Below are positions 1 to 64,000 of a stretch of 64,000 nt of DNA, one piece after another. The position numbers and the translations under genes were made by a program. Every line of letters starts with the position of its first letter. The first letter of the stretch is position 1. Source of the DNA: an uncultured Acidimicrobiaceae bacterium (lineage in GTDB: Bacteria; Actinomycetota; Acidimicrobiia; Acidimicrobiales; RAAP-2); assembly GCA_963717975.1 (NCBI GenBank), contig OY970351.1, positions 2,129,729 to 2,193,728 on the forward strand, in the 5' to 3' direction. Below the pieces are notes generated by a model that was not told the origin of the DNA, made no database searches, and was given only the letters and a program-made list of their open reading frames with translations.

Positions 1-1197
<1,197 letters not shown>

Positions 1198-1204
1198 ACG
1201 TTGA

Positions 1205-1238
1205 GCCCGTCGTCGGCAACGGCGGCGGGCTTGCCGTT
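1205..1238 (+). terminator. Possible hairpin terminator after rpoC
   Basis: GCCCGTCGTCGG-caa-CGGCGGCGGGC stem (1205-1230) followed by TTGCCGTT. The U-tract is weak. Confidence 0.3.
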
Positions 1239-1326
1239 CGAGGGTGTTTTGTCGTAGGATTGATAGTCCGCGTGCCGAGTCTTGGCGCGCTCCAGCAACG
1301 AAGTTCAATTAGAAGAGGTTTTCTGC

Positions 1327-1698
1327 GTGCCCACAATTGCACAGTTGGTCCGAAAGGGTCGACAGGACAAGGTTTCCAAGACCAAGACGCCGGCCCTGAA
1401 GGGGGCCCCGCAGCGTCGTGGTGTGTGTACCCGCGTCCACACCGTCACGCCGAAGAAGCCGAACTCCGCGCTTCGCAAGGTCGCGCGCGTTCGTCTCACC
1501 TCGGGCGTTGAGGTCACGGCCTACATCCCGGGCGTCGGCCACAACCTCCAGGAGCACTCGATCGTCCTCGTGCGTGGCGGCCGTGTGAAGGACCTGCCCG
1601 GTGTTCGCTACAAGATCATCCGCGGCGCGCTCGACACCTCCGGTGTGCGCGACCGCAAGCAGGCCCGCAGTCGTTACGGCGCCAAGAGGGAGAAGTAA
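1327..1698 (+). CDS. rpsL: 30S ribosomal protein S12
   Basis: ORF 1282..1698 trimmed to GTG 1327. [11 protein letters not shown]...[11 protein letters not shown] motif. Confidence 0.95.
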
Positions 1699-1701
1699 CC
1701 G

Positions 1702-2172
1702 ATGCCTCGTAAAGGCCCCGCCCTTCGCCGTGAGGTCCCCGTCGACCCGATCTACAAGTCGGTCCTCGTCACGCAGCTCACCAACAAGATCCTCGAGCGC
1801 GGCAAGCGCACGATCGCCGAGCGCATCGTCTACACCGCGTTGGAGCAGGTCGAGCAGAAGACCGGCACCGATCCCGTCGCGACCTTGAAGCGCGCCCTCG
1901 AGAACGTCCGTCCCGAGTTAGAAGTGAAGAGCCGACGCGTGGGTGGTACCACGTACCAGGTGCCGATGGAGGTTCGACCCCGTCGCGCCACTACACTGGC
2001 TATCCGCTGGTTGACGGATTTCGCGAAGAAGCGCCGCGAAAAGACCATGGCCGAGCGGCTCGCCAATGAAATCATTGACGCGAGTAACGGTGTCGGTGCT
2101 GCAGTGAAGCGTCGTGAGGACGTGGCCAAGATGGCCGAGTCCAACAAGGCCTTCGCGCACTACCGCTGGTAA
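1702..2172 (+). CDS. rpsG: 30S ribosomal protein S7
   Basis: 156-aa ORF, MPRKGP...YQVPMEVRP..., directly after rpsL. Confidence 0.97.
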
Positions 2173-2188
2173 TCAAAGAAAGCTCGAA

Positions 2189-4276
<2,088 letters not shown>

Positions 4277-4384
4277 AGCTGGGTGACCAGCGACAACAAG
4301 GTCCAAACCGTAGTCGGGGCGGGCCGAAACAAACAAGACGGATCCATTCGAACCCGTCGTTAGACAGAAAGTTAGTCCCCGACA

Positions 4385-5572
<1,188 letters not shown>

Positions 5573-5578
5573 GTATTG

Positions 5579-5902
5579 ATGGCCGACAACCGACAAATGA
5601 TTCGCATCCGGCTGAAGGCCTTCGACCACGGCGTCCTGGACCAGTCCACCGCGAAGATCGTGCAGACGGTCGAGCGAACGAACGCTCGCGTGCAGGGCCC
5701 GGTGCCGCTGCCCACCGAGAAGCATCGTTACACGGTCGTTCGTGGACCCCACAAGCACAAGGACTCGCGCGAGCACTTCGAGATGCGCGTGCACAAGCGC
5801 CTCTTGGACATCGTGGACCACACGGCCAAGACGGTCGACTCGCTCCAGCGACTCGACCTCCCGGCCGGTGTCGACATCGAGATCAAGATCCGCCAAGTCT
5901 GA
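5579..5902 (+). CDS. rpsJ: 30S ribosomal protein S10
   Basis: ATG 5579 lies 6 nt after the tuf stop. [10 protein letters not shown]...[13 protein letters not shown]. Confidence 0.95.
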
Positions 5903-6114
5903 TCGTCGGTCCCCGCACGGCTTTGCGCGCGCGGGGACTGATGCTGTACCATTAAAGGCCCCCTAAAAGCAGTTGTGGGGACAACAAACGAAGTGTTCAG
6001 TTGCCTTTCGGGGAACGCTGAACCGAACCAGTCGAGCGCTCCGTTCGGGTTTACTGACCCGGCGGAGCGTCTGTGTGTCGGACATCCGACGCCAGAGGAA
6101 GAGAAGAGGCACAC
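5903..6114 (+). promoter_or_regulatory. Structured 212-nt spacer between rpsJ and rplC (candidate r-protein leader or attenuator)
   Basis: Hairpins GTCCCCGC/GCGGGGAC (5909-5938), GTTCAG/CTGAAC (5995-6023) and nested CGCTCCG..CGGGT-ttactg-ACCCG..CGGAGCG (6037-6069). SD GAGGAAGAGAAGAGG precedes GTG 6115. Confidence 0.35.
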
Positions 6115-6774
6115 GTGGCGACCAAAGCGATCGTCGGCGAGAAGGTGGGCATGACCCAGGTCTGGGACGACCACAACCGGTCGATCCCGGTCACCGTGGT
6201 ACGTGTCAGCCCCGCTCGCGTCGTGCAGGTGAAGACACCTGAGAAGGAGGGCTACTCCGCCGTCCAGGTGACGTGGGGGACCCGGCGCACCTCGACGCTC
6301 TCCAAGCCCGAGCTCGGCCACTTCGAGAAGGCCGGCGTCACGCCCGGCAAGAAGCTCGTCGAGCTGCGTCTCGATGACGTCTCGGGCTACGAGGTCGGCC
6401 AGGAGATCCTCGCCGACGCCTTCGAAAAGGGCGAGATGATCGACGCCACCGCCGTCGCCAAGGGCAAAGGCTTCGCCGGCGCGATGAAACGCCACAACTT
6501 CTCCGGTCAGGGCGGCGCGCACGGTAACCACAAGCACCACCGCGCGCCCGGTTCCATCGGGGCCTGCGCTACGCCGGGTCGAGTGTTCAAAGGCACGAAG
6601 ATGGCCGGTCGCATGGGCGGCGGGCAGGTGACGACGACCAACCTCGAGATCATCTCGGTCGACGTCGAGCGCCACCTGGTGCTCGTCAAGGGCGCCGTAC
6701 CGGGTCCACGCGGCGGCACCGTGGTGCTGCGCACGTCGGTCAAGAATCCGATGAAGGCCGGAGGTGCACGATGA
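6115..6774 (+). CDS. rplC: 50S ribosomal protein L3
   Basis: ORF 6073..6774 trimmed to GTG 6115. KAIVGEKVGMTQVW... Confidence 0.92.
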   Translation: MATKAIVGEKVGMTQVWDDHNRSIPVTVVRVSPARVVQVKTPEKEGYSAVQVTWGTRRTSTLSKPELGHFEKAGVTPGKKLVELRLDDVSGYEVGQEILADAFEKGEMIDATAVAKGKGFAGAMKRHNFSGQGGAHGNHKHHRAPGSIGACATPGRVFKGTKMAGRMGGGQVTTTNLEIISVDVERHLVLVKGAVPGPRGGTVVLRTSVKNPMKAGGAR

Positions 6775-7448
6775 GCGACACGATTCTCCGCGGACCGATC
6801 AAGAAGGATCGACCGGCACCCGCCAAGCGTTCAGTGACCCGCCGGTCCCTCGACGGCGCCGAACTCGGCAAGGTCGCGCTCGAACCGACCTTCTTCGGCA
6901 TCGAGCCCAACATGGCCGTGCTGCACCAAGTGATCAAGGCCCAACTCGCGGCCAAGCGCTCGGGCACGCAGTCGACCAAGACCCGCAAAGAGGTGCGCGG
7001 GGGCGGCAAGAAGCCCTTCAATCAGAAGGGCACCGGCGGCGCACGTCAGGGCACCATCCGCGCGCCGCACTACCCCGGTGGTGGCATCGCGCTGGGACCC
7101 AAGCCGCGCAGCTACGACCAGAAGACGCCCAAGAAGATGATCCGCCTGGCGCTCTACTCCGCGCTCTCGGACCGCGCGGCCTTGAAGCGCGTCGCGGTGA
7201 TCGACAGTTTCGCCAAGTGGGAGACGCCCCGGACCAAGGACGCGATCGCGGCCCTGGAAGTCCTCGGTCTCGACGGCAAGGTCTTGGTGGTCCTCGGTCG
7301 CGGCGACGCGACCGCGCTTCGCTCGTTCCGCAACCTGATGAACGTGAAGACGATCGACGCCGGTGAGGTCAACGCCTACGACGTCCTCGACTGCGAGTGG
7401 ATCCTCTTCACCGACGAGACGTTGCCGACCCTGAAGGAGAAGAGCTGA
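6771..7448 (+). CDS. rplD: 50S ribosomal protein L4
   Basis: 225 aa. ATGA overlap with the rplC stop. KGTGGARQG motif. Confidence 0.95.
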   Translation: MSDTILRGPIKKDRPAPAKRSVTRRSLDGAELGKVALEPTFFGIEPNMAVLHQVIKAQLAAKRSGTQSTKTRKEVRGGGKKPFNQKGTGGARQGTIRAPHYPGGGIALGPKPRSYDQKTPKKMIRLALYSALSDRAALKRVAVIDSFAKWETPRTKDAIAALEVLGLDGKVLVVLGRGDATALRSFRNLMNVKTIDAGEVNAYDVLDCEWILFTDETLPTLKEKS

Positions 7449-7738
7449 TGCGCGATGCCATGAGCGTCCTGATTCGTCCCGTCGTGTCGGAGAAGACCTA
7501 CGCCCTGATGGACAAGGGCACGTACGTCTTCGTCGTCGACCCCCGTTCGACCAAGGTCGACGTGCGCAACGCCGTCGAGCGCACGTTCAACGTGAAGGTC
7601 ACGAACGTCAACACTCTCAACCGCAAGGGTAAGTCGACGCGCAATCGTCGCACCGGTGTCACGGGCATGAAGCCCGGCACGAAGCGGGCCATCGTCACGC
7701 TGCGAGCCGGTGACACGATCAACCTCTTCGAGAACTAA
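7448..7738 (+). CDS. rplW: 50S ribosomal protein L23
   Basis: ATG 7448 overlaps the rpl[14 protein letters not shown]... motif. Confidence 0.93.
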
Positions 7739-7746
7739 GGACGACC

Positions 7747-8580
7747 ATGGCGCTACGTCAACGCAAACCCACCAGTCCCGGTCGCCGCTTCCAGACGGTG
7801 TCGGACTTCGCCGACATCACCAAGACCCTGCCCGAGAAATCACTGCTCGACTCCAAGCCCAAGACCGGTGGTCGCAACAACTACGGCCGCAAGACCTCGC
7901 GTCACCGCGGCGGCGGTCACAAGCAGCAGTACCGCATCATCGACTTCAAGCGCAACAAGGACGCCATCCCGGCGCGCGTCGCGGCGATCGAATACGACCC
8001 GAACCGCACCTGTCGCATCGCGTTGCTGCACTACCTCGACGGTGAGAAGCGCTACATCCTCGCGCCCAACGGACTCAAGGTCGATGACATGGTGGAGTCC
8101 GGTCCCAAGGCCGACATCCGCACCGGCAACGCGCTGCCGATGCGCTTCATCCCGACCGGTTCCACGGTCCACAACGTCGAGCTTCGTCCCGGTGGGGGCG
8201 GCAAGATGGCGCGCAGCGCCGGTATGGGTGTGCAGATCGTCGCCAAAGAGGGTGCCTACGCCACGCTCCGTCTGCCATCGACCGAGATGCGTCGCGTCCC
8301 GATCGACTGTCGCGCCACGCTGGGCGTCGTCGGCAACTCTGAGCACGAACTCACGTCGATCGGTAAGGCCGGCCGCAACCGCTGGAAGGGTATCCGCCCC
8401 CAGACGCGCGGTGTCGCCATGAACCCGGTCGACCACCCACTCGGTGGCGGTGAAGGCAAGACGTCCGGTGGACGTCACCCGGTCTCCCCGTGGGGCCAGC
8501 CCGAAGGTCGTACGCGCTTGCCGAAGGCCTCGGACAAGTTGATTATTCGTCGTCGCCGTGGACGCGGCGCGCGGAGGTAG
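7747..8580 (+). CDS. rplB: 50S ribosomal protein L2
   Basis: 277 aa. [13 protein letters not shown] and [13 protein letters not shown] motifs. Confidence 0.97.
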
Positions 8581-8587
8581 GTAGAGA

Positions 8588-8866
8588 ATGTCACGAAGTC
8601 TCAAAAAGGGTCCCTTCATCGATGCCCACCTCTTGAAGAAGGTGGACGCGATGAACGCGGCGAACGAGAAGAGGGTCATCAAGACCTGGAGCCGTCGCTC
8701 GACGGTGATCCCCGACATGGTCGGGCACACCTTCGCGGTGCACGACGGCCGTCGTCACGTCCCGGTCTTCGTCAACGAGTCGATGGTCGGTCACAAGCTG
8801 GGGGAGTTCGCGCCGACGCGCACCTTCCGTTTCCACGCCGGCCAGGAAAAGACGGGTAAGCGCTGA
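8588..8866 (+). CDS. rpsS: 30S ribosomal protein S19
   Basis: 92 aa. SRSLKKGPF...[13 protein letters not shown]. Confidence 0.97.
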
Positions 8867-9609
8867 TGACCGGTCCCAAGTTGAACGAACGCCCCGGCAC
8901 GCGCGCGACGCTGCGCGGCTACCACATGTCCGCGAGCAAGGCCCGCGTCGTCTTGAACCTCATTCGTGGTGAGGACGTCACGACAGCCCAAGAGATCTTG
9001 GCCGGCACGAACCGCGAGGCCGCCGACGTCATCGGCAAGGTCCTCGCCTCGGCCGTGGCCAACGCCGTCACGAACGACGCGATGCAGGCCGACGAACTCT
9101 TCGTCTCGGCCGCCTACGCCGATGAGGGCATCACCATGAAGCGCTTCACGCCGCGGGCGCGTGGACGCGCCGGCAAGATCCACAAGAAGTCCTGTCACAT
9201 CACGGTCATCGTGTCGCGCCTCGATGACGAGCGCCTCGCGACGTTGCGCAACGCGCGTAGCGCCCAGGCCGCCGTGTCGCGCACCCGACGCGTCGCGTCG
9301 TCGCGCCGCCGCGCCGATCAGCAGGCGAGCCTCAACAAGCGCGAGACCGCCGCCATCGAAGCGGCCGAGAACGAAGCCCGCGAGGCCGAGGCCAACGCCA
9401 ACACGATCGACGACGAGGCGTTGGAGACCGACGTCATGGAGTTCGACACCGTCGACACGCCGGTCGAGGACCTCGCGACCGACGTCCTCGACAGCGACGA
9501 GGCCGACCCCGACGAGACCGACGGCGACGACGCCGTGGTCGAAGCTCCGGCCGATGAAGCACCGGCCGACGAGACAGATTCGAACGACACCACTGAGGAG
9601 ACGAAGTAA
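8866..9609 (+). CDS. rplV: 50S ribosomal protein L22 with a long acidic C-terminal tail
   Basis: The N-terminal ~125 aa are L22-like ([11 protein letters not shown]...). The rest is a D/E/A/T-rich low-complexity tail. Confidence 0.93.
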
Positions 9610-10556
9610 TGGGTCAGAAGGTAAACCCCTACGGTTTCCGTCTCGGGATCACGACGGACTGGAAATCACGCTGGTTCAAGGAGCGGGGCTACAAGGACCT
9701 CGTCATCGAGGACTGGAAGATCCGCGACTACCTGACCAAGCAGCTCGAGAGTGCCGCCGTGAGTCGCATCGAGATCGAGCGCAACTCGGACCGCATCCGC
9801 GTGGACATCCACACGGCGCGTCCGGGCATCGTCATCGGGCGCCGAGGCGCCGAGGCCGAGCGTCTGAAGAAGGACCTCGAGAAGATCACCGGTCAGAAGA
9901 ACAAGATCTCGTTGAACATCCAAGAGATCAAGCAGCCCGAACTCGACGCCGCGCTCATCGCGCAGGGTATCTGCGACCAGCTGCTTCGCCGCGTCGCCTT
10001 TCGCCGCGCGATGAAGCGCGGGATCCAGACGGTGCAGAAGGCCGGCGCCATGGGCGTCAAGATCCAGGCGTCGGGACGTCTCGGCGGGGCCGAAATGTCA
10101 CGTCGCGAGTCCTACCGCGAGGGCCGCGTGCCCCTGCACACGCTGCGTGCCGACATCGACTACGGCTTCCGCGAGGCCCGCACGTCGACTGGACGCATCG
10201 GCGTCAAGGTCTGGATCTACAAGGGCGACATCCTGCCCTACCAGCTGACCAACGACGAGAAGATCGTGCGCGAGGCGGCCATGGCCGCGGGCGACGCCGT
10301 GCCCGTCGGAGCCGCGGGCGTCTCCTCGGCACCGAAGGGTGTCGTGCGCGCCGGTGGTGGACGCCGACGCGTCGAGGCCGAGCCGGTTGAAGAGATCGTC
10401 GAAGAGATCGTCGTCGATGGCAACGACGTGGAGGCCGCGGACCTGCTCGCCGTGACCCCCGAGGTCGAGGCGCAGTTGAGTGTCGAAGAAGAGATCGAGC
10501 GCCGTACCGCCTCGGATCACAACGACATCCCGCACTTCCGGAAGGACGCTGAGTAA
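9609..10556 (+). CDS. rpsC: 30S ribosomal protein S3 with an acidic C-terminal extension
   Basis: 315 aa. [14 protein letters not shown]... KH domain. TAATG overlap with rplV. Confidence 0.96.
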
Positions 10557-10558
10557 TC

Positions 10559-10996
10559 ATGTTGATGCCCCGCAAGGTAAAGCACCGTAAGCAACAGCGC
10601 GGACGTCGCGGCGGCAACGCCAAGGGCGGCGTCGAGCTCAACTTCGGCGACTTCGGCATCCAGGCCCTGGAACGAGGCTGGATTACCGCGCGTCAGATCG
10701 AAGCGGCCCGTATCGCGATGACCCGTCACGTCAAGCGCGGTGGCAAGGTCTGGATCCGCGTCTTCCCGGACAAGCCCGTCACGCAGAAGCCGGCCGAGAC
10801 CCGCATGGGCTCCGGCAAGGGCAACCCCGAGTTCTGGGTCGCCGTCGTGAAGCCCGGCCGCATCATGTTCGAACTCGGTGGCGTCGACGAGGCGTTGGCG
10901 CGCGCCGCCATGGAGCGCGCCATCCAGAAGCTGCCCATCAAGGCCAAGTTCGTCGTTCGTCCCGGCACCCACGGGACGCCGGAAGTGAGCATCTGA
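10559..10996 (+). CDS. rplP: 50S ribosomal protein L16
   Basis: 145 aa. [15 protein letters not shown]... Confidence 0.97.
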
Positions 10997-11235
10997 TGCC
11001 CAAGACCCGTGAACGTCTCGCCGAGATGCGCCTGTTGGGCGACCGTGAACTGCTCGAGCGACTCGCCGAGTCACGCCGCGAGCTCTTCAACATGCGCTTC
11101 CAACTCGCGACCGGCCAACTCGACAACTCGGCCCGCCTCAACGAGGTGCGCCGTGACATCGCGCGCCTCACTACGCTCGCGCGCCAGCGCGAGATCGCGG
11201 CCGCCGATGCGCTAGGAGAAGGTGAGCAGTCATGA
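10996..11235 (+). CDS. rpmC: 50S ribosomal protein L29
   Basis: 79 aa. [16 protein letters not shown] motif. Overlapping start/stop. Confidence 0.93.
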
Positions 11236-11507
11236 GTGACTCGAACGAAACCAACAGGGTGAACCCCCGCAAGGTCCGCGAGGGCATCGTCGTCTCGGAC
11301 AAGATGAACTCGACGCTGGTCGTGGCCGTCAACGAGCGCGTGAGCCACCCCCGATACGGCAAGACCGTCCAGCGCACGAAGAAGCTGTACGTGCACGACG
11401 AGAAGAACGAAGCCAAGATCGGCGACAAGGTCCGTGTCCAAGAGACCCGTCCCCTCTCGAAGCTGAAGCGCTGGCGCCTGACCGAAGTCGTGGAGCGTGC
11501 GCGATGA
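11232..11507 (+). CDS. rpsQ: 30S ribosomal protein S17
   Basis: 91 aa. [14 protein letters not shown]...HPRYGK. Confidence 0.95.
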
Positions 11508-11872
11508 TCCAACAAGAGAGTCGACTCAAGGTCGCCGACAACTCCGGGGCGAAAGAGGTGCTGTGCATCCGCGTGCTCGGCGGTTCGCGCCGTCGCTACG
11601 CCTCGATCGGTGACGTGTTCATCGGCACGGTCAAGGAAGCGATTCCCGGCGCCGCCGTGAAGAAGGGCGACGTGGTGCGCTGCGTCGTCGTTCGCACGTC
11701 CAAGGAGAAGCGTCGTCCCGACGGCTCCTACATCAAGTTTGACGAGAACGCCGCGGTGCTGATCAACGACCAGCTGCAGCCGCGCGGCACGCGCATCTTC
11801 GGACCCGTGGGTCGCGAACTACGTGACAAGAAGTTCATGCGCATCATTTCGCTGGCCCCGGAGGTGCTGTAA
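11504..11872 (+). CDS. rplN: 50S ribosomal protein L14
   Basis: 122 aa. [18 protein letters not shown]. Confidence 0.98.
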
Positions 11873-12177
11873 TGAAGATCCATAAGGGTGACGAGGTGTT
11901 CGTGCTCGCGGGCAAGTTCCGCGGCGAGCGCGCCCACGTCGAAGAGGCGATGCCCGAGGCGAACAAGGTGATCCTCGACGGCCTCAACATCGCCAAACGA
12001 CACACCAAGCAGGCCGGCGCCACCATGCAGGCGGGCATCATCGACAAGTTGATGCCGCTCGACGCGAGCAACGTCGCGCTCTGGTGCGACGGCCACAAGG
12101 GACCGGCGAAAGTCGGCTACAAGACCGAAGACGGTGTCAAGCACCGCGTCTGTCGCAAGTGTGGAGAGGTCCTATGA
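11872..12177 (+). CDS. rplX: 50S ribosomal protein L24
   Basis: 101 aa. [11 protein letters not shown] motif. TAATG overlap. Confidence 0.95.
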
Positions 12178-12737
12178 CGACCGCTACCCGCCCGCGCCTG
12201 AAGGTGCGCTACGACGAAGAGATTCGTCGGGCGCTCAAAGAGGAGCTCGGCCTCGACAACATCATGCAGGTGCCGCGCCTCACGAAGATCGTCCTCAACT
12301 CGGGGGTCGGTAAGGCCACGCAACAGGCGTCGCTCCTCGAGGGCGCCCAGCGTGACCTCGAGCTGATCACCGGCCAAAAGCCGGTCGTCACGCGCGCCAA
12401 GAAGTCGATCGCGAGCTTCAAGCTGCGCGAGGAACAGCCCATCGGCGTGAAGGTGACGCTGCGCGGGGACCGCGCGTGGGAGTTCTTCGACCGACTCCTC
12501 AGTCTCGCGATTCCCCGTATCCGCGACTTCCGAGGTCTGTCGCCGAAGTCCTTCGACGGACACGGTAACTACACGTTCGGCATCAATGACCAGTTGATCT
12601 TCCCCGAGGTCGACTACGACAAGATCGACGCGCCACGTGGTTTCGACATCACGATCGTCACCACGGCCGCGACCGACGAGCAGGGCCGCGCATTCTTGCG
12701 AGCGTACGGCTTCCCCTTCAAGCAGGAGAACAAGTAA
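12174..12737 (+). CDS. rplE: 50S ribosomal protein L5
   Basis: ORF 12084..12737 trimmed to ATG 12174 (ATGA overlap with rplX). [10 protein letters not shown]... Confidence 0.94.
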
Positions 12738-12739
12738 AT

Positions 12740-12925
12740 ATGGCGAAGAAAGCTCTTCGAATCAAGCAGCAGAAGACCCCGAAGTTCTCCACGCGTGCCT
12801 ACACGCGCTGCGAACGCTGTGGTCGTCCGCGCTCGGTGTACCGCAAGTTCGGCCTGTGCCGTATCTGTCTGCGCCTGATGGTGCACGCTGGCGAGATCCC
12901 CGGCGTGACCAAGGCGAGTTGGTAG
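12740..12925 (+). CDS. rpsN: 30S ribosomal protein S14, zinc-binding type Z (61 aa)
   Basis: CERCGR...CRIC four-Cys motif. Sits between rplE and rpsH. Confidence 0.95.
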
Positions 12926-12932
12926 GTAGATC

Positions 12933-13337
12933 ATGACAATGACCGACCCCATCGCCGACATGCTCACGCGGATCCGCAACGCGAACTCCGCGATGTTCGA
13001 CACCGTGAAGATGCCCAGTTCGAAACTCAAGGAGAACCTCGCGAAGGTCCTCGAGCGCGAAGGCTTCATCGCCGGCTTCACCGTCTCCAAGGTCGACGGC
13101 AAGCCCGGCAACCAACTCGAGATCGCCCTCAAGTACTCCGAGGACCGCAAGAAGACGATCATCGGCATCAAGCGCGTCTCCAAGCCAGGACTGCGGATCT
13201 ACAAGAAGTCCGACCAGATGCCCAAGGTCCTGGGCGGCGTCGGCGTGGCCGTCGTCTCGACGAGTCACGGCCTGATGACCGACCGCGAAGCCCGCAAGGC
13301 CAAGCTCGGTGGCGAGGTGCTCTGTTATGTCTGGTAG
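12933..13337 (+). CDS. rpsH: 30S ribosomal protein S8
   Basis: 134 aa. [13 protein letters not shown]. Confidence 0.97.
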
Positions 13338-13358
13338 TCGTTCCCCGGAGGTCCGCTG

Positions 13359-13898
13359 ATGTCGCGTATCGGCAATAACCCGATCACCGTGCCCGCTTCG
13401 GTCACGGTCAGCGTCGCCGACGGCGTCGCCACCGTGAAGGGACCGAACGGCACGATGAGCCGCGTCATTCCTGACGGCATCACGCTCGCCCAGGACGGCG
13501 ACGTACTGACCGTGTCGCGCCTGAACGACGAGACGCAGTACCGCTCGCTGCACGGCCTGACGCGCACGTTGATCGCCAACATGGTGATCGGCGTGACCGA
13601 CGGCTGGTCCAAGGAACTCGAGATCATCGGCGTCGGCTACCGCGCCGCCGCCGGGGGACCGGGCGTGCTCGACCTCGCCCTCGGTTTCTCGCACCCCGTC
13701 AAGTTCACCGCGCCCGACGGCATCACCTTCGAGGTCCCGCTGCCGACGCGCGTGATCATCAAGGGCGCCGACAAGGAGGTCGTCGGCCAGGTGGCCGCGT
13801 CCATCCGCAAGATTCGTAAGCCCGAGCCCTACAAGGGCAAGGGCGTGCGCTACCTCGGCGAACGAGTAGTGCGCAAGGCCGGAAAGGCGGCGAAGTAA
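13359..13898 (+). CDS. rplF: 50S ribosomal protein L6
   Basis: 179 aa. SRIGNNPI...PEPYKGKGVRY. Confidence 0.97.
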   Translation: MSRIGNNPITVPASVTVSVADGVATVKGPNGTMSRVIPDGITLAQDGDVLTVSRLNDETQYRSLHGLTRTLIANMVIGVTDGWSKELEIIGVGYRAAAGGPGVLDLALGFSHPVKFTAPDGITFEVPLPTRVIIKGADKEVVGQVAASIRKIRKPEPYKGKGVRYLGERVVRKAGKAAK

Positions 13899-14254
13899 TG
13901 CCACGAACCACCCTCGAACTACGCAAGCGTCGTCACAGGCGCATCCGTCAGCGCCTCTCGGGCACGGCCGATCGTCCGCGTGTCGCCGTCTCGCGCACCA
14001 ACAAGCACATCTCGGCCCAGATCATCGATGACGTCGCCGGACGCACGTTGGTCGCCGCCTCGTCGGTCGAGGCCGACCTCAAGTCAACGAGCGGCGGCAA
14101 CGTCGCCGGCGCCAAGGCCGTCGCGGACGTCCTCGCCACGCGCGCCAAGGCGGCCAACATCACCGCGGTCGTCTTCGACCGTGGCGGATTCGACTATCAC
14201 GGCCGGGTCGCGGCATTCGCCGACACGCTTCGCGCCGCCGGACTGGAGTTTTAA
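13898..14254 (+). CDS. rplR: 50S ribosomal protein L18
   Basis: 118 aa. [19 protein letters not shown]...[12 protein letters not shown]. Confidence 0.96.
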
Positions 14255-14808
14255 TGCCCGATCTTGAACAGTTCGAAGAACGCACCATCAAGGTGAATCG
14301 CGTCTCGAAGGTCGTGAAGGGCGGACGTCGGTTCTCCTTCACGGCACTGATGGTGATCGGTGACGGCAAGGGCCGCGTCGGCCTCGGCTACGGCAAGGCC
14401 AAAGAGGCCGGCCTCGCCGTGCAGAAGGGCATCGAAGAGGCGCGCAAGAACCTCTTCGACGTGCCGCTCGCCGGCACGACGATCGTCTACCCGGTCCTCG
14501 GCGCCTCGGGTGCCGGCCGCGTGCTGATGAAGCCCGCCGCGCCCGGCACCGGCGTCATCGCCGGTGGCGCCGCGCGCGCCATCCTGGAGATGGCGGGCGT
14601 GAAGGACATCATCGCGAAGTCCCTCGGGTCTTCCAACGGCATCAACGTGGCCCACGCCACGATTGAAGGCCTCAAGCAGCTCCGTCGTCCCGAGGAGATC
14701 GCCGCCTCACGCGACAAGCCGGCCGACCACGTCATCCCGAGCGGGACGCTGCGCGCGTACCGTGAACGTCAGCGCGAGGGCGACCTCTTCAAGGTGACGG
14801 AGGGCTGA
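14254..14808 (+). CDS. rpsE: 30S ribosomal protein S5
   Basis: 184 aa. [17 protein letters not shown]. Confidence 0.97.
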
Positions 14809-14809
14809 G

Positions 14810-14989
14810 ATGCTAAAAGTGACCCAAATCCGTTCCGGCATCGCCACCAAGCCCAAGCACCGCGGCACCCTGCGCGCGCTCGGGCTGCGCGGCATCGGCC
14901 AATCCAACGTGCTGCCTGATCGTCCCGAGATACACGGGATGATCGCCCGAGTGCCGCACCTCGTGAAAGTAGAAGAGGTCAACGAATGA
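14810..14989 (+). CDS. rpmD: 50S ribosomal protein L30
   Basis: Not in the ORF track (59 aa). Hand translation gives MLKVTQIRSGIATKPKHRGTLRALGLRGIGQSNVL...VKVEEVNE. ATG is 2 nt after the rpsE stop and the stop overlaps the rplO ATG. Confidence 0.9.
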   Translation: MLKVTQIRSGIATKPKHRGTLRALGLRGIGQSNVLPDRPEIHGMIARVPHLVKVEEVNE

Positions 14990-15471
14990 AGTTGCACGAT
15001 CTCAAGTCACCCGAAGGTTCCATCAAGCGCAAGAAGATCGTCGGTCGCGGCATCGGTGGTCGCGGCGGCAAGACGGCCGGACGAGGGACCAAGGGTCAAA
15101 AGGCCCGACGCCAGATCCCGGCCGGCTTCGAGGGCGGCCAGTTGCCGCTCCTCCAGCGGATCCCCAAGCTGAAGGGCTTCACCAACCCGTTCCGCGTCGA
15201 GTACACCCCGGTCAACGTCGACGCCCTGGCGATGCTCGGCGTGACCGACATCACGCTCGACGTGCTCGTCGAGCGCGGACTCGCACGGAAGAAGGACTTC
15301 GTGAAGGTCCTCGGCCGCGGTGCGCTGACGACCAAGTTGAACGTCACGGCACACCGGTTCTCGGCGTCGGCCAAGGCCGCCATCGAGGGCGCCGGTGGGA
15401 CCACGACCGAAGTGCCCCTGCCCTTCGCCGTCCGTCCCCCCGCCTCGGGCAACCAACACCAGAACCGCTAA
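14986..15471 (+). CDS. rplO: 50S ribosomal protein L15
   Basis: 161 aa. GRGIGGRGGKTAGRGTKGQKAR. Confidence 0.96.
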   Translation: MKLHDLKSPEGSIKRKKIVGRGIGGRGGKTAGRGTKGQKARRQIPAGFEGGQLPLLQRIPKLKGFTNPFRVEYTPVNVDALAMLGVTDITLDVLVERGLARKKDFVKVLGRGALTTKLNVTAHRFSASAKAAIEGAGGTTTEVPLPFAVRPPASGNQHQNR

Positions 15472-15480
15472 GGTCCAACA

Positions 15481-16770
15481 ATGCTTCGCCGACTCGGGAA
15501 CATCTTTCGCGTACCGGACCTTCGCAACAAGGTCCTGTTCACGATTGGCGTCATCTGCCTGTACCAGGCGGGCGCCAACATCCCGATCCCCGGTGTGAGT
15601 TGGAGCCAGGTCGAGTTGCTCCAGTCCAAGGCCGGCGCCAGTGGCGTCCTCGGCTTCTTGAACCTCTTCTCCGGAGGGGCCCTTACCCGACTCGCGGTCT
15701 TCGGACTCGGCGTCATGCCCTACATCACGAGTTCCATCGTGATCCAGCTCCTGACGACCGTGATCCCGAAGCTCACGCAGTGGCGTGACCAGGGGGCCGT
15801 CGGGCAGAAGAAGATCACGCAGACGACCCGCTACCTGACCATTGGCCTGGCCCTGTTGCAGTCGACGGGTCTCATTTACGCCTTCCACGGTCACGACCAG
15901 GCGCTGCTCGGCTTCAACATCGACCTGATCCCCAAGTTCACCCTCTGGCTCGGCCTCTTCATGGTCGCGATCATGACCGCGGGCACCGCCTTCGTCATGT
16001 GGCTCGCGGAACTGATCACCCAGCGCGGTATCGGCCAGGGCATGAGCCTGCTCATCTTCGCCAACGTCGTCGCGGGCATCCCGTCGGGCGGCCACGCGGT
16101 CCTCGACGAGGGTGGCCCGGTCAAGTTTGTCGTCCTGCTCCTCGTGTCGATTGCGCTGTTGGTCCTCATCGTCTTCATGGACAACGGCCAACGGCGTATC
16201 CCGGTCACGTTCGCGCGACGCGTCGTCGGTCGAAAAGAGATGGGCGGGAACTCGACGTATATACCGCTCAAGGTCAACCAGTCCGGTGTGATCCCGATCA
16301 TCTTCGCGTCCTCGGTGCTCTACATCCCGATCCTGTTGAGCAACATCGTGCCGTGGGCGAGCTTCACGAACTTCGTGAACTCCTCGCTGCACCCGACGAG
16401 CTTTTTCTACATCATCTCGGACTTCGTCTTGATCGTCGCCTTCACGTTCTTCTACGTCTACATCGCCTTCGAGCCGCACCAGCAGGCCGAGATGTTGCGC
16501 CAGCAGGGCGGCTTCGTCCCGGGCATCCGACCGGGCATGCCGACCGAGCGCTACTTCGCCAAGATGCTGTCGCGCATCACGTGCGTGGGCGCGGTCTTCC
16601 TCGCCTCGGTCGCCGTCGTGCCGAGCATCCTCATGGCCCTGTGGAACATCAACCGCTTCCCGTACTACGGCACCACCTTGCTCATCGCCGTGGGTGTGGC
16701 CCTCGAGACCATGCGCCAGATCGACAGCCAGCTGATGATGCGTAACTACGAAGGCTTCCTGAAGCGATAG
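15481..16770 (+). CDS. secY: Preprotein translocase subunit SecY
   Basis: 429 aa, multi-TM. LFSGGAL..FGLGVMPYITSSI motif. Confidence 0.97.
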   Translation: MLRRLGNIFRVPDLRNKVLFTIGVICLYQAGANIPIPGVSWSQVELLQSKAGASGVLGFLNLFSGGALTRLAVFGLGVMPYITSSIVIQLLTTVIPKLTQWRDQGAVGQKKITQTTRYLTIGLALLQSTGLIYAFHGHDQALLGFNIDLIPKFTLWLGLFMVAIMTAGTAFVMWLAELITQRGIGQGMSLLIFANVVAGIPSGGHAVLDEGGPVKFVVLLLVSIALLVLIVFMDNGQRRIPVTFARRVVGRKEMGGNSTYIPLKVNQSGVIPIIFASSVLYIPILLSNIVPWASFTNFVNSSLHPTSFFYIISDFVLIVAFTFFYVYIAFEPHQQAEMLRQQGGFVPGIRPGMPTERYFAKMLSRITCVGAVFLASVAVVPSILMALWNINRFPYYGTTLLIAVGVALETMRQIDSQLMMRNYEGFLKR

Positions 16771-16772
16771 TC

Positions 16773-17432
16773 ATGTCGCCACGTCTGAATCTGATCGTCC
16801 TGGGCAAACAGGGCGCGGGGAAGGGAACCCAGTCCACGGTCCTCTCCGAGAAGTACGGCATCCCGCACGTCTCGACGGGCGACATCTTGCGCAACGCGGT
16901 GAAGGCCGGCAGCGAGTTAGGGAAGAAGGTCGCGTCGATCCTCGAGGCCGGTGACCTCGTCTCGGATGACATCGTGAATCAACTCGTGGATCAGCGTTTC
17001 CATGAGCCCGACGCCCGACGCGGTGTGTTGCTGGACGGCTTTCCGCGAACCATCGGCCAGGCCGAGGCGCTCGAGGCGATGCTCGGCGAGGACGGCATCA
17101 AACTGTGCATCAACCTCGACGTGCCCATCGAACTGGTCACGCAGCGACTCTCTTCGCGCCGGGTCTGCCAGGAGTGCGGCACCACCTACAAGGACTCGGA
17201 CATCGAAGCGATCTCGGGCACGTGCTCGAACTGCGGCGGCGACGTGATCCAACGAACCGACGACTACCCGGAAGCGATTCGCACCCGACTGGCCAACTAC
17301 GAACGTGACACCGAGCCGTTGCTCGCCTTTTACGGCACTCGGGGACTGCTCGTCACGGTGGACGGTGATCAAAGTCCCGAGGACGTCACCAACGAAATCA
17401 TGAAGCTCGTCCACGAACGAGGTCTCGCGTGA
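16773..17432 (+). CDS. adk: Adenylate kinase (Zn-lid type)
   Basis: GKQGAGKGTQ P-loop. CxxC...CxxC lid (CQECG...CSNCG). Confidence 0.96.
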   Translation: MSPRLNLIVLGKQGAGKGTQSTVLSEKYGIPHVSTGDILRNAVKAGSELGKKVASILEAGDLVSDDIVNQLVDQRFHEPDARRGVLLDGFPRTIGQAEALEAMLGEDGIKLCINLDVPIELVTQRLSSRRVCQECGTTYKDSDIEAISGTCSNCGGDVIQRTDDYPEAIRTRLANYERDTEPLLAFYGTRGLLVTVDGDQSPEDVTNEIMKLVHERGLA

Positions 17433-18169
17433 GGCGGTCGGCCGATGAACTGAACAAGATGCGCAAGGCTGGCAAGGTCGTTGCCGAGATGCACGAAGCG
17501 ACGCGCGCGGCGATTCGTCCGGGCGTGACGACGGCGCAACTGAACGACATTGCGGCCGAGGTCATCGCCAAGCGCGGCGCCCGGTCGAACTTCCTCAACT
17601 ACAACGGTTTTCCGGCGGTCATCTGCACGAGTCCCAACGACATGATCGTCCACGGCATCCCCGGGAACTACGTCCTGCGCGACGGCGACATCATCTCGGT
17701 CGACGCGGGTGCGATCATCGAGGGCTACCACGGTGACGCGGCCTACACCGCGGGCGTCGGCGATATCAGCGATGAGGCGCGCCGACTGATCGAGGTCACG
17801 GAGCGTTCTCTCTGGGCCGGCATCGATCAACTCAAAAAGGGCAACCGCCTCAACGAGGTCGGTCGTGCGGTGCAGAGGGTCGCCGAGGCGGCGGGCTATT
17901 CGGTGGTGCGCGAGTACGTCGGTCACGCGATCGGCACCGCCATGCACGAGACCCCGCAGGTCCCGAACTACTGGCCGGGTACACCCGGACCGACGTTGAA
18001 AGAAGGCATGGTCTTCGCCATCGAACCGATGGTGAACGTCGGCGGCTACGAGACGTACCTCTTGGACGATGGCTGGGGCGTGATGACCCAGGACGGCAAG
18101 CTGTCGGCACACTTCGAACACACCATCGCAGTCACCGACGACGGTCCGGAGGTCTTCACGGTCGCCTAG
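17429..18169 (+). CDS. map: Methionine aminopeptidase type I
   Basis: 246 aa. Metal ligands in DGDIISVD, HGD, FAIEP and EHT contexts. GTG start overlaps the adk stop. Confidence 0.95.
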   Translation: MRRSADELNKMRKAGKVVAEMHEATRAAIRPGVTTAQLNDIAAEVIAKRGARSNFLNYNGFPAVICTSPNDMIVHGIPGNYVLRDGDIISVDAGAIIEGYHGDAAYTAGVGDISDEARRLIEVTERSLWAGIDQLKKGNRLNEVGRAVQRVAEAAGYSVVREYVGHAIGTAMHETPQVPNYWPGTPGPTLKEGMVFAIEPMVNVGGYETYLLDDGWGVMTQDGKLSAHFEHTIAVTDDGPEVFTVA

Positions 18170-18810
18170 TCCTTCGGACGAACCCTGTCCTGTTGTCGTT
18201 GCGCGAAGAGTGCGGCCTCGGTGCGCCGCTGGAAGCCCAGCTTGGCGAGCAGGTTCGACACGTAGTTCTTCACGGTCTTCTCGGCGAGGAACAGTGTCTC
18301 GGCGATCTCGCGATTACTGAGTCCCTCGCTCAAGAGATCGAGGATGCGCCGCTCCTGCGGTCGCAGGCTGTCGAGGCGGATCTCCTCATTTATCTGACGA
18401 ACGAGACGTTCTCGCGCGCGCGCTACCTGTTCGCTCGTCAGGAGCATCTCGCCGTTCGCGACGCGCCGAATCGCCACGATCAAGTCCTCCCCGAGCACGT
18501 TCTTCAAGACGTATCCCTGCGCGCCGGCGAGGAATGACGCGACGAGCGCCTCGTTGTCCGCGAAGGACGTCAGCATCAGACAGCCGAGTTCGGGGCGGAG
18601 GGCCCGTAACTGTCGACAGAGGTCGACGCCGCTCCCGTCGGGCATGCGCACGTCAAGTACCGCGACGTCGATCAGCGAGATGTCATGGTCGAGCGCCGCC
18701 GCGAGCGAACCCGCCTGGGCCGCGACGTGAATGTCGCCCTCGGCTTCGAAGAGTTCTCGCAGTCCCCGGCGAACGATCTCGTGATCGTCGACCAGTAGGA
18801 GATTGATCAC
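18166..18810 (-). CDS. NarL/LuxR-family response regulator (no adjacent kinase)
   Basis: ORF 18166..19011 trimmed to GTG 18810 (VINLLLVDDHEIVRRGL). Receiver domain (DVRMPDGSG) plus LuxR HTH (LSNREIAETLFLAEKTVKNYVSNLLAKLG). Confidence 0.85.
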   Translation of the reverse strand: MINLLLVDDHEIVRRGLRELFEAEGDIHVAAQAGSLAAALDHDISLIDVAVLDVRMPDGSGVDLCRQLRALRPELGCLMLTSFADNEALVASFLAGAQGYVLKNVLGEDLIVAIRRVANGEMLLTSEQVARARERLVRQINEEIRLDSLRPQERRILDLLSEGLSNREIAETLFLAEKTVKNYVSNLLAKLGFQRRTEAALFAQRQQDRVRPKD

Positions 18811-18890
18811 GGAGCCGGTCGATTGTCGTTCAACGTTGGTAACGCCACCGACCGAATCATCGCATACTTGAAAATCGACCGTTCGGGTGC

Positions 18891-19553
18891 CTACTCTTCC
18901 TCGAAGTATCGCCAATGCCCTTCGGTGATCACTTCGACGCCGCCGTCCACGACCTGGATGGCGGTCTGATCGTCGATCGCGTACGCCGGCACCGGGATGG
19001 TCGCGGCCCAACGCTCGGCGTCGGCCATAGTGTTCTCGGGCAACGCTTCGTGATCGAGGTGCGGAAAGATGGCGAAGTCAACCAGGCCCAACGCCTCGTC
19101 GGGCACCTCCGTGTTCTTCCAGTTCCGGAAGTCCTCGCCGATGCACGGCGACATCACCATGCTCCCGCCGCTCAGGCCCACGTAGACCATCGCCGGCAAC
19201 GACGAAAAGAGGTCCGCCAGTCCGGACAGCCGCATCCAGTGGTTCAGATAGATGGCGTCGCCGCCCGCGACTAAGAGGACGTCAGCGGCCTGGACGCGCG
19301 GGACCCAGCGCTCGGCCTCGACGCTCGCGAGCGCGGCGAGTTCCAACACACCCAGGGACCTCCAACCCAACTCGGCCATCGGCGTCGAGGCCGTCCCCGC
19401 GATGAACTCATAGGCCCGAGTGCCTCCGGTCGCCCACATGGCGGTGGGGATCAAGAGGGCGTCGGACTCGGCGATCGGTTTGCCCAGGAGATCGACCAAC
19501 GCGTTTTTGATGCTTTGATTCTTGATGCCGGCGGAGGTGAGGAGAAGTTTCAA
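18891..19553 (-). CDS. Peptidase S51 (dipeptidase E-like) family protein
   Basis: 220 aa. MKLLLTSAGI... and GLSGGSMV nucleophile context. Confidence 0.75.
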   Translation of the reverse strand: MKLLLTSAGIKNQSIKNALVDLLGKPIAESDALLIPTAMWATGGTRAYEFIAGTASTPMAELGWRSLGVLELAALASVEAERWVPRVQAADVLLVAGGDAIYLNHWMRLSGLADLFSSLPAMVYVGLSGGSMVMSPCIGEDFRNWKNTEVPDEALGLVDFAIFPHLDHEALPENTMADAERWAATIPVPAYAIDDQTAIQVVDGGVEVITEGHWRYFEEE

Positions 19554-19715
19554 TTCGTCGCTCCATTGTGAGAGTGGTCGGATCGCGTGCCGAGCCTAAC
19601 GGAGCCCGAATATGCCCTTTGACGACCGGCAGAGGAATCCAACGACGCCTATAGAATTGAGCGACTCAGTTTGGCCGTAGAAAGTTGTGAAATCGGACTG
19701 AGGACGCGCCAACTT

Positions 19716-19743
19716 TTGCGTTTTGGCGAAATTTTGGTAGAAT
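19716..19743 (+). promoter_or_regulatory. Sigma-70-type promoter for infA-rpmJ-rpsM...
   Basis: TTGCGT (19716-19721), 16-nt spacer, TAGAAT (19738-19743), in a 280-nt AT-richer intergenic region. Confidence 0.5.
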
Positions 19744-19835
19744 TGTCAGCCGACCTCTTGGCGTGCCTCGAGGTCTATCCGTGAAGGAGTGTTTGGTCCT
19801 TCACGTCCCGCCGTGCCGTTACAAGGAGAAAGAAC

Positions 19836-20060
19836 CTGAGCAAGCCAAAGGAAGACGCGTTCACCGTTGAGGGAACCGTCGTGGAGCCTCTACCAAACGC
19901 CATGTTTCGCGTGGAATTAGAGAACGGGTATACCGTCCTCGCGCACAGCTCAGGAAAGATGCGCATGCACCGCATTCGCATCCTTCCCGGGGACAAGGTC
20001 CAGGTGGAAATCACTCCCTACGACATGACCCGCGGTCGCATCACCTACCGCTACAAATAG
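19836..20060 (+). CDS. infA: Translation initiation factor IF-1, apparent CTG start
   Basis: Absent from the ORF track. Hand translation gives (L/M)[73 protein letters not shown]. There is no ATG, GTG or TTG in frame back to stop 19782-19784. SD AAGGAG lies 7 nt upstream of CTG 19836. Confidence 0.85.
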
Positions 20061-20091
20061 CTCCAGTTCTAGAAGATCGAGAAAGAGAAAC

Positions 20092-20205
20092 ATGAAGGTT
20101 CGCGCAAGCGTCAAGCCCATGTGTGAGAAGTGCAAGGTAATTCGCAGGGCCGGCGTCGTCCGTGTCATCTGCGAACAACCTCGCCACAAGCAGCGCCAGG
20201 GCTAG
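20092..20205 (+). CDS. rpmJ: 50S ribosomal protein L36
   Basis: 37 aa, hand translated: [37 protein letters not shown]. Confidence 0.93.
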
Positions 20206-20212
20206 GAGAGAC

Positions 20213-20590
20213 ATGGCTCGTATTGCTGGAGTGGACATCCCGCGTGACAAGCGCACGGTGATCGCACTCACCTATATCTTCGGCGTCGGTCCGACCATCG
20301 CCCAACAGGTCTGCGCCGCAACCGGCGTGGACGAATCGACGCGCGTGAAGGATCTCAGCGAGGCTGACGTCAACAAACTACGTGCCTACATCGACCAGAA
20401 CGTCACCGTCGAGGGTGACCTTCGCCGTGATGTGGCCCAGGACATCAAGCGCAAGATGGAGATCAACTGCCTGCAGGGGATCCGTCACCGCAAGGGACTG
20501 CCCGTGCGCGGTCAGCGCACGCGGACCAACGCCCGTACCCGCAAGGGACCGAAGCGCACCGTCGCCGGTAAGAAGAAGGTTACGAAGTAA
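20213..20590 (+). CDS. rpsM: 30S ribosomal protein S13
   Basis: ORF 20162..20590 trimmed to ATG 20213. [14 protein letters not shown]. Confidence 0.95.
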
Positions 20591-20985
20591 TGGCTAAGCC
20601 GAATACGGTTCGCAAAGGACGCAAGAAGGAGCGCAAGAACGTCGCCTTTGGCGTCGCGCACATCAAGAGCTCGTTCAACAACACGATCGTGTCGATCTCG
20701 GACCCCGAGGGCAACGTGCTCTCGTGGGCCAGTTCCGGCCAGGTCGGCTTCAAGGGATCGCGTAAGTCCACGCCGTACGCCGCGCAGCTCGCCGCCGAGA
20801 AGTGCGCGCGCGCCGCGATGGAACACGGGGTGAAGAAGGTCGACGTGCTCGTGCGCGGACCGGGATCCGGTCGCGAGACCGCGATTCGTTCGATCGCCGC
20901 GGCCGGTATCGAAGTCGTGGCCATCAAGGACGTCACGCCCTTGCCGCACAACGGGTGTCGCCCCAAGAAGCGTCGTAGGGGTTAG
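20590..20985 (+). CDS. rpsK: 30S ribosomal protein S11
   Basis: 131 aa. [16 protein letters not shown]... Confidence 0.97.
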
Positions 20986-20987
20986 TC

Positions 20988-21632
20988 ATGGCTCGTTACA
21001 CCGGACCCGTGTGTCGACTCTGTCGTCGTGAACGCACCAAGTTGTACTTGAAGGGTGAGCGCTGCTTCACCATGAAGTGCCCCGTCGCCGAGAACTCGGA
21101 TCGTCAGATGCGCGCCTTCCCGCCGGGCATGCACGGCCGCGACCGTCAACGCCAGGGTTCGGAGTACCTGACCCAGCTGCGTGAGAAGCAGAAGGCCCGC
21201 CGTATCTACGGTCTGTTGGAAAAGCAGTTCCGCAACCTCTACGAAGAGGCCAGTCACCGCCCCGGCATGACCGGCACGAATCTCTTGCAGTTCCTGGAGC
21301 TGCGCCTCGACAACATCGCCTACCGCGCCGGTTGGGGCGCGTCGCGCGCCCAGGCCCGTCAGTTCGTGCGGCACGGCCACGTGACCGTCGACGGCAAGCG
21401 CGTCAACATCCCGTCGTACCGCGTTCGCCCCGGCGAGGTCATCGCCCTCAAGAACGTCACGCGCGAGAACTTCAACGTGAAGCGCAACCTTGACGTCCTG
21501 GACCGCACGGTCCCGGGCTGGCTCGAGACGGGCGACGGCGGCTTCAGTGTCACCGTGCGCATCGTGCCGCAACGCGAACAGATCGACGAGTCGATCAAGG
21601 AGCAGCTCATCGTCGAGCTGTACTCCAAGTAA
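20988..21632 (+). CDS. rpsD: 30S ribosomal protein S4
   Basis: 214 aa. MARYTGPVCRLCRRE... and an S4 RNA-binding domain. Confidence 0.96.
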   Translation: MARYTGPVCRLCRRERTKLYLKGERCFTMKCPVAENSDRQMRAFPPGMHGRDRQRQGSEYLTQLREKQKARRIYGLLEKQFRNLYEEASHRPGMTGTNLLQFLELRLDNIAYRAGWGASRAQARQFVRHGHVTVDGKRVNIPSYRVRPGEVIALKNVTRENFNVKRNLDVLDRTVPGWLETGDGGFSVTVRIVPQREQIDESIKEQLIVELYSK

Positions 21633-21663
21633 CCGAACCTTTCACAGACTTAGAGGAGTCCCC

Positions 21664-22605
21664 ATGTTGATCATCCAGCGCCCCATCATCGAAGCCCTCG
21701 GCGACGAAGAGAACAACCGTCAGTCCTTCGGTATCGGTCCGCTCGACCCCGGCTTCGGCCACACGCTCGGCAACTCACTTCGCCGCACGCTGCTCTCGTC
21801 GATCCCCGGCGCCGCCGCGACGCGCGTGAAGTTCGACGCCGTGCTGCACGAGTTCGGCGTCATCGAGGGCGTGAAGGAAGACGTCCAGGACATCTGCCTG
21901 AACCTGAAAGACCTCCTCTTGCAGGTGCACAGCGACGAGCCCGTCACGCTGCGTCTCGACAAGCGCGGCGAGGGCCCCGTCACCGCGGCCGACCTTTCGA
22001 CGACCGCCGACGTGGAGATCTTGAACGCCGACCTGCACCTCGCGTACCTCACCAACGCGAAGAGCGCGCTGACCTTCGAGCTCACCGTCGAGCGCGGCAA
22101 GGGCTACGTCGGAGCCGAGGGCAACAAGGGATCCTCGACGATCGGGGTCATCCCGCTCGACGCCATCTTCACCCCGGTGCGTCGCGTCAGCTTCGAGATC
22201 GAGCCCGTGCGTGTCGAGCAGTCCAAGGACTTCGACCGTCTGGTGATCGAGATCGAGACCGACGGATCGATCAGCCCCCGCGAGGCACTGGCCTCGGCCG
22301 GCAAGACCCTCGGCTCACTGGTCGAGCTGATCGGCAACTTCGACGACGAGGCGCCGGCGCTGGAGTTGGGCGACGTGGGCACGGCCCAGGCGGCCGCCAG
22401 CGAGCTCGACATCCGTATCGAAGAGCTCGGCCTGACCGAGCGTTCGCGGAACTGCCTCAAGCGCGCCGGCATCAACACCATCGCGCAACTCGTGAACGCC
22501 ACCGAGCGCGACCTCACGTCGATCACCAACTTCGGTGCCACCTCGCTGAAAGACGTGAACGACCGCCTCGAAGAGCGCGGCCTCTCGCTGCGGGTCGAGG
22601 ACTAA
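21664..22605 (+). CDS. rpoA: DNA-directed RNA polymerase subunit alpha
   Basis: ORF 21490..22605 trimmed to ATG 21664. GPLDPGFGHTLGNSLRRTLLSSIPGAA. Confidence 0.95.
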   Translation: MLIIQRPIIEALGDEENNRQSFGIGPLDPGFGHTLGNSLRRTLLSSIPGAAATRVKFDAVLHEFGVIEGVKEDVQDICLNLKDLLLQVHSDEPVTLRLDKRGEGPVTAADLSTTADVEILNADLHLAYLTNAKSALTFELTVERGKGYVGAEGNKGSSTIGVIPLDAIFTPVRRVSFEIEPVRVEQSKDFDRLVIEIETDGSISPREALASAGKTLGSLVELIGNFDDEAPALELGDVGTAQAAASELDIRIEELGLTERSRNCLKRAGINTIAQLVNATERDLTSITNFGATSLKDVNDRLEERGLSLRVED

Positions 22606-22607
22606 CC

Positions 22608-22970
22608 ATGCGCGGTACTCCTACCAAGGGCAAGCGATTCGGTGGCGACTCCGCGCACCAAAAGGCGATGATGGGCAACCTCGTCGCGTCGATGATCGCC
22701 GCGGAATCGATCGTGACGACCGAAGCCAAGGCTAAGGCCTTGCGACCGATCGTCGAGAAGGTCGTGACCGCCGCCAAGAACTCGCCCGAGGGATCGGTCC
22801 ACGCGCAGCGTCGCGTAGTGGCGTTCATTCGCGACAAGGACATGGCTCACAAGCTCTTCACCGAGATCGCGCCGCGCTACACCGATCGCCCCGGTGGTTA
22901 CACGCGGATCTTGAAGCTCGGGCCGCGCCAAGGTGACAACGCCCCGATGGCGCGCATTGAGTTCGTCTGA
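22608..22970 (+). CDS. rplQ: 50S ribosomal protein L17
   Basis: 120 aa. Ends in GGYTRILKLGPRQGDNAPMARIEFV. Confidence 0.96.
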   Translation: MRGTPTKGKRFGGDSAHQKAMMGNLVASMIAAESIVTTEAKAKALRPIVEKVVTAAKNSPEGSVHAQRRVVAFIRDKDMAHKLFTEIAPRYTDRPGGYTRILKLGPRQGDNAPMARIEFV

Positions 22971-23808
22971 TCCACCCCTAGGCGTCCAACGGTGGCGCCT
23001 GGACATCGCCTACGACGGCAACGCGTTCTCCGGCTTCGCCTATCAGCCCGAGTTCACGACGGTAGTGGGAGTGCTGCGCCAGACGCTGGCGGGCACGCTA
23101 AGTATCGAAGAGCCGATCATCGTCGGCGCTGGTCGTACTGACGCCGGGGTGCACGCCTTCGCCCAGGTCGTCCACGTCGATCTGCCGCTCACCCTGTTCG
23201 CGGTCAAACGCGGTCCGGACGCTGCCCGACTGGTTCGATCGCTGAACCAGCAACTACGTGGACGGATCAAAGTACTCGCCGCTCGTCCGGTCGAAGCGAC
23301 GTTCCACGCTCGACACTCCGCGATCTGGCGCGAGTATCGCTACCTCGTGCTGGAAACGACTGGCCCGTCGCTCGAACTCACGGATCGATGGTCGTGGGCG
23401 GTGCAGGGCCCCGTGGACGTCGAGGCCATGAATCGGGTGAGCCGCGAGATCGTTGGCTTGCACGACTTTCGTGCGTTCTGCCGCCGGCCGACGAACTCGA
23501 CGCCGGAAGAGCCGCTGCTGCGTCGGGTCATCGACGCGCGCTGGGAACGATTGGCCGACGGGTGGGCGTTGACGCCGGATCACTCGCCGACACTAAAATT
23601 CACGATCCGCGCCGAGTCGTTCTGTCACAACATGGTGCGCTGTCTCACGTCGGTGCTCGTGGCGATCGGCCAGGAAAAGCTGCCCGAATCGACGATGTCC
23701 GAACGACTGTCGAGCCTCAGTCGCGACCATCTGCCCGCGCCAGCGCCGGCCCAAGGTCTGGCCTTGATCGACGTGGGCTATGAAGGGCTGCCCGACATCG
23801 CTGGGTAG
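22957..23808 (+). CDS. truA: tRNA pseudouridine(38-40) synthase
   Basis: WRLDIAYDGNAFSGFAYQP and GAGRTDAGVHA catalytic Asp motif. Start is ambiguous (TTG 22957 or GTG 22933). Confidence 0.88.
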   Translation: MSSSDPPLGVQRWRLDIAYDGNAFSGFAYQPEFTTVVGVLRQTLAGTLSIEEPIIVGAGRTDAGVHAFAQVVHVDLPLTLFAVKRGPDAARLVRSLNQQLRGRIKVLAARPVEATFHARHSAIWREYRYLVLETTGPSLELTDRWSWAVQGPVDVEAMNRVSREIVGLHDFRAFCRRPTNSTPEEPLLRRVIDARWERLADGWALTPDHSPTLKFTIRAESFCHNMVRCLTSVLVAIGQEKLPESTMSERLSSLSRDHLPAPAPAQGLALIDVGYEGLPDIAG

Positions 23809-25783
23809 TATTTCGCCCGTGACGACAAAAACTCCCACCTCCGGCTTTGACCCCACAGATTTCTCCGCGACGATACGGCCCCAGGACGATCTGTACCAGT
23901 ACCTGAACAGCGCCTGGATCGAGCGTACGGCGATGCCCGAGGACAAGGCCCGCTACGGCACGTTCGACATTCTCAACGACGGTGCGGAACTGGCCATCCG
24001 CGAGATCCTCGACGAGGCGCGCACGGCGCCCGAGGGGAGCGAAGCCCGCAAGGTCGGCGACGTGTACTCGAGTTTTCTCGACGAGGAACGAGTCAATGCG
24101 CTCGGCGCGAGTCCACTCCTTGACCGACTCGCTCAGGTCAACGACGTCGCGTCGGTCAACGAACTCCTGGTCTTGATGGGTCGACTCCAACGACGCGGCC
24201 TTGGAGGCTTCTACGCCGTCTTCGTCGAAAATGACCCGGGCGATCCCGAGCGCTACGTCACCTTCATCGAGCAGGGCGGGCTCTCGCTCCCGGACGAGAG
24301 TTACTACCGCGAGGAGCACTTCGCACCCATCCGAGACGCCTTCGTCACGCACGTGCAACGGATGCTCGAACTGGCCGGTGTCAGTGACCCAGAGTCACGC
24401 GCACGCCGAATCTTCGAATTGGAGACGACAATCGCGGCCGGACATTGGAACAACGTCGATTCGCGCGACAGCGAGAAGACCTACAACCTCAACACGTGGG
24501 ACGCGGCGAGTGAACTGTTCGGCGACGCGCCGCTGGACGCGTGGCGCAACGCGCTCGAGGCACCGGTGGGCGCCTTCGACGAAGTCGTGCTCCGACAGCC
24601 CAGCTTCACGAGCGCCGTCGGCGCACTCTTCACTGAAGCGAACCTCGACGCCTGGAAGGACTGGTTGACGTGGCAGGTCATCGCCGGAGACTCGCCGTTC
24701 ATCGCCGAGGCGTTCGTGAACGAGCACTTCGCGTTCTACGGACGCACGCTCACGGGGGCCGAATCGATTCGTCCGCGCTGGAAGCGCGCCGTCGCCCTCG
24801 CCGAGGGAGCGATGGGTGAAGCGATTGGCAAGATCTACGTGGAGCGTCACTACCCGCCCGAAGTCAAAGCGCGCATGGACGTCCTCGTCGCCAATCTCAT
24901 CGAGGCCTATCGCCAGAGCATCACCGATCTGGAGTGGATGGGCGAGGCGACGCGTCTGCGCGCGCTCGAGAAGCTGGACTCGTTCACCCCGAAGATCGGC
25001 TACCCCGTGCGCTGGCGCGACTACTCGACGCTGCGCGTGGAGGCCAATGACGTCTTAGCCAACGTGCGCGCGGCCAGTGAGTTCGAGTTCACTCGGAACC
25101 TGTCAAAGATCGGTCAGGCGGTCGACCGTGACGAGTGGTTCATGACGCCCCAGATGGTCAACGCGTACTACAACCCCGGCTTCAATGAGGTGGTCTTCCC
25201 GGCGTCGATCCTCCAGCCGCCCTTCTTCGACGCCGATCGCGACGAGGCCGCGAACTACGGCGCGATCGGTTCCGTGATCGGCCACGAGATCGGCCACGGC
25301 TTCGACGACCAGGGATCGAAGTTCGACGGCACGGGACGTCTCGCCGACTGGTGGGAGCCGTCGGATCGGGCCGCCTTCGAGGTGCGCACGAAATCCTTGA
25401 TCGAGCAGTACGACGCGCTCTCGCCGAAGTTGACGCCGGATCTGCACGTGAACGGCGCTCTCACGGTGGGCGAGAACATCGGCGACCTCGGTGGACTCTC
25501 CATTGCCTGGAAGGCGTACCTCATCTCCTTGAACGGCGAAGCGTCACCGGTCATCGACGGACTGAATGGCGCGCAGCGCTTCTTCTTGGCGTGGGTCCAG
25601 ACCTGGCGCCTGAAGACGCGAAAGGAAGAGGTGGAGCGTCTCTTGGCGATCGATCCCCACTCACCGGATGAGTTCCGGGGGAACCAGATCGTGCGCAATA
25701 TCGACGAGTTCTACGACGCATTCGACGTGAGCGCGAATGACGCGATGTGGTTGGATCCAGCCGCGCGCGTCTCGATCTGGTGA
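23780..25783 (+). CDS. M13 family (PepO/neprilysin-like) zinc metallopeptidase
   Basis: 667 aa. NAYYNP motif, HEIGHGFD zinc site and GENIGDLGG. Alternative start GTG 23819. Confidence 0.9.
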   Translation: MKGCPTSLGSISPVTTKTPTSGFDPTDFSATIRPQDDLYQYLNSAWIERTAMPEDKARYGTFDILNDGAELAIREILDEARTAPEGSEARKVGDVYSSFLDEERVNALGASPLLDRLAQVNDVASVNELLVLMGRLQRRGLGGFYAVFVENDPGDPERYVTFIEQGGLSLPDESYYREEHFAPIRDAFVTHVQRMLELAGVSDPESRARRIFELETTIAAGHWNNVDSRDSEKTYNLNTWDAASELFGDAPLDAWRNALEAPVGAFDEVVLRQPSFTSAVGALFTEANLDAWKDWLTWQVIAGDSPFIAEAFVNEHFAFYGRTLTGAESIRPRWKRAVALAEGAMGEAIGKIYVERHYPPEVKARMDVLVANLIEAYRQSITDLEWMGEATRLRALEKLDSFTPKIGYPVRWRDYSTLRVEANDVLANVRAASEFEFTRNLSKIGQAVDRDEWFMTPQMVNAYYNPGFNEVVFPASILQPPFFDADRDEAANYGAIGSVIGHEIGHGFDDQGSKFDGTGRLADWWEPSDRAAFEVRTKSLIEQYDALSPKLTPDLHVNGALTVGENIGDLGGLSIAWKAYLISLNGEASPVIDGLNGAQRFFLAWVQTWRLKTRKEEVERLLAIDPHSPDEFRGNQIVRNIDEFYDAFDVSANDAMWLDPAARVSIW

Positions 25784-25793
25784 GCCTTCGACG

Positions 25794-26483
25794 TCACTGA
25801 CCCTCGTTACTCGGCGGTGAACTCACCGCGTCCAAGACGTACCCGAGTCCACGGCGCGGAGCGATGACGCTGTCGATGAGCCCGTAGGCGACGGCCTCCT
25901 CGGCGGTCATGAAGTAGTCGCGGTCGATGTCGTGCATCACCTCGTCGACGGGTCGGCCACTGTGGTGCGCGATGATCTCGGCCATGCGCCGCGTGAGTGA
26001 GAGCGCCTCACGAAGTTGAATCTCCATGTCACTCGGTGCGCCGCGCGCGCCCGCGCTGCCCTGGTGGATCATGATCCGTGCGCTCGGGAGCGCGAGGCGC
26101 TTGCCGGGCGCGCCCCCGCACAGCACCATCGCGGCGGCGGACATGCCCATGCCGACGCAGATGGTCGACACGTCGGGGCGCACGTGCTGGATGACGTCGT
26201 AGATCGCCATGCCGCCGTAGGCGAGACCCCCGGGGGAGTTGATGTAGAGATTGATGTCGCGCTCGGGATCCTGGGCCTCGAGGTACAGCATCTGGGAGAT
26301 GATCAGGTTCGCGATCTGATCGTCGACCTCTTGGCCGAGGAAGACGATCCGCTGGCGCAACAACATCGAGTAGATGTCGAAGGCCCGCTCACCGCCCTTG
26401 GACTCCTCGAGCACCATTGGGACGAGCGAGTGTCGGGCCGCCTGTTCCAGAAGATCGGTCACCGGGCCTCCTTGTCGCGCCAT
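25794..26483 (-). CDS. clpP: ATP-dependent Clp protease proteolytic subunit (stand-alone paralog)
   Basis: ERAFDIYSMLLRQRIVFLG, GMGMSAAAMV (Ser), IMIHQGS (His) and DRDYFMTAEEA (Asp). ORF 25794..26720 trimmed. Start is uncertain (26483, 26498 or 26519). Confidence 0.85.
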   Translation of the reverse strand: MARQGGPVTDLLEQAARHSLVPMVLEESKGGERAFDIYSMLLRQRIVFLGQEVDDQIANLIISQMLYLEAQDPERDINLYINSPGGLAYGGMAIYDVIQHVRPDVSTICVGMGMSAAAMVLCGGAPGKRLALPSARIMIHQGSAGARGAPSDMEIQLREALSLTRRMAEIIAHHSGRPVDEVMHDIDRDYFMTAEEAVAYGLIDSVIAPRRGLGYVLDAVSSPPSNEGQ

Positions 26484-26500
26484 CAGGGCGGAGATCATTG

Positions 26501-26518
26501 TGCAATTACTTAGTTGCA
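26501..26518. promoter_or_regulatory. Operator-like inverted repeat 1 (TGCAAT-N6-GTTGCA)
   Basis: TGCAATtacttaGTTGCA in the clpP / SRPBCC-arsR divergent region. Identical half-sites recur 42 bp away. Confidence 0.5.
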
Positions 26519-26542
26519 TCTTAGTCGAGTCGGGGAGCGGTG

Positions 26543-26560
26543 TGCAATAGAGTGGTTGCA
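26543..26560. promoter_or_regulatory. Operator-like inverted repeat 2 (TGCAAT-N6-GTTGCA)
   Basis: TGCAATagagtgGTTGCA abuts or overlaps the ATG (26560) of the SRPBCC gene. Confidence 0.5.
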
Positions 26561-26889
26561 TGACCGACACCGTGCACCGAGAAGTGGATCTTCCTTGTTC
26601 GCCGAGCGAGGCGTGGGAGCACGTCATCGACCCGACGTGGCTCGGTGACGACGGCGACCTGCCGACCACGCCCGGATCCGACGGGTGGATAAGTGACGGC
26701 GATGACGTGCGATTCCTCATCGTCGAAGAGGTGGACGAAGAGTACCGACTCGTCTATCGATGGGCGAGCTTCGCAGAAGAACCATCACGAGTGGCGATCG
26801 AGTTGACGCCGACGGACGAAGGAACGAGAGTCACGATTTCGGAGTCACCCATCGAGGTGAGGGCCGAGGCCCACCTCGCCCTTCGATGA
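26560..26889 (+). CDS. SRPBCC (AHSA1/START-like) domain protein
   Basis: 109 aa. ATGA-coupled to a downstream ArsR gene, which is a common pairing. Family call rests on weak sequence impression. Confidence 0.6.
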   Translation: MTDTVHREVDLPCSPSEAWEHVIDPTWLGDDGDLPTTPGSDGWISDGDDVRFLIVEEVDEEYRLVYRWASFAEEPSRVAIELTPTDEGTRVTISESPIEVRAEAHLALR

Positions 26890-27239
26890 GCGACGACGTT
26901 TCGTTGGTTTTCGCCGCGTTGTCAGACCCAACTCGTCGCCAACTCTTCGAGCGCCTACTCCAATACCCGCTCGGGAGAACGGCTACGGAGCTTGCGGAGG
27001 GCGCCACCGTCTCACGCCAGGCGATCGTCAAACACCTCCAACTGCTGGCCACCGCGGGACTGGCACTGTCCAGCCGCGACGGGCGAGAGGTCCGCTATCG
27101 TGCCTCGACGGGCGCGGCCCAGATGGCCTCGCAGTGGCTCGACGTGCGAGCGAGCGCGTGGGATCGACGTGTCGAAGCCCTCGAAAAGAAGGTCCGCGAC
27201 GCGCAACGTTCGTCGCTGCCGTCGTCGCGACGTCGTTGA
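26886..27239 (+). CDS. ArsR/SmtB-family transcriptional regulator
   Basis: ORF 26760..27239 trimmed to ATG 26886. FAALSDPTRRQLFERLL...ELAEGATVSRQAIVKHLQLL wHTH. Confidence 0.85.
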   Translation: MSDDVSLVFAALSDPTRRQLFERLLQYPLGRTATELAEGATVSRQAIVKHLQLLATAGLALSSRDGREVRYRASTGAAQMASQWLDVRASAWDRRVEALEKKVRDAQRSSLPSSRRR

Positions 27240-27325
27240 GGTGGCGCCCTCGTCGTCGTGGGGCGTACTTCGGAGGAAAATAGGGACAGTTGTAGTAGCA
27301 ATTTGCAACGATTACCGGTAGCGAT

Positions 27326-27354
27326 TTGCGATGAGGCCTTATTTTTCCTAGACT
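27326..27354 (+). promoter_or_regulatory. Sigma-70-type promoter for rplM-rpsI
   Basis: TTGCGA (27326-27331), 17-nt spacer, TAGACT (27349-27354). Small hairpins GTCCttcgGAC and CCCGGttCGGG lie in the leader. Confidence 0.45.
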
Positions 27355-27396
27355 TAAGAGTCCTTCGGACCCGGTTCGGGCCGTCAACAAACGTCT

Positions 27397-27855
27397 ATGG
27401 GAAGTTCCGTGCGCACATTTTCGCCAAAAGTCAGTGAGATCACCCGCGAGTGGCTCGTGCTCGACGCCGAGGACCTCGTCCTCGGTCGAGTCGCCACCGT
27501 CGCTGCGTCGCTGCTCCGCGGCAAGCACCGCGTCTACTTCGCGCCCCACGTCGACTGTGGCGACAACGTCATCATCGTGAACGCCGACAAGGTCGTGCTC
27601 ACCGCCAACAAGGCGGCGCAAAAGTTCTCGTACCATCACTCGGGGTACCCGGGCGGACTGCGCGCGACCTCGTGGCAGACGTTGCTCGACGAAGACCCGG
27701 TCAAGTTGGTCTTCGACGCGGTGAAGGGCATGGTCCCCAAGAACCGCCTAGGTCGAGAGATCATGGGCAAGCTCTTCGTTTACGCCGGACCCGAACACCC
27801 CCACGCCGCACAAACACCCACGAAGTACGACACCTCGGCCATCCGCCGCGGTTAA
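27397..27855 (+). CDS. rplM: 50S ribosomal protein L13
   Basis: 152 aa. REWLVLDAEDLVLGR... Alternative start GTG 27409. Confidence 0.95.
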   Translation: MGSSVRTFSPKVSEITREWLVLDAEDLVLGRVATVAASLLRGKHRVYFAPHVDCGDNVIIVNADKVVLTANKAAQKFSYHHSGYPGGLRATSWQTLLDEDPVKLVFDAVKGMVPKNRLGREIMGKLFVYAGPEHPHAAQTPTKYDTSAIRRG

Positions 27856-27864
27856 GGAGAACGA

Positions 27865-28257
27865 GTGTCAGCACCCCTCACGCAGACGACCGGCCGACGC
27901 AAAGAGGCCGTCGCACGAGTGCGCCTTCGCCCGGGCACCGGCACCATCACGATCAACAGCCGAGCCTTCGACAACTACTTCACGTCGGCGACGCACCGCC
28001 AGATGGTGATGGAGCCGCTGCGCCTCATCGACGCGCAGCAGACCTACGACATCGACGCCACGATTGAGGGCGGCGGTCTGGCGGGCCAGGCCGGTGCCCT
28101 TCGGTTGGGTATCTCACGCTCACTCCTCGAGATCGACGAAGCCGTTCGACCGGCCCTGAAGAAGGCCGGTCTCTTGACACGTGACTCGCGCAAGAAGGAG
28201 ACCAAGAAGTACGGTCTCAAGAAGGCGCGTAAGGCTCCGCAGTACTCGAAGAGGTAG
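27865..28257 (+). CDS. rpsI: 30S ribosomal protein S9
   Basis: 130 aa. [12 protein letters not shown]...[10 protein letters not shown]...[12 protein letters not shown]. Confidence 0.96.
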
Positions 28258-28262
28258 TTGTC

Positions 28263-29560
28263 ATGACCGTGCAATTCGGCACGGATGGCATTCGTGGACG
28301 AGCCTCCGACGAGATCACGAACGACCTGGCCTACCGGTTGGGGCGCGCCGTCGCCGCGGTCTTCACCGCCGACGTCTTCGTCGGGTACGACACCCGCGAG
28401 AGCTCACCCCTCTTGGCGCGCGCCGTACTCGCGGGACTTCGCGACGGTGGCGCGCGCGGCATCAACCTCGGCTACTTCACGACGCCGGGCGTCGCCGTCA
28501 TCGCCCAGCAACGCGGCGGCGTCGGCGTCGTCGTGTCGGCGTCGCATAACCCCTACTACGACAACGGTCTGAAGGTCCTCGGACTCGGCGGCGTCAAGCT
28601 CGACTACTCGACCGAGACTCGCCGTCGCCGACGGCGTTGGACGAGGCGCCACCGTCACCGAGTGAGACCTTCGACGAGTTCGAGGTCGACGAATCGGCCG
28701 AGCACGACTACGCGCACCACCTGCGTTCGCTCGTGCCGGCCGACTTCTCGTCGCTGCACATCGTGCTGGACTGCGCGAACGGCGCGGCCAGCCACGTCGC
28801 GCACGAGATCTTCGAGTCGACCGGCGCGCGGATCACGACGATCCACGACCAGCCCAACGGTCGCAACATCAACGAGGACAGTGGTTCGACCCACGTCGAA
28901 GACCTCGTGGCCCACGTCCTCGATCTGCACGCCGACCTCGGTCTCGCCTTCGACGGTGACGCCGATCGCCTGATCGCGGTTGACGCGGGCGGTCAGGTCC
29001 GCGACGGCGACGACCTCATGATCCTCTTCGCGCGCGACTTCTTCGAACGCAACGCCCTGGGCGGCGGACTGGTCGTCACGTCCATGAGCAACCTCGGTCT
29101 TCACCGGTCGATGGCCGACGCCGGCATCGCGATCGTCGAGACCGACGTCGGGGACCGCAACGTCCTCATCGAACTCGAGGAGCGGTCCTGGCCGTTCGGC
29201 GGCGAACAGTCGGGCCACTTGATCTTTCGGTCGCTCGCGCCGACCGGTGACGGACAGTTGACCGGTCTCATGCTCGCGGACCTGATCGTGCGGCGCGGTC
29301 CACTCGCCGAGCAAGCCGACGCGGTATGGCGACGTGTGCCGCAAAGGCTCATCAACGTCGCGCGCGACGACTACGACGACGCCGCCGTGCAGGGACTCTT
29401 CGAAGAGATCCGTACGAGCTACGGCATCGAGGTCGACGACGTGCGCCTGCTCATTCGTCCGTCCGGCACCGAGCCGGTCGTGCGAGTGATGATAGAGGCG
29501 TTGGACGAAAAGTTCGTCAATGACTTCACGCAACAGATTCAAGACCGTTTCGACGCGTAG
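28263..29560 (+). pseudogene. glmM: Phosphoglucosamine mutase, reading frame disrupted near 28620-28636
   Basis: The N-terminal part (GTDGIRG, SASHNPYYDNG) is in the frame of ORF 28263. The rest (VLDCANGAAS, AFDGDADR, GGEQSGH, RPSGTEPVVRVM) is in the frame of ORF 28637..29560. Confidence 0.85.
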
Positions 29561-29603
29561 CGGACCACGAAGAACCGCAAAATGGCCCGAGTAGGCTGGT
29601 CGT

Positions 29604-31447
29604 ATGTGCGGCATTATCGGGGTCGTAGGATCCGACGACACGTTGGCGACGCTCCTCGAAGGCCTGACGCGATTGGAATATCGCGGGTACGACTCGGCCG
29701 GCATCGCCTTGGTGCGCGCGGGCGAAACGTGGCGGGCCCGTACCGCCTCCGGTACTGAATCGGTCACGGCACTCAAGAGAGAGTGCCTCGCCGCGCCGAA
29801 GGGTTTTACCTCCGGGATCGGTCACACCCGTTGGGCCACGCACGGCGCGCCGGAGGCGATCAACGCGCACCCGCACCTCGACTGCTCCGGCAATATCGCC
29901 ATCATCCACAACGGCATCATCGAGAACCATACGGAGTTAAAGGAGGATCTCGAGTCGCGTGGCCACGTCTTCACCTCGGTCACGGACTCCGAGGTTCTCG
30001 CGCACCTGATCGAAGAGTTCCGCAATCAGGGCCTCGAGTTGACGGACGCCGTCCGGCAGGGCCTCTTGGTCGTACGAGGCGCGTTCGCCCTCGCTGCCAT
30101 GGACGCCACCGAGCCGAACGTCATCGTCGCGGCGCGGCGCATCTCGCCCCTGGTCGTGGGTACCGCGCCGGGCGAGACCTATCTGGCGAGCGACGTGCCC
30201 GCCATTCTCGACAAGGCCTCGGCGTTCTACGCCGTGAATGACGACGAGATCGTTCGCCTGGGACCGGAAGGCTTTCGCGCCATCGACCTCGACGGCGCGC
30301 CCGTTCGCCTCCGACAGCTCTCGATCGACTGGGACTTGGAGACCGCACAAAAGGGTGGTCACGACGACTTCATGTCCAAGGAGATCAACGAGCAGCCCGG
30401 CGCGATTCGTTCGACCTTGCTCGATCGCCGTCGCAAGGACGGCACGATCACCTTCGACGAGATGCGCATCAGCGACGATGAACTGCGCGACGTCAAGCGC
30501 GTCTGTCTGGTCGCGGCCGGCACGTCGTTTCACGCGACGCTGATCGCCAAGTACGCAATCGAGAAGTGGGCGCGCCTCGGCGTCGACGTCGACATCTCCA
30601 GTGAGTACCGCTACCGCGATCCGATAGTCGAGATCGGAACGCTGGTGATCGGCGTCTCCCAGAGTGGCGAGACAATCGACACCATCCAGGCCACGCGCGA
30701 AGCCCAGCGACGCGGCGCGCACGTGGTGGCCATCTCGAACATCGTCGACTCCTCCATGGCGCGCGAAGCCGACGCCGTTATCTACACGCGCGCGGGCCTC
30801 GAGGTCTCCGTGGCGTCGACGAAGGCCTTCGTGGCGCAGGTCGCGGCCTTAGAACTTCTGGCCCTACGCCTCGCGCAACTGCGCGGGACGTTGCCCGCGT
30901 CCGAAATCGACGGACTGTTCCAGGGGTTGAACGCCGTCGGAGCGCAGGTGCAGACTGTGCTCGACCGGCGCGAGAACATCGAACTCGTCGCAAAGGAACT
31001 GATGGGCGCGCACGACTTCTTCTTCATCGGACGTCACGTCGGATTTCCGACCGCGCTCGAAGGTGCCCTGAAACTCAAGGAGCTCACGTACCTCCACGCC
31101 GAGGGTTACCCCGGCGGCGAGTTGAAGCATGGTCCACTCGCGTTAATCGAGCCGGGCGTCGTAGTGATCGCCATCGCGACCGATCCGAGCGATGCACGAG
31201 AAGATGCTCTCGAATCTCTCGGAGGTGAAGGCTCGCGGCGCGAGTGTCGTCGCCGTCGCGACCGACGATGATGAGAAGATCGAGTCGGTGGCCGACTTCG
31301 TCCTCCGTGTACCCGCGACCGAGCCGATGTTCACGCCGATGGTCGACGTGATCTCCCTGCAGACTCTTCGCCTATGCCGTGGCCCGTGGACTCGGTCGAA
31401 ACGTGGATCGACCGCGCAATCTGGCCAAGACCGTGACGGTCGAATAG
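29604..31447 (+). pseudogene. glmS: Glutamine--fructose-6-phosphate aminotransferase, two frame disruptions (about 31191 and 31363)
   Basis: MCGIIG start. The frame switches to MHEKMLSNLSEVKARGASVV... and again to LFAYAVARGLGRNVDRPRNLAKTVTVE, ending at TAG 31445-31447. Confidence 0.88.
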
Positions 31448-31830
31448 TGCCGACGGTCGGTGTCGGCATCGACGTGGTCGACGTCCCGCGCTTCGAGATC
31501 GTCCTCGGACGTCGGCCGCGCATCGTCGACCGGCTCTTCACCGAAGGCGAGCAGCGCGACGCCCGGGGTAAGGCTGAACGTCTCGCCGCACGATTCGCCG
31601 CCAAGGAGGCGGTCATGAAGTCCTTGAGTGTCGGGGCCGGCTCGGTGCCGTGGAAGTCGATCGAGGTGAAGCGCGCGCCGAGCGGCGCGCCGTCGGTGAT
31701 GCTGCACGGTGCCGCCGCCGAATTGGCCGTCCTGCGTGGTGCCGAAGAGTTTCATATATCGCTGACGCACACGGCGATGACCGCGGCCGCGTTCGTCGTC
31801 GCGAGCTCCAAGGACTCGCGTGCAGGTTGA
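31447..31830 (+). CDS. acpS: Holo-[acyl-carrier-protein] synthase
   Basis: GTG 31447 overlaps the glmS TAG. VGVGIDVVDVPRF...AARFAAKEAVMKSL. Confidence 0.85.
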   Translation: MPTVGVGIDVVDVPRFEIVLGRRPRIVDRLFTEGEQRDARGKAERLAARFAAKEAVMKSLSVGAGSVPWKSIEVKRAPSGAPSVMLHGAAAELAVLRGAEEFHISLTHTAMTAAAFVVASSKDSRAG

Positions 31831-32975
31831 GGGAGTCCATCGCCCGGCGCGCGCGGAGATCTCCGCGTCCGCCATCGCGCACAATGTGCGCGCACTGAAG
31901 TCGGTCATCGGTGACCGACTCTTTTGCGCCGTCGTGAAGGCCAATGGCTACGGACACGGGGCGGTGCTCGCCGCGACGGCCGCGCTCGACGCCGGAGCCG
32001 ACATGTTGGCCGTCGCGATCATCGACGAAGGCATCGAACTGCGCGAGAGCGGGATCACCGCGCCAATCCTGTTGCTCGCTGAGGTGCCGCCGGACACGCT
32101 GGCCGAGGCGCTCGCCAGCACCCTCACCCTCACGATCGGCTCGCTCGACGGCGCCCGGGCCGCGGTCGCCATCGCCGAGACGCTGGGTGGTCGCCACCGC
32201 GTCCACCTCAAGGTCGATACAGGCATGCACCGGATGGGCACTGCGCCCGACGACGTCGACGCCGTCATCGACGTCCTCACCGCGAGCGACGCGATCGACC
32301 TCGAAGGTGTCTACACGCACTTCAGCGTGGCCGATGGTTCGAGCGCCGAGGACCGCACGTTCACGAGACAGCAGATCGACCTCTTTGACGAGGTCGTGAC
32401 GCGATTGACGGGTCGCGGTGTCTCGCCTCGAATCGTCCACGTGCGAACAGCGCCGGCGCGCTCGGCTATCCCGACGCCCGACTCGACATGGTGCGCGTCG
32501 GTCTGGCGCTCTACGGGTACCTGCCCGAGGCCTGGTTGGCGTCGGCACTCGAAGCGTCGGGTGAACGACTCGAGCCGGCTCTGGACACTTCGCGCCAAGG
32601 TCGTCGCCGTTCGACACGTCGATGTGGGGGAGCGCCCGAGCTATCGCCGCCGTCGAGCGATGGATCGAGCGGCGCAACGGTCGTGACCGTCCCTGTCGGC
32701 TACGCCGACGGCTATCCCCGACGTCTCTTCGACGCGGGCGCCGACGGTCTTGATCAACGGCACGCGTTATCCGTTGGCCGGTGTCGTCACGATGGACATG
32801 CTGGTGATCGACTGCGGCGACGACGACGTCAAACTGGACGACGAGGTCGTGCTCTTGGGTCGCCAGGGCAGACGAGGAGATCACGGCGGACGAGTGGGCC
32901 GAGCGGCCGGCACCATCTACGTGGGAGATCCTCTGCGGTATCGGGGCCCGCGTGCCTCGTATTCTCGTTGACTGA
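31820..32975 (+). pseudogene. alr: Alanine racemase, at least 5 frame disruptions (first about 32442)
   Basis: VVKANGYGHG (PLP Lys) is in the first frame. ANSAGALGYPDARLDMVRVGLALYGY, TVPVGYADGYPR, INGTRYPLAGVVTMDM and EILCGIGARVPRILVD lie in different frames. Confidence 0.85.
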
Positions 32976-32976
32976 G

Positions 32977-33528
32977 ATGAGTCGTGACTTCACCGAGCTG
33001 CCAACGTGCACGCGCTGCGTGCTCGCCCAGACCCGCCAGCGCGTCGTGGTCGGTTCGGGACCGCTTCAGCCCGTCCCTGATGGTGATCGGTGAAGCCCCG
33101 GTCGCGACGAGGACGAGGGCGGCGAGCCGTTCATCGGCCGAAGCGGTCGACTGCTCTTCCAATTGATCCAAGAAGAGGTCGGTCTCGCTCGCGCCGAGTG
33201 CTTCGTGACCAACGTCGTGAAGTGTCGTCCTCCGGCCAATCGAACGCCCACGCGCGACGAACTCACGGCCTGTCGACCGTGGTTGAGCGAGCAGTTCCTC
33301 GTTGGTGCGTTCGCCGCTCGTCCTGGCGCTCGGCAACACGGCGGCGCGGTCGGTCTTCGGCTTCGAGCAGGGCATCGGCGTGACCCACGGTCGCGTCGTG
33401 AAACTGGGCGGCGGACGCGGGATGGCGACGTATCACCCGGCCGCCGCACTGCGCGGCGGACCGAGTGTCGTCGACGTCATGCGCGCTGACCTTCGAGATT
33501 CTCAAGACGCTCGTTGCGATCGCCATGA
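32977..33528 (+). pseudogene. Family-4 uracil-DNA glycosylase, multiple frame disruptions
   Basis: CTRCVLAQTR, LMVIGEAP, VTNVVKCRPPANRTP, VLALGNTAA and MATYHPAAALR are spread over three frames. The 3' end is inferred from an ATGA overlap with tsaE. Confidence 0.7.
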
Positions 33529-33964
33529 GCTGGCGACGACACTGCGCGACGGCCGAGGACACCATCGCCGCCGGCGAGGCCTTCGCGGCGGTGCTGTCAG
33601 AGCGGCGACATCGTCTTGCTCTCCGGGACCCTCGGCGCCGGCAAGACCACCTTCGTGCAGGGTGTCGCGAAGGGCCTCGGCGTGAGCGAACGCGTCACGA
33701 GTCCGACGTTCACGATGGTACGCGAACACCAGTGCTCGAACGAGCTCGGCATCGTGACGCTGCACCACAGCGACGTCTACCGGGTCGAGACCCTCGACGA
33801 GGTCCTGGATTTGGCGCTCGGAGAGTTGGTGGAGGACGTCGGCCGTCGCGCTGGTGGAGTGGGGCGAACTCGCGGCCTCGGTCTTCGGGCGCGACGTGAT
33901 GACCATCGACTTCAGCGTCGACGACGATGAGGCGCCGGACGCTCAGTCGTCGACGGGGAGCTGA
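33525..33964 (+). pseudogene. tsaE: tRNA t6A biosynthesis ATPase TsaE, two frame disruptions (about 33600 and 33845)
   Basis: [21 protein letters not shown]...SPTFTMV...HHSDVYR is in the middle frame. The N-terminus and the VEWGE C-terminus are in other frames. Confidence 0.75.
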
Positions 33965-34002
33965 CGACGTGATCGATCGACGACGTTGGACGCGTGGGCG
34001 TC

Positions 34003-34691
34003 GTGAACCTCGTCGCCATCGAGACGGCCACCCCTTCGTGCGCCGTGGGGATTCGAACCGCGACGGCCGGGAGGTCACGCGGGTCGTCGACGACGGTCGT
34101 CGTCACACCGAGGCGCTGACCGAGGCCATGAAGGAACTCTTGGATGAGGTCGAGTTGACACCGCGCGACGTCGATCGGGTCGTCGTCGACCGTGGTCCCG
34201 GGCCTCTTCACGGGACTGCGCGTCGGCATCGCCACGGCGATCGCCTTCTCCGCAGGCGCTGGGCTGTGAGCTGGTTGGCGTGACGTCCCTCGAGATGCTC
34301 GCCGGCGGCGCCTTCGAGTCGGGCGTTCGCGGGACGTGGTGGCGTGCGTCGACGGACGACGCGGTGAGGTCTTCGCCCAGACGTTCGTGCTCGACGACGG
34401 AGCTCTCTCGCGGTCGACGACGCCCGAGTGACGTCGGCCGCTGACATCGCCTCGCAGTGGCGGGTCGCGGGGACGTCCAGTAACGTTCACGGGCGACGGC
34501 GTCGAACGCTACCGTGCCGAGTTCGCACAGACTTCCGTCCGCGACGCTCTTTCGACCAGGTCGTGCCGTCGGTGCGAGCCGCGTTGGCGCTGGGTGCGAA
34601 ACGTCCGACCCCGAGGAGGTGGTGTTGCCGTTGTACTTACGCGAGGCCGACGCGGTCGCCAACTTCACCACGCGGGAGCGGCCGCAGATGA
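34003..34691 (+). pseudogene. tsaB: tRNA t6A biosynthesis protein TsaB, many frame disruptions
   Basis: VNLVAIETATPSCAV, RRHTEALTEAMKELLDEVELTPRDVDRVVVDRGPG, FTGLRVGIA, VGVTSLE and LPLYLREADA fragments lie in alternating frames. Confidence 0.65.
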
Positions 34692-35176
34692 AGCACACGT
34701 GGAAGATCCGCCTCGCCGAGCGTCGTGACGTCGCCGAACTACTCGTGATCGAGGAGGCGCAGTTCCCCGAACCGTGGACCCGAGCGGATCTTGCTCGACG
34801 AGATCGAGAACACCGAGACGCGCCGCTACACGGTCGCGACCGAGAAGACGTCGACATGGTCGGTTACCTCGGGGTCATGTTCGTGCTCGAAGAACTACAC
34901 GTCAACACGATCGGCACCACTGCCGCAACACGAGGGCGGGGCATCGCGACCTCGTTGTTCGACGACGCGTGGGCCGATGCGAGAGTTCGGGGTATCAAGC
35001 GTGCGACGTTGGAGGTCGCCGTCTCGAATCAGCGCGCCATCGATCTCTACTACCGCTACGGGTTTCGTCCGGTCGGGGTTCGAAAGAACTACTACGAGAA
35101 GAGCAACGAAGACGCCCTCATCCTCTGGGCCGATCTCACGAGTGAGCCCTCTGACCTGCCCCGTACGCTGGACTGA
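34688..35176 (+). CDS. rimI: Ribosomal-protein-alanine N-acetyltransferase (GNAT); an internal ~60 nt appears out of frame
   Basis: The ORF is open, but the family-like stretch [18 protein letters not shown] (34791 frame) sits in a different frame from the flanking PEPWTRADL and [11 protein letters not shown]...RGRGIAT. Confidence 0.75.
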
Positions 35177-36184
35177 TGGGCGTTGTCCTCGGCATCGAGA
35201 CGAGTTGTGACGAAACGGCCGCCTCCGTCGTTGACGAGGAGTTTCACGTCCTTTCGTCGGTCGTCGAGTCCTCGATCGACCAGCACCGGGCCTTCGGCGG
35301 GGTCGTGCCGGAGCTGGCCGGTCGCGCGCACGTCGCCACCATCGGCCCCGTCGTTCGCCGCGCGCTTGCGCGACGCCGGTCTCGATCCGCGCAATCCGGC
35401 GATCTTGGGGATCGCGGTCACGAGCGGACCGGGACTTATCGGTTCACTGCTCGTCGGGCTCTCGGCGGCCAAGGCCTACGCCCTGGCCTGGGGTGTGCCC
35501 TTCGTCGGGGTCAACCACCTCGAGGGCCATCTTTTCGCACCCTTGCTGGAGAATCCGGACTTGGACTGGCCGCTCATGACCCTGTTGGTGTCCGGTGGCC
35601 ACAGCCTGATCGTGCTGCAGTCAGGACCGGGTCAACACGTGGTTTTGGGCGAGACGATCGACGACGCCGCCGGCGAGGCCTACGACAAGGTGGCTCGCTG
35701 GCTCGGTCTCGGCTATCCCGGCGGACCGGAAATCGACCACTTGGCCCAGTCCGGCACCGCCGGATCCCTGAAACTCCCCCAGTCGATGACCGGCGAGGGC
35801 TACGACCTCTCCTTTTCGGGCTTGAAGACGGCGGTCGTTCGCGCGACCGAGCGGCAGCACGATCTGCCAATCGCGGACGTCGCGGCGTCGTTTCAGGCCG
35901 CGGTCGCCGAACAGCTCCTTCGAAAACTCCGAAGCGCCCTGGAACACCACCCCGTGCGCGGTCTCGCGCTCGCCGGCGGCGTCGCCGCAAACTCCGCACT
36001 TCGCGTCGGTGTCACCGAGCTGGCCCAGGAGTTCGGCGTGGCGGTTCATCTACCGACGATGGCCATGTGCACCGACAACGCCGCAATGATCGCGGCCGCC
36101 GGCACGTACCGCCTCCGTCACGACGGTCCGAGTTCCTTCGATCTCTCGGCCCGGCCGAACTGGCAGCTGGCGGACGTTCGGTGA
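35176..36184 (+). pseudogene. tsaD: tRNA N6-adenosine threonylcarbamoyltransferase TsaD, one frame disruption near 35358
   Basis: [19 protein letters not shown]...AGRAHV is in one frame. [17 protein letters not shown]...GVNHLEGH...SGGHS...[10 protein letters not shown] is in the frame of ORF 35183..36184. Confidence 0.85.
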
Positions 36185-36792
36185 GCGAACGGTGGAGGGC
36201 GTTGGAGATCGCGGACTGCGACTCGAATCCGCTCGTGCAGTTCCGACGATGGTTCGACGAGGCGATCGACGAGATGCCCGAGCGCGACGCGGTTTCGGTC
36301 GCGACCTCGACGCTCGAGGGACGGCCGAGCTCGCGGATGGTGTTGCTTCGACACGTTGACGATCACTCCGTCGGTTGGTTCACGAACTACGAATCGCGAA
36401 AGGGCGGCGAGCTCGCCGTCAACCCCTTCGCGTCGATTCTCTGGTACTGCGAGTCACTCGGTCGCCAGATTCGCATCGAGGGTGCGGTCGACAAGATGAC
36501 CGCCGAGGAATCCGACACGTACTTCGCGACGCGCGCTCGCGACAGTCAACTGGGCGCGCACGCGAGTGCTCAGAGTCACGTGATCGCGAGTCGAGAGGAA
36601 CTCGTCGAACGTGTGCGCGCGTTCGACGAGACGTTCCGCGGGCGTGACGTTCCCCGACCTGCGAACTGGGGTGGCTACCGCTTGACACCGAGTCGATTCG
36701 AGTTTTGGCAGCATCGCGAGAACCGACTACACGACCGCGTCGTCTACACGCTGACGAGTAATGGTTGGACGCTGCAACGTCAGGCGCCTTGA
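36181..36792 (+). CDS. pdxH: Pyridoxamine 5'-phosphate oxidase
   Basis: GTGA overlap with the tsaD stop. PSSRMVLLR...FTNYESRKG...IRIEG...YF..R...SQLGA...WGGYRL.P..FEFWQ. Confidence 0.88.
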
Positions 36793-38006
36793 GTCGCCAT
36801 CTCCAATTTCTTCGCCGACCTCGTCGCGCGAAGCGCGAGTGGTCCGAGAAGTAACACGACGATCGTCGTCGCGATACCCGCGACTTGGAAGACGGTGCGC
36901 GGTGCGATGATCGTGAGGATCAATCCGCCGAAGACGGTGCCGAGGATCTCGGCGCTCGTGAAGACCGCACTACTCGCGGCGAACATCCGACCTCGTTGCG
37001 CTTCGGGTGTGCGCGTCGTCATCAACGTCGTCAATGTCACGTTCACCACACCGACCGCGACGCCCATGATCACGAGTATCGGAAAGAGATAGCCCACGTG
37101 TTCAACGAGGCCGATGAGTCCCACGAATACCGCGATCACGATGGAACTCCACAGCGACGCCGTCGCAAGCGGAACGTCTTGTTGTTTGACCTTGGCCGAG
37201 GCGACCGCACCCACGATGTTGCCGACACCGAAGCTCGTCCCGACCAGTCCGTACATCAGCGCCGAGGAGTGCAGCGTCTTGGTGATGAAGAAGACCTCGG
37301 CCACGTTGATCATCACGAGCGCCAACAAGAACACCACGAACATCACGACGAGTGGTCGAAGGACGCGGTCAGCGAAAAGCACGCGCATACCGGCGCCGAG
37401 GTCGCGCTCACCCTTCTTCGGACGTTCGAGTGCGGGATCCGGTCGTCGATCGGTCACGAGGAACCACGTGCCGATCGCGCCCAGTCCGAAACTGATCGCG
37501 TCGAAATACATCGGCCAACTCTGTCCGAGCAGCCCGACGAGGAGGCCACCGAGACCGGGACCAGCGACCGCGGCGATCCCCTGTACCGATTGCATGGTCG
37601 AGTTCGCGGTCGTGAGATTCTCTTCGCCGGCGATCTTCGGCACGAGCGCGGAGTACCCCGGGAATGAAAATGCGACGAAACAACTGAGTAGGGCCATCAG
37701 AGCAATCGTGACGATCGTCCCGTGCCAGAGCCCGATTCCAACACAAACGAGGCCCTCGAAAAAACAAAGTATGACCAACAATCGCTTCACCGGCGTGTGA
37801 TCGATGATGAAGCCTGAAATTGGCGATAAAAGCACCAGTGGCAACGACGCCGCGATTGAGAGCGACGCGATGGCCCAGCTTGCGTGCGCCCCGTGAGCCA
37901 GACGAAGATAGAGGGCGATCAACGCAATGGCGTCGCCGAGATACGAGACACCGCGAAGTATCGCGACCAGGATGAGGTCGCGTCGCTGCACTGCTGAGAA
38001 GGTCAC
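36780..38006 (-). CDS. MFS transporter
   Basis: 408 aa, about 12 predicted TM segments. GTG start. Confidence 0.85.
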
Positions 38007-38036
38007 GGAGTCAGGCTAACCACGCCGTGATCTCTG

Positions 38037-38063
38037 TTGGCACTCGGGGCCTTAGGCTGCTAA
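38037..38063 (+). promoter_or_regulatory. CIRCE-like HrcA operator 1 (imperfect)
   Basis: TTGGCACTC-N9-GGCTGCTAA, compared with consensus TTAGCACTC-N9-GAGTGCTAA. Overlaps a possible -35 TTGGCA / -10 TAAATT. Confidence 0.55.
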
Positions 38064-38064
38064 A

Positions 38065-38091
38065 TTGGCAGTCGGAAGATTCGAGTGCCAA
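38065..38091 (+). promoter_or_regulatory. CIRCE-like HrcA operator 2
   Basis: TTGGCAGTC-N9-GAGTGCCAA, 20 nt upstream of the groES ATG. Confidence 0.65.
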
Positions 38092-38110
38092 AAGCACAGG
38101 AGGCAAGAAA

Positions 38111-38407
38111 ATGAAGTTGCACCCATTGGAAGACCGCATCGTGGTTCGTCCGGACGTCGCCGAAGCAACCACGGCATCAGGCCTGGTCATTCCCGACACC
38201 GCGAAGGAGAAGCCGCAGCAGGGTGAAGTGTTGGCTGCGGGTCCCGGACGTCGCAGTGACACCACGGGTGATGTGATTCCTACCGGCGTCAAGGTCGGCG
38301 ACACGGTCGTGTACTCGAAGTACGGCGGCACCGAGATCACCATCGACGGCGAGGACCTTTTGATCCTGTCCGGCCGCGACGTACTGGCAACGATCGCTAA
38401 GAAGTAG
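38111..38407 (+). CDS. groES: Co-chaperonin GroES
   Basis: ORF 38027..38407 trimmed to ATG 38111 (SD GGAGG). [11 protein letters not shown]...GEVLAAGPG. Confidence 0.96.
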
Positions 38408-38427
38408 TCGGGCGCCTCCATTTCTAG

Positions 38428-40077
<1,650 letters not shown>

Positions 40078-40112
40078 TTACTTGACCCCCCCCGGGGGGG
40101 TAGGGTACTCTC

Positions 40113-40149
40113 AAGAATCCGAGTCGTTCGCGACTCGGATTCTTCATTT
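40113..40149 (+). terminator. Rho-independent terminator of groES-groEL
   Basis: AAGAATCCGAGTCG-ttcg-CGACTCGGATTCTT, a perfect 14-bp stem, followed by CATTT. Confidence 0.85.
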
Positions 40150-40355
40150 GGAACCGTATTCGATCGTCCGATCGTTGAGCGTTCGATCGCCGCGCCCAGC
40201 TAGCAGATGCCGCGACTGGATTCGAAGGCTCAATTAGGGTCCAGACGAGCGTTCTTGTTCTCGATACCTCGGATTCTCTGATTTGACCAGATTCGAAGTC
40301 ATTTGACGAGTACGAAGCCGCTGATCCTTTAATTACTTGGGTATTGGGGAAAGTC

Positions 40356-40371
40356 CTCCGGTCCCATCAGG
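40356..40371. repeat. Core copy R1
   Basis: CTCCGGTCCCATCAGG. Confidence 0.9.
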
Positions 40372-40627
40372 AAGAATGGAACAAATATAGGATTCGTTGG
40401 AATATCAACGTTTTCTACGTCTTTAAGGATGGATTCCAGACCTAGGGTCACCTCGGGGCCGAGTTGGGTTCCGCTTGATTCCCACGTCGCGGCGAATTTC
40501 GAATCCCGACTTGCCGAAGCACCTCGATCACATGGAACCTGCTTTCGCCTCCCACGAATGACCCGAAGAGAGGCGCAATGCGACAGTCTGCCCGCTTCCA
40601 GTGATTTACTGGTGCAACTCGGCTTGC

Positions 40628-40643
40628 TTCCGGTCCCATCAGG
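40628..40643. repeat. Core copy R2
   Basis: TTCCGGTCCCATCAGG. Confidence 0.9.
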
Positions 40644-40913
40644 GATAACACTCTCATTCATGGAAAGTCAGAGGTTTGCCAGAGAAAGACGGCCATTTGG
40701 GCGGCAGAAGACCGACATTAGGTGGATCTGGAGGCCGATCTTGACTCCCGCAGTTGCTCCATGGGGCCGGCAGTTGTCGTCGCCGCAAGACCGCGAGCTG
40801 GTCACGAACTTTGTTCTCAATTGGACGCGCCAAAGAACCAATCTGGGTGCTTCTGGACTTGGTCAGGTCGGAATCGACCGATTTGGTCGATTCATTGGGT
40901 TCCAATCCATATG

Positions 40914-40929
40914 TTCCGGTCCCACCAGG
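40914..40929. repeat. Core copy R3
   Basis: TTCCGGTCCCACCAGG. Confidence 0.9.
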
Positions 40930-41179
40930 AAAAACAGAAACGCACTGAATACTTGGGATCTACGGGCTCAGGGCACCGTGACATGGATTTCGGGCTTCGT
41001 TTGAGGGCCAATCAGACGATCTACGCACGGGTTGAGGGCCTGGTGCCAGGGCTGGAAGATCCCTCCGGATACGGATGTCGGTCTCAAACCTTCCCTTTGA
41101 CGGAATTCCAAGAATGCGTTTACGTCACAGGGTTCGAAGTATCTCGTTTTGGCCCAATTACTGGACTCCGTACCCAGTG

Positions 41180-41195
41180 CTCCGGTCCCACCAGG
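41180..41195. repeat. Core copy R4
   Basis: CTCCGGTCCCACCAGG. Confidence 0.9.
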
Positions 41196-41445
41196 TATTT
41201 CAGTCTGGCACTTCATTCGCCCGACTTTTCAAGGAGAATCGCTCTCAGCCGCGAAATTTCCGCCATATTCCATGAGTGCGAGGTCACACGTACGGACGCG
41301 GGAAAGGTTGTCTACAGGCCCCAAAAGTCTGATTCGGGCCCGTCTCGAATCGAAAAGGAGACAGCTGGCCTCAACTCTGATAATCCACTCACTTTCAGCC
41401 CAAGTTGGACGCGATATTCGGACTTTAGAGCCACAAGAGGTCATG

Positions 41446-41461
41446 TTCCGGTCCCATCAGG
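41446..41461. repeat. Core copy R5
   Basis: TTCCGGTCCCATCAGG. Confidence 0.9.
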
Positions 41462-41783
41462 GAAAACCGATATTTACTGCAAATCACTGGATCTATGACT
41501 TTCGAGCGATATTGGGTTCCTTTCGAAGTCCTGCAAAATGAGATGATCCGACGAAAAGGACCGCGGCACATGAAATCCAATGCCAGCATCGAATTAGCTC
41601 GGATTTATCCGAGATCACTGGATTCTCGGCGATGGACGTGCCGGACGTCCAAATGTGACGGCCCCAACACGCCATAGAGAGATCCTCGAACGCGGGTCGA
41701 CAAGGGAGGGGATTCACTCCAAGTCGCTGTGATTTGCCGGTAAAATCGTAACTCGCGGCGATTGCTGGCATTTTCGGAGGGTA

Positions 41784-41799
41784 CTCCGGTCCCATCAGG
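41784..41799. repeat. Core copy R6
   Basis: CTCCGGTCCCATCAGG. Confidence 0.9.
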
Positions 41800-42066
41800 A
41801 AAAATGAAATTACTGTTTTCGGACCAGTAAACCCTTGTATTTCAATGACGATCGGTCTCAGGAACCCGCTTTTTGTGGGGATCGAGCGTGTCACGGGATA
41901 CCCGCCGCGGATCGTTCGAACACAGTGCCAAATGGCGGATCATGGTCATTGAAGTCGTCCAAATTCCCATTCTTTCGCTGCATCCAAATGGCCGAATCGA
42001 TCCCAACGCGGAATCGGAGGCCGGATTTGCACCCTTAAGGCGAAATACGGACTCTTCTGAGGTGTG

Positions 42067-42082
42067 CTCCGGTCCCATCAGG
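42067..42082. repeat. Core copy R7
   Basis: CTCCGGTCCCATCAGG. Confidence 0.9.
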
Positions 42083-42480
42083 AAGAACGAAATCGCCGTA
42101 CGGGCTCTCAAAGGGCATATTTCGGGCCTTCTTCGACCTCGAATTGCGCAAATTGGTGAGATCTCCAACTCGTCGGTTCGCCTGATTCTCATCCACGAAC
42201 GGCATCGACGGATGCGGAGCGATCATTGCAGCTTTTCGAAGAGGGGGGTGCCCAGGAGGACGAACCATCAGATCGGTCACCCATAGCGTGGTCGAATGTC
42301 TGCCAACGGCTGTGCGATGTCGCGCAGCTGCAAAACGGGTCTCGACGGCCTTCCAATCGGTCAACTTCATCACGACCGGGGGACTGAAATTGGCCTCTGG
42401 TATGTATCAAATGGCGGTGAAAACGGTTGGAAGTGGAAAGGACCTAAAACTCAATGAATAACTGGAGTCTTCAAATACGG

Positions 42481-42496
42481 CTCCGGTCCCATCAGG
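42481..42496. repeat. Core copy R8
   Basis: CTCCGGTCCCATCAGG. Confidence 0.9.
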
Positions 42497-43031
42497 TAAA
42501 ATAAGCTCTACGCCTCTTGTCCGACATTTTCCCTGATTTTATTGGGAAAATCCAAGTAAAGGTCGAAGTTCATCTGGAGGCAATGACTCAGTCTCACTCC
42601 ATGAGATCGAGTAGCCCAAGTTGGCAATGTAATGAAAACCGTGCCCGTCCGTTGCACTACTAGGGCACGACCATGGCTTGGAAGTCCCAAGTCGCAAGGA
42701 GCTTTAGGACTCCTAATCTGACTTGAAATGAGCGAATCCCTCCGGTTGGCCTGGTTCCGATCCCTGCAGGCGCATTAATCCTCCTCGAGGCGGAGTCGTG
42801 AGCTATGGCCTGGCCAAATCGCTTCGGAAGTAGCTGATTTTCGCCTACTTCGGTCGGGTAAGCATTCCAGTCGACGGCGAGGACTGAGAATCGCCGATTT
42901 CTTGACCGGGACCCCTCGTTTTCAGGGTGTGCCCCAGGATTAGTTCGTCAAGGTCATCGTTCATGACCGTCTTAGGTATCTGAGCGATTTTTGGTGTGAT
43001 TTCAAGACTTTTAAGCGGCCCAACTCGGTCT

Positions 43032-43047
43032 CTCCGGTCCCACCAGG
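43032..43047. repeat. Core copy R9
   Basis: CTCCGGTCCCACCAGG. Confidence 0.9.
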
Positions 43048-43543
43048 GATATTACGCGTTTGGACAATCACCTAATGAACGCAAGGTAACTGCGCGATTT
43101 AGCCTGTTCTGCCGGCGATCCTTGAGGAATCTTCGGTTCTTTGGAACCGGAGATCCTCCAACGGTATTGAACGGATCGGCCAGGTCAATCTCGAACCAGA
43201 GACGACTCACTTGGTGCACAACACAAAGTGGCATCGGCGACTCCTAAAGCGAATCACCCGAATCCCCGCCCGCCTCTTCGCGCCCCTTGGTGAAGATCTT
43301 GGAAACTGCTCGAAGTGCAGTGTTCAATCTCAAGTTGCGATGGATGTCTCCGAGACTCAGAAATCTCCACCCTGGGGACCCGACTGATTCACTGGTCCGA
43401 ATTTCGAGGATTGATGATGCTCGACGAAGCACTCTCGTACTTTCGCGAATAGGCGACTCTGCGCGCTGATGGTCGACGTCCAAACGGGACCAGAAAGCCA
43501 CTTTTCGTCTCCAATGACACGAAATCGGCTTGTCAGGGGGTCG

Positions 43544-43559
43544 CGCCGGTCCCATCAGG
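43544..43559. repeat. Core copy R10
   Basis: CGCCGGTCCCATCAGG. Confidence 0.85.
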
Positions 43560-43906
43560 GATGTTGAATTCAATACGATCGTCAATGCGCGGTGATATGG
43601 CGCAATCGGTGGGATAACTTGCCGGTGCAATATTCCTGATGCGACGGGGATAGTCGCCCAGTGACGTTGTTTTGGGCTAACGAGGTCGATTATTGATCCG
43701 TCAGACGGGCGCCATACGGGCAACGACGACCGAATCCTCCCTCAGCGACACCAACGTCAATGCCATCTGATTCGAGGCTTTTCATGCCGGTGGCGCTTCC
43801 CGGTCAAACTCATCGCGCGATCGGAGACGTCGGGGGGATGGGGTTGGAACCGGGTCCACCCAAACAATCGAAGGTCCGGGCTCTCCGTACGTTCGGAGTC
43901 TCGTCA

Positions 43907-43922
43907 CTCCGGTCTCATCATT
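43907..43922. repeat. Core copy R11 (degenerate, 13/16)
   Basis: CTCCGGTCTCATCATT. Confidence 0.5.
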
Positions 43923-44149
43923 GATTCGGACGCATGACTGGCTACGACCAACGTCTCGTGCCGCAGTGCGCCATCGAATGAACACCTGGACAGAATCCGG
44001 GACTCCGGCCAACTGTCCGGCACCGGTGAGCTGGAAGGCGACGCTGAGAAACTCTTCGCAACGTGCCGACTGGCAAATCACAACCATTTGACAACGCGGA
44101 AACTTTCTTGTAGAACTAATGCCTGCAAGGGCGGAATTGGGGACTGGAA

Positions 44150-44566
44150 GTGTCAATCACCAAAGGTTCGCCGAAGCTCGGCGAACACGCCAAGCCGTCG
44201 CAGCCCTACGCGTCCGTGACGGAAGATTCGTTACGCGGCCTCTACGTTCAGACCAGCATCTCGCGTGCCTCGCGTGCCGCGGAGCTCGGTCGTTTCCTCA
44301 ACATCGACGAGACGACCTTCGCGACGCCCAAGGACGGGCGTGCTCGAGACCATGGCACGACGAGCGGGCCACACCACGAGAGCGATGCGACCGGTCCCAT
44401 CCTCGATGCCGTCGTCGCTGACTCGAAGGCCGACCTGGAATATCTCCACGTCCCCGAACCCGTCGGTGGGGTCCAACAGTGGTGGGCGCGGATGCTCATC
44501 GCGACGCCATCGCATTCCCGCCCGGAATCGCCGGATCACTCGACTCTCAAAGTGACGGCTTCATAG
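44150..44566 (+). CDS. Hypothetical protein (weak call)
   Basis: 138-aa ORF with GC-rich third codon positions where GC content rises again. No recognisable family. Contains an 11-nt partial match to the repeat core. Confidence 0.35.
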   Translation: MSITKGSPKLGEHAKPSQPYASVTEDSLRGLYVQTSISRASRAAELGRFLNIDETTFATPKDGRARDHGTTSGPHHESDATGPILDAVVADSKADLEYLHVPEPVGGVQQWWARMLIATPSHSRPESPDHSTLKVTAS

Positions 44567-44846
44567 AACGCAAGGGCGTGATCGAGGAGCAGACCCCAAC
44601 CAAGTGCTCCACGATCCGATACGGCTCACTGGTCGAGCAGAGTAAGTCAATTACTCGGAGTTGAATTAGCCTGCTCGACCAGTTCCGTTGGGACCGTACT
44701 CAGGGTTATCCCTGTGGCGTGCGTTTGGTGTGTGCTTGGTACCATGAAGCCACAAGTGGATTGATGTCCATGATCGGTGCCTCGAAAATGGCGTGGGCGC
44801 CGGCGGGCGATGAATGTTCGGTTCATAAAAGAGATTGGGAGACAAC

Positions 44847-45293
44847 GTGTTATTGACACGAAAGATTCGAGTCGTGGCGGTCGCGGGCGCACTGAGCGCC
44901 GGAATCTTGACCGGTGGCCTGATGAGCGTCGGTGGCGCGAGTGCCGCCGCGACACCGAAATTAGTTGTTACGCCGTCCACCGGTTTAACGAACCACAAGA
45001 CCGTAGAAGTCTCCGGAACCGGTTTTAAGCCCAAGGACCAGGTGTACATCACGGAGTGTCAGGCGACCGCCAAGGGCGAGGCGGGCTGCGACATCTTCGT
45101 CGCGGTCCCCGTGAAGATCAGCGCCACCGGCGTGCTGCCCAAGACGAAGTTCAAAGTCGTGACCGGCACTGTGGGCAACGGTAAGTGCGGCACCACGGCG
45201 GCGAACCTGAGAAAGTGCGCGGTGAGTGTCGGCAATGCCGCGGGCGGTGACAGCGCGGTCTTCAAGATCGTCTTCGCCGCGCCCAAGAAGTAA
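44847..45293 (+). CDS. Secreted neocarzinostatin-family (enediyne apoprotein-like) protein
   Basis: GGGAGA SD plus GTG 44847. Signal peptide ending ASAAAT. VTPSTGLTNHKTVEVSGTGF, C-x9-C, and KCGTTAANLRKCAVSVGNAAGG resembling the DCTTAACQVGLSDAAGNG region of neocarzinostatin. Confidence 0.65.
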   Translation: MLLTRKIRVVAVAGALSAGILTGGLMSVGGASAAATPKLVVTPSTGLTNHKTVEVSGTGFKPKDQVYITECQATAKGEAGCDIFVAVPVKISATGVLPKTKFKVVTGTVGNGKCGTTAANLRKCAVSVGNAAGGDSAVFKIVFAAPKK

Positions 45294-45468
45294 GGCGCCT
45301 CAAGAGCCGCGGCGACCCTTCGTGCTCCCGGACCGCGGATTCGAGTGGTCGAGGCGGCGCGGTGGGACCATACATTGGTCCGAGTATTTGATTTGACAGC
45401 ATGGCTCAGGACGGGTTCGTAACGATCAACGCGGACCCGGAAGTGTCACTCGGTGACGAAAGGGGAGC

Positions 45469-47109
45469 ATGACCGAAGACCTGGCCCCCCCTTCCACCTC
45501 ATCTCGAGAGTCGAGCCAAGTCCGCGATGTCATCATTCGGGGCATTCGCGCTCACTTCAGCTTCGCGGCGTTACTGATGATCCTGTTCCTGACGTTCCTG
45601 GACAATACGGTGGCGAGCGCCGTACTGACCAGCGTGCAGGCGAAACTCCACGCGAACGTGTCGCAGCTGCAGTGGGTGGTCGGAGGGTACGCCCTCGCCT
45701 TCGCGAGCCTGATGTTGATGTTCGGCGCCCTGGGTGACAACTTTGGTCGAAAGCGTCTGATGTTGATCGGCGTGGCGATCTTCTGCGGTGGCTCCGTGGT
45801 CTGTGCGATCTCGGTCAACCCCAGTGAACTCGTTATCGGGCGCGTCATTATGGGTATCGGGGCCGCCGCGTCAGAACCCGCGACCCTGTCGATGATCCGT
45901 CACATCTACCCCGATCAAAAGGCCCGGGCGCGCGCGCTCGGCGCGTGGGCGGCGGTGTCGGGACTGGCGCTCGCGATGGGTCCGGTCATTGGCGGGATCT
46001 TGGTCGGCATCTGGTCGTGGCGGGCGGTCTTCTGGTTCAACCTCCTGTTCGGCGCCCTGGCGTTCATCGTGGCGGCCATCGCGCTGCCCGAAAGCGTGAA
46101 CGCGATTCGCAAGCGCGTTGACTACGCCGGGTTCTTCTTCGGCGCGGTCATCCTCGGCACCGCGACCTTCGCCTGCATCCAGGGTGAGCTGTCGGGCTAC
46201 GAGAGCGGCTGGGTCATCACCCTGTTCATCGTCAGCTTCCTCACGGTGCCGATCTTCTACCTCTGTGAGAAGAGTGCGAAGAGCCCGATGCTCGAGTTGG
46301 GCTTCTTCCGTCGTAAGTCCTTCACCGGATCGGCCTTCATCGCCTTCGCGAGCTACTTCTCGATCTTCTCGATCTTCTTCTTCGTCGCGCTGTACCTGGA
46401 GGTCGTGGCCTCGGTCAGCGCCTACGGCTTGGCCCTGGACTTCTTGCCGTTGCTCGGCGGCATCGTGGTGGCGTCGCTCTTCACCGGCCGTTGGGTGGGC
46501 CGCGTCGGCTCCCGCGTTCCGATGACGGTCGGCTGTCTCTTGGCCGGGCTCGGCGTCATCTTGACGTTCGCCGCGATCGGACCCCACGTCGGCGTGTCGA
46601 TACTCGGCTGGACCATGGGAATCGCCGGCATCGGCTTCGGCATCGTCATCGTGCCCGTGAACGCGACGGCGCTGTCGAGCCTGCCGGCCGCGAACTCCGG
46701 TATGGCCTCGTCGGCCGTCAACACCAGTCGCGAGCTCGGAGCCGTCGCCGGGGTGGCGATCCTGGGTTCGATCGTCAACGGACAGCTCACCGTGAATCTC
46801 ACTCAGCGACTCATCCAGATCGGCGTACCTGCGTCCTATCGCCAACTGGTCATCTCGGCCGTGACGACGGGACAGACCTCGGAGGCCGAAGCCAAGCTCA
46901 ACCCGGCGACCCGCAAGGCCTTCGGTCCGATCATCAAAAAGGTCGTCAACGCCGCCTACGGCGCGTTGACGCACGGCCTCGATATCGCACTCGTCGCGTC
47001 CGCGGCGCTGCTGCTCTTCTCGGCCGCGGTCGCCTACGCGACGGGGACGGCGGAGAAGATCGAGTTGATCGACGTCGTCGAAGTGGAACCGCTCGCGGCG
47101 TTCACCTGA
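45469..47109 (+). CDS. MFS transporter, DHA2 (EmrB/QacA-like, 14-TM) drug:H+ antiporter family
   Basis: 546 aa. LDNTVASAVL...GALGDNFGRKR motif. Many TM segments. Confidence 0.88.
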   Translation: MTEDLAPPSTSSRESSQVRDVIIRGIRAHFSFAALLMILFLTFLDNTVASAVLTSVQAKLHANVSQLQWVVGGYALAFASLMLMFGALGDNFGRKRLMLIGVAIFCGGSVVCAISVNPSELVIGRVIMGIGAAASEPATLSMIRHIYPDQKARARALGAWAAVSGLALAMGPVIGGILVGIWSWRAVFWFNLLFGALAFIVAAIALPESVNAIRKRVDYAGFFFGAVILGTATFACIQGELSGYESGWVITLFIVSFLTVPIFYLCEKSAKSPMLELGFFRRKSFTGSAFIAFASYFSIFSIFFFVALYLEVVASVSAYGLALDFLPLLGGIVVASLFTGRWVGRVGSRVPMTVGCLLAGLGVILTFAAIGPHVGVSILGWTMGIAGIGFGIVIVPVNATALSSLPAANSGMASSAVNTSRELGAVAGVAILGSIVNGQLTVNLTQRLIQIGVPASYRQLVISAVTTGQTSEAEAKLNPATRKAFGPIIKKVVNAAYGALTHGLDIALVASAALLLFSAAVAYATGTAEKIELIDVVEVEPLAAFT

Positions 47110-47842
47110 CGTCGCTCGCGGCGACGGGGACTGGTCGCCGTCGCGGCTCGAGGAGTTCGACCGCGACCATGACCGAGAAACAGACAAAGAAGATCGGTTC
47201 GACGAACGCGCCGAATCGGTCGGTCAGGTACGCGACGCCGAGCAGGGGATAGCCGATCGCCATCGCGACCGCGGTCGCTTTGACGGCGATCGCGACCCAG
47301 CCCTGATCGTGCTGCGTGCGCCTCCAGGCGAAGTAGACGGCCGTCGTCATGAACCCGAACTCGAATATCCCGGAGATCACGTGGAGGTAGTGGTGCAACG
47401 GAAGTCGCAGGTGCCACTCGGCGCTGCGGCAGGCCGCGCTCAGTCCTTCGGGGCAGGCGTAGGAGAAATGGCCACCGACCGCGCCCGCGACCGCGAAGAG
47501 CAGCAACCATCGCCACTCCTTACGCTTGCCCTTCGGGCCCCAGGGACCGCGAATCAGGAACGCGACGAACATCACGATGCCCGCCGCGAGGTCTAAGTGC
47601 GCGAAGAGCGTCGCGTCCGGTCGTCCGGTCGCCTCCAGGTCACTGAAGAACTCGTCGGTGCTGATAAGCAGGTTGGTCGCGACGAGCACCCAGACCCACC
47701 AGTTGTAGAGGACGATTCCGACGAGACCCAGGAACTGGGCGACGAAGAGCCGAAGACTGTAGGCACCGACCAATCGAACGTCACTGGCTGGCGCAGGGGA
47801 TTGAGCTTCGGCGTCGATTCCCTCGCCGTGACTCGCGCTCAT
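47102..47842 (-). CDS. Integral membrane protein (possibly DUF998-like)
   Basis: 246 aa, about 6 hydrophobic segments. The family assignment is tentative. Confidence 0.6.
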   Translation of the reverse strand: MSASHGEGIDAEAQSPAPASDVRLVGAYSLRLFVAQFLGLVGIVLYNWWVWVLVATNLLISTDEFFSDLEATGRPDATLFAHLDLAAGIVMFVAFLIRGPWGPKGKRKEWRWLLLFAVAGAVGGHFSYACPEGLSAACRSAEWHLRLPLHHYLHVISGIFEFGFMTTAVYFAWRRTQHDQGWVAIAVKATAVAMAIGYPLLGVAYLTDRFGAFVEPIFFVCFSVMVAVELLEPRRRPVPVAASDVR

Positions 47843-47860
47843 GATTCCCCCGAAAGATCC

Positions 47861-48280
47861 CTAGATGACGGTCAACGTGATCGGCACCGCCGCCAAGGCC
47901 TTGGAGACGGGACAGTTGGCCTTGGCGTCTTCGGCCGCGGCTTTGAAACCCTCGGCGTCGAGGCCCTCGGCAGTGCCCGAAACCGTGATGCGACTCTCCG
48001 TGATACCGACGCCGGGCTGGAAGTCGACCTCGACCGAGGTGTTGAGTTCGATTGCGGTATTGCCTGACTTCGCCAGTCCGTTCGAGAGCGCCATCGAGAA
48101 ACACGACGCGTGCGCCGCGGCGATGAGTTCTTCCGGGCTGGTTCGTCCGTTGGCCGACTCGGCCCTCGACGCCCACGTGATGGGGTAGGTGCCGATGCCG
48201 CTGGAGGTCATCTCGACCGTTCCCTGACCCTCGAGGAGCGTGCCTTCCCAATGGGCTCGTGCGTTACGGGTTGTCGCCAT
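47861..48280 (-). CDS. osmC: OsmC family peroxiredoxin
   Basis: 139 aa. TSPEELIAAAHASCFSMAL and AKANCPVSKAL two-Cys motifs. Confidence 0.88.
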   Translation of the reverse strand: MATTRNARAHWEGTLLEGQGTVEMTSSGIGTYPITWASRAESANGRTSPEELIAAAHASCFSMALSNGLAKSGNTAIELNTSVEVDFQPGVGITESRITVSGTAEGLDAEGFKAAAEDAKANCPVSKALAAVPITLTVI

Positions 48281-48410
48281 TGATCGTCCTTGTCATTCGT
48301 CGTACCGGGTCTCTCCGCGGTGACCGAATTCACACTACCCACGGCGTTGTCGCACTCGGTCACTAGCGTGACCATCGCGACGCTCGTGGCGACGTCGCGA
48401 AGGGGGATCG

Positions 48411-49010
48411 GTGTCGACACGCGTGTACTTCGAAGAGGGTAAGAGTTCGGTCTTCGCCGCGGCGATCGACTGGCCCGGATGGTGTCGCCGCGCCAAGACA
48501 TCCGACCTCGCGCTCGAAGCCCTCTTCGACTACCAGGACCGCTACGCCGCCGTGCTCACGATGCCCTTCAAGCCCGGACCGTTCGACGTCGTCGGCGCCG
48601 TCGCCGGGAACCGGACGACGGACTTCGGTGCACCGGCCGTCGATACGCCGTGGGACGCGGAGGTGATATCAACGCGCGACCTCAACCGTCAGGTCAGGGT
48701 CTTAGAGGACTGTTGGGCGTACTTCGACCGCGTCGTTGCATCGGCGCCGGCGACGCTCGTAAAAGGTCCGCGCGGGGGCGGTCGCGACCGCGACGGTGTC
48801 GTGGACCACACGCGAGAGGCCGAGCGCCACTACTGCTCGAAGCTCGGCACTCGGGTACCGCCGCGAACGCCGTGGGTAGAACAGCGCAACACGGTCACGT
48901 CAGCGTTGCTCGCCAATTCGCCGGACGCGTCCTGGCCGTCGCGTTACTCACTTCGTCGACTCGCCTGGCACGTCCTCGATCACGCGTGGGAGATCGAAGA
49001 CAAGTCGTAG
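48411..49010 (+). CDS. Hypothetical protein (possibly DinB-superfamily-like)
   Basis: 199-aa ORF with typical high-GC codon bias. His-rich helices (HTREAERHY, WHVLDHAWE). Confidence 0.55.
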   Translation: MSTRVYFEEGKSSVFAAAIDWPGWCRRAKTSDLALEALFDYQDRYAAVLTMPFKPGPFDVVGAVAGNRTTDFGAPAVDTPWDAEVISTRDLNRQVRVLEDCWAYFDRVVASAPATLVKGPRGGGRDRDGVVDHTREAERHYCSKLGTRVPPRTPWVEQRNTVTSALLANSPDASWPSRYSLRRLAWHVLDHAWEIEDKS

Positions 49011-49060
49011 CACTCAATGACCGCGGTCGCCACGTGCGCTGATGCACGCGCGGCCCATCG

Positions 49061-49405
49061 TCAACTGGTAGTGAGATGGTCCTTCAGGATGCCCATGCGA
49101 CGCGTGAACTCGTCTTCGTCGATCTCGCCTTTCGCGAATCGCAGCTTCAGGACCTCGGCGGCGGCACCATCGGTCGAGGATGAACTCCCGCCCGTCGTGA
49201 CGTGCGCGTGACGATGAGACTGCGCGTGATCGAATTGGCGGATGACGCAGTACGCGATCGCCGCGACGACAATAAGGAACAGAATCATGATGACCAACCT
49301 CGCTATTCCGGGACCCCCGAAGGAACCAATGAAGACGCGGCCACGAGCAGGACCACCGGGGCCGAATCCAAAGGGTCCGATATGAAACGACCTTTGTACT
49401 CCCAC
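49061..49405 (-). CDS. SHOCT-domain membrane protein
   Basis: One TM segment (LVIMILFLIVVAAIAY). C-terminal LRFAKGEIDEDEFTRRMGIL SHOCT motif. Confidence 0.75.
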   Translation of the reverse strand: MGVQRSFHIGPFGFGPGGPARGRVFIGSFGGPGIARLVIMILFLIVVAAIAYCVIRQFDHAQSHRHAHVTTGGSSSSTDGAAAEVLKLRFAKGEIDEDEFTRRMGILKDHLTTS

Positions 49406-49512
49406 TCGATGCCTCTTTCCCTAAAGCCTTGACACGAACTTACTGTCGCCCGACACCCACGCTGACGCCGGCTTCGTCAAAAACCCTGAGTATTTAGGGG
49501 TTTCTTAAGGGT

Positions 49513-51657
49513 TTAGACCGCAACGTCTTCGGTCGCCTCAACCGCGAGGTGGGGCACGATCCGGTCCAACCACTTGGGGAAGTACCAGTTCGCCTTGCCG
49601 AAGAAGTGCATGAGCGCCGGCACGAGGATGGTCCGAAGGATGAACGCGTCCATCAAGACCGCGCCACCGAGGCCGATGCCGAACTCGGCGATGATGCGTT
49701 GGCCGCCGAAGGCGAAGGAGAGGAAGACGCAGATCATGATCAGGGCCGCGGCCGAGATCACGCGGCCCGTGTTGGCTTGACCCCGGTTGATCGCCTCTTC
49801 GTTGCTCCCCGTGTTCAACCACTCCTCGTGCATGCGCGAGACCAAGAAGACCTGATAGTCCATCGAGAGTCCGAAGAGGATGGCGATCATGATCGTGGGC
49901 AGGAAGGATTCGACCGGTCCCGTGCCGGCGTTGATGAGCGAACTTCCCCAGCCCCACTGGAAGACGGCGACGACGAGACCGAAGGACGCGCCAGCCGCAA
50001 AGATGTTCATGGCCGCGGCCGTGAGAGGGATGACGATGCTGCGAAATGCGACCATCAGGAGCAGGCATCCCAGGAACACGATGACGCCGACGAAGAGCGG
50101 GATCTTCGAGGTGAAGACCTGGGCGAAGTCAACGAAGATCGCCGTGAGTCCGCCCACGTAGATGCCGGTGTGACCATGGGCGTCGACGGCCGGGATGTAA
50201 TCGTTGCGAATCGTGCTGATGAGATGCTCGGTGGCCGTTGACTCCGGACTGGTCTTGGGCACCACGTAGATGACGGCGACCTTGCCACTCTTGGAGATCT
50301 GGAGTGGCGCCGCGACCGCGACGTCGGGCTTGCCTTGCAGATTCTGGTCCAGGGCCTCCATCGTCGCCTCGTCCTTGGCGTTGTGGATCGACCCGACCAC
50401 TTGCAGCGGCCCATTGAAGCCGGGGCCGAAGCCCGTGGCGAGCAGGTCGTAGGCCTGGCGCGTCGTGGAACTCGCGGGGTCGGTGCCCGCGTCAGAACTC
50501 CCGAGGTGCAGCGAGAAGAACGGAACGCAGATGAGCACGATGGCGATGAGCGCGACGAGCGACAGCTTTCGCGGGTGCTTCGAGACCGTGTTCGCCCACC
50601 GCTGCCAGGCCGTGTTGGTGACGACCGGCTCGGGCCCGTGCTCGTTGAGCGCACGCCGTTCTTTGCGGCTCAATATGCGATTGCCCCAGAAGCCGAGCAG
50701 GGCCGGGAGGAACGTCAGCGACGCGAACATCGTGATCAAGACGGTCAGCGACGCGGCGATGGCGACACCGTTCAAGAACGAGAGTTGCAAGACGAGCATG
50801 CCGAGCAGCGCGATGCACACCGTCGAGCCGGCGAAGAGCACCGCGCGGCCTGAAGTGTTGACGGCCGTAACGATGGCCTCTTCCGGACTCAAGCCGCGTT
50901 TCAACCCCTGACGAGCGCGCGTCACGATGAAGAGCGCGTAGTCGATCCCGACACCGAGTCCGATGAGCGAACCGAGGATCGGGGCGAAGGTCGCGATCGA
51001 GAGTCCGTGACTCAGCAACGTGGTGACCGCGGTCGCCGTGCCCACCGACACGAGCCCGACCAGAAGCGGTAAGAGCATGGAGAAGATCGAGCCGAAGGCC
51101 AGCACGAGGACGATGGCGGTCAGAATCAGTCCGTAGATGACGTCGGGGCTGCCCTTTTGCGACGCCAGGTCCTCGAAGGCGTTACCCGCGAACTCCACGT
51201 CGAGCGACGTCGATCGTGCCGAGATGCCGGCGGTCTCGACCGGTTGGATCTGCGCGTTCTTCAGTTTGTAACCCTGCTTGGTGAAGTACACGACGGAGTA
51301 GGCGATCTTTCCGTTCTTGCTGATTTGCAGCGAGCCCCCGACGAAGGGCGAGACGACGCTGGCGACCGACGGGACCTTCGCCACCTTCTTGTCCATCGCG
51401 AGGATCTCTCTTTGGTGACTGGCGATCGTGCCGGTGCGCGCGTGAAAGACAATCTCGTCGACGTCGCCGGACTTGCTCTTGAAGCCCGACTGCAAGAGCG
51501 ACAGCGCGTGCGTCGAGTTGGTCCCGGGCAGCGTGAACGTGTTGGCGTACGCGGTGCCGAAGCTCTGCGAGAGGGCGTTCATGCCCAAGAAGAGGACGAT
51601 CCAGACGGCGAGTATCAGCCATCGACGCCGATAGGCAAAGCGGGCAAGGGACTTCAT
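49513..51657 (-). CDS. MMPL family (RND superfamily) transporter
   Basis: 714 aa with two 6-TM bundles and two extracytoplasmic loops. GIDYALFIVTR and GLSMDYQVFLVSR motifs. Confidence 0.9.
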   Translation of the reverse strand: MKSLARFAYRRRWLILAVWIVLFLGMNALSQSFGTAYANTFTLPGTNSTHALSLLQSGFKSKSGDVDEIVFHARTGTIASHQREILAMDKKVAKVPSVASVVSPFVGGSLQISKNGKIAYSVVYFTKQGYKLKNAQIQPVETAGISARSTSLDVEFAGNAFEDLASQKGSPDVIYGLILTAIVLVLAFGSIFSMLLPLLVGLVSVGTATAVTTLLSHGLSIATFAPILGSLIGLGVGIDYALFIVTRARQGLKRGLSPEEAIVTAVNTSGRAVLFAGSTVCIALLGMLVLQLSFLNGVAIAASLTVLITMFASLTFLPALLGFWGNRILSRKERRALNEHGPEPVVTNTAWQRWANTVSKHPRKLSLVALIAIVLICVPFFSLHLGSSDAGTDPASSTTRQAYDLLATGFGPGFNGPLQVVGSIHNAKDEATMEALDQNLQGKPDVAVAAPLQISKSGKVAVIYVVPKTSPESTATEHLISTIRNDYIPAVDAHGHTGIYVGGLTAIFVDFAQVFTSKIPLFVGVIVFLGCLLLMVAFRSIVIPLTAAAMNIFAAGASFGLVVAVFQWGWGSSLINAGTGPVESFLPTIMIAILFGLSMDYQVFLVSRMHEEWLNTGSNEEAINRGQANTGRVISAAALIMICVFLSFAFGGQRIIAEFGIGLGGAVLMDAFILRTILVPALMHFFGKANWYFPKWLDRIVPHLAVEATEDVAV

Positions 51658-51747
51658 ATAGGCGAGTTCTCCTGATTGGGCGAGAGGGGGACCGAATAAA
51701 TTCGTGATGTTGTTTTATTCGCTATAAAAGATTAGGGGAGATTGACT

Positions 51748-52545
51748 ATGGCGCCAGACGGCGCGAGGCCGGCGCGCTTCGAGGGGCACGACTACCCCCA
51801 GTCCCTTCCCGAGCCGGACGACATCCAACCGGGCGCGCTCGCGCCGTGGAGCGCGTTGTCACCACGCGAACGAAGCGGCATCACGCTCGAAATCGTCGAA
51901 TCGAGGTTGCGCGACGCGCAGCGACACCTTGAGAGTTCGTCGACTCCGGGTGATCCGAGTGCGATGGCGCTCGCCGATATAGAAGGTCAACCGATCACCC
52001 GGCGCTCGGCCGTCCTCGCGGCACTGTTCGAGGAACGTGGCGAAACACACGTGGTCCTGACCCGTCGATCGCTGGAACTGCGCGACCACCGGGGTGAGAT
52101 CGCGCTCCCGGGTGGGCGCAGTGACCCGAGAGAGACGCCGATCGACACCGCGCTGCGCGAGGCGAGCGAAGAGGTCGGCATCGACGAGGAGTCGGTGCGC
52201 GTCGTCGGATGGCTCAGTCCCATCGTGACGCTGGCCCTGGGGTCGGCGATCTGGCCCGTCGTGGGCTTCTTGAACGGGCGACCGTCGATGGTGACCGACC
52301 CCGCCGAGGTCGAGCGCGCGTTCACCGTGTCACTGACGTCGCTGCTCGACGACGGTTCGTTCCTGGAGGAGCGGTGGCGTCGACAACAGGCTCGACCAGG
52401 TGCCGACGCCGACGGCTACTTCCCGATCTACTTCTACCGAGTTCCCGGCGACCTCATCTGGGGCGCGACCGCTCGCGTCGTGACCGAGTTGCTCTGCGTC
52501 GTCACCGGCGTCGAGTGGCCCGAGGCGAAGCGGGCCTGGCCGTAA
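51748..52545 (+). CDS. NUDIX hydrolase (CoA pyrophosphatase-like)
   Basis: SD AGGGGAG lies 7 nt before ATG 51748. NUDIX box GGRSDPRETPIDTALREASEEVGI. Confidence 0.85.
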   Translation: MAPDGARPARFEGHDYPQSLPEPDDIQPGALAPWSALSPRERSGITLEIVESRLRDAQRHLESSSTPGDPSAMALADIEGQPITRRSAVLAALFEERGETHVVLTRRSLELRDHRGEIALPGGRSDPRETPIDTALREASEEVGIDEESVRVVGWLSPIVTLALGSAIWPVVGFLNGRPSMVTDPAEVERAFTVSLTSLLDDGSFLEERWRRQQARPGADADGYFPIYFYRVPGDLIWGATARVVTELLCVVTGVEWPEAKRAWP

Positions 52546-52615
52546 GGACGCCTAGTAGATTGTTCAGTAATGAACGCCAATTCTTTGGTCGTTTGCTTCT
52601 TAGGCGGAGGTCACT

Positions 52616-53779
52616 ATGGCAGAAGTTGAGATCGGCATTTATAAATCGGCGCGACAGGCGTACGGCTTCGACGACATCGCCATCGTGCCGTCGCGGCGCA
52701 CGCGCGACCCCGAGGACGTCGACATCTCGTGGCAGATCGACGCCTACAAGTTCGAGCTCCCGGTGCTCGGTTCGGCGATGGACGGTGCGATGTCGCCCGA
52801 CACGGCGATCGAACTCGGCCGACTCGGCGGGCTCGGGGTCTTGAACCTCGAGGGTCTCTGGACCCGGTACGAGGACCCGATGCCGCTCTTCGAAGAGATC
52901 CGCGAGCTCGACGACGACAAGGCGACGGCGCGCATGCAGCAGATGTACCTCGAGCCGATCAAGATCGAACTCGTCGCCCAGCGCATCACCGAGATGAAGG
53001 CCGCGGGCATCACGACGTCGGCCTCGGTGACGCCGGCGCGCACCGACTGGATGGCCAAGACCATCCTCGACGCCGGTCTCGACATCCTGGTGATCCAGGG
53101 AACCGTCGTCTCGGCCGAGCACGTCTCCAAGACCGTCGAGCCGTTGAATCTGAAGAAGTTCATTCGAGAGTTCGAACTGCCGGTGATCGTCGGCGGTTGC
53201 GCGAGTTACCAGGCCGCCCTCCACCTCATGCGCACCGGCGCCGCCGGCGTGCTGGTGGGCGTCGGACCGGGGAACGCCTGCACCTCGCGCGCGGTGCTCG
53301 GCATCGGTGTGCCCCAGGCCACGGCGATCGCCGACGTCGCGGGCGCGCGAATGCGCCACCTCGACGAGACGGGCGTGTACGTGCACGTCATCGCCGACGG
53401 CGGCATGAGCAAGGGCGGCGATATCGCCAAGGCCATCGCCTGCGGTGCCGACGCCGTGATGATCGGCTCGCCGCTGACCAGCGCGGTCGAGGCGCCGGCG
53501 CGGGGATTCCACTGGGGCATGGCGACCTTCCACCCGACGTTGCCGCGCGGCACGCGCGTGCGCACGCAAGTGCGCGGCACGCTGAAAGAGGTCCTGCTCG
53601 GACCGGCGCACGAGAATGACGGTCGCCTCAATCTCTTCGGAGCGCTGCGGACGTCGATGGCAACCTGTGGGTACGAAACGTTGAAGGAGTTCCAAAAGGC
53701 CGAGATCATGCTCGCGCCGTCACTCCAGACTGAAGGAAAGCAGTTGCAGCGCTCCCAGGGCGTTGGCATGGGACATTGA
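52616..53779 (+). CDS. guaB3: IMP dehydrogenase family protein (GuaB3-like)
   Basis: 387 aa. [10 protein letters not shown]...[11 protein letters not shown]... Lies immediately upstream of guaA, as in actinobacteria. Confidence 0.85.
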
Positions 53780-55317
53780 CCTCGAACGTCCTCGTCGTCG
53801 ATTTCGGTGCTCAGTACGCGCAGTTGATCGCGCGACGGGTGCGTGAGGCGCACGTCTACTCCGAGATCGTCCAATCGACGATCAGCGCCGACGAGGTCCG
53901 CGTGAAGGCTCCGGCCGCCATCATCCTCTCTGGCGGTCCGAAGTCGGTCTACGAAGTTCCGGCGCCCTCGCTCGATCCGGCGATCTACGAACTCGGCATT
54001 CCCGTCTTGGGCATCTGTTACGGCGCGCAACTCATGGCCCAACAGCTCGGCGGCGACGTCGCCAACACCGGCGTCGGCGAGTACGGCCGCACGACGTTGA
54101 CCCGTCAGGGACGCTCGGTGCTGATGGACGAGTGGCCGGCGAGCGTGACGTGCTGGATGAGTCACGGGGACGCCATCGCCGCCGCGCCCGAAGGCTTCGT
54201 CGTGACCGGTTCCTCGCCCGAGGCGCCTGTCGCGGTGATGGAGGACGTGGCGCGACGTCTCCACGCCGTGCAGTTCCATCCCGAGGTCGTTCACACCGAG
54301 CGGGGCCAGGAGCTCCTCGCGAACTTCCTGCACCGGGTGGCCGAGATTCCGCCGACGTGGACCAACACGTCGATCATCGAGGACCAGGTCGCGGCGATTC
54401 GCGCACAGGTCGGCGACGAAAGGGTGCTCTGTGCGTTGTCCGGCGGCGTCGACTCCGCCGTCGCCGCCGCGCTCGTCACCAAGGCCGTCGGCCGCCAACT
54501 CACCTGCGTCTTCGTCGACACCGGTCTGATGCGAAAGGACGAGGGCGAACAGATCGAAGAGACGTTCACCCGCCAATTTGGTGTCGAACTGATCCACGTC
54601 AAGGCGCAGGATCGCTTCTTCGACGCACTCGCCGGCGTGCTCGACCCCGAAGAGAAGCGCAAGATCATCGGCGAGCTGTTCATCCGAGAGTTCGAGACGG
54701 TGGCGCGCGAACTCGGCCAGGGCGGCGACGGTCCCCGGTTCCTCGTCCAGGGGACGCTCTATCCGGACGTCATCGAGTCGGGCTCGGGTCACGCGGCCAA
54801 CATCAAGAGTCACCACAACGTGGGCGGACTTCCCGAGGACCTCTCCTTCGAGCTCGTCGAACCGCTGCGGAGTCTCTTCAAGGACGAGGTGCGCCACGTC
54901 GGTGAAGAACTGGGACTGCCGGCCGAGATCGTCTGGCGCCAGCCCTTTCCGGGCCCGGGTCTGGGCGTGCGCATCGTCGGTGAGGTGACGCGCGAACGCG
55001 CCGAGATACTTCGCAACGCCGACTACGTCGTCGTCGACGAGATCAAGAAGGCGGGCCTGTATCGCGAACTGTGGCAGAGTTTCGCGGTGTTACCGGCGGT
55101 GCGTACGGTGGGGGTCATGGGCGATGGCCGAACGTACGCGTACCCGATCATCATCCGCGCCGTCACGAGTGACGACGCCATGACCGCGGACTGGGCGCGC
55201 TTGCCCTACGACGTGATCGAGAAGATCGCCAACCGATTGATCCGCGAGGTCGACGGCGTCAACCGGGTGGCGTTGGACGTGACCAGTAAGCCACCGGGCA
55301 CCATTGAGTGGGAGTGA
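53776..55317 (+). CDS. guaA: GMP synthase (glutamine-hydrolysing)
   Basis: 513 aa. GICYGAQL GATase motif, [10 protein letters not shown]-loop, and a GTIEWE C-terminus. Confidence 0.97.
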
Positions 55318-57587
55318 GCCGTAGCTCGTTCTCTGATGATGCGCTCTGGGGAACCGGCGGCGCGAACGTCGAAGAGCGTCTGGATCCGGAGTCGCTGCTC
55401 GAGGGACTAACCCTGCCGCAACGTCAGGCCGTGCTGCAACGAGGTGGCCCGCTACTCGTCATCGCCGGCGCCGGTTCCGGTAAGACGCGCGTCTTGACGA
55501 GACGCATCGCGCACATCCTGGCCATGGGCGACGCACGACCGTGGGAGATCATGGCGATCACCTTCACGAACAAGGCGGCCGACGAGATGCGCCGACGCGT
55601 CGTCGACCTCGTGGGCGCCGACGCGAAGGACATGTGGGTCTCGACGTTTCACTCGGCGTGCCTGCGAATGCTGCGCGCGCACGCCGACGTGCTCGGCTAT
55701 CAGCGGGGGTTCACGATCTACGACGCCGGCGACGCCGAGACCGCCGTCGAACGGATCATGAAGGAACTGAACCTCGACACCAAGCGGCTTCCCCCGCGAA
55801 GCGTCGCGGCGGCGATCTCCGCGGCGAAGAACGAGATGCTCTCGCCGGGGGCCTACGACGCATCGGGCGACGGTAATCCGCACCATCGCCGCATCGCCGA
55901 GATCTACCACCTCTACAACGCGCGGCTGAAAACCGCCAACGCCATGGACTTCGACGACCTCCTCCTGAACGCGGTGGCGATGTTGAAGAAGGACGACGCG
56001 GTCCGCGAGAGTTATCAGCACCGCTTCAAGTATCTGCTCGTCGACGAGTTCCAGGACACGAACGGCGTGCAGAACCAACTCGTGATGATGCTCGCCGAGC
56101 AACACCGCAACCTCTGCGTCGTCGGCGACTCCGACCAGTCGATCTACCGATTCCGCGCGGCCGACGTGCGTAACATCTTGCAGTTCGAGCAGCGATTCCC
56201 CGACGCGTCGGTCATTCTCTTGGAGCAGAACTTCCGTTCGACCCAGACGATCCTCGACGCCGCCAACGCCGTCATCTCCAAGAACTCCAGTCGGCACGCG
56301 AAGAACCTCTTCACCGACGACGTGCAGGGGGAGAAGATCCGGCTGTACCGCGCCGGCGACGAGTACGACGAGGGTCGTTGGGTGGCGACCGAGCTCCGTC
56401 GCCTCGCGACCGAACACAAACTCTCGTGGAATCAGATGGCGATCTTCTACCGAACGAACGCGCAGAGCCGCGTGCTCGAAGAAGAGATGTTGCGCGCGTC
56501 GATTCCCTATCGCGTCATCTCGGGCATGCGGTTCTACGACCGCAAGGAGATCAAGCACGCGCTCGCCTTCGCCCGTCTGATCGTGAATCCCCGCGACGAG
56601 GCGTCTGCTCGACGGGTCATCAACGAACCCAAGCGCGGTATCGGTGACGCGGCGCAGGCGAAGCTCGGTATGTACGCCGCCCAACACGGACTCTCATTCG
56701 CCGAGGCGACGCACTACGCCAAAGAAGCGGGACTCACCGGCCGCGCACTCAGTGGCGCGCAGAAGTTCTCATTCGTGCTCGACGAACTGCGCGCACTCGC
56801 CAACGACCTGTCGCCGCGCGAGGTCATCGACGCGATCGTGCGCGAGACGGGCATGGGTGACGCGCTGCGCGCCGAGAACTCCGACGAGGCCTATTCGCGG
56901 CTGGAGAACCTCGGTGAACTGGCGTCGGCCGCGAGTCAGTACGACACGTTGATGGACTTCGTCGAGCGCATGGCGTTGGTCGCCGACTCCGACCAACTCG
57001 ATGGCGGCGCCGGCGCGATCTCGATGATGACGCTGCACGTCGCCAAGGGTCTTGAGTTTCCCGCCGTCGTGATCACCGGTTTCGAGGAGACGGTGTTCCC
57101 TCACCGGCGCGCGCTCTCGGACGACAACGAACTCGAAGAGGAACGACGACTTTGCTACGTCGGCATCACCCGCGCCATGCGGCACCTGGTCCTCACGCAC
57201 GCCTGGTCCCGAACGATGTGGGGCAATCGCATCGACGCGCTGGCCAGTCGATTCCTCCAAGAGATCCCCGCAGAGTTGATCCACGACATCTCGGCGACCA
57301 AGCCACTTCGTCGAATTGACTACCGCGACGCGGACGGTTTCACCGGGCGAGGTACCGAGTTCACCGAGGGCCGAGCCTTCGGCACCGGCGCGGCACCGCC
57401 GGTGCGTTCGACGGGCGCCGAGAATCTCGGCCTCGGGGTCGGTGATCGAGTCGTACACGATCGCTTCGGTCCGGGCGTCGTGACCAAGGTCGAAGGATCG
57501 GGATCGCACGCTCGTGCGGCCGTCGACTTCGAAGAACACGGCACGAAGCAGTTGGTGCTCGCCATGACACCGCTGCATCGCGCCTAG
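55308..57587 (+). CDS. pcrA: ATP-dependent DNA helicase PcrA/UvrD
   Basis: 759 aa. [31 protein letters not shown] and LEQNFRS helicase motifs. Confidence 0.93.
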
Positions 57588-57603
57588 CCCAACTCGTCTC
57601 GCG

Positions 57604-58596
57604 TCAGCGCCAGAGTTCAGTGAGAGATTCGGCGACCTCTTGGGCTTGACGGAAGCCAGCTCGAGCGGCGGGGGGGCGCGCCGATTGGTCCATCATGTCG
57701 ACGCCGAACGCGTCGCGAGAGTTGCTATCCGGGAAAACGGCTTCGACCATGCTGCCGCCGGCGCGTAGTTCGTCGATCTGCGCCGCGAGATGCATGCCCC
57801 ACTCCACTGGATGCCGTGACCTGCCGCCAAATGGGGAGAGCACCAATACCCGGTCATACCCGGACGCCAAGTCGGCGTTCTCATTTCGTCGGTAGCCGCC
57901 GTCGATGTATCGATCGTCGCCGATGCCGTACGGAGGGACTCCGAAGCCATTGGCACAGCTGGCCGCGACGGCGTCGGCGAGTTCCACGCCGCTGAAGCGG
58001 TCGAACACGATTGGATCACCGGTGCGGGCATTCACGGCCACGATGAACACCAGTTGTTGCGGCCATTGCTGGCTCGGCAGCCGGGCGGCGACGGTGGCGC
58101 GCCACTGACTCTGCGCGGAACCATCGGAAGTCGAGTCCAAGGTGAGCGCCGCCGTACCCATTCGGCGGCGCATGTCGGCGGCGTCCTTGGCGGCGCCGAT
58201 GATCTCACTGGTTATCGCCATGTGATTCGCCAGGGGTGCATTCCGCACGACTCCATGGTCAGGTCGTCTCGCCCTCGTTGCGTCCCGGGGCGGAGAATCG
58301 ATGATATGGGCCAGCAGTTCGTGCGGACTCGTCCCGCTCGTTATCTGGGCCGCGGCCGTCGACCCGGCGGACGTCCCGATGACCAGATCTGCCCGGGTCA
58401 CGTCCAATCCGGCATCGAAGAGACCGGCGATGACGCCGATCTCCCACGCATTGCCCGCGGATCCGCCCCCGTGGAGCACCAGAGCTCTGGTGTGCGCCGC
58501 GACCGCGTCGCTGATTGCATCCCGCGCGCGTGGTCGCTCGGCTTCGGACGTCGTGGTTGAGGTGAGGTGATGAGATGACGCGGGTACTGAGTTCAA
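57604..58596 (-). CDS. Patatin-like phospholipase family protein
   Basis: HGGGSAGNAW oxyanion loop, GTSAGS (GxSxG) and a later DGG motif. Confidence 0.85.
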   Translation of the reverse strand: MNSVPASSHHLTSTTTSEAERPRARDAISDAVAAHTRALVLHGGGSAGNAWEIGVIAGLFDAGLDVTRADLVIGTSAGSTAAAQITSGTSPHELLAHIIDSPPRDATRARRPDHGVVRNAPLANHMAITSEIIGAAKDAADMRRRMGTAALTLDSTSDGSAQSQWRATVAARLPSQQWPQQLVFIVAVNARTGDPIVFDRFSGVELADAVAASCANGFGVPPYGIGDDRYIDGGYRRNENADLASGYDRVLVLSPFGGRSRHPVEWGMHLAAQIDELRAGGSMVEAVFPDSNSRDAFGVDMMDQSARPPAARAGFRQAQEVAESLTELWR

Positions 58597-58868
58597 GGGA
58601 GTTGCCTTTCGCGATGTGCGTGTCGGGGCTCCCGGTGGCGACTACGTCAGTCGCGCAGTCCTGATCTGCGGGGGAGCACCCATTGCGGATACTGCGTTCA
58701 CGGGTCTCACCTCCTGGTCCGAAATTGCGTTGGTGGCACGGTAGCACGACGCGCGCTGCGAGAACGTCGCGCCGGTGCTCGTCGTCGTGACGAACTCGTA
58801 AATCATCATTAAGAATCGCTGCCTTTGAACTGAAATCTCACGGCGAGTAGGTGCCAGAATGAAGTTTC

Positions 58869-60131
58869 ATGGTCTACAAGCGCCCGGTATATCGACCACC
58901 GGCCGCGCCCCGACCACAGATGCACCGCTTGCCCCAGCGCATCTACTGGCGCCGTCGCTCCGTCGTTCTGTTCGCCCTCGCCGTGCTGGTGGTCGTGGCG
59001 TACTACGCCGCCACACTGTTCTTCGCCCTCCTCAATCCCTCCTACGGCTCGAGCCTCTCGACCCGGGCGTCGCAGTGGGGACGCCAACACGGGCTCGCGG
59101 GTGTCGTGAACTGGGGCGCGAGCGAGGCGTATCACTGGGACCTCCCCCAGACCGGCGGCACACCACCCGCCGGTTCCTTCGGCACCGGTGCGCTCACCAA
59201 GACGTTCAAGTCGCCGGTTGCGCTGGCACCGCCGGTCGACATGGTGCCGCCCGTGAAGAAGGCGCTCCCGGGTGAGGGCGTCTGGCACGTCGTCGGTCGC
59301 ACCACCGCCAACGGGATCCCGACGATGTACGAGGCGTTCGTTCGTCCCGACGCCGTGCACACCAGCTACGTCGTCGGTGTCGTGTGGATGGACACGAATC
59401 TGTTGAGCGCGTTGCTGTACTCCGGTTCACAGATTCCGGGCGGCGGTCCCTTCTGGCACGCCGCACCGATCAGCCCGCACCGTTCCAAGACGTTGGTCGC
59501 GGCCCTCAATTCGGGCTTCTTGATGTCGAACGCCGACGGTGGGTACTACAGCGACGACAAGACCTTCAAGAAGTTGCGCAAGGGCGCGGCGTCGGTCGTC
59601 ATCTTCAAGAACGGTCGCATGACGGTGGCGAAGTGGGGTCGCGACGTCGTGATGACCAATCAGATCGCGTCGGTGCGCCAGAATCTCGACCTGATCGTCG
59701 ACAACGACAAAGTGGTCCACGGTCTGGGAGACGCCGCGTCGAAGAAGTGGGGCGACGTCGTGAACTCCAACGATGACGTCTGGCGCTCGGGGCTTGGCAT
59801 TACGCCCAGCGGCGCGATCGTCTACGTCGCAGGGCCCGGAATGTCGCTCAGCGATCTCGCCAACGTAATGCTGCGCGCCGGCGTCGAAGAGGGCATGGAG
59901 CTCGACTACGGACTCGACTGGGTGCAGTTCTCGAGCTTCACCGGCGTGCCCGGTCGCACGATCGGCGCGAGCGACGGCGCGAGTCTGCTCGCGTCGATGC
60001 CCGGTGCGCCGGACCGGTACTTCGCATCGTTCTGGCAACACGATTTCTTGACGATGTCGCTGCGCACCAACGAGTTGCGCCGCACGGTCAAGACGTCGAC
60101 CTCGACGACCACGACGACGACGCCCGGCTAG
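58869..60131 (+). CDS. Membrane-anchored phosphodiester glycosidase family protein
   Basis: 420 aa with an N-terminal TM segment. The central/C-terminal region resembles the NAGPA/DUF2233 family (ALNSGF...RSGLGITPSGAIVYV...MELDYG). Confidence 0.65.
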   Translation: MVYKRPVYRPPAAPRPQMHRLPQRIYWRRRSVVLFALAVLVVVAYYAATLFFALLNPSYGSSLSTRASQWGRQHGLAGVVNWGASEAYHWDLPQTGGTPPAGSFGTGALTKTFKSPVALAPPVDMVPPVKKALPGEGVWHVVGRTTANGIPTMYEAFVRPDAVHTSYVVGVVWMDTNLLSALLYSGSQIPGGGPFWHAAPISPHRSKTLVAALNSGFLMSNADGGYYSDDKTFKKLRKGAASVVIFKNGRMTVAKWGRDVVMTNQIASVRQNLDLIVDNDKVVHGLGDAASKKWGDVVNSNDDVWRSGLGITPSGAIVYVAGPGMSLSDLANVMLRAGVEEGMELDYGLDWVQFSSFTGVPGRTIGASDGASLLASMPGAPDRYFASFWQHDFLTMSLRTNELRRTVKTSTSTTTTTTPG

Positions 60132-60895
60132 CGGTCCGAGACCCGTCGCCAGATCGCCTTGGGGAGTAGATGTATCAATCCGAAGGCGTAGCGCAGAATG
60201 GGCGGGCTCCAGATCACGCGGTCGTTGGTCTCGAAGCCCTTCATCACGTAGCCGGCGACCTCTTCCGGTCCGGTCGTGAAGGGCATCGGCGCGTGACCTT
60301 CGGCCATGCGCGTACGCACGACGCCGGGCCGGAGGAGTTGCAGCGTGACTCCGGTCCCCTCGAGTGAATCGGCCATGGCGTCACAGAGTCGATCGAGGCC
60401 CGCCTTGGCGCCGCCGTAGAGGTAGGCGTTGCGACGGACGCGAATCGAGGCCACCGACGACATCACCAATATCCGCCCATTTCCCTGATCAACAAGGCGA
60501 CGGCGGATCTCGGCCAGGGCCGCGACGGGCCATGCGAAGTTCACCAACGCGACGCTCGCGGCGGCCGTGGCGTCGTTCTCTTGGGCGAATTGATCGCCGA
60601 GCAGGCCCACGGCGACGACGACGAGGTCAACGTTCTCTTTGATGTGCTCGAACGCCTCGGACACAGCGCGCTCGGCGTCGGTCACGTCTTCGGCGTCAAA
60701 GACCACCGTCGCCGTCGTGGTGGCGCCGTAGACCTTCGCCTCCTCGGCCGACTCGTCCAGCAGCGTCTGGTTGCGACCGCAGAGTACGACGATGTGAGCG
60801 CGGGCCGCGCAAAGACGCTTGGTCAGCGCGCGGGCGATGTCGGAACTGCCGCCGAGCACGATGACGCTTTGCGGTTGACCGAAGGCATTTTCCAT
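60128..60895 (-). CDS. dprE2: SDR oxidoreductase resembling decaprenylphospho-D-erythro-pentofuranosid-2-ulose 2-reductase (DprE2)
   Basis: ORF 60128..61006 trimmed to ATG 60895. VLGGSSDIA, VVAVGLLGD, MSSVA..RVRR.NYLYGGAKAGLD, LRPGVVRTRM, and a tail like the Mycobacterium tuberculosis DprE2 (Rv3791). Confidence 0.65.
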   Translation of the reverse strand: MENAFGQPQSVIVLGGSSDIARALTKRLCAARAHIVVLCGRNQTLLDESAEEAKVYGATTTATVVFDAEDVTDAERAVSEAFEHIKENVDLVVVAVGLLGDQFAQENDATAAASVALVNFAWPVAALAEIRRRLVDQGNGRILVMSSVASIRVRRNAYLYGGAKAGLDRLCDAMADSLEGTGVTLQLLRPGVVRTRMAEGHAPMPFTTGPEEVAGYVMKGFETNDRVIWSPPILRYAFGLIHLLPKAIWRRVSDR

Positions 60896-61034
60896 GGGCG
60901 ACCTTCCGATCAGAGTGAGACGTCGACGTCGATTGACGTCTCCATTCGTGAGGCTACTCAAGAGGGTTTCGTGCCACAACGCGCCCGCGAACCCGGCAAA
61001 TGGCACTTCGATTGTTACCTAGAATGAAGGTCCC

Positions 61035-61442
61035 ATGAATCGCACGTACCGAGTCGTCGTCGCCAAGCCCGGTCTTGATGGGCACGATCGTGGGGCCAAG
61101 GTCATCGCCCGTACCCTGCGCGACGCCGGCTTCGAGGTGGTCTACACCGGACTGCATCAGACACCCGAGCAGATCGTCCAGGCGGTCATCCAAGAGGACG
61201 CCGACGCGCTCGGCCTCTCGCTGCTGTCGGGCGCTCATCTGGTGTTGGTCCCGCGGGTGCTCGATCTCCTGGAGAGCGAAGGACGAGAGGACGTCCTGGT
61301 GCTGGTCGGCGGCATCATCCCGGACGATGACATCCCCGGGCTCGAGGCGTTGGGTGTCGCGCGAGTGTTCACGCCCGGCGCGTCGCTCGCGGAGATTGGT
61401 TCGTGGCTCGAGTCGACGTTGGACGCACGAGCGCACCTGTAG
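61035..61442 (+). CDS. Cobalamin-binding domain protein (methylmalonyl-CoA mutase C-terminal domain type)
   Basis: 135 aa. GLDGHDRG (DxHxxG) B12-binding motif. Confidence 0.88.
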
Positions 61443-61493
61443 TGAATCGACGTGACTGCCGTCCGGCGGTCCGATAATTGAAAGTAGAAGTAC

Positions 61494-62636
61494 ATGGATC
61501 TGTTCGAGTACCAGGGCAAGCAGTACTTCGCGCGCTTCGGCATCGCCGTGTCGCCGGGCGACATCGCCGACAGCGTCGAACAGGCCGTCGAGGTCGCCGA
61601 ACGCGTGGGCTATCCGGTGGTCGTCAAGGCCCAGGTCAAGGTGGGCGGCCGCGGCAAGGCCGGCGGCGTGAAACTCGCGAACGACGTGGAGGAGGTGCGC
61701 CTGCACGCCGGCAACATTCTCGGACTGGATATAAAAGGTCACGTCGTGCACCGACTCTGGATCGAACGGTCGAGTGACATCGCCAAGGAGTACTACGCGT
61801 CATTCACCTTGGACCGCCAGAACAAGACGCACCTCGGGATGTTGAGCGCCCAAGGCGGCGTCGAGATCGAGGTTGTCGCCGAGGAGAATCCCGACGCGAT
61901 CGCCTTCCTCGCGATCGACCCGGTGCGCGGACTCGACCTCGAGACGGCTCGACGGTGGGTCAACGACGCCGAGTTGGACGAGGCCGCGCGCGAACAGGCC
62001 GCCGAACTGCTCGTCCACCTCTACGAGTGCTACACCCGGGGTGACTGCGACCTCGCCGAGATCAATCCGCTGATCTTGACGCCCGACAATAAGGTCCACG
62101 CCCTCGACGCCAAGGTCACCTTGGACGAGAACGCGGCGTTTCGTCACCCCGAGTGGGAGGAGTTTCGCGCCGACGAGTTCGAGGACCCGCGAGAGAAGTT
62201 GGCCAAGGAGAAGGGTCTCAACTACATCGGTCTCGACGGCACGGTGGGCATCATCGCCAATGGCGCCGGCCTGGCCATGTCCACCCTCGACGTCGTCAAC
62301 CAGGTCGGCGGCACGGCCGCCAACTTCCTGGACATCGGCGGCGGCGCGAACGCCGACGTCATGGCCTCGGCGCTGGAGGTGATCAACACGGACCCGAAGG
62401 TGAAGGCGATCTTCGTCAATATCTTCGGCGGCATCACCCGCGTCGACGAGGTCGCCAACGGCGTCCTCGAAGCGTTGGCGCGCGTGGCGATCTCCACGCC
62501 GATCGTGCTGCGCCTCGACGGCACCAACGCCGTCGAAGGCCGCGCCATCCTGGCCCCCCACTTGAACGACGCATTGATCACCGAACCCACGATGCTGGAC
62601 GCCGCACGCCGCGCCGTGTCCCTCGCGAACGCCTAA
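61494..62636 (+). CDS. sucC: Succinyl-CoA ligase (ADP-forming) subunit beta
   Basis: 380 aa. [10 protein letters not shown]...[17 protein letters not shown]. Confidence 0.97.
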
Positions 62637-62646
62637 AGGAAGAGAC

Positions 62647-63531
62647 ATGAGCATTTTCGTAGATGAGAACACCAAGGTGATCGTCCAAGGACTCACCGGT
62701 GGCCAGGGCCGATTCCACGGTCTGCGTAACCGCGACTACGGCACCAAGGTCGTCGGTGGCGTCACCCCCGGCAAGGGCGGGAGCGACGTCGACGGCGTAC
62801 CGGTCTTCAACACGGTGAAGGAGGCGGTCGCCGCGACCGGCGCCACCGCGTCCTTCGTCGTGGTGCCGCCGAAGTTCGCCTCGGCGGCGATCATCGAGGC
62901 GGCCGAAGGCGGGATCACGTTCATCGTGTGCATCACCGAGGGCATTCCGGCCCAGGACGAGGCGATCACGTACAACCGTCTCGTCGAGGACTTTCCCGGC
63001 GTGCGCCTGTTGGGGCCGAACTGCCCCGGGATCATCAGTCCCGGCAAGTGCAACATCGGCATCACGTCGGGCGACATCGCCCTAGCGGGTGGACCGGTCG
63101 GCATCGTGTCGCGTTCGGGCACGTTGACCTACCAGGCGCTCTACGAACTCAGTCAGCAGGGCATCGGTCAGACGACGTGCGTCGGCATCGGCGGCGACCC
63201 GGTGCCGGGCACGAACTTCATCGACTGCCTCGCCGCCTTCCAGGCCGACCCCGAGACGCTCGCCGTCATGATGATCGGCGAGATCGGCGGCTCCGAAGAG
63301 GAGCGCGCCGCCGAGTGGATCAAGGCCAACATGACCAAGCCGGTCGTCTCCTACATCGCCGGCGTCACGGCGCCCCCGGGACGAAAGATGGGCCACGCCG
63401 GGGCGATCATCTCGGGCTCCAAGGGCACGGCGCAGGCGAAGATGGACGCGCTCGCCGCCGCCGGTGTGCACGTCTGTCTGAACCCCACCGAGGCCGGCCG
63501 GAAAATGGGCGAAATCGTCAAGGCGCTGTAG
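62647..63531 (+). CDS. sucD: Succinyl-CoA ligase subunit alpha
   Basis: 294 aa. [19 protein letters not shown] and MGHAGAII (phospho-His). Confidence 0.97.
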
Positions 63532-63535
63532 CGCG

Positions 63536-64000
63536 TTGGACGAGGTGCGACTCTGCGTGCTGGCGTCCGGGACGGGCACCATCCTCGAGGCGATGCTGCG
63601 CGGGGGCCTCGACGTGTCGCTCGTCGCGTCCGATCGACGTTGCCGCGCGCTCGACCTGGCCTTCGGGGCGGGCGTGGAGACGTTGCTCGTCTCTCGAGAG
63701 CAGTACGGCGGCTTCGCGCCGACCTTCGATCGTGAAGGCTTCACCATCGAGCTGACCGACGCGCTGCGTCGACGTGACATCGATCTGATCGCCATGGCTG
63801 GCTTCGGCACGATCGTGACGAAGCCCTTTCACGACGCCTACCCGGGACGGGTGCTCAACACCCATCCGAGTCTGTTGCCGGCGTTCAAGGGCTGGCACGC
63901 CGTCGCTGCGGCGTTGGCATCGGGCGTCACGGAGACGGGGTGCACCGTGCACGTCGCCACGGAAGAACTCGACGACGGGCCGATCCTCGCGCAACGTCGC
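63536..64000 (+). CDS. purN: Phosphoribosylglycinamide formyltransferase (3' end outside window)
   Basis: Open frame to the window end. VLASGTGTILEAML... and NTHPSLLPAFKG motif. Start is TTG 63536 or GTG 63545. Confidence 0.85.
   Translation, partial: MDEVRLCVLASGTGTILEAMLRGGLDVSLVASDRRCRALDLAFGAGVETLLVSREQYGGFAPTFDREGFTIELTDALRRRDIDLIAMAGFGTIVTKPFHDAYPGRVLNTHPSLLPAFKGWHAVAAALASGVTETGCTVHVATEELDDGPILAQRR

Follow-up and report, generated by a model that had tools for sequence, protein, structure and literature searches.

A direct-repeat array downstream of groEL in Acidimicrobiia as a probable relic of a surface-protein gene with a possible 14-nt recognition element

The question raised by this locus is what a long series of short direct repeats represents in DNA that holds no recognizable gene. 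In the window (the whole 64,000-nucleotide stretch of DNA analysed here), every copy of the repeat core lies within a 4.07-kb non-coding stretch that follows the groEL terminator. The first-pass annotation had described this stretch as gene-free, and the results agree: groEL ends at 40077, the first conserved gene beyond the stretch begins at 44150, and none of the ten longest ORFs in between matched Pfam. The groEL terminator consists of a 14-bp stem and a T run, and is separated from the start of the array by about 210 nt; the same layout of palindrome and terminator was seen in the related assemblies L001, L004, L009 and L014. The G+C content of the array is 0.51-0.55, compared to 0.61-0.67 in its flanks.

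Motif searching showed that the 16-mer YTCCGGTCCCAYCAGG occurs exactly nine times on the plus strand and that its 14-nt core CCGGTCCCAYCAGG occurs exactly ten times, with 0 expected in each case (100 shuffles for the 16-mer), and no further copy of the motif was found outside the array in the 64-kb window (Table 1). Of the ten 16-mer copies and one 13/16 copy originally reported, nine are exact and the eleventh is indeed a 13/16 match, but the tenth, at 43546, matches at only 14/16 positions, with CG in place of YT before the core. The start-to-start spacings that had been listed (272, 286, 266, 266, 338, 283, 414, 551, 512 and 363 bp) were reproduced exactly. A decayed copy, an inverted copy and a longer conserved module were not on that list. 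Since the decayed core lies between its two neighbours, the 551-nt spacing corresponds to two units. The longer module surrounds each core with fixed spacing and consists of block A (-30 to -18), GTGCT (-5 to -1) and AAnAAYGA (+14 to +21); on the minus ('surf-sense', see below) strand it reads TCGTTnTT-CCTGRTGRGACCGG-AGCAC-N12-CCnGTAAT/GATAATCA.

Table 1. Features of the repeat locus and its neighbours, in window positions
Feature	Position	Strand	Basis or remark
groES	38027-38407	+	Pfam Cpn10
groEL	38440-40077	+	Pfam Cpn60_TCP1
G/C palindrome CCCCCCCCGGGGGGG, then groEL intrinsic terminator	40085-40150	+	Inverted repeat, 100% complementary
Stem of groEL terminator	40113-40144		
Ten exact-core units	40326-43567	+	Motif search; module = core about -30 to +22
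Exact 16-mers (starts)	40356, 40628, 40914, 41180, 41446, 41784, 42067, 42481, 43032	+	Motif search
Exact 14-nt cores (starts; each to +13)	40358, 40630, 40916, 41182, 41448, 41786, 42069, 42483, 43034, 43546	+	Motif search
Decayed core CCGATCCCTGCAGG (11/14)	42757-42770	+	274 and 277 nt from neighbouring cores
Inverted degenerate core and 3' flank, CCCGTCGCATCAGGAATATTG on minus strand (12/14)	43635-43648	-	Inverted repeats
Last, degenerate copy CTCCGGTCTCATCATT (13/16)	43907-43922	+	Motif search
Right edge of lineage-specific stretch	43923-44068		blastn against L022
Conserved 138-aa ORF	44150-44566	+	Right flank
Neocarzinostatin-family gene	44835-45293	+	Right flank
MFS transporter	45469-47109	+	Right flank
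DUF998 gene	47102-47842	-	Right flank

A search of relatives had been set beforehand as a refutation test. The result showed that the array is conserved after groEL in six other assemblies, of which two are Acidimicrobiaceae MAGs and four are contigs from peat or bog; together with the window this makes at least seven related assemblies of Acidimicrobiia, from genomes or metagenomes. By synteny, groES/groEL is conserved to the left of the array in every one of the seven (the window, L001, L004, L005, L009, L014 and L021), and the cores lie on the groEL strand in 5/5 assemblies from which all or part of groEL was retrieved. Forty-five array copies from the seven assemblies carry the exact core and eight more differ from it by one or two mismatches; variation is nearly all between C and T, at core position 6 (40 C, 12 T, 1 A) and position 9 (35 C, 18 T). 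The groEL genes of the array genomes are 81-91% identical, yet alignment fails in the spacers and is confined to about 25-60 nt around each core, with the internal spacing of the module fixed across 41 unique units. Twenty of the 46 spacings fall within the mode of 260-292 nt and none is shorter (range 260-692 nt); longer spacings contain decayed cores, and about 15% of the cores are degenerate. Apart from a small number of recently duplicated units in L009, L005 and L001, pairwise local scores of the flanks are at background. In L005, the similarity of paralogous units stops exactly at the end of the core, demonstrating that recombination at cores has happened. No regulator or recombinase was found conserved beside the locus among the neighbouring genes of the window and its relatives.

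Comparison with the relatives also pointed to the parent of the units. Relatives carry at this locus a gene that we label surf, which encodes a secreted multi-domain protein built of beta-sandwich repeats; it is convergent to groEL, with a Big_3_5/RTX-like gene upstream of it. By blastn, the window and L022 can be aligned from 44069 on (75.6% over 4 kb); in L022 the equivalent position is preceded by a 9.5-kb segment containing the surf operon. The gene order of the window's right flank (44150 to 47842) is the order found downstream of surf in L022, indicating that the surf operon is missing from the window's locus. In L004, L014 and L021 the array follows the 3' end of surf directly and shares its orientation and register; the genic core of L004 is 286 nt from the first core of the array.

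Homology searches showed that a module of about 55-65 nt is homologous to the segment VSPDGTGALxxxxGQS of the surf C-terminal domain. In genomes without an array, an HMM built from the ten window modules picked out the C-terminal site of surf (E=1.4e-7 and 9.6e-7; matches of 58-68 nt); HMMs of array modules found that of the array-less L015 and L020 (E=3.6e-9 and 4.6e-9, over 64-67 nt), and the reverse search, with gene 3' ends against arrays, recovered the same relation. The L015 gene site reads CCTGATGGGACCGG-AGCAC-N12-CCGGACAATCATTG, and the L009 array units match it except that CAA (Gln) is changed to TAA (stop), an in-frame TAA being present in most L009 units. Between PDGTGAL and GQS, surf orthologues are hypervariable at four to five residues, whose counterpart in the array module is the variable N12. 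In an AlphaFold model the last surf domain spans about residues 770-861. Taken together, these results make it very probable that the array is a non-coding remnant of tandem copies of the last beta-sandwich domain segment of surf (about 90 codons); the choice of a domain-repeat origin over a duplicated gene 3' end plus 3' UTR is based on the unit length and on homology that extends only from about -45 to +60 around the core. It is well supported that each unit has kept the 55-65-nt module around the 14-nt element while its other 200 nt or so diverged beyond recognition and lost frame. As part of the same relic reading, loss of the surf operon from the window's locus, leaving the array alone, is likewise well supported. 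Because the operon is absent there, the parent gene is not visible from the window alone, and the parentage is recognizable only through relatives that still carry surf.

The units show no sign of coding at present. Frame-0 stops (6/240) are about as frequent as those of the other two frames (5/240 and 6/240), so there is no stop depletion; no codon 3-periodicity was found in the units, and open frames after the cores are inconsistent, which bears out the early remark that no frame is consistently open. Nor were RNA signals found: Rfam 15 gave nothing at the gathering score across the whole window and nothing even at E<=10 between 40050 and 44200, in line with the initial failure to recognize an RNA family, and no tRNA or tmRNA was detected. 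No consensus RNA fold was obtained on either strand (module mean z-scores -0.6 and -0.2), and RNAalifold on 34 modules plus six L009 paralogues gave no supported helix. A scan found 0 sigma-70-like promoters where 2.7 were expected and four terminator-like sites where 5.1 were expected, and no GC or AT skew hinted at transcription. The spacers had no match in phage and plasmid collections, and a search for targets of array RNA elsewhere in the 64-kb window found none better than the shuffled control.

The known repeat classes were compared with these data, and the exclusions made at first sight were upheld. The array is not a plain tandem satellite: the sequence between cores is largely unit-specific, its similarity being mostly at background, and the units differ too much for Tandem Repeats Finder to report the array. 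CRISPR is excluded by an invariant repeat of 14-19 nt and spacings of 260-692 nt, compared to class repeats of about 23-50 nt and uniform spacers of about 25-75 nt, as well as by the lack of cas genes among the neighbours (groES/groEL, MFS, neocarzinostatin-family, DUF998) and of mobile-element matches in the spacers. Insertion sequences and MITEs, which are marked by terminal inverted repeats or subterminal hairpins, by target-site duplications, and by a transposase or copies scattered through the genome, are excluded by the lack of terminal inverted repeats and of a transposase, and by the confinement of the copies to the locus in the window and relatives. CALINs are clusters of attC sites without an integrase; attC sites are single-strand-folding imperfect palindromes of 55-140 nt that carry R''/L''-L'/R' boxes, and cassettes usually contain one promoter-less ORF. 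The array resembles an integron or CALIN in its chromosomal, same-orientation repeats, which are highly similar within a lineage, with unrelated segments between them and no adjacent integrase. However, neither an attC-type imperfect palindrome, R/L boxes or single-strand fold nor intI was found; the repeat is derived from coding sequence, and the units lack a consistent ORF, Pfam match or codon periodicity.

The 14-mer itself was followed into the live genes. In the surf sense, CCTGRTGRGACCGG supplies codons for P-D/G-G/E-T-G. Across five genomes, surf genes spell P(D/G)GTG as CCT-GRT-GGG-ACC-GG in 13/13 cases, although the expected frequency of this codon set is 0.0046 and background third-position identity is 0.47-0.62; PDGT before a non-G residue uses other codons. 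There are two to three sense copies in surf, the genic cores sharing one reading frame, and the exact 14-mer occurs inverted in the upstream Big_3_5 genes of L015, L020 and L021. Genes of the array-less L015 and L020 contain the element; L022 and L017, likewise without an array, lack it. In the 64-kb window and the loci of six relatives (4-23 kb), it was confined to the surf operon and the array next to it. Since the internal gene sites lack the TCGTTnTT/AGCAC flank consensus, they are strictly the same site for the 14-mer only.

The best overall explanation, which we put forward tentatively, is a surf relic array whose 14-mer is a putative recognition element. That the 14-mer is a discrete element acting at the nucleotide level is a possibility suggested by its sequence distribution: it would be older than the array, and would have been kept unchanged to the same degree in live genes, at synonymous positions, and in the non-coding array. 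The absence of the surf operon from the window, where ten cores are yet intact, counts in its favour. As the 14-mer occurs in both orientations and in coding and non-coding DNA, reading of duplex DNA by a sequence-specific factor would be simplest, the candidate reader being a protein or guide-RNA complex encoded elsewhere. Against this, the 14-mer is only weakly palindromic, and 14/14 invariant bases is stricter than is usual for transcription-factor sites. The array could then be a dense cluster of 3-17 putative high-affinity sites beside the surface-protein operon, serving as a nucleation platform or sink that may influence transcription or recombination of that locus, and units would, as a by-product, duplicate, delete and become mosaic through crossovers at the cores, the sole homology left between them.

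Neisseria DUS and Haemophilus USS are dispersed genome-wide in thousands of copies. Like them, the 14-mer is a fixed oligonucleotide kept at the nucleotide level in reading frames, where it imposes peptide and codons, but it is limited to the surf operon and adjacent array in the loci surveyed. Such a locus-specific 14-nt 'address', common to live surface-protein genes and a pseudogene-derived array, might represent a previously undescribed control system, although we would not call this probable. Its array might, with similar reserve, work as an antisense or decoy array or as a platform for a guide-RNA or protein reader, and so set the expression or rearrangement of the secreted protein. If the favoured explanation is true, the locus would be a natural example of a nucleotide-level signal that overrides codon choice (CCT-GAT-GGG-ACC, 13/13) and is preserved for its own sake after gene decay, so that selection at the protein level and at the DNA or RNA level could be separated without experiment. 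It would also point to a reader (protein, guide RNA or antisense RNA) at a surface-protein locus in an uncultured but abundant lineage of peatland Acidimicrobiia, and would caution annotators that an 'empty', unalignable 4-kb region can still be under strong selection.

Among the alternatives, an array of antisense or sponge RNA survives best, but we consider it unlikely. A groEL-sense RNA with 3-17 copies of CUCCGGUCYCAYCAGG would be complementary to the PDGTG/PGGTG sites of surf mRNA. Such an RNA would have to arise, and this too seems doubtful, by read-through of groESL, an operon with strong expression, or from weak internal starts, with surf down-regulated, for example under heat shock; in a variant of no better standing, transcription of the array as 3' trailer of surf would make it a competitor for the complementary Big_3_5 mRNA site. 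No gap breaks the invariant block, and it tolerates only changes of one pyrimidine to the other, as expected for G-C or G-U pairing. A perfect complement exists within the same operon (Big_3_5 sense versus surf sense), and in the five assemblies with groEL in view the cores keep to the groEL strand, even with surf inverted (L005) or absent (the window). PGGTG stands at the C-terminal site in most surf proteins of a group of about 70% identity (array status is known for two members only, the array-bearing L014 and L021), and the G,G sequence of such genes could pair with every array variant. However, a strong groEL terminator precedes the array; promoter and terminator signals are not above chance, and neither a consensus fold, a transcription-like skew nor a better-than-shuffled target elsewhere in the window was found. 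Moreover, most array cores of L004 and L021 have C at position 9 while their own genes have A, which would give a central C-A mismatch.

It is improbable that the array is a recombination substrate that varies the surface protein, with the cores anchoring recombination by their short homology or serving a recombinase whose gene lies elsewhere; the outcome, just as improbable, would be that surf gains or loses domains, has its C-terminus replaced or takes up segments of array units by gene conversion. Borrelia vls and Neisseria pilS are donor arrays for antigenic variation, the vls cassettes being flanked by 17-bp direct repeats. The Treponema tprK donor sites form a silent donor array of the same kind (PMC7593977, PMC8480903). 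The present array is like these systems in being a tandem, promoter-less array beside a surface-protein gene, derived from part of that gene and sharing with it a short conserved sequence with unique sequence between copies. Derivation from the surf C-terminal domain, the in-register position directly 3' of surf in L004, L014 and L021, and the single reading frame of the genic cores fit such a store, as do the surf length variants (739, 621 and about 860 aa), the mosaic breakpoints at cores, the match of hypervariable residues to N12, and the cassette-like low G+C and unrelated spacers. Thus, of the first-pass proposals, a silent-cassette store comes closest in origin, but it fails on coding constraint: variable segments of such a store have to stay open and in frame to be expressible once converted, whereas the unique parts here carry in-frame stops and no 3-periodicity. 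For the proposed recombination-site array, recombination at cores was borne out, but the site lacks recombinase-type architecture and no recombinase is linked. In addition, the conserved part is the centre of the unit, not its flanks; the repeats are direct and downstream of the gene, and therefore a crossover with the gene would delete and truncate; and the array outlasts the operon at the locus. Orphan C-terminal modules are also found downstream of rhs or cdiA genes (PMC3967940, PMC4927057). There, too, direct repeats of a short conserved coding piece lie 3' of a large secreted-protein gene, with unrelated DNA of lower G+C between them, and fusion of gene and orphan by recombination at the shared piece is possible. 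Those orphans comprise intact toxin tips and immunity genes, whereas the units here, of about 275 nt, encode nothing, have no ORFs or Pfam matches, and also keep homology upstream of the shared piece.

A decaying tandem-domain pseudogene with no present function, its cores seemingly conserved only through short-patch gene conversion from live surf paralogues, which would renew the middle of an ever smaller stretch of homology, is also rather improbable. The stops, low G+C and lost frame are pseudogene-like, about 15% of the cores are degenerate, decayed cores lie within the longer spacings, and conservation drops away from the core. Nevertheless, perfect identity stops abruptly and at the same bases in about 45 array copies from seven assemblies, and the same 14 nt recur at internal gene sites with unrelated flanks. 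RecA-mediated conversion usually needs homology longer than 14-19 nt; the array flank consensus (TCGTTnTT, AGCAC) is common across genomes and differs from the flank of each array's own gene; the window's cores are intact with no donor gene nearby; and the live genes, too, have the rare codons fixed.

LhrC1-5 and Qrr1-5 are multicopy tandem sRNA families with conserved promoters, terminators and folds, and the array recalls them in copy number, tandem layout and a short invariant seed-like stretch. Very improbable, even so, is a family of small RNA or small-peptide genes transcribed one by one from promoters of their own, with minus-strand block A as -10 box (an A/T-rich hexamer, GATAAT, AGTAAT or TAAAAT, follows CCGGAG by 17-18 nt), the core as upstream element and the R of CCTGRTG giving ATG or GTG: block A is explained by homology to the surf GQS codons (ACC GGA CAA TCA), no promoter, terminator excess, fold, covariation-supported helix, Rfam match, ORF conservation or periodicity was detected in the units, and the transcribed part would be unit-specific and unconserved. 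The early suggestion of paralogous sRNA genes is therefore not sustained, the conserved block being a coding relic, not a promoter.

Finally, the L004-type population, whose strain contigs are more than 99.5% identical to one another, showed low polymorphism, with one variant in 312 module positions and 43 in 2368 spacer positions; many of these variants are probably errors of sequencing.

YTCCGGTCCCAYCAGG occurs nine times on the plus strand downstream of groEL, where the motif count predicts none by chance. Its inner 14-mer, CCGGTCCCAYCAGG (also given as CCGGTCYCAYCAGG; hereafter the core), occurs ten times, and the 27-bp module around the core is GTGCTCCGGTCCCAYCAGGAAGAACGA. The spacings of the repeats were identical to those listed in the first-pass annotation, and the stretch described there as gene-free proved to be non-coding from the groEL stop codon (40077) to the next conserved gene (44150), with a G+C content of 0.51-0.55 against 0.61-0.67 in the flanks. 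The ten longest ORFs of the array had no Pfam match, and no reading frame after the cores on the minus strand was consistently open. Rfam searches, at the gathering score and at E<=10, gave no match and ARAGORN found no tRNA, while Tandem Repeats Finder did not report the array because its units are too dissimilar. Right after the groEL stop codon lie a C8/G7 palindrome and then a terminator with a perfect 14-bp stem and T run, palindrome and terminator both being kept in four relatives (L001, L004, L009 and L014); an 'empty site' directly after groEL was dismissed as a coincidence confined to the window.

Positions of the repeat copies, module blocks and associated features (window or locus coordinates; module positions relative to the core)
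Feature	Locus	Position	Remark
YTCCGGTCCCAYCAGG, nine copies	window	40356-43047	+ strand
Tenth exact 14-mer	window	43546	preceded by CG
Decayed core	window	42757	11/14; 274 and 277 nt from adjoining cores
Inverted degenerate core copy	window	43635-43648	
Degenerate copy	window	43907	13/16
Palindrome and terminator stem	window	40085-40150	
ORF in PNPOx frame	window	35176-36792	TsaD N-terminus match, aa 24-66
tsaD-length ORF	window	35183-36184	different frame from PNPOx-frame ORF
Block A, (c)AATGATTAyCnGG	module	-30 to -18	
GTGCT	module	-5 to -1	
AAnAAYGA	module	+14 to +21	3' of core
surf coding fragment	L005	2312-2420	~100 nt
surf gene of P0145	L014	4509-6374	
Inverted 14-mer (PVPSG)	L015	2825-2838, 3365-3378	Big_3_5/RTX-like gene; with the second (13/14) copy
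Inverted 14-mer (PVPSG)	L020	8613, 9153	Big_3_5/RTX-like gene; with the second (13/14) copy
Inverted 14-mer (PVPSG)	L021	7798	Big_3_5/RTX-like gene
IS605 OrfB/TnpB (Cas12f-like) gene	L022	17887-19206	
Phage direct repeat	L008	10650-11064	

The search for the array in relatives that the first-pass annotation had called for showed that it is conserved. A pattern of two cores 245-275 nt apart (start-to-start 259-289 nt) retrieved two Acidimicrobiaceae MAGs from the genome collection (L001 and L002) and eleven metagenome stretches, one of which (L008) proved to come from an unrelated phage of low G+C that has a 70-nt repeat of its own. L008 and L019 are phage contigs with a G+C content of 0.36 and a direct repeat of ~70 nt containing CCGGTCTCATCAGG; both are chance matches to the two-core pattern and unrelated to the array, and scans of viral contigs yielded nothing beyond such a phage. 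After further loci had been added via neighbouring proteins and near-identical strains removed, seven distinct arrays were available: those of the window, L001, L004 (the same strain as L002), L005, L009, L014 and L021. L014 is on the 2.58-Mb contig ERZ25039506 contig_3962, and PMFA01000006, PMTF01000022 and Ga0302319_10025412 come from peat or bog samples of Stordalen type. Each array starts 250-480 nt past the groEL terminator, and the cores lie on the groEL strand in all five arrays for which all or part of groEL was retrieved. groEL DNA identity is 88-91% among the window, L001 and L004 and 81-83% between these and L009, and the spacers of these genomes are unalignable, only 25-60 nt around each core being alignable. 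The seven arrays hold 45 exact cores and eight with one or two mismatches, variation at core positions 6 and 9 being almost only C <-> T; 20 of the 46 spacings measure 260-292 nt, with no spacing below this range. The conserved module and its blocks were defined by aligning 41 unique units without gaps. A within-population SNP test found too little variation to be informative. The feature is real and conserved.

The exclusion of CRISPR, integron attC and IS/MITE in the first-pass annotation stood, the array failing the tests for all of these as well as those for an Rfam family and a plain satellite. Its suggestion of small RNA genes, read as self-contained genes, fits poorly: consensus and single-sequence folds of the modules on both strands gave no signal, with ordinary folding energies, and promoter-like and terminator-like sites in the array were not above chance. 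Six recently duplicated units in L009 are 26-39% divergent without three-base periodicity, and are thus not coding. Captured foreign DNA was rejected, as the spacers matched nothing in the phage collection, the plasmid collection or the rest of the window. By eye, pairing of block A with the 3' end of the core and a TTCCTGG-N5-CCGGAR dyad were not consistent across units, and ECF, sigma-28 and leaderless promoters misfitted in spacing or consensus; block A as a minus-strand -10 box is accounted for by homology to GQS codons. A hammerhead-like CUGAUGA was discarded since essential A positions vary, and likeness to 5S rRNA or SRP RNA since few bases are shared, Rfam being negative for both. The motif was absent from the searchable literature.

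Beyond the array, L004, L014 and L021 each have a convergent gene, here called surf, which is 620-860 codons long and contains two or three further exact cores; on its coding strand the core reads CCT GAT GGG ACC GG, encoding Pro-Asp-Gly-Thr-Gly. The AlphaFold model of one surf homologue, P0139, is all-beta (mean pLDDT 83.8), similar to beta-sandwich domains of the Ig-like or macroglobulin type arranged in a string, with PDGTG predicted in loops (residues 316-320 and 550-554) and in a hairpin turn at 811-815 within the last domain (approximately residues 770-861). Two more proteins are encoded in the operon, one Big_3_5/RTX-like and the other, like surf, secreted; when the operon proteins were searched against NCBIfam and PDB sequences, RTX-type repeats in the Big_3_5 protein were the only finding. 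The array-less L015 and L020 are more distant relatives: their MFS neighbour shares ~71% identity with the window's and their surf ~53% with that of L004, yet the surf genes have the exact 14-mer at the same three positions (in L015, one of the three has a single mismatch and the others are exact). In their Big_3_5 genes an exact 14-mer stands inverted and encodes PVPSG, so that the operon mRNA would contain perfectly complementary 14-nt stretches 1.8-3.3 kb apart; a second copy in the Big_3_5/RTX-like gene (13/14) overlaps a PGGTG motif. Neither element nor array is present in L022 and L017. L022 has a TnpB-type gene ~5 kb from its surf locus.

Comparison of array and gene explained the origin of the array. 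In array-less genomes, a profile of the ten window modules had its best matches at surf's C-terminal PDGTG site (alignments of 58-68 nt, E=1.4e-7 and 9.6e-7), and a profile from all arrays gave E=3.6e-9 and 4.6e-9 there. The L015 gene site reads CCTGATGGGACCGG AGCAC TCACTGTTGCGA CCGGACAATCATTG, encoding PDGTGALTVATGQSL, and the L009 array units read CCTGATGGGACCGG AGCAC N12 CCGGATAATCATTG; CCGGATAATCATTG in place of CCGGACAATCATTG turns a Gln codon into a stop. Conversely, when profiles of the gene 3' ends were run against the arrays, homology was confined to a stretch from about -45 to +60 relative to each core. The last array core of L005 is adjoined by a surf coding fragment from upstream of the site. 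The modal unit of 260-292 nt is as long as the last surf domain (~90 codons), and in L004 the first array core lies a matching 286 nt from the genic core. These agreements suggest that the array consists of decayed tandem copies of the segment encoding the last surf domain.

The L005 fragment is in the ancestral orientation and the complete L005 surf gene is inverted, its C-terminal site encoding PMGPG instead of PDGTG through two compensating indels. Two other surf genes seem damaged at or after this site: P0145 lacks the ...TITLSS that normally ends the protein, its frame continuing in the direction of the array, and the C-terminus of P0133 is a frameshifted reading across the core (..TWWHRR..). 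A chimeric module formed by inversion between Big_3_5 and surf sites was set aside, because the match of block C to one Big_3_5 site is weak and surf's own upstream flank explains it equally well.

From 44069 rightwards the window aligns with L022 (75.6% identity), and the gene order in both is small ORF, neocarzinostatin-family gene, MFS transporter and DUF998. This block follows the surf operon in L022 and the array in the window, and no surf homologue was found within the 64 kb. As the flank order is kept and surf is absent, the array, its ten cores intact, outlived the operon here.

In the surf genes of five genomes, P(D/G)GTG is written CCT-GRT-GGG-ACC-GG in 13 of 13 cases, a codon set whose frequency, as predicted from codon usage in the same genes, would be 0.0046. 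PDGTV, PDGTP and PDGTA loops use CCC-GAC-GGC or other codons, and where residues are conserved between these genes, the third codon positions agree at a rate of only 0.47-0.62. What is maintained is therefore the 14-mer as DNA or RNA, and not the peptide alone.

In the arrays, 14 contiguous bases are identical in ~45 copies whose spacers are saturated with change, and the identity block has equally sharp boundaries at internal gene sites with unrelated flanks. From these alignments, purifying selection on a discrete element is the parsimonious reading. Since the element persists in both orientations and in coding and non-coding DNA, the role we favour, tentatively, is recognition on duplex DNA: a candidate sequence-specific factor would bind the 14-mer, and the array would be a cluster of its sites. 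An antisense or sponge RNA ranks second and is rather unlikely; pairing with the strain's own surf is imperfect because most array cores of L004 and L021 have C where their genes have A, and scanning the 64-kb window for RNA duplexes with the module gave results no better than the shuffled control. Gene conversion keeping the cores alike is unlikely, as it would need more flanking homology than is present and the cross-genome consensus of the array flanks (TCGTTnTT and AGCAC) is unlike the flank of the arrays' own surf gene. Whatever the function, the similarity of paralogous units stops exactly at the core, and crossovers at cores thus shaped the array.

The silent-cassette store proposed in the first-pass annotation was upheld as to the origin of the units in a surface-protein gene and failed on stop codons: frame-0 stops follow the core in 6 of 240 cases, as frequently as in other frames, a result that also speaks against a coding donor and on which a donor library for the hypervariable surf loop failed. 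Nearest in anatomy are silent-cassette or pseudogene arrays beside surface-protein genes, such as the tprK donors (PMC7593977, PMC8480903), and orphan modules downstream of rhs or cdiA genes (PMC3967940, PMC4927057). Unlike both, the variable parts of the array lack coding capacity, the defining test. We place it with gene-derived repeat arrays beside surface-protein genes; there is a moderate chance that it is more remote than this from what is known.

Orthologues of surf are hypervariable in the four to five residues that follow PDGTGAL (TVAT, EIQP, KIEP, SVLP, SIVN and others), and this loop, bounded by the conserved PDGTGAL and GQS motifs, may be under diversifying selection. Elsewhere in the window, the short TsaD match in the PNPOx-frame ORF could be a tsaD frameshift, an overlap or a spurious long high-G+C ORF.
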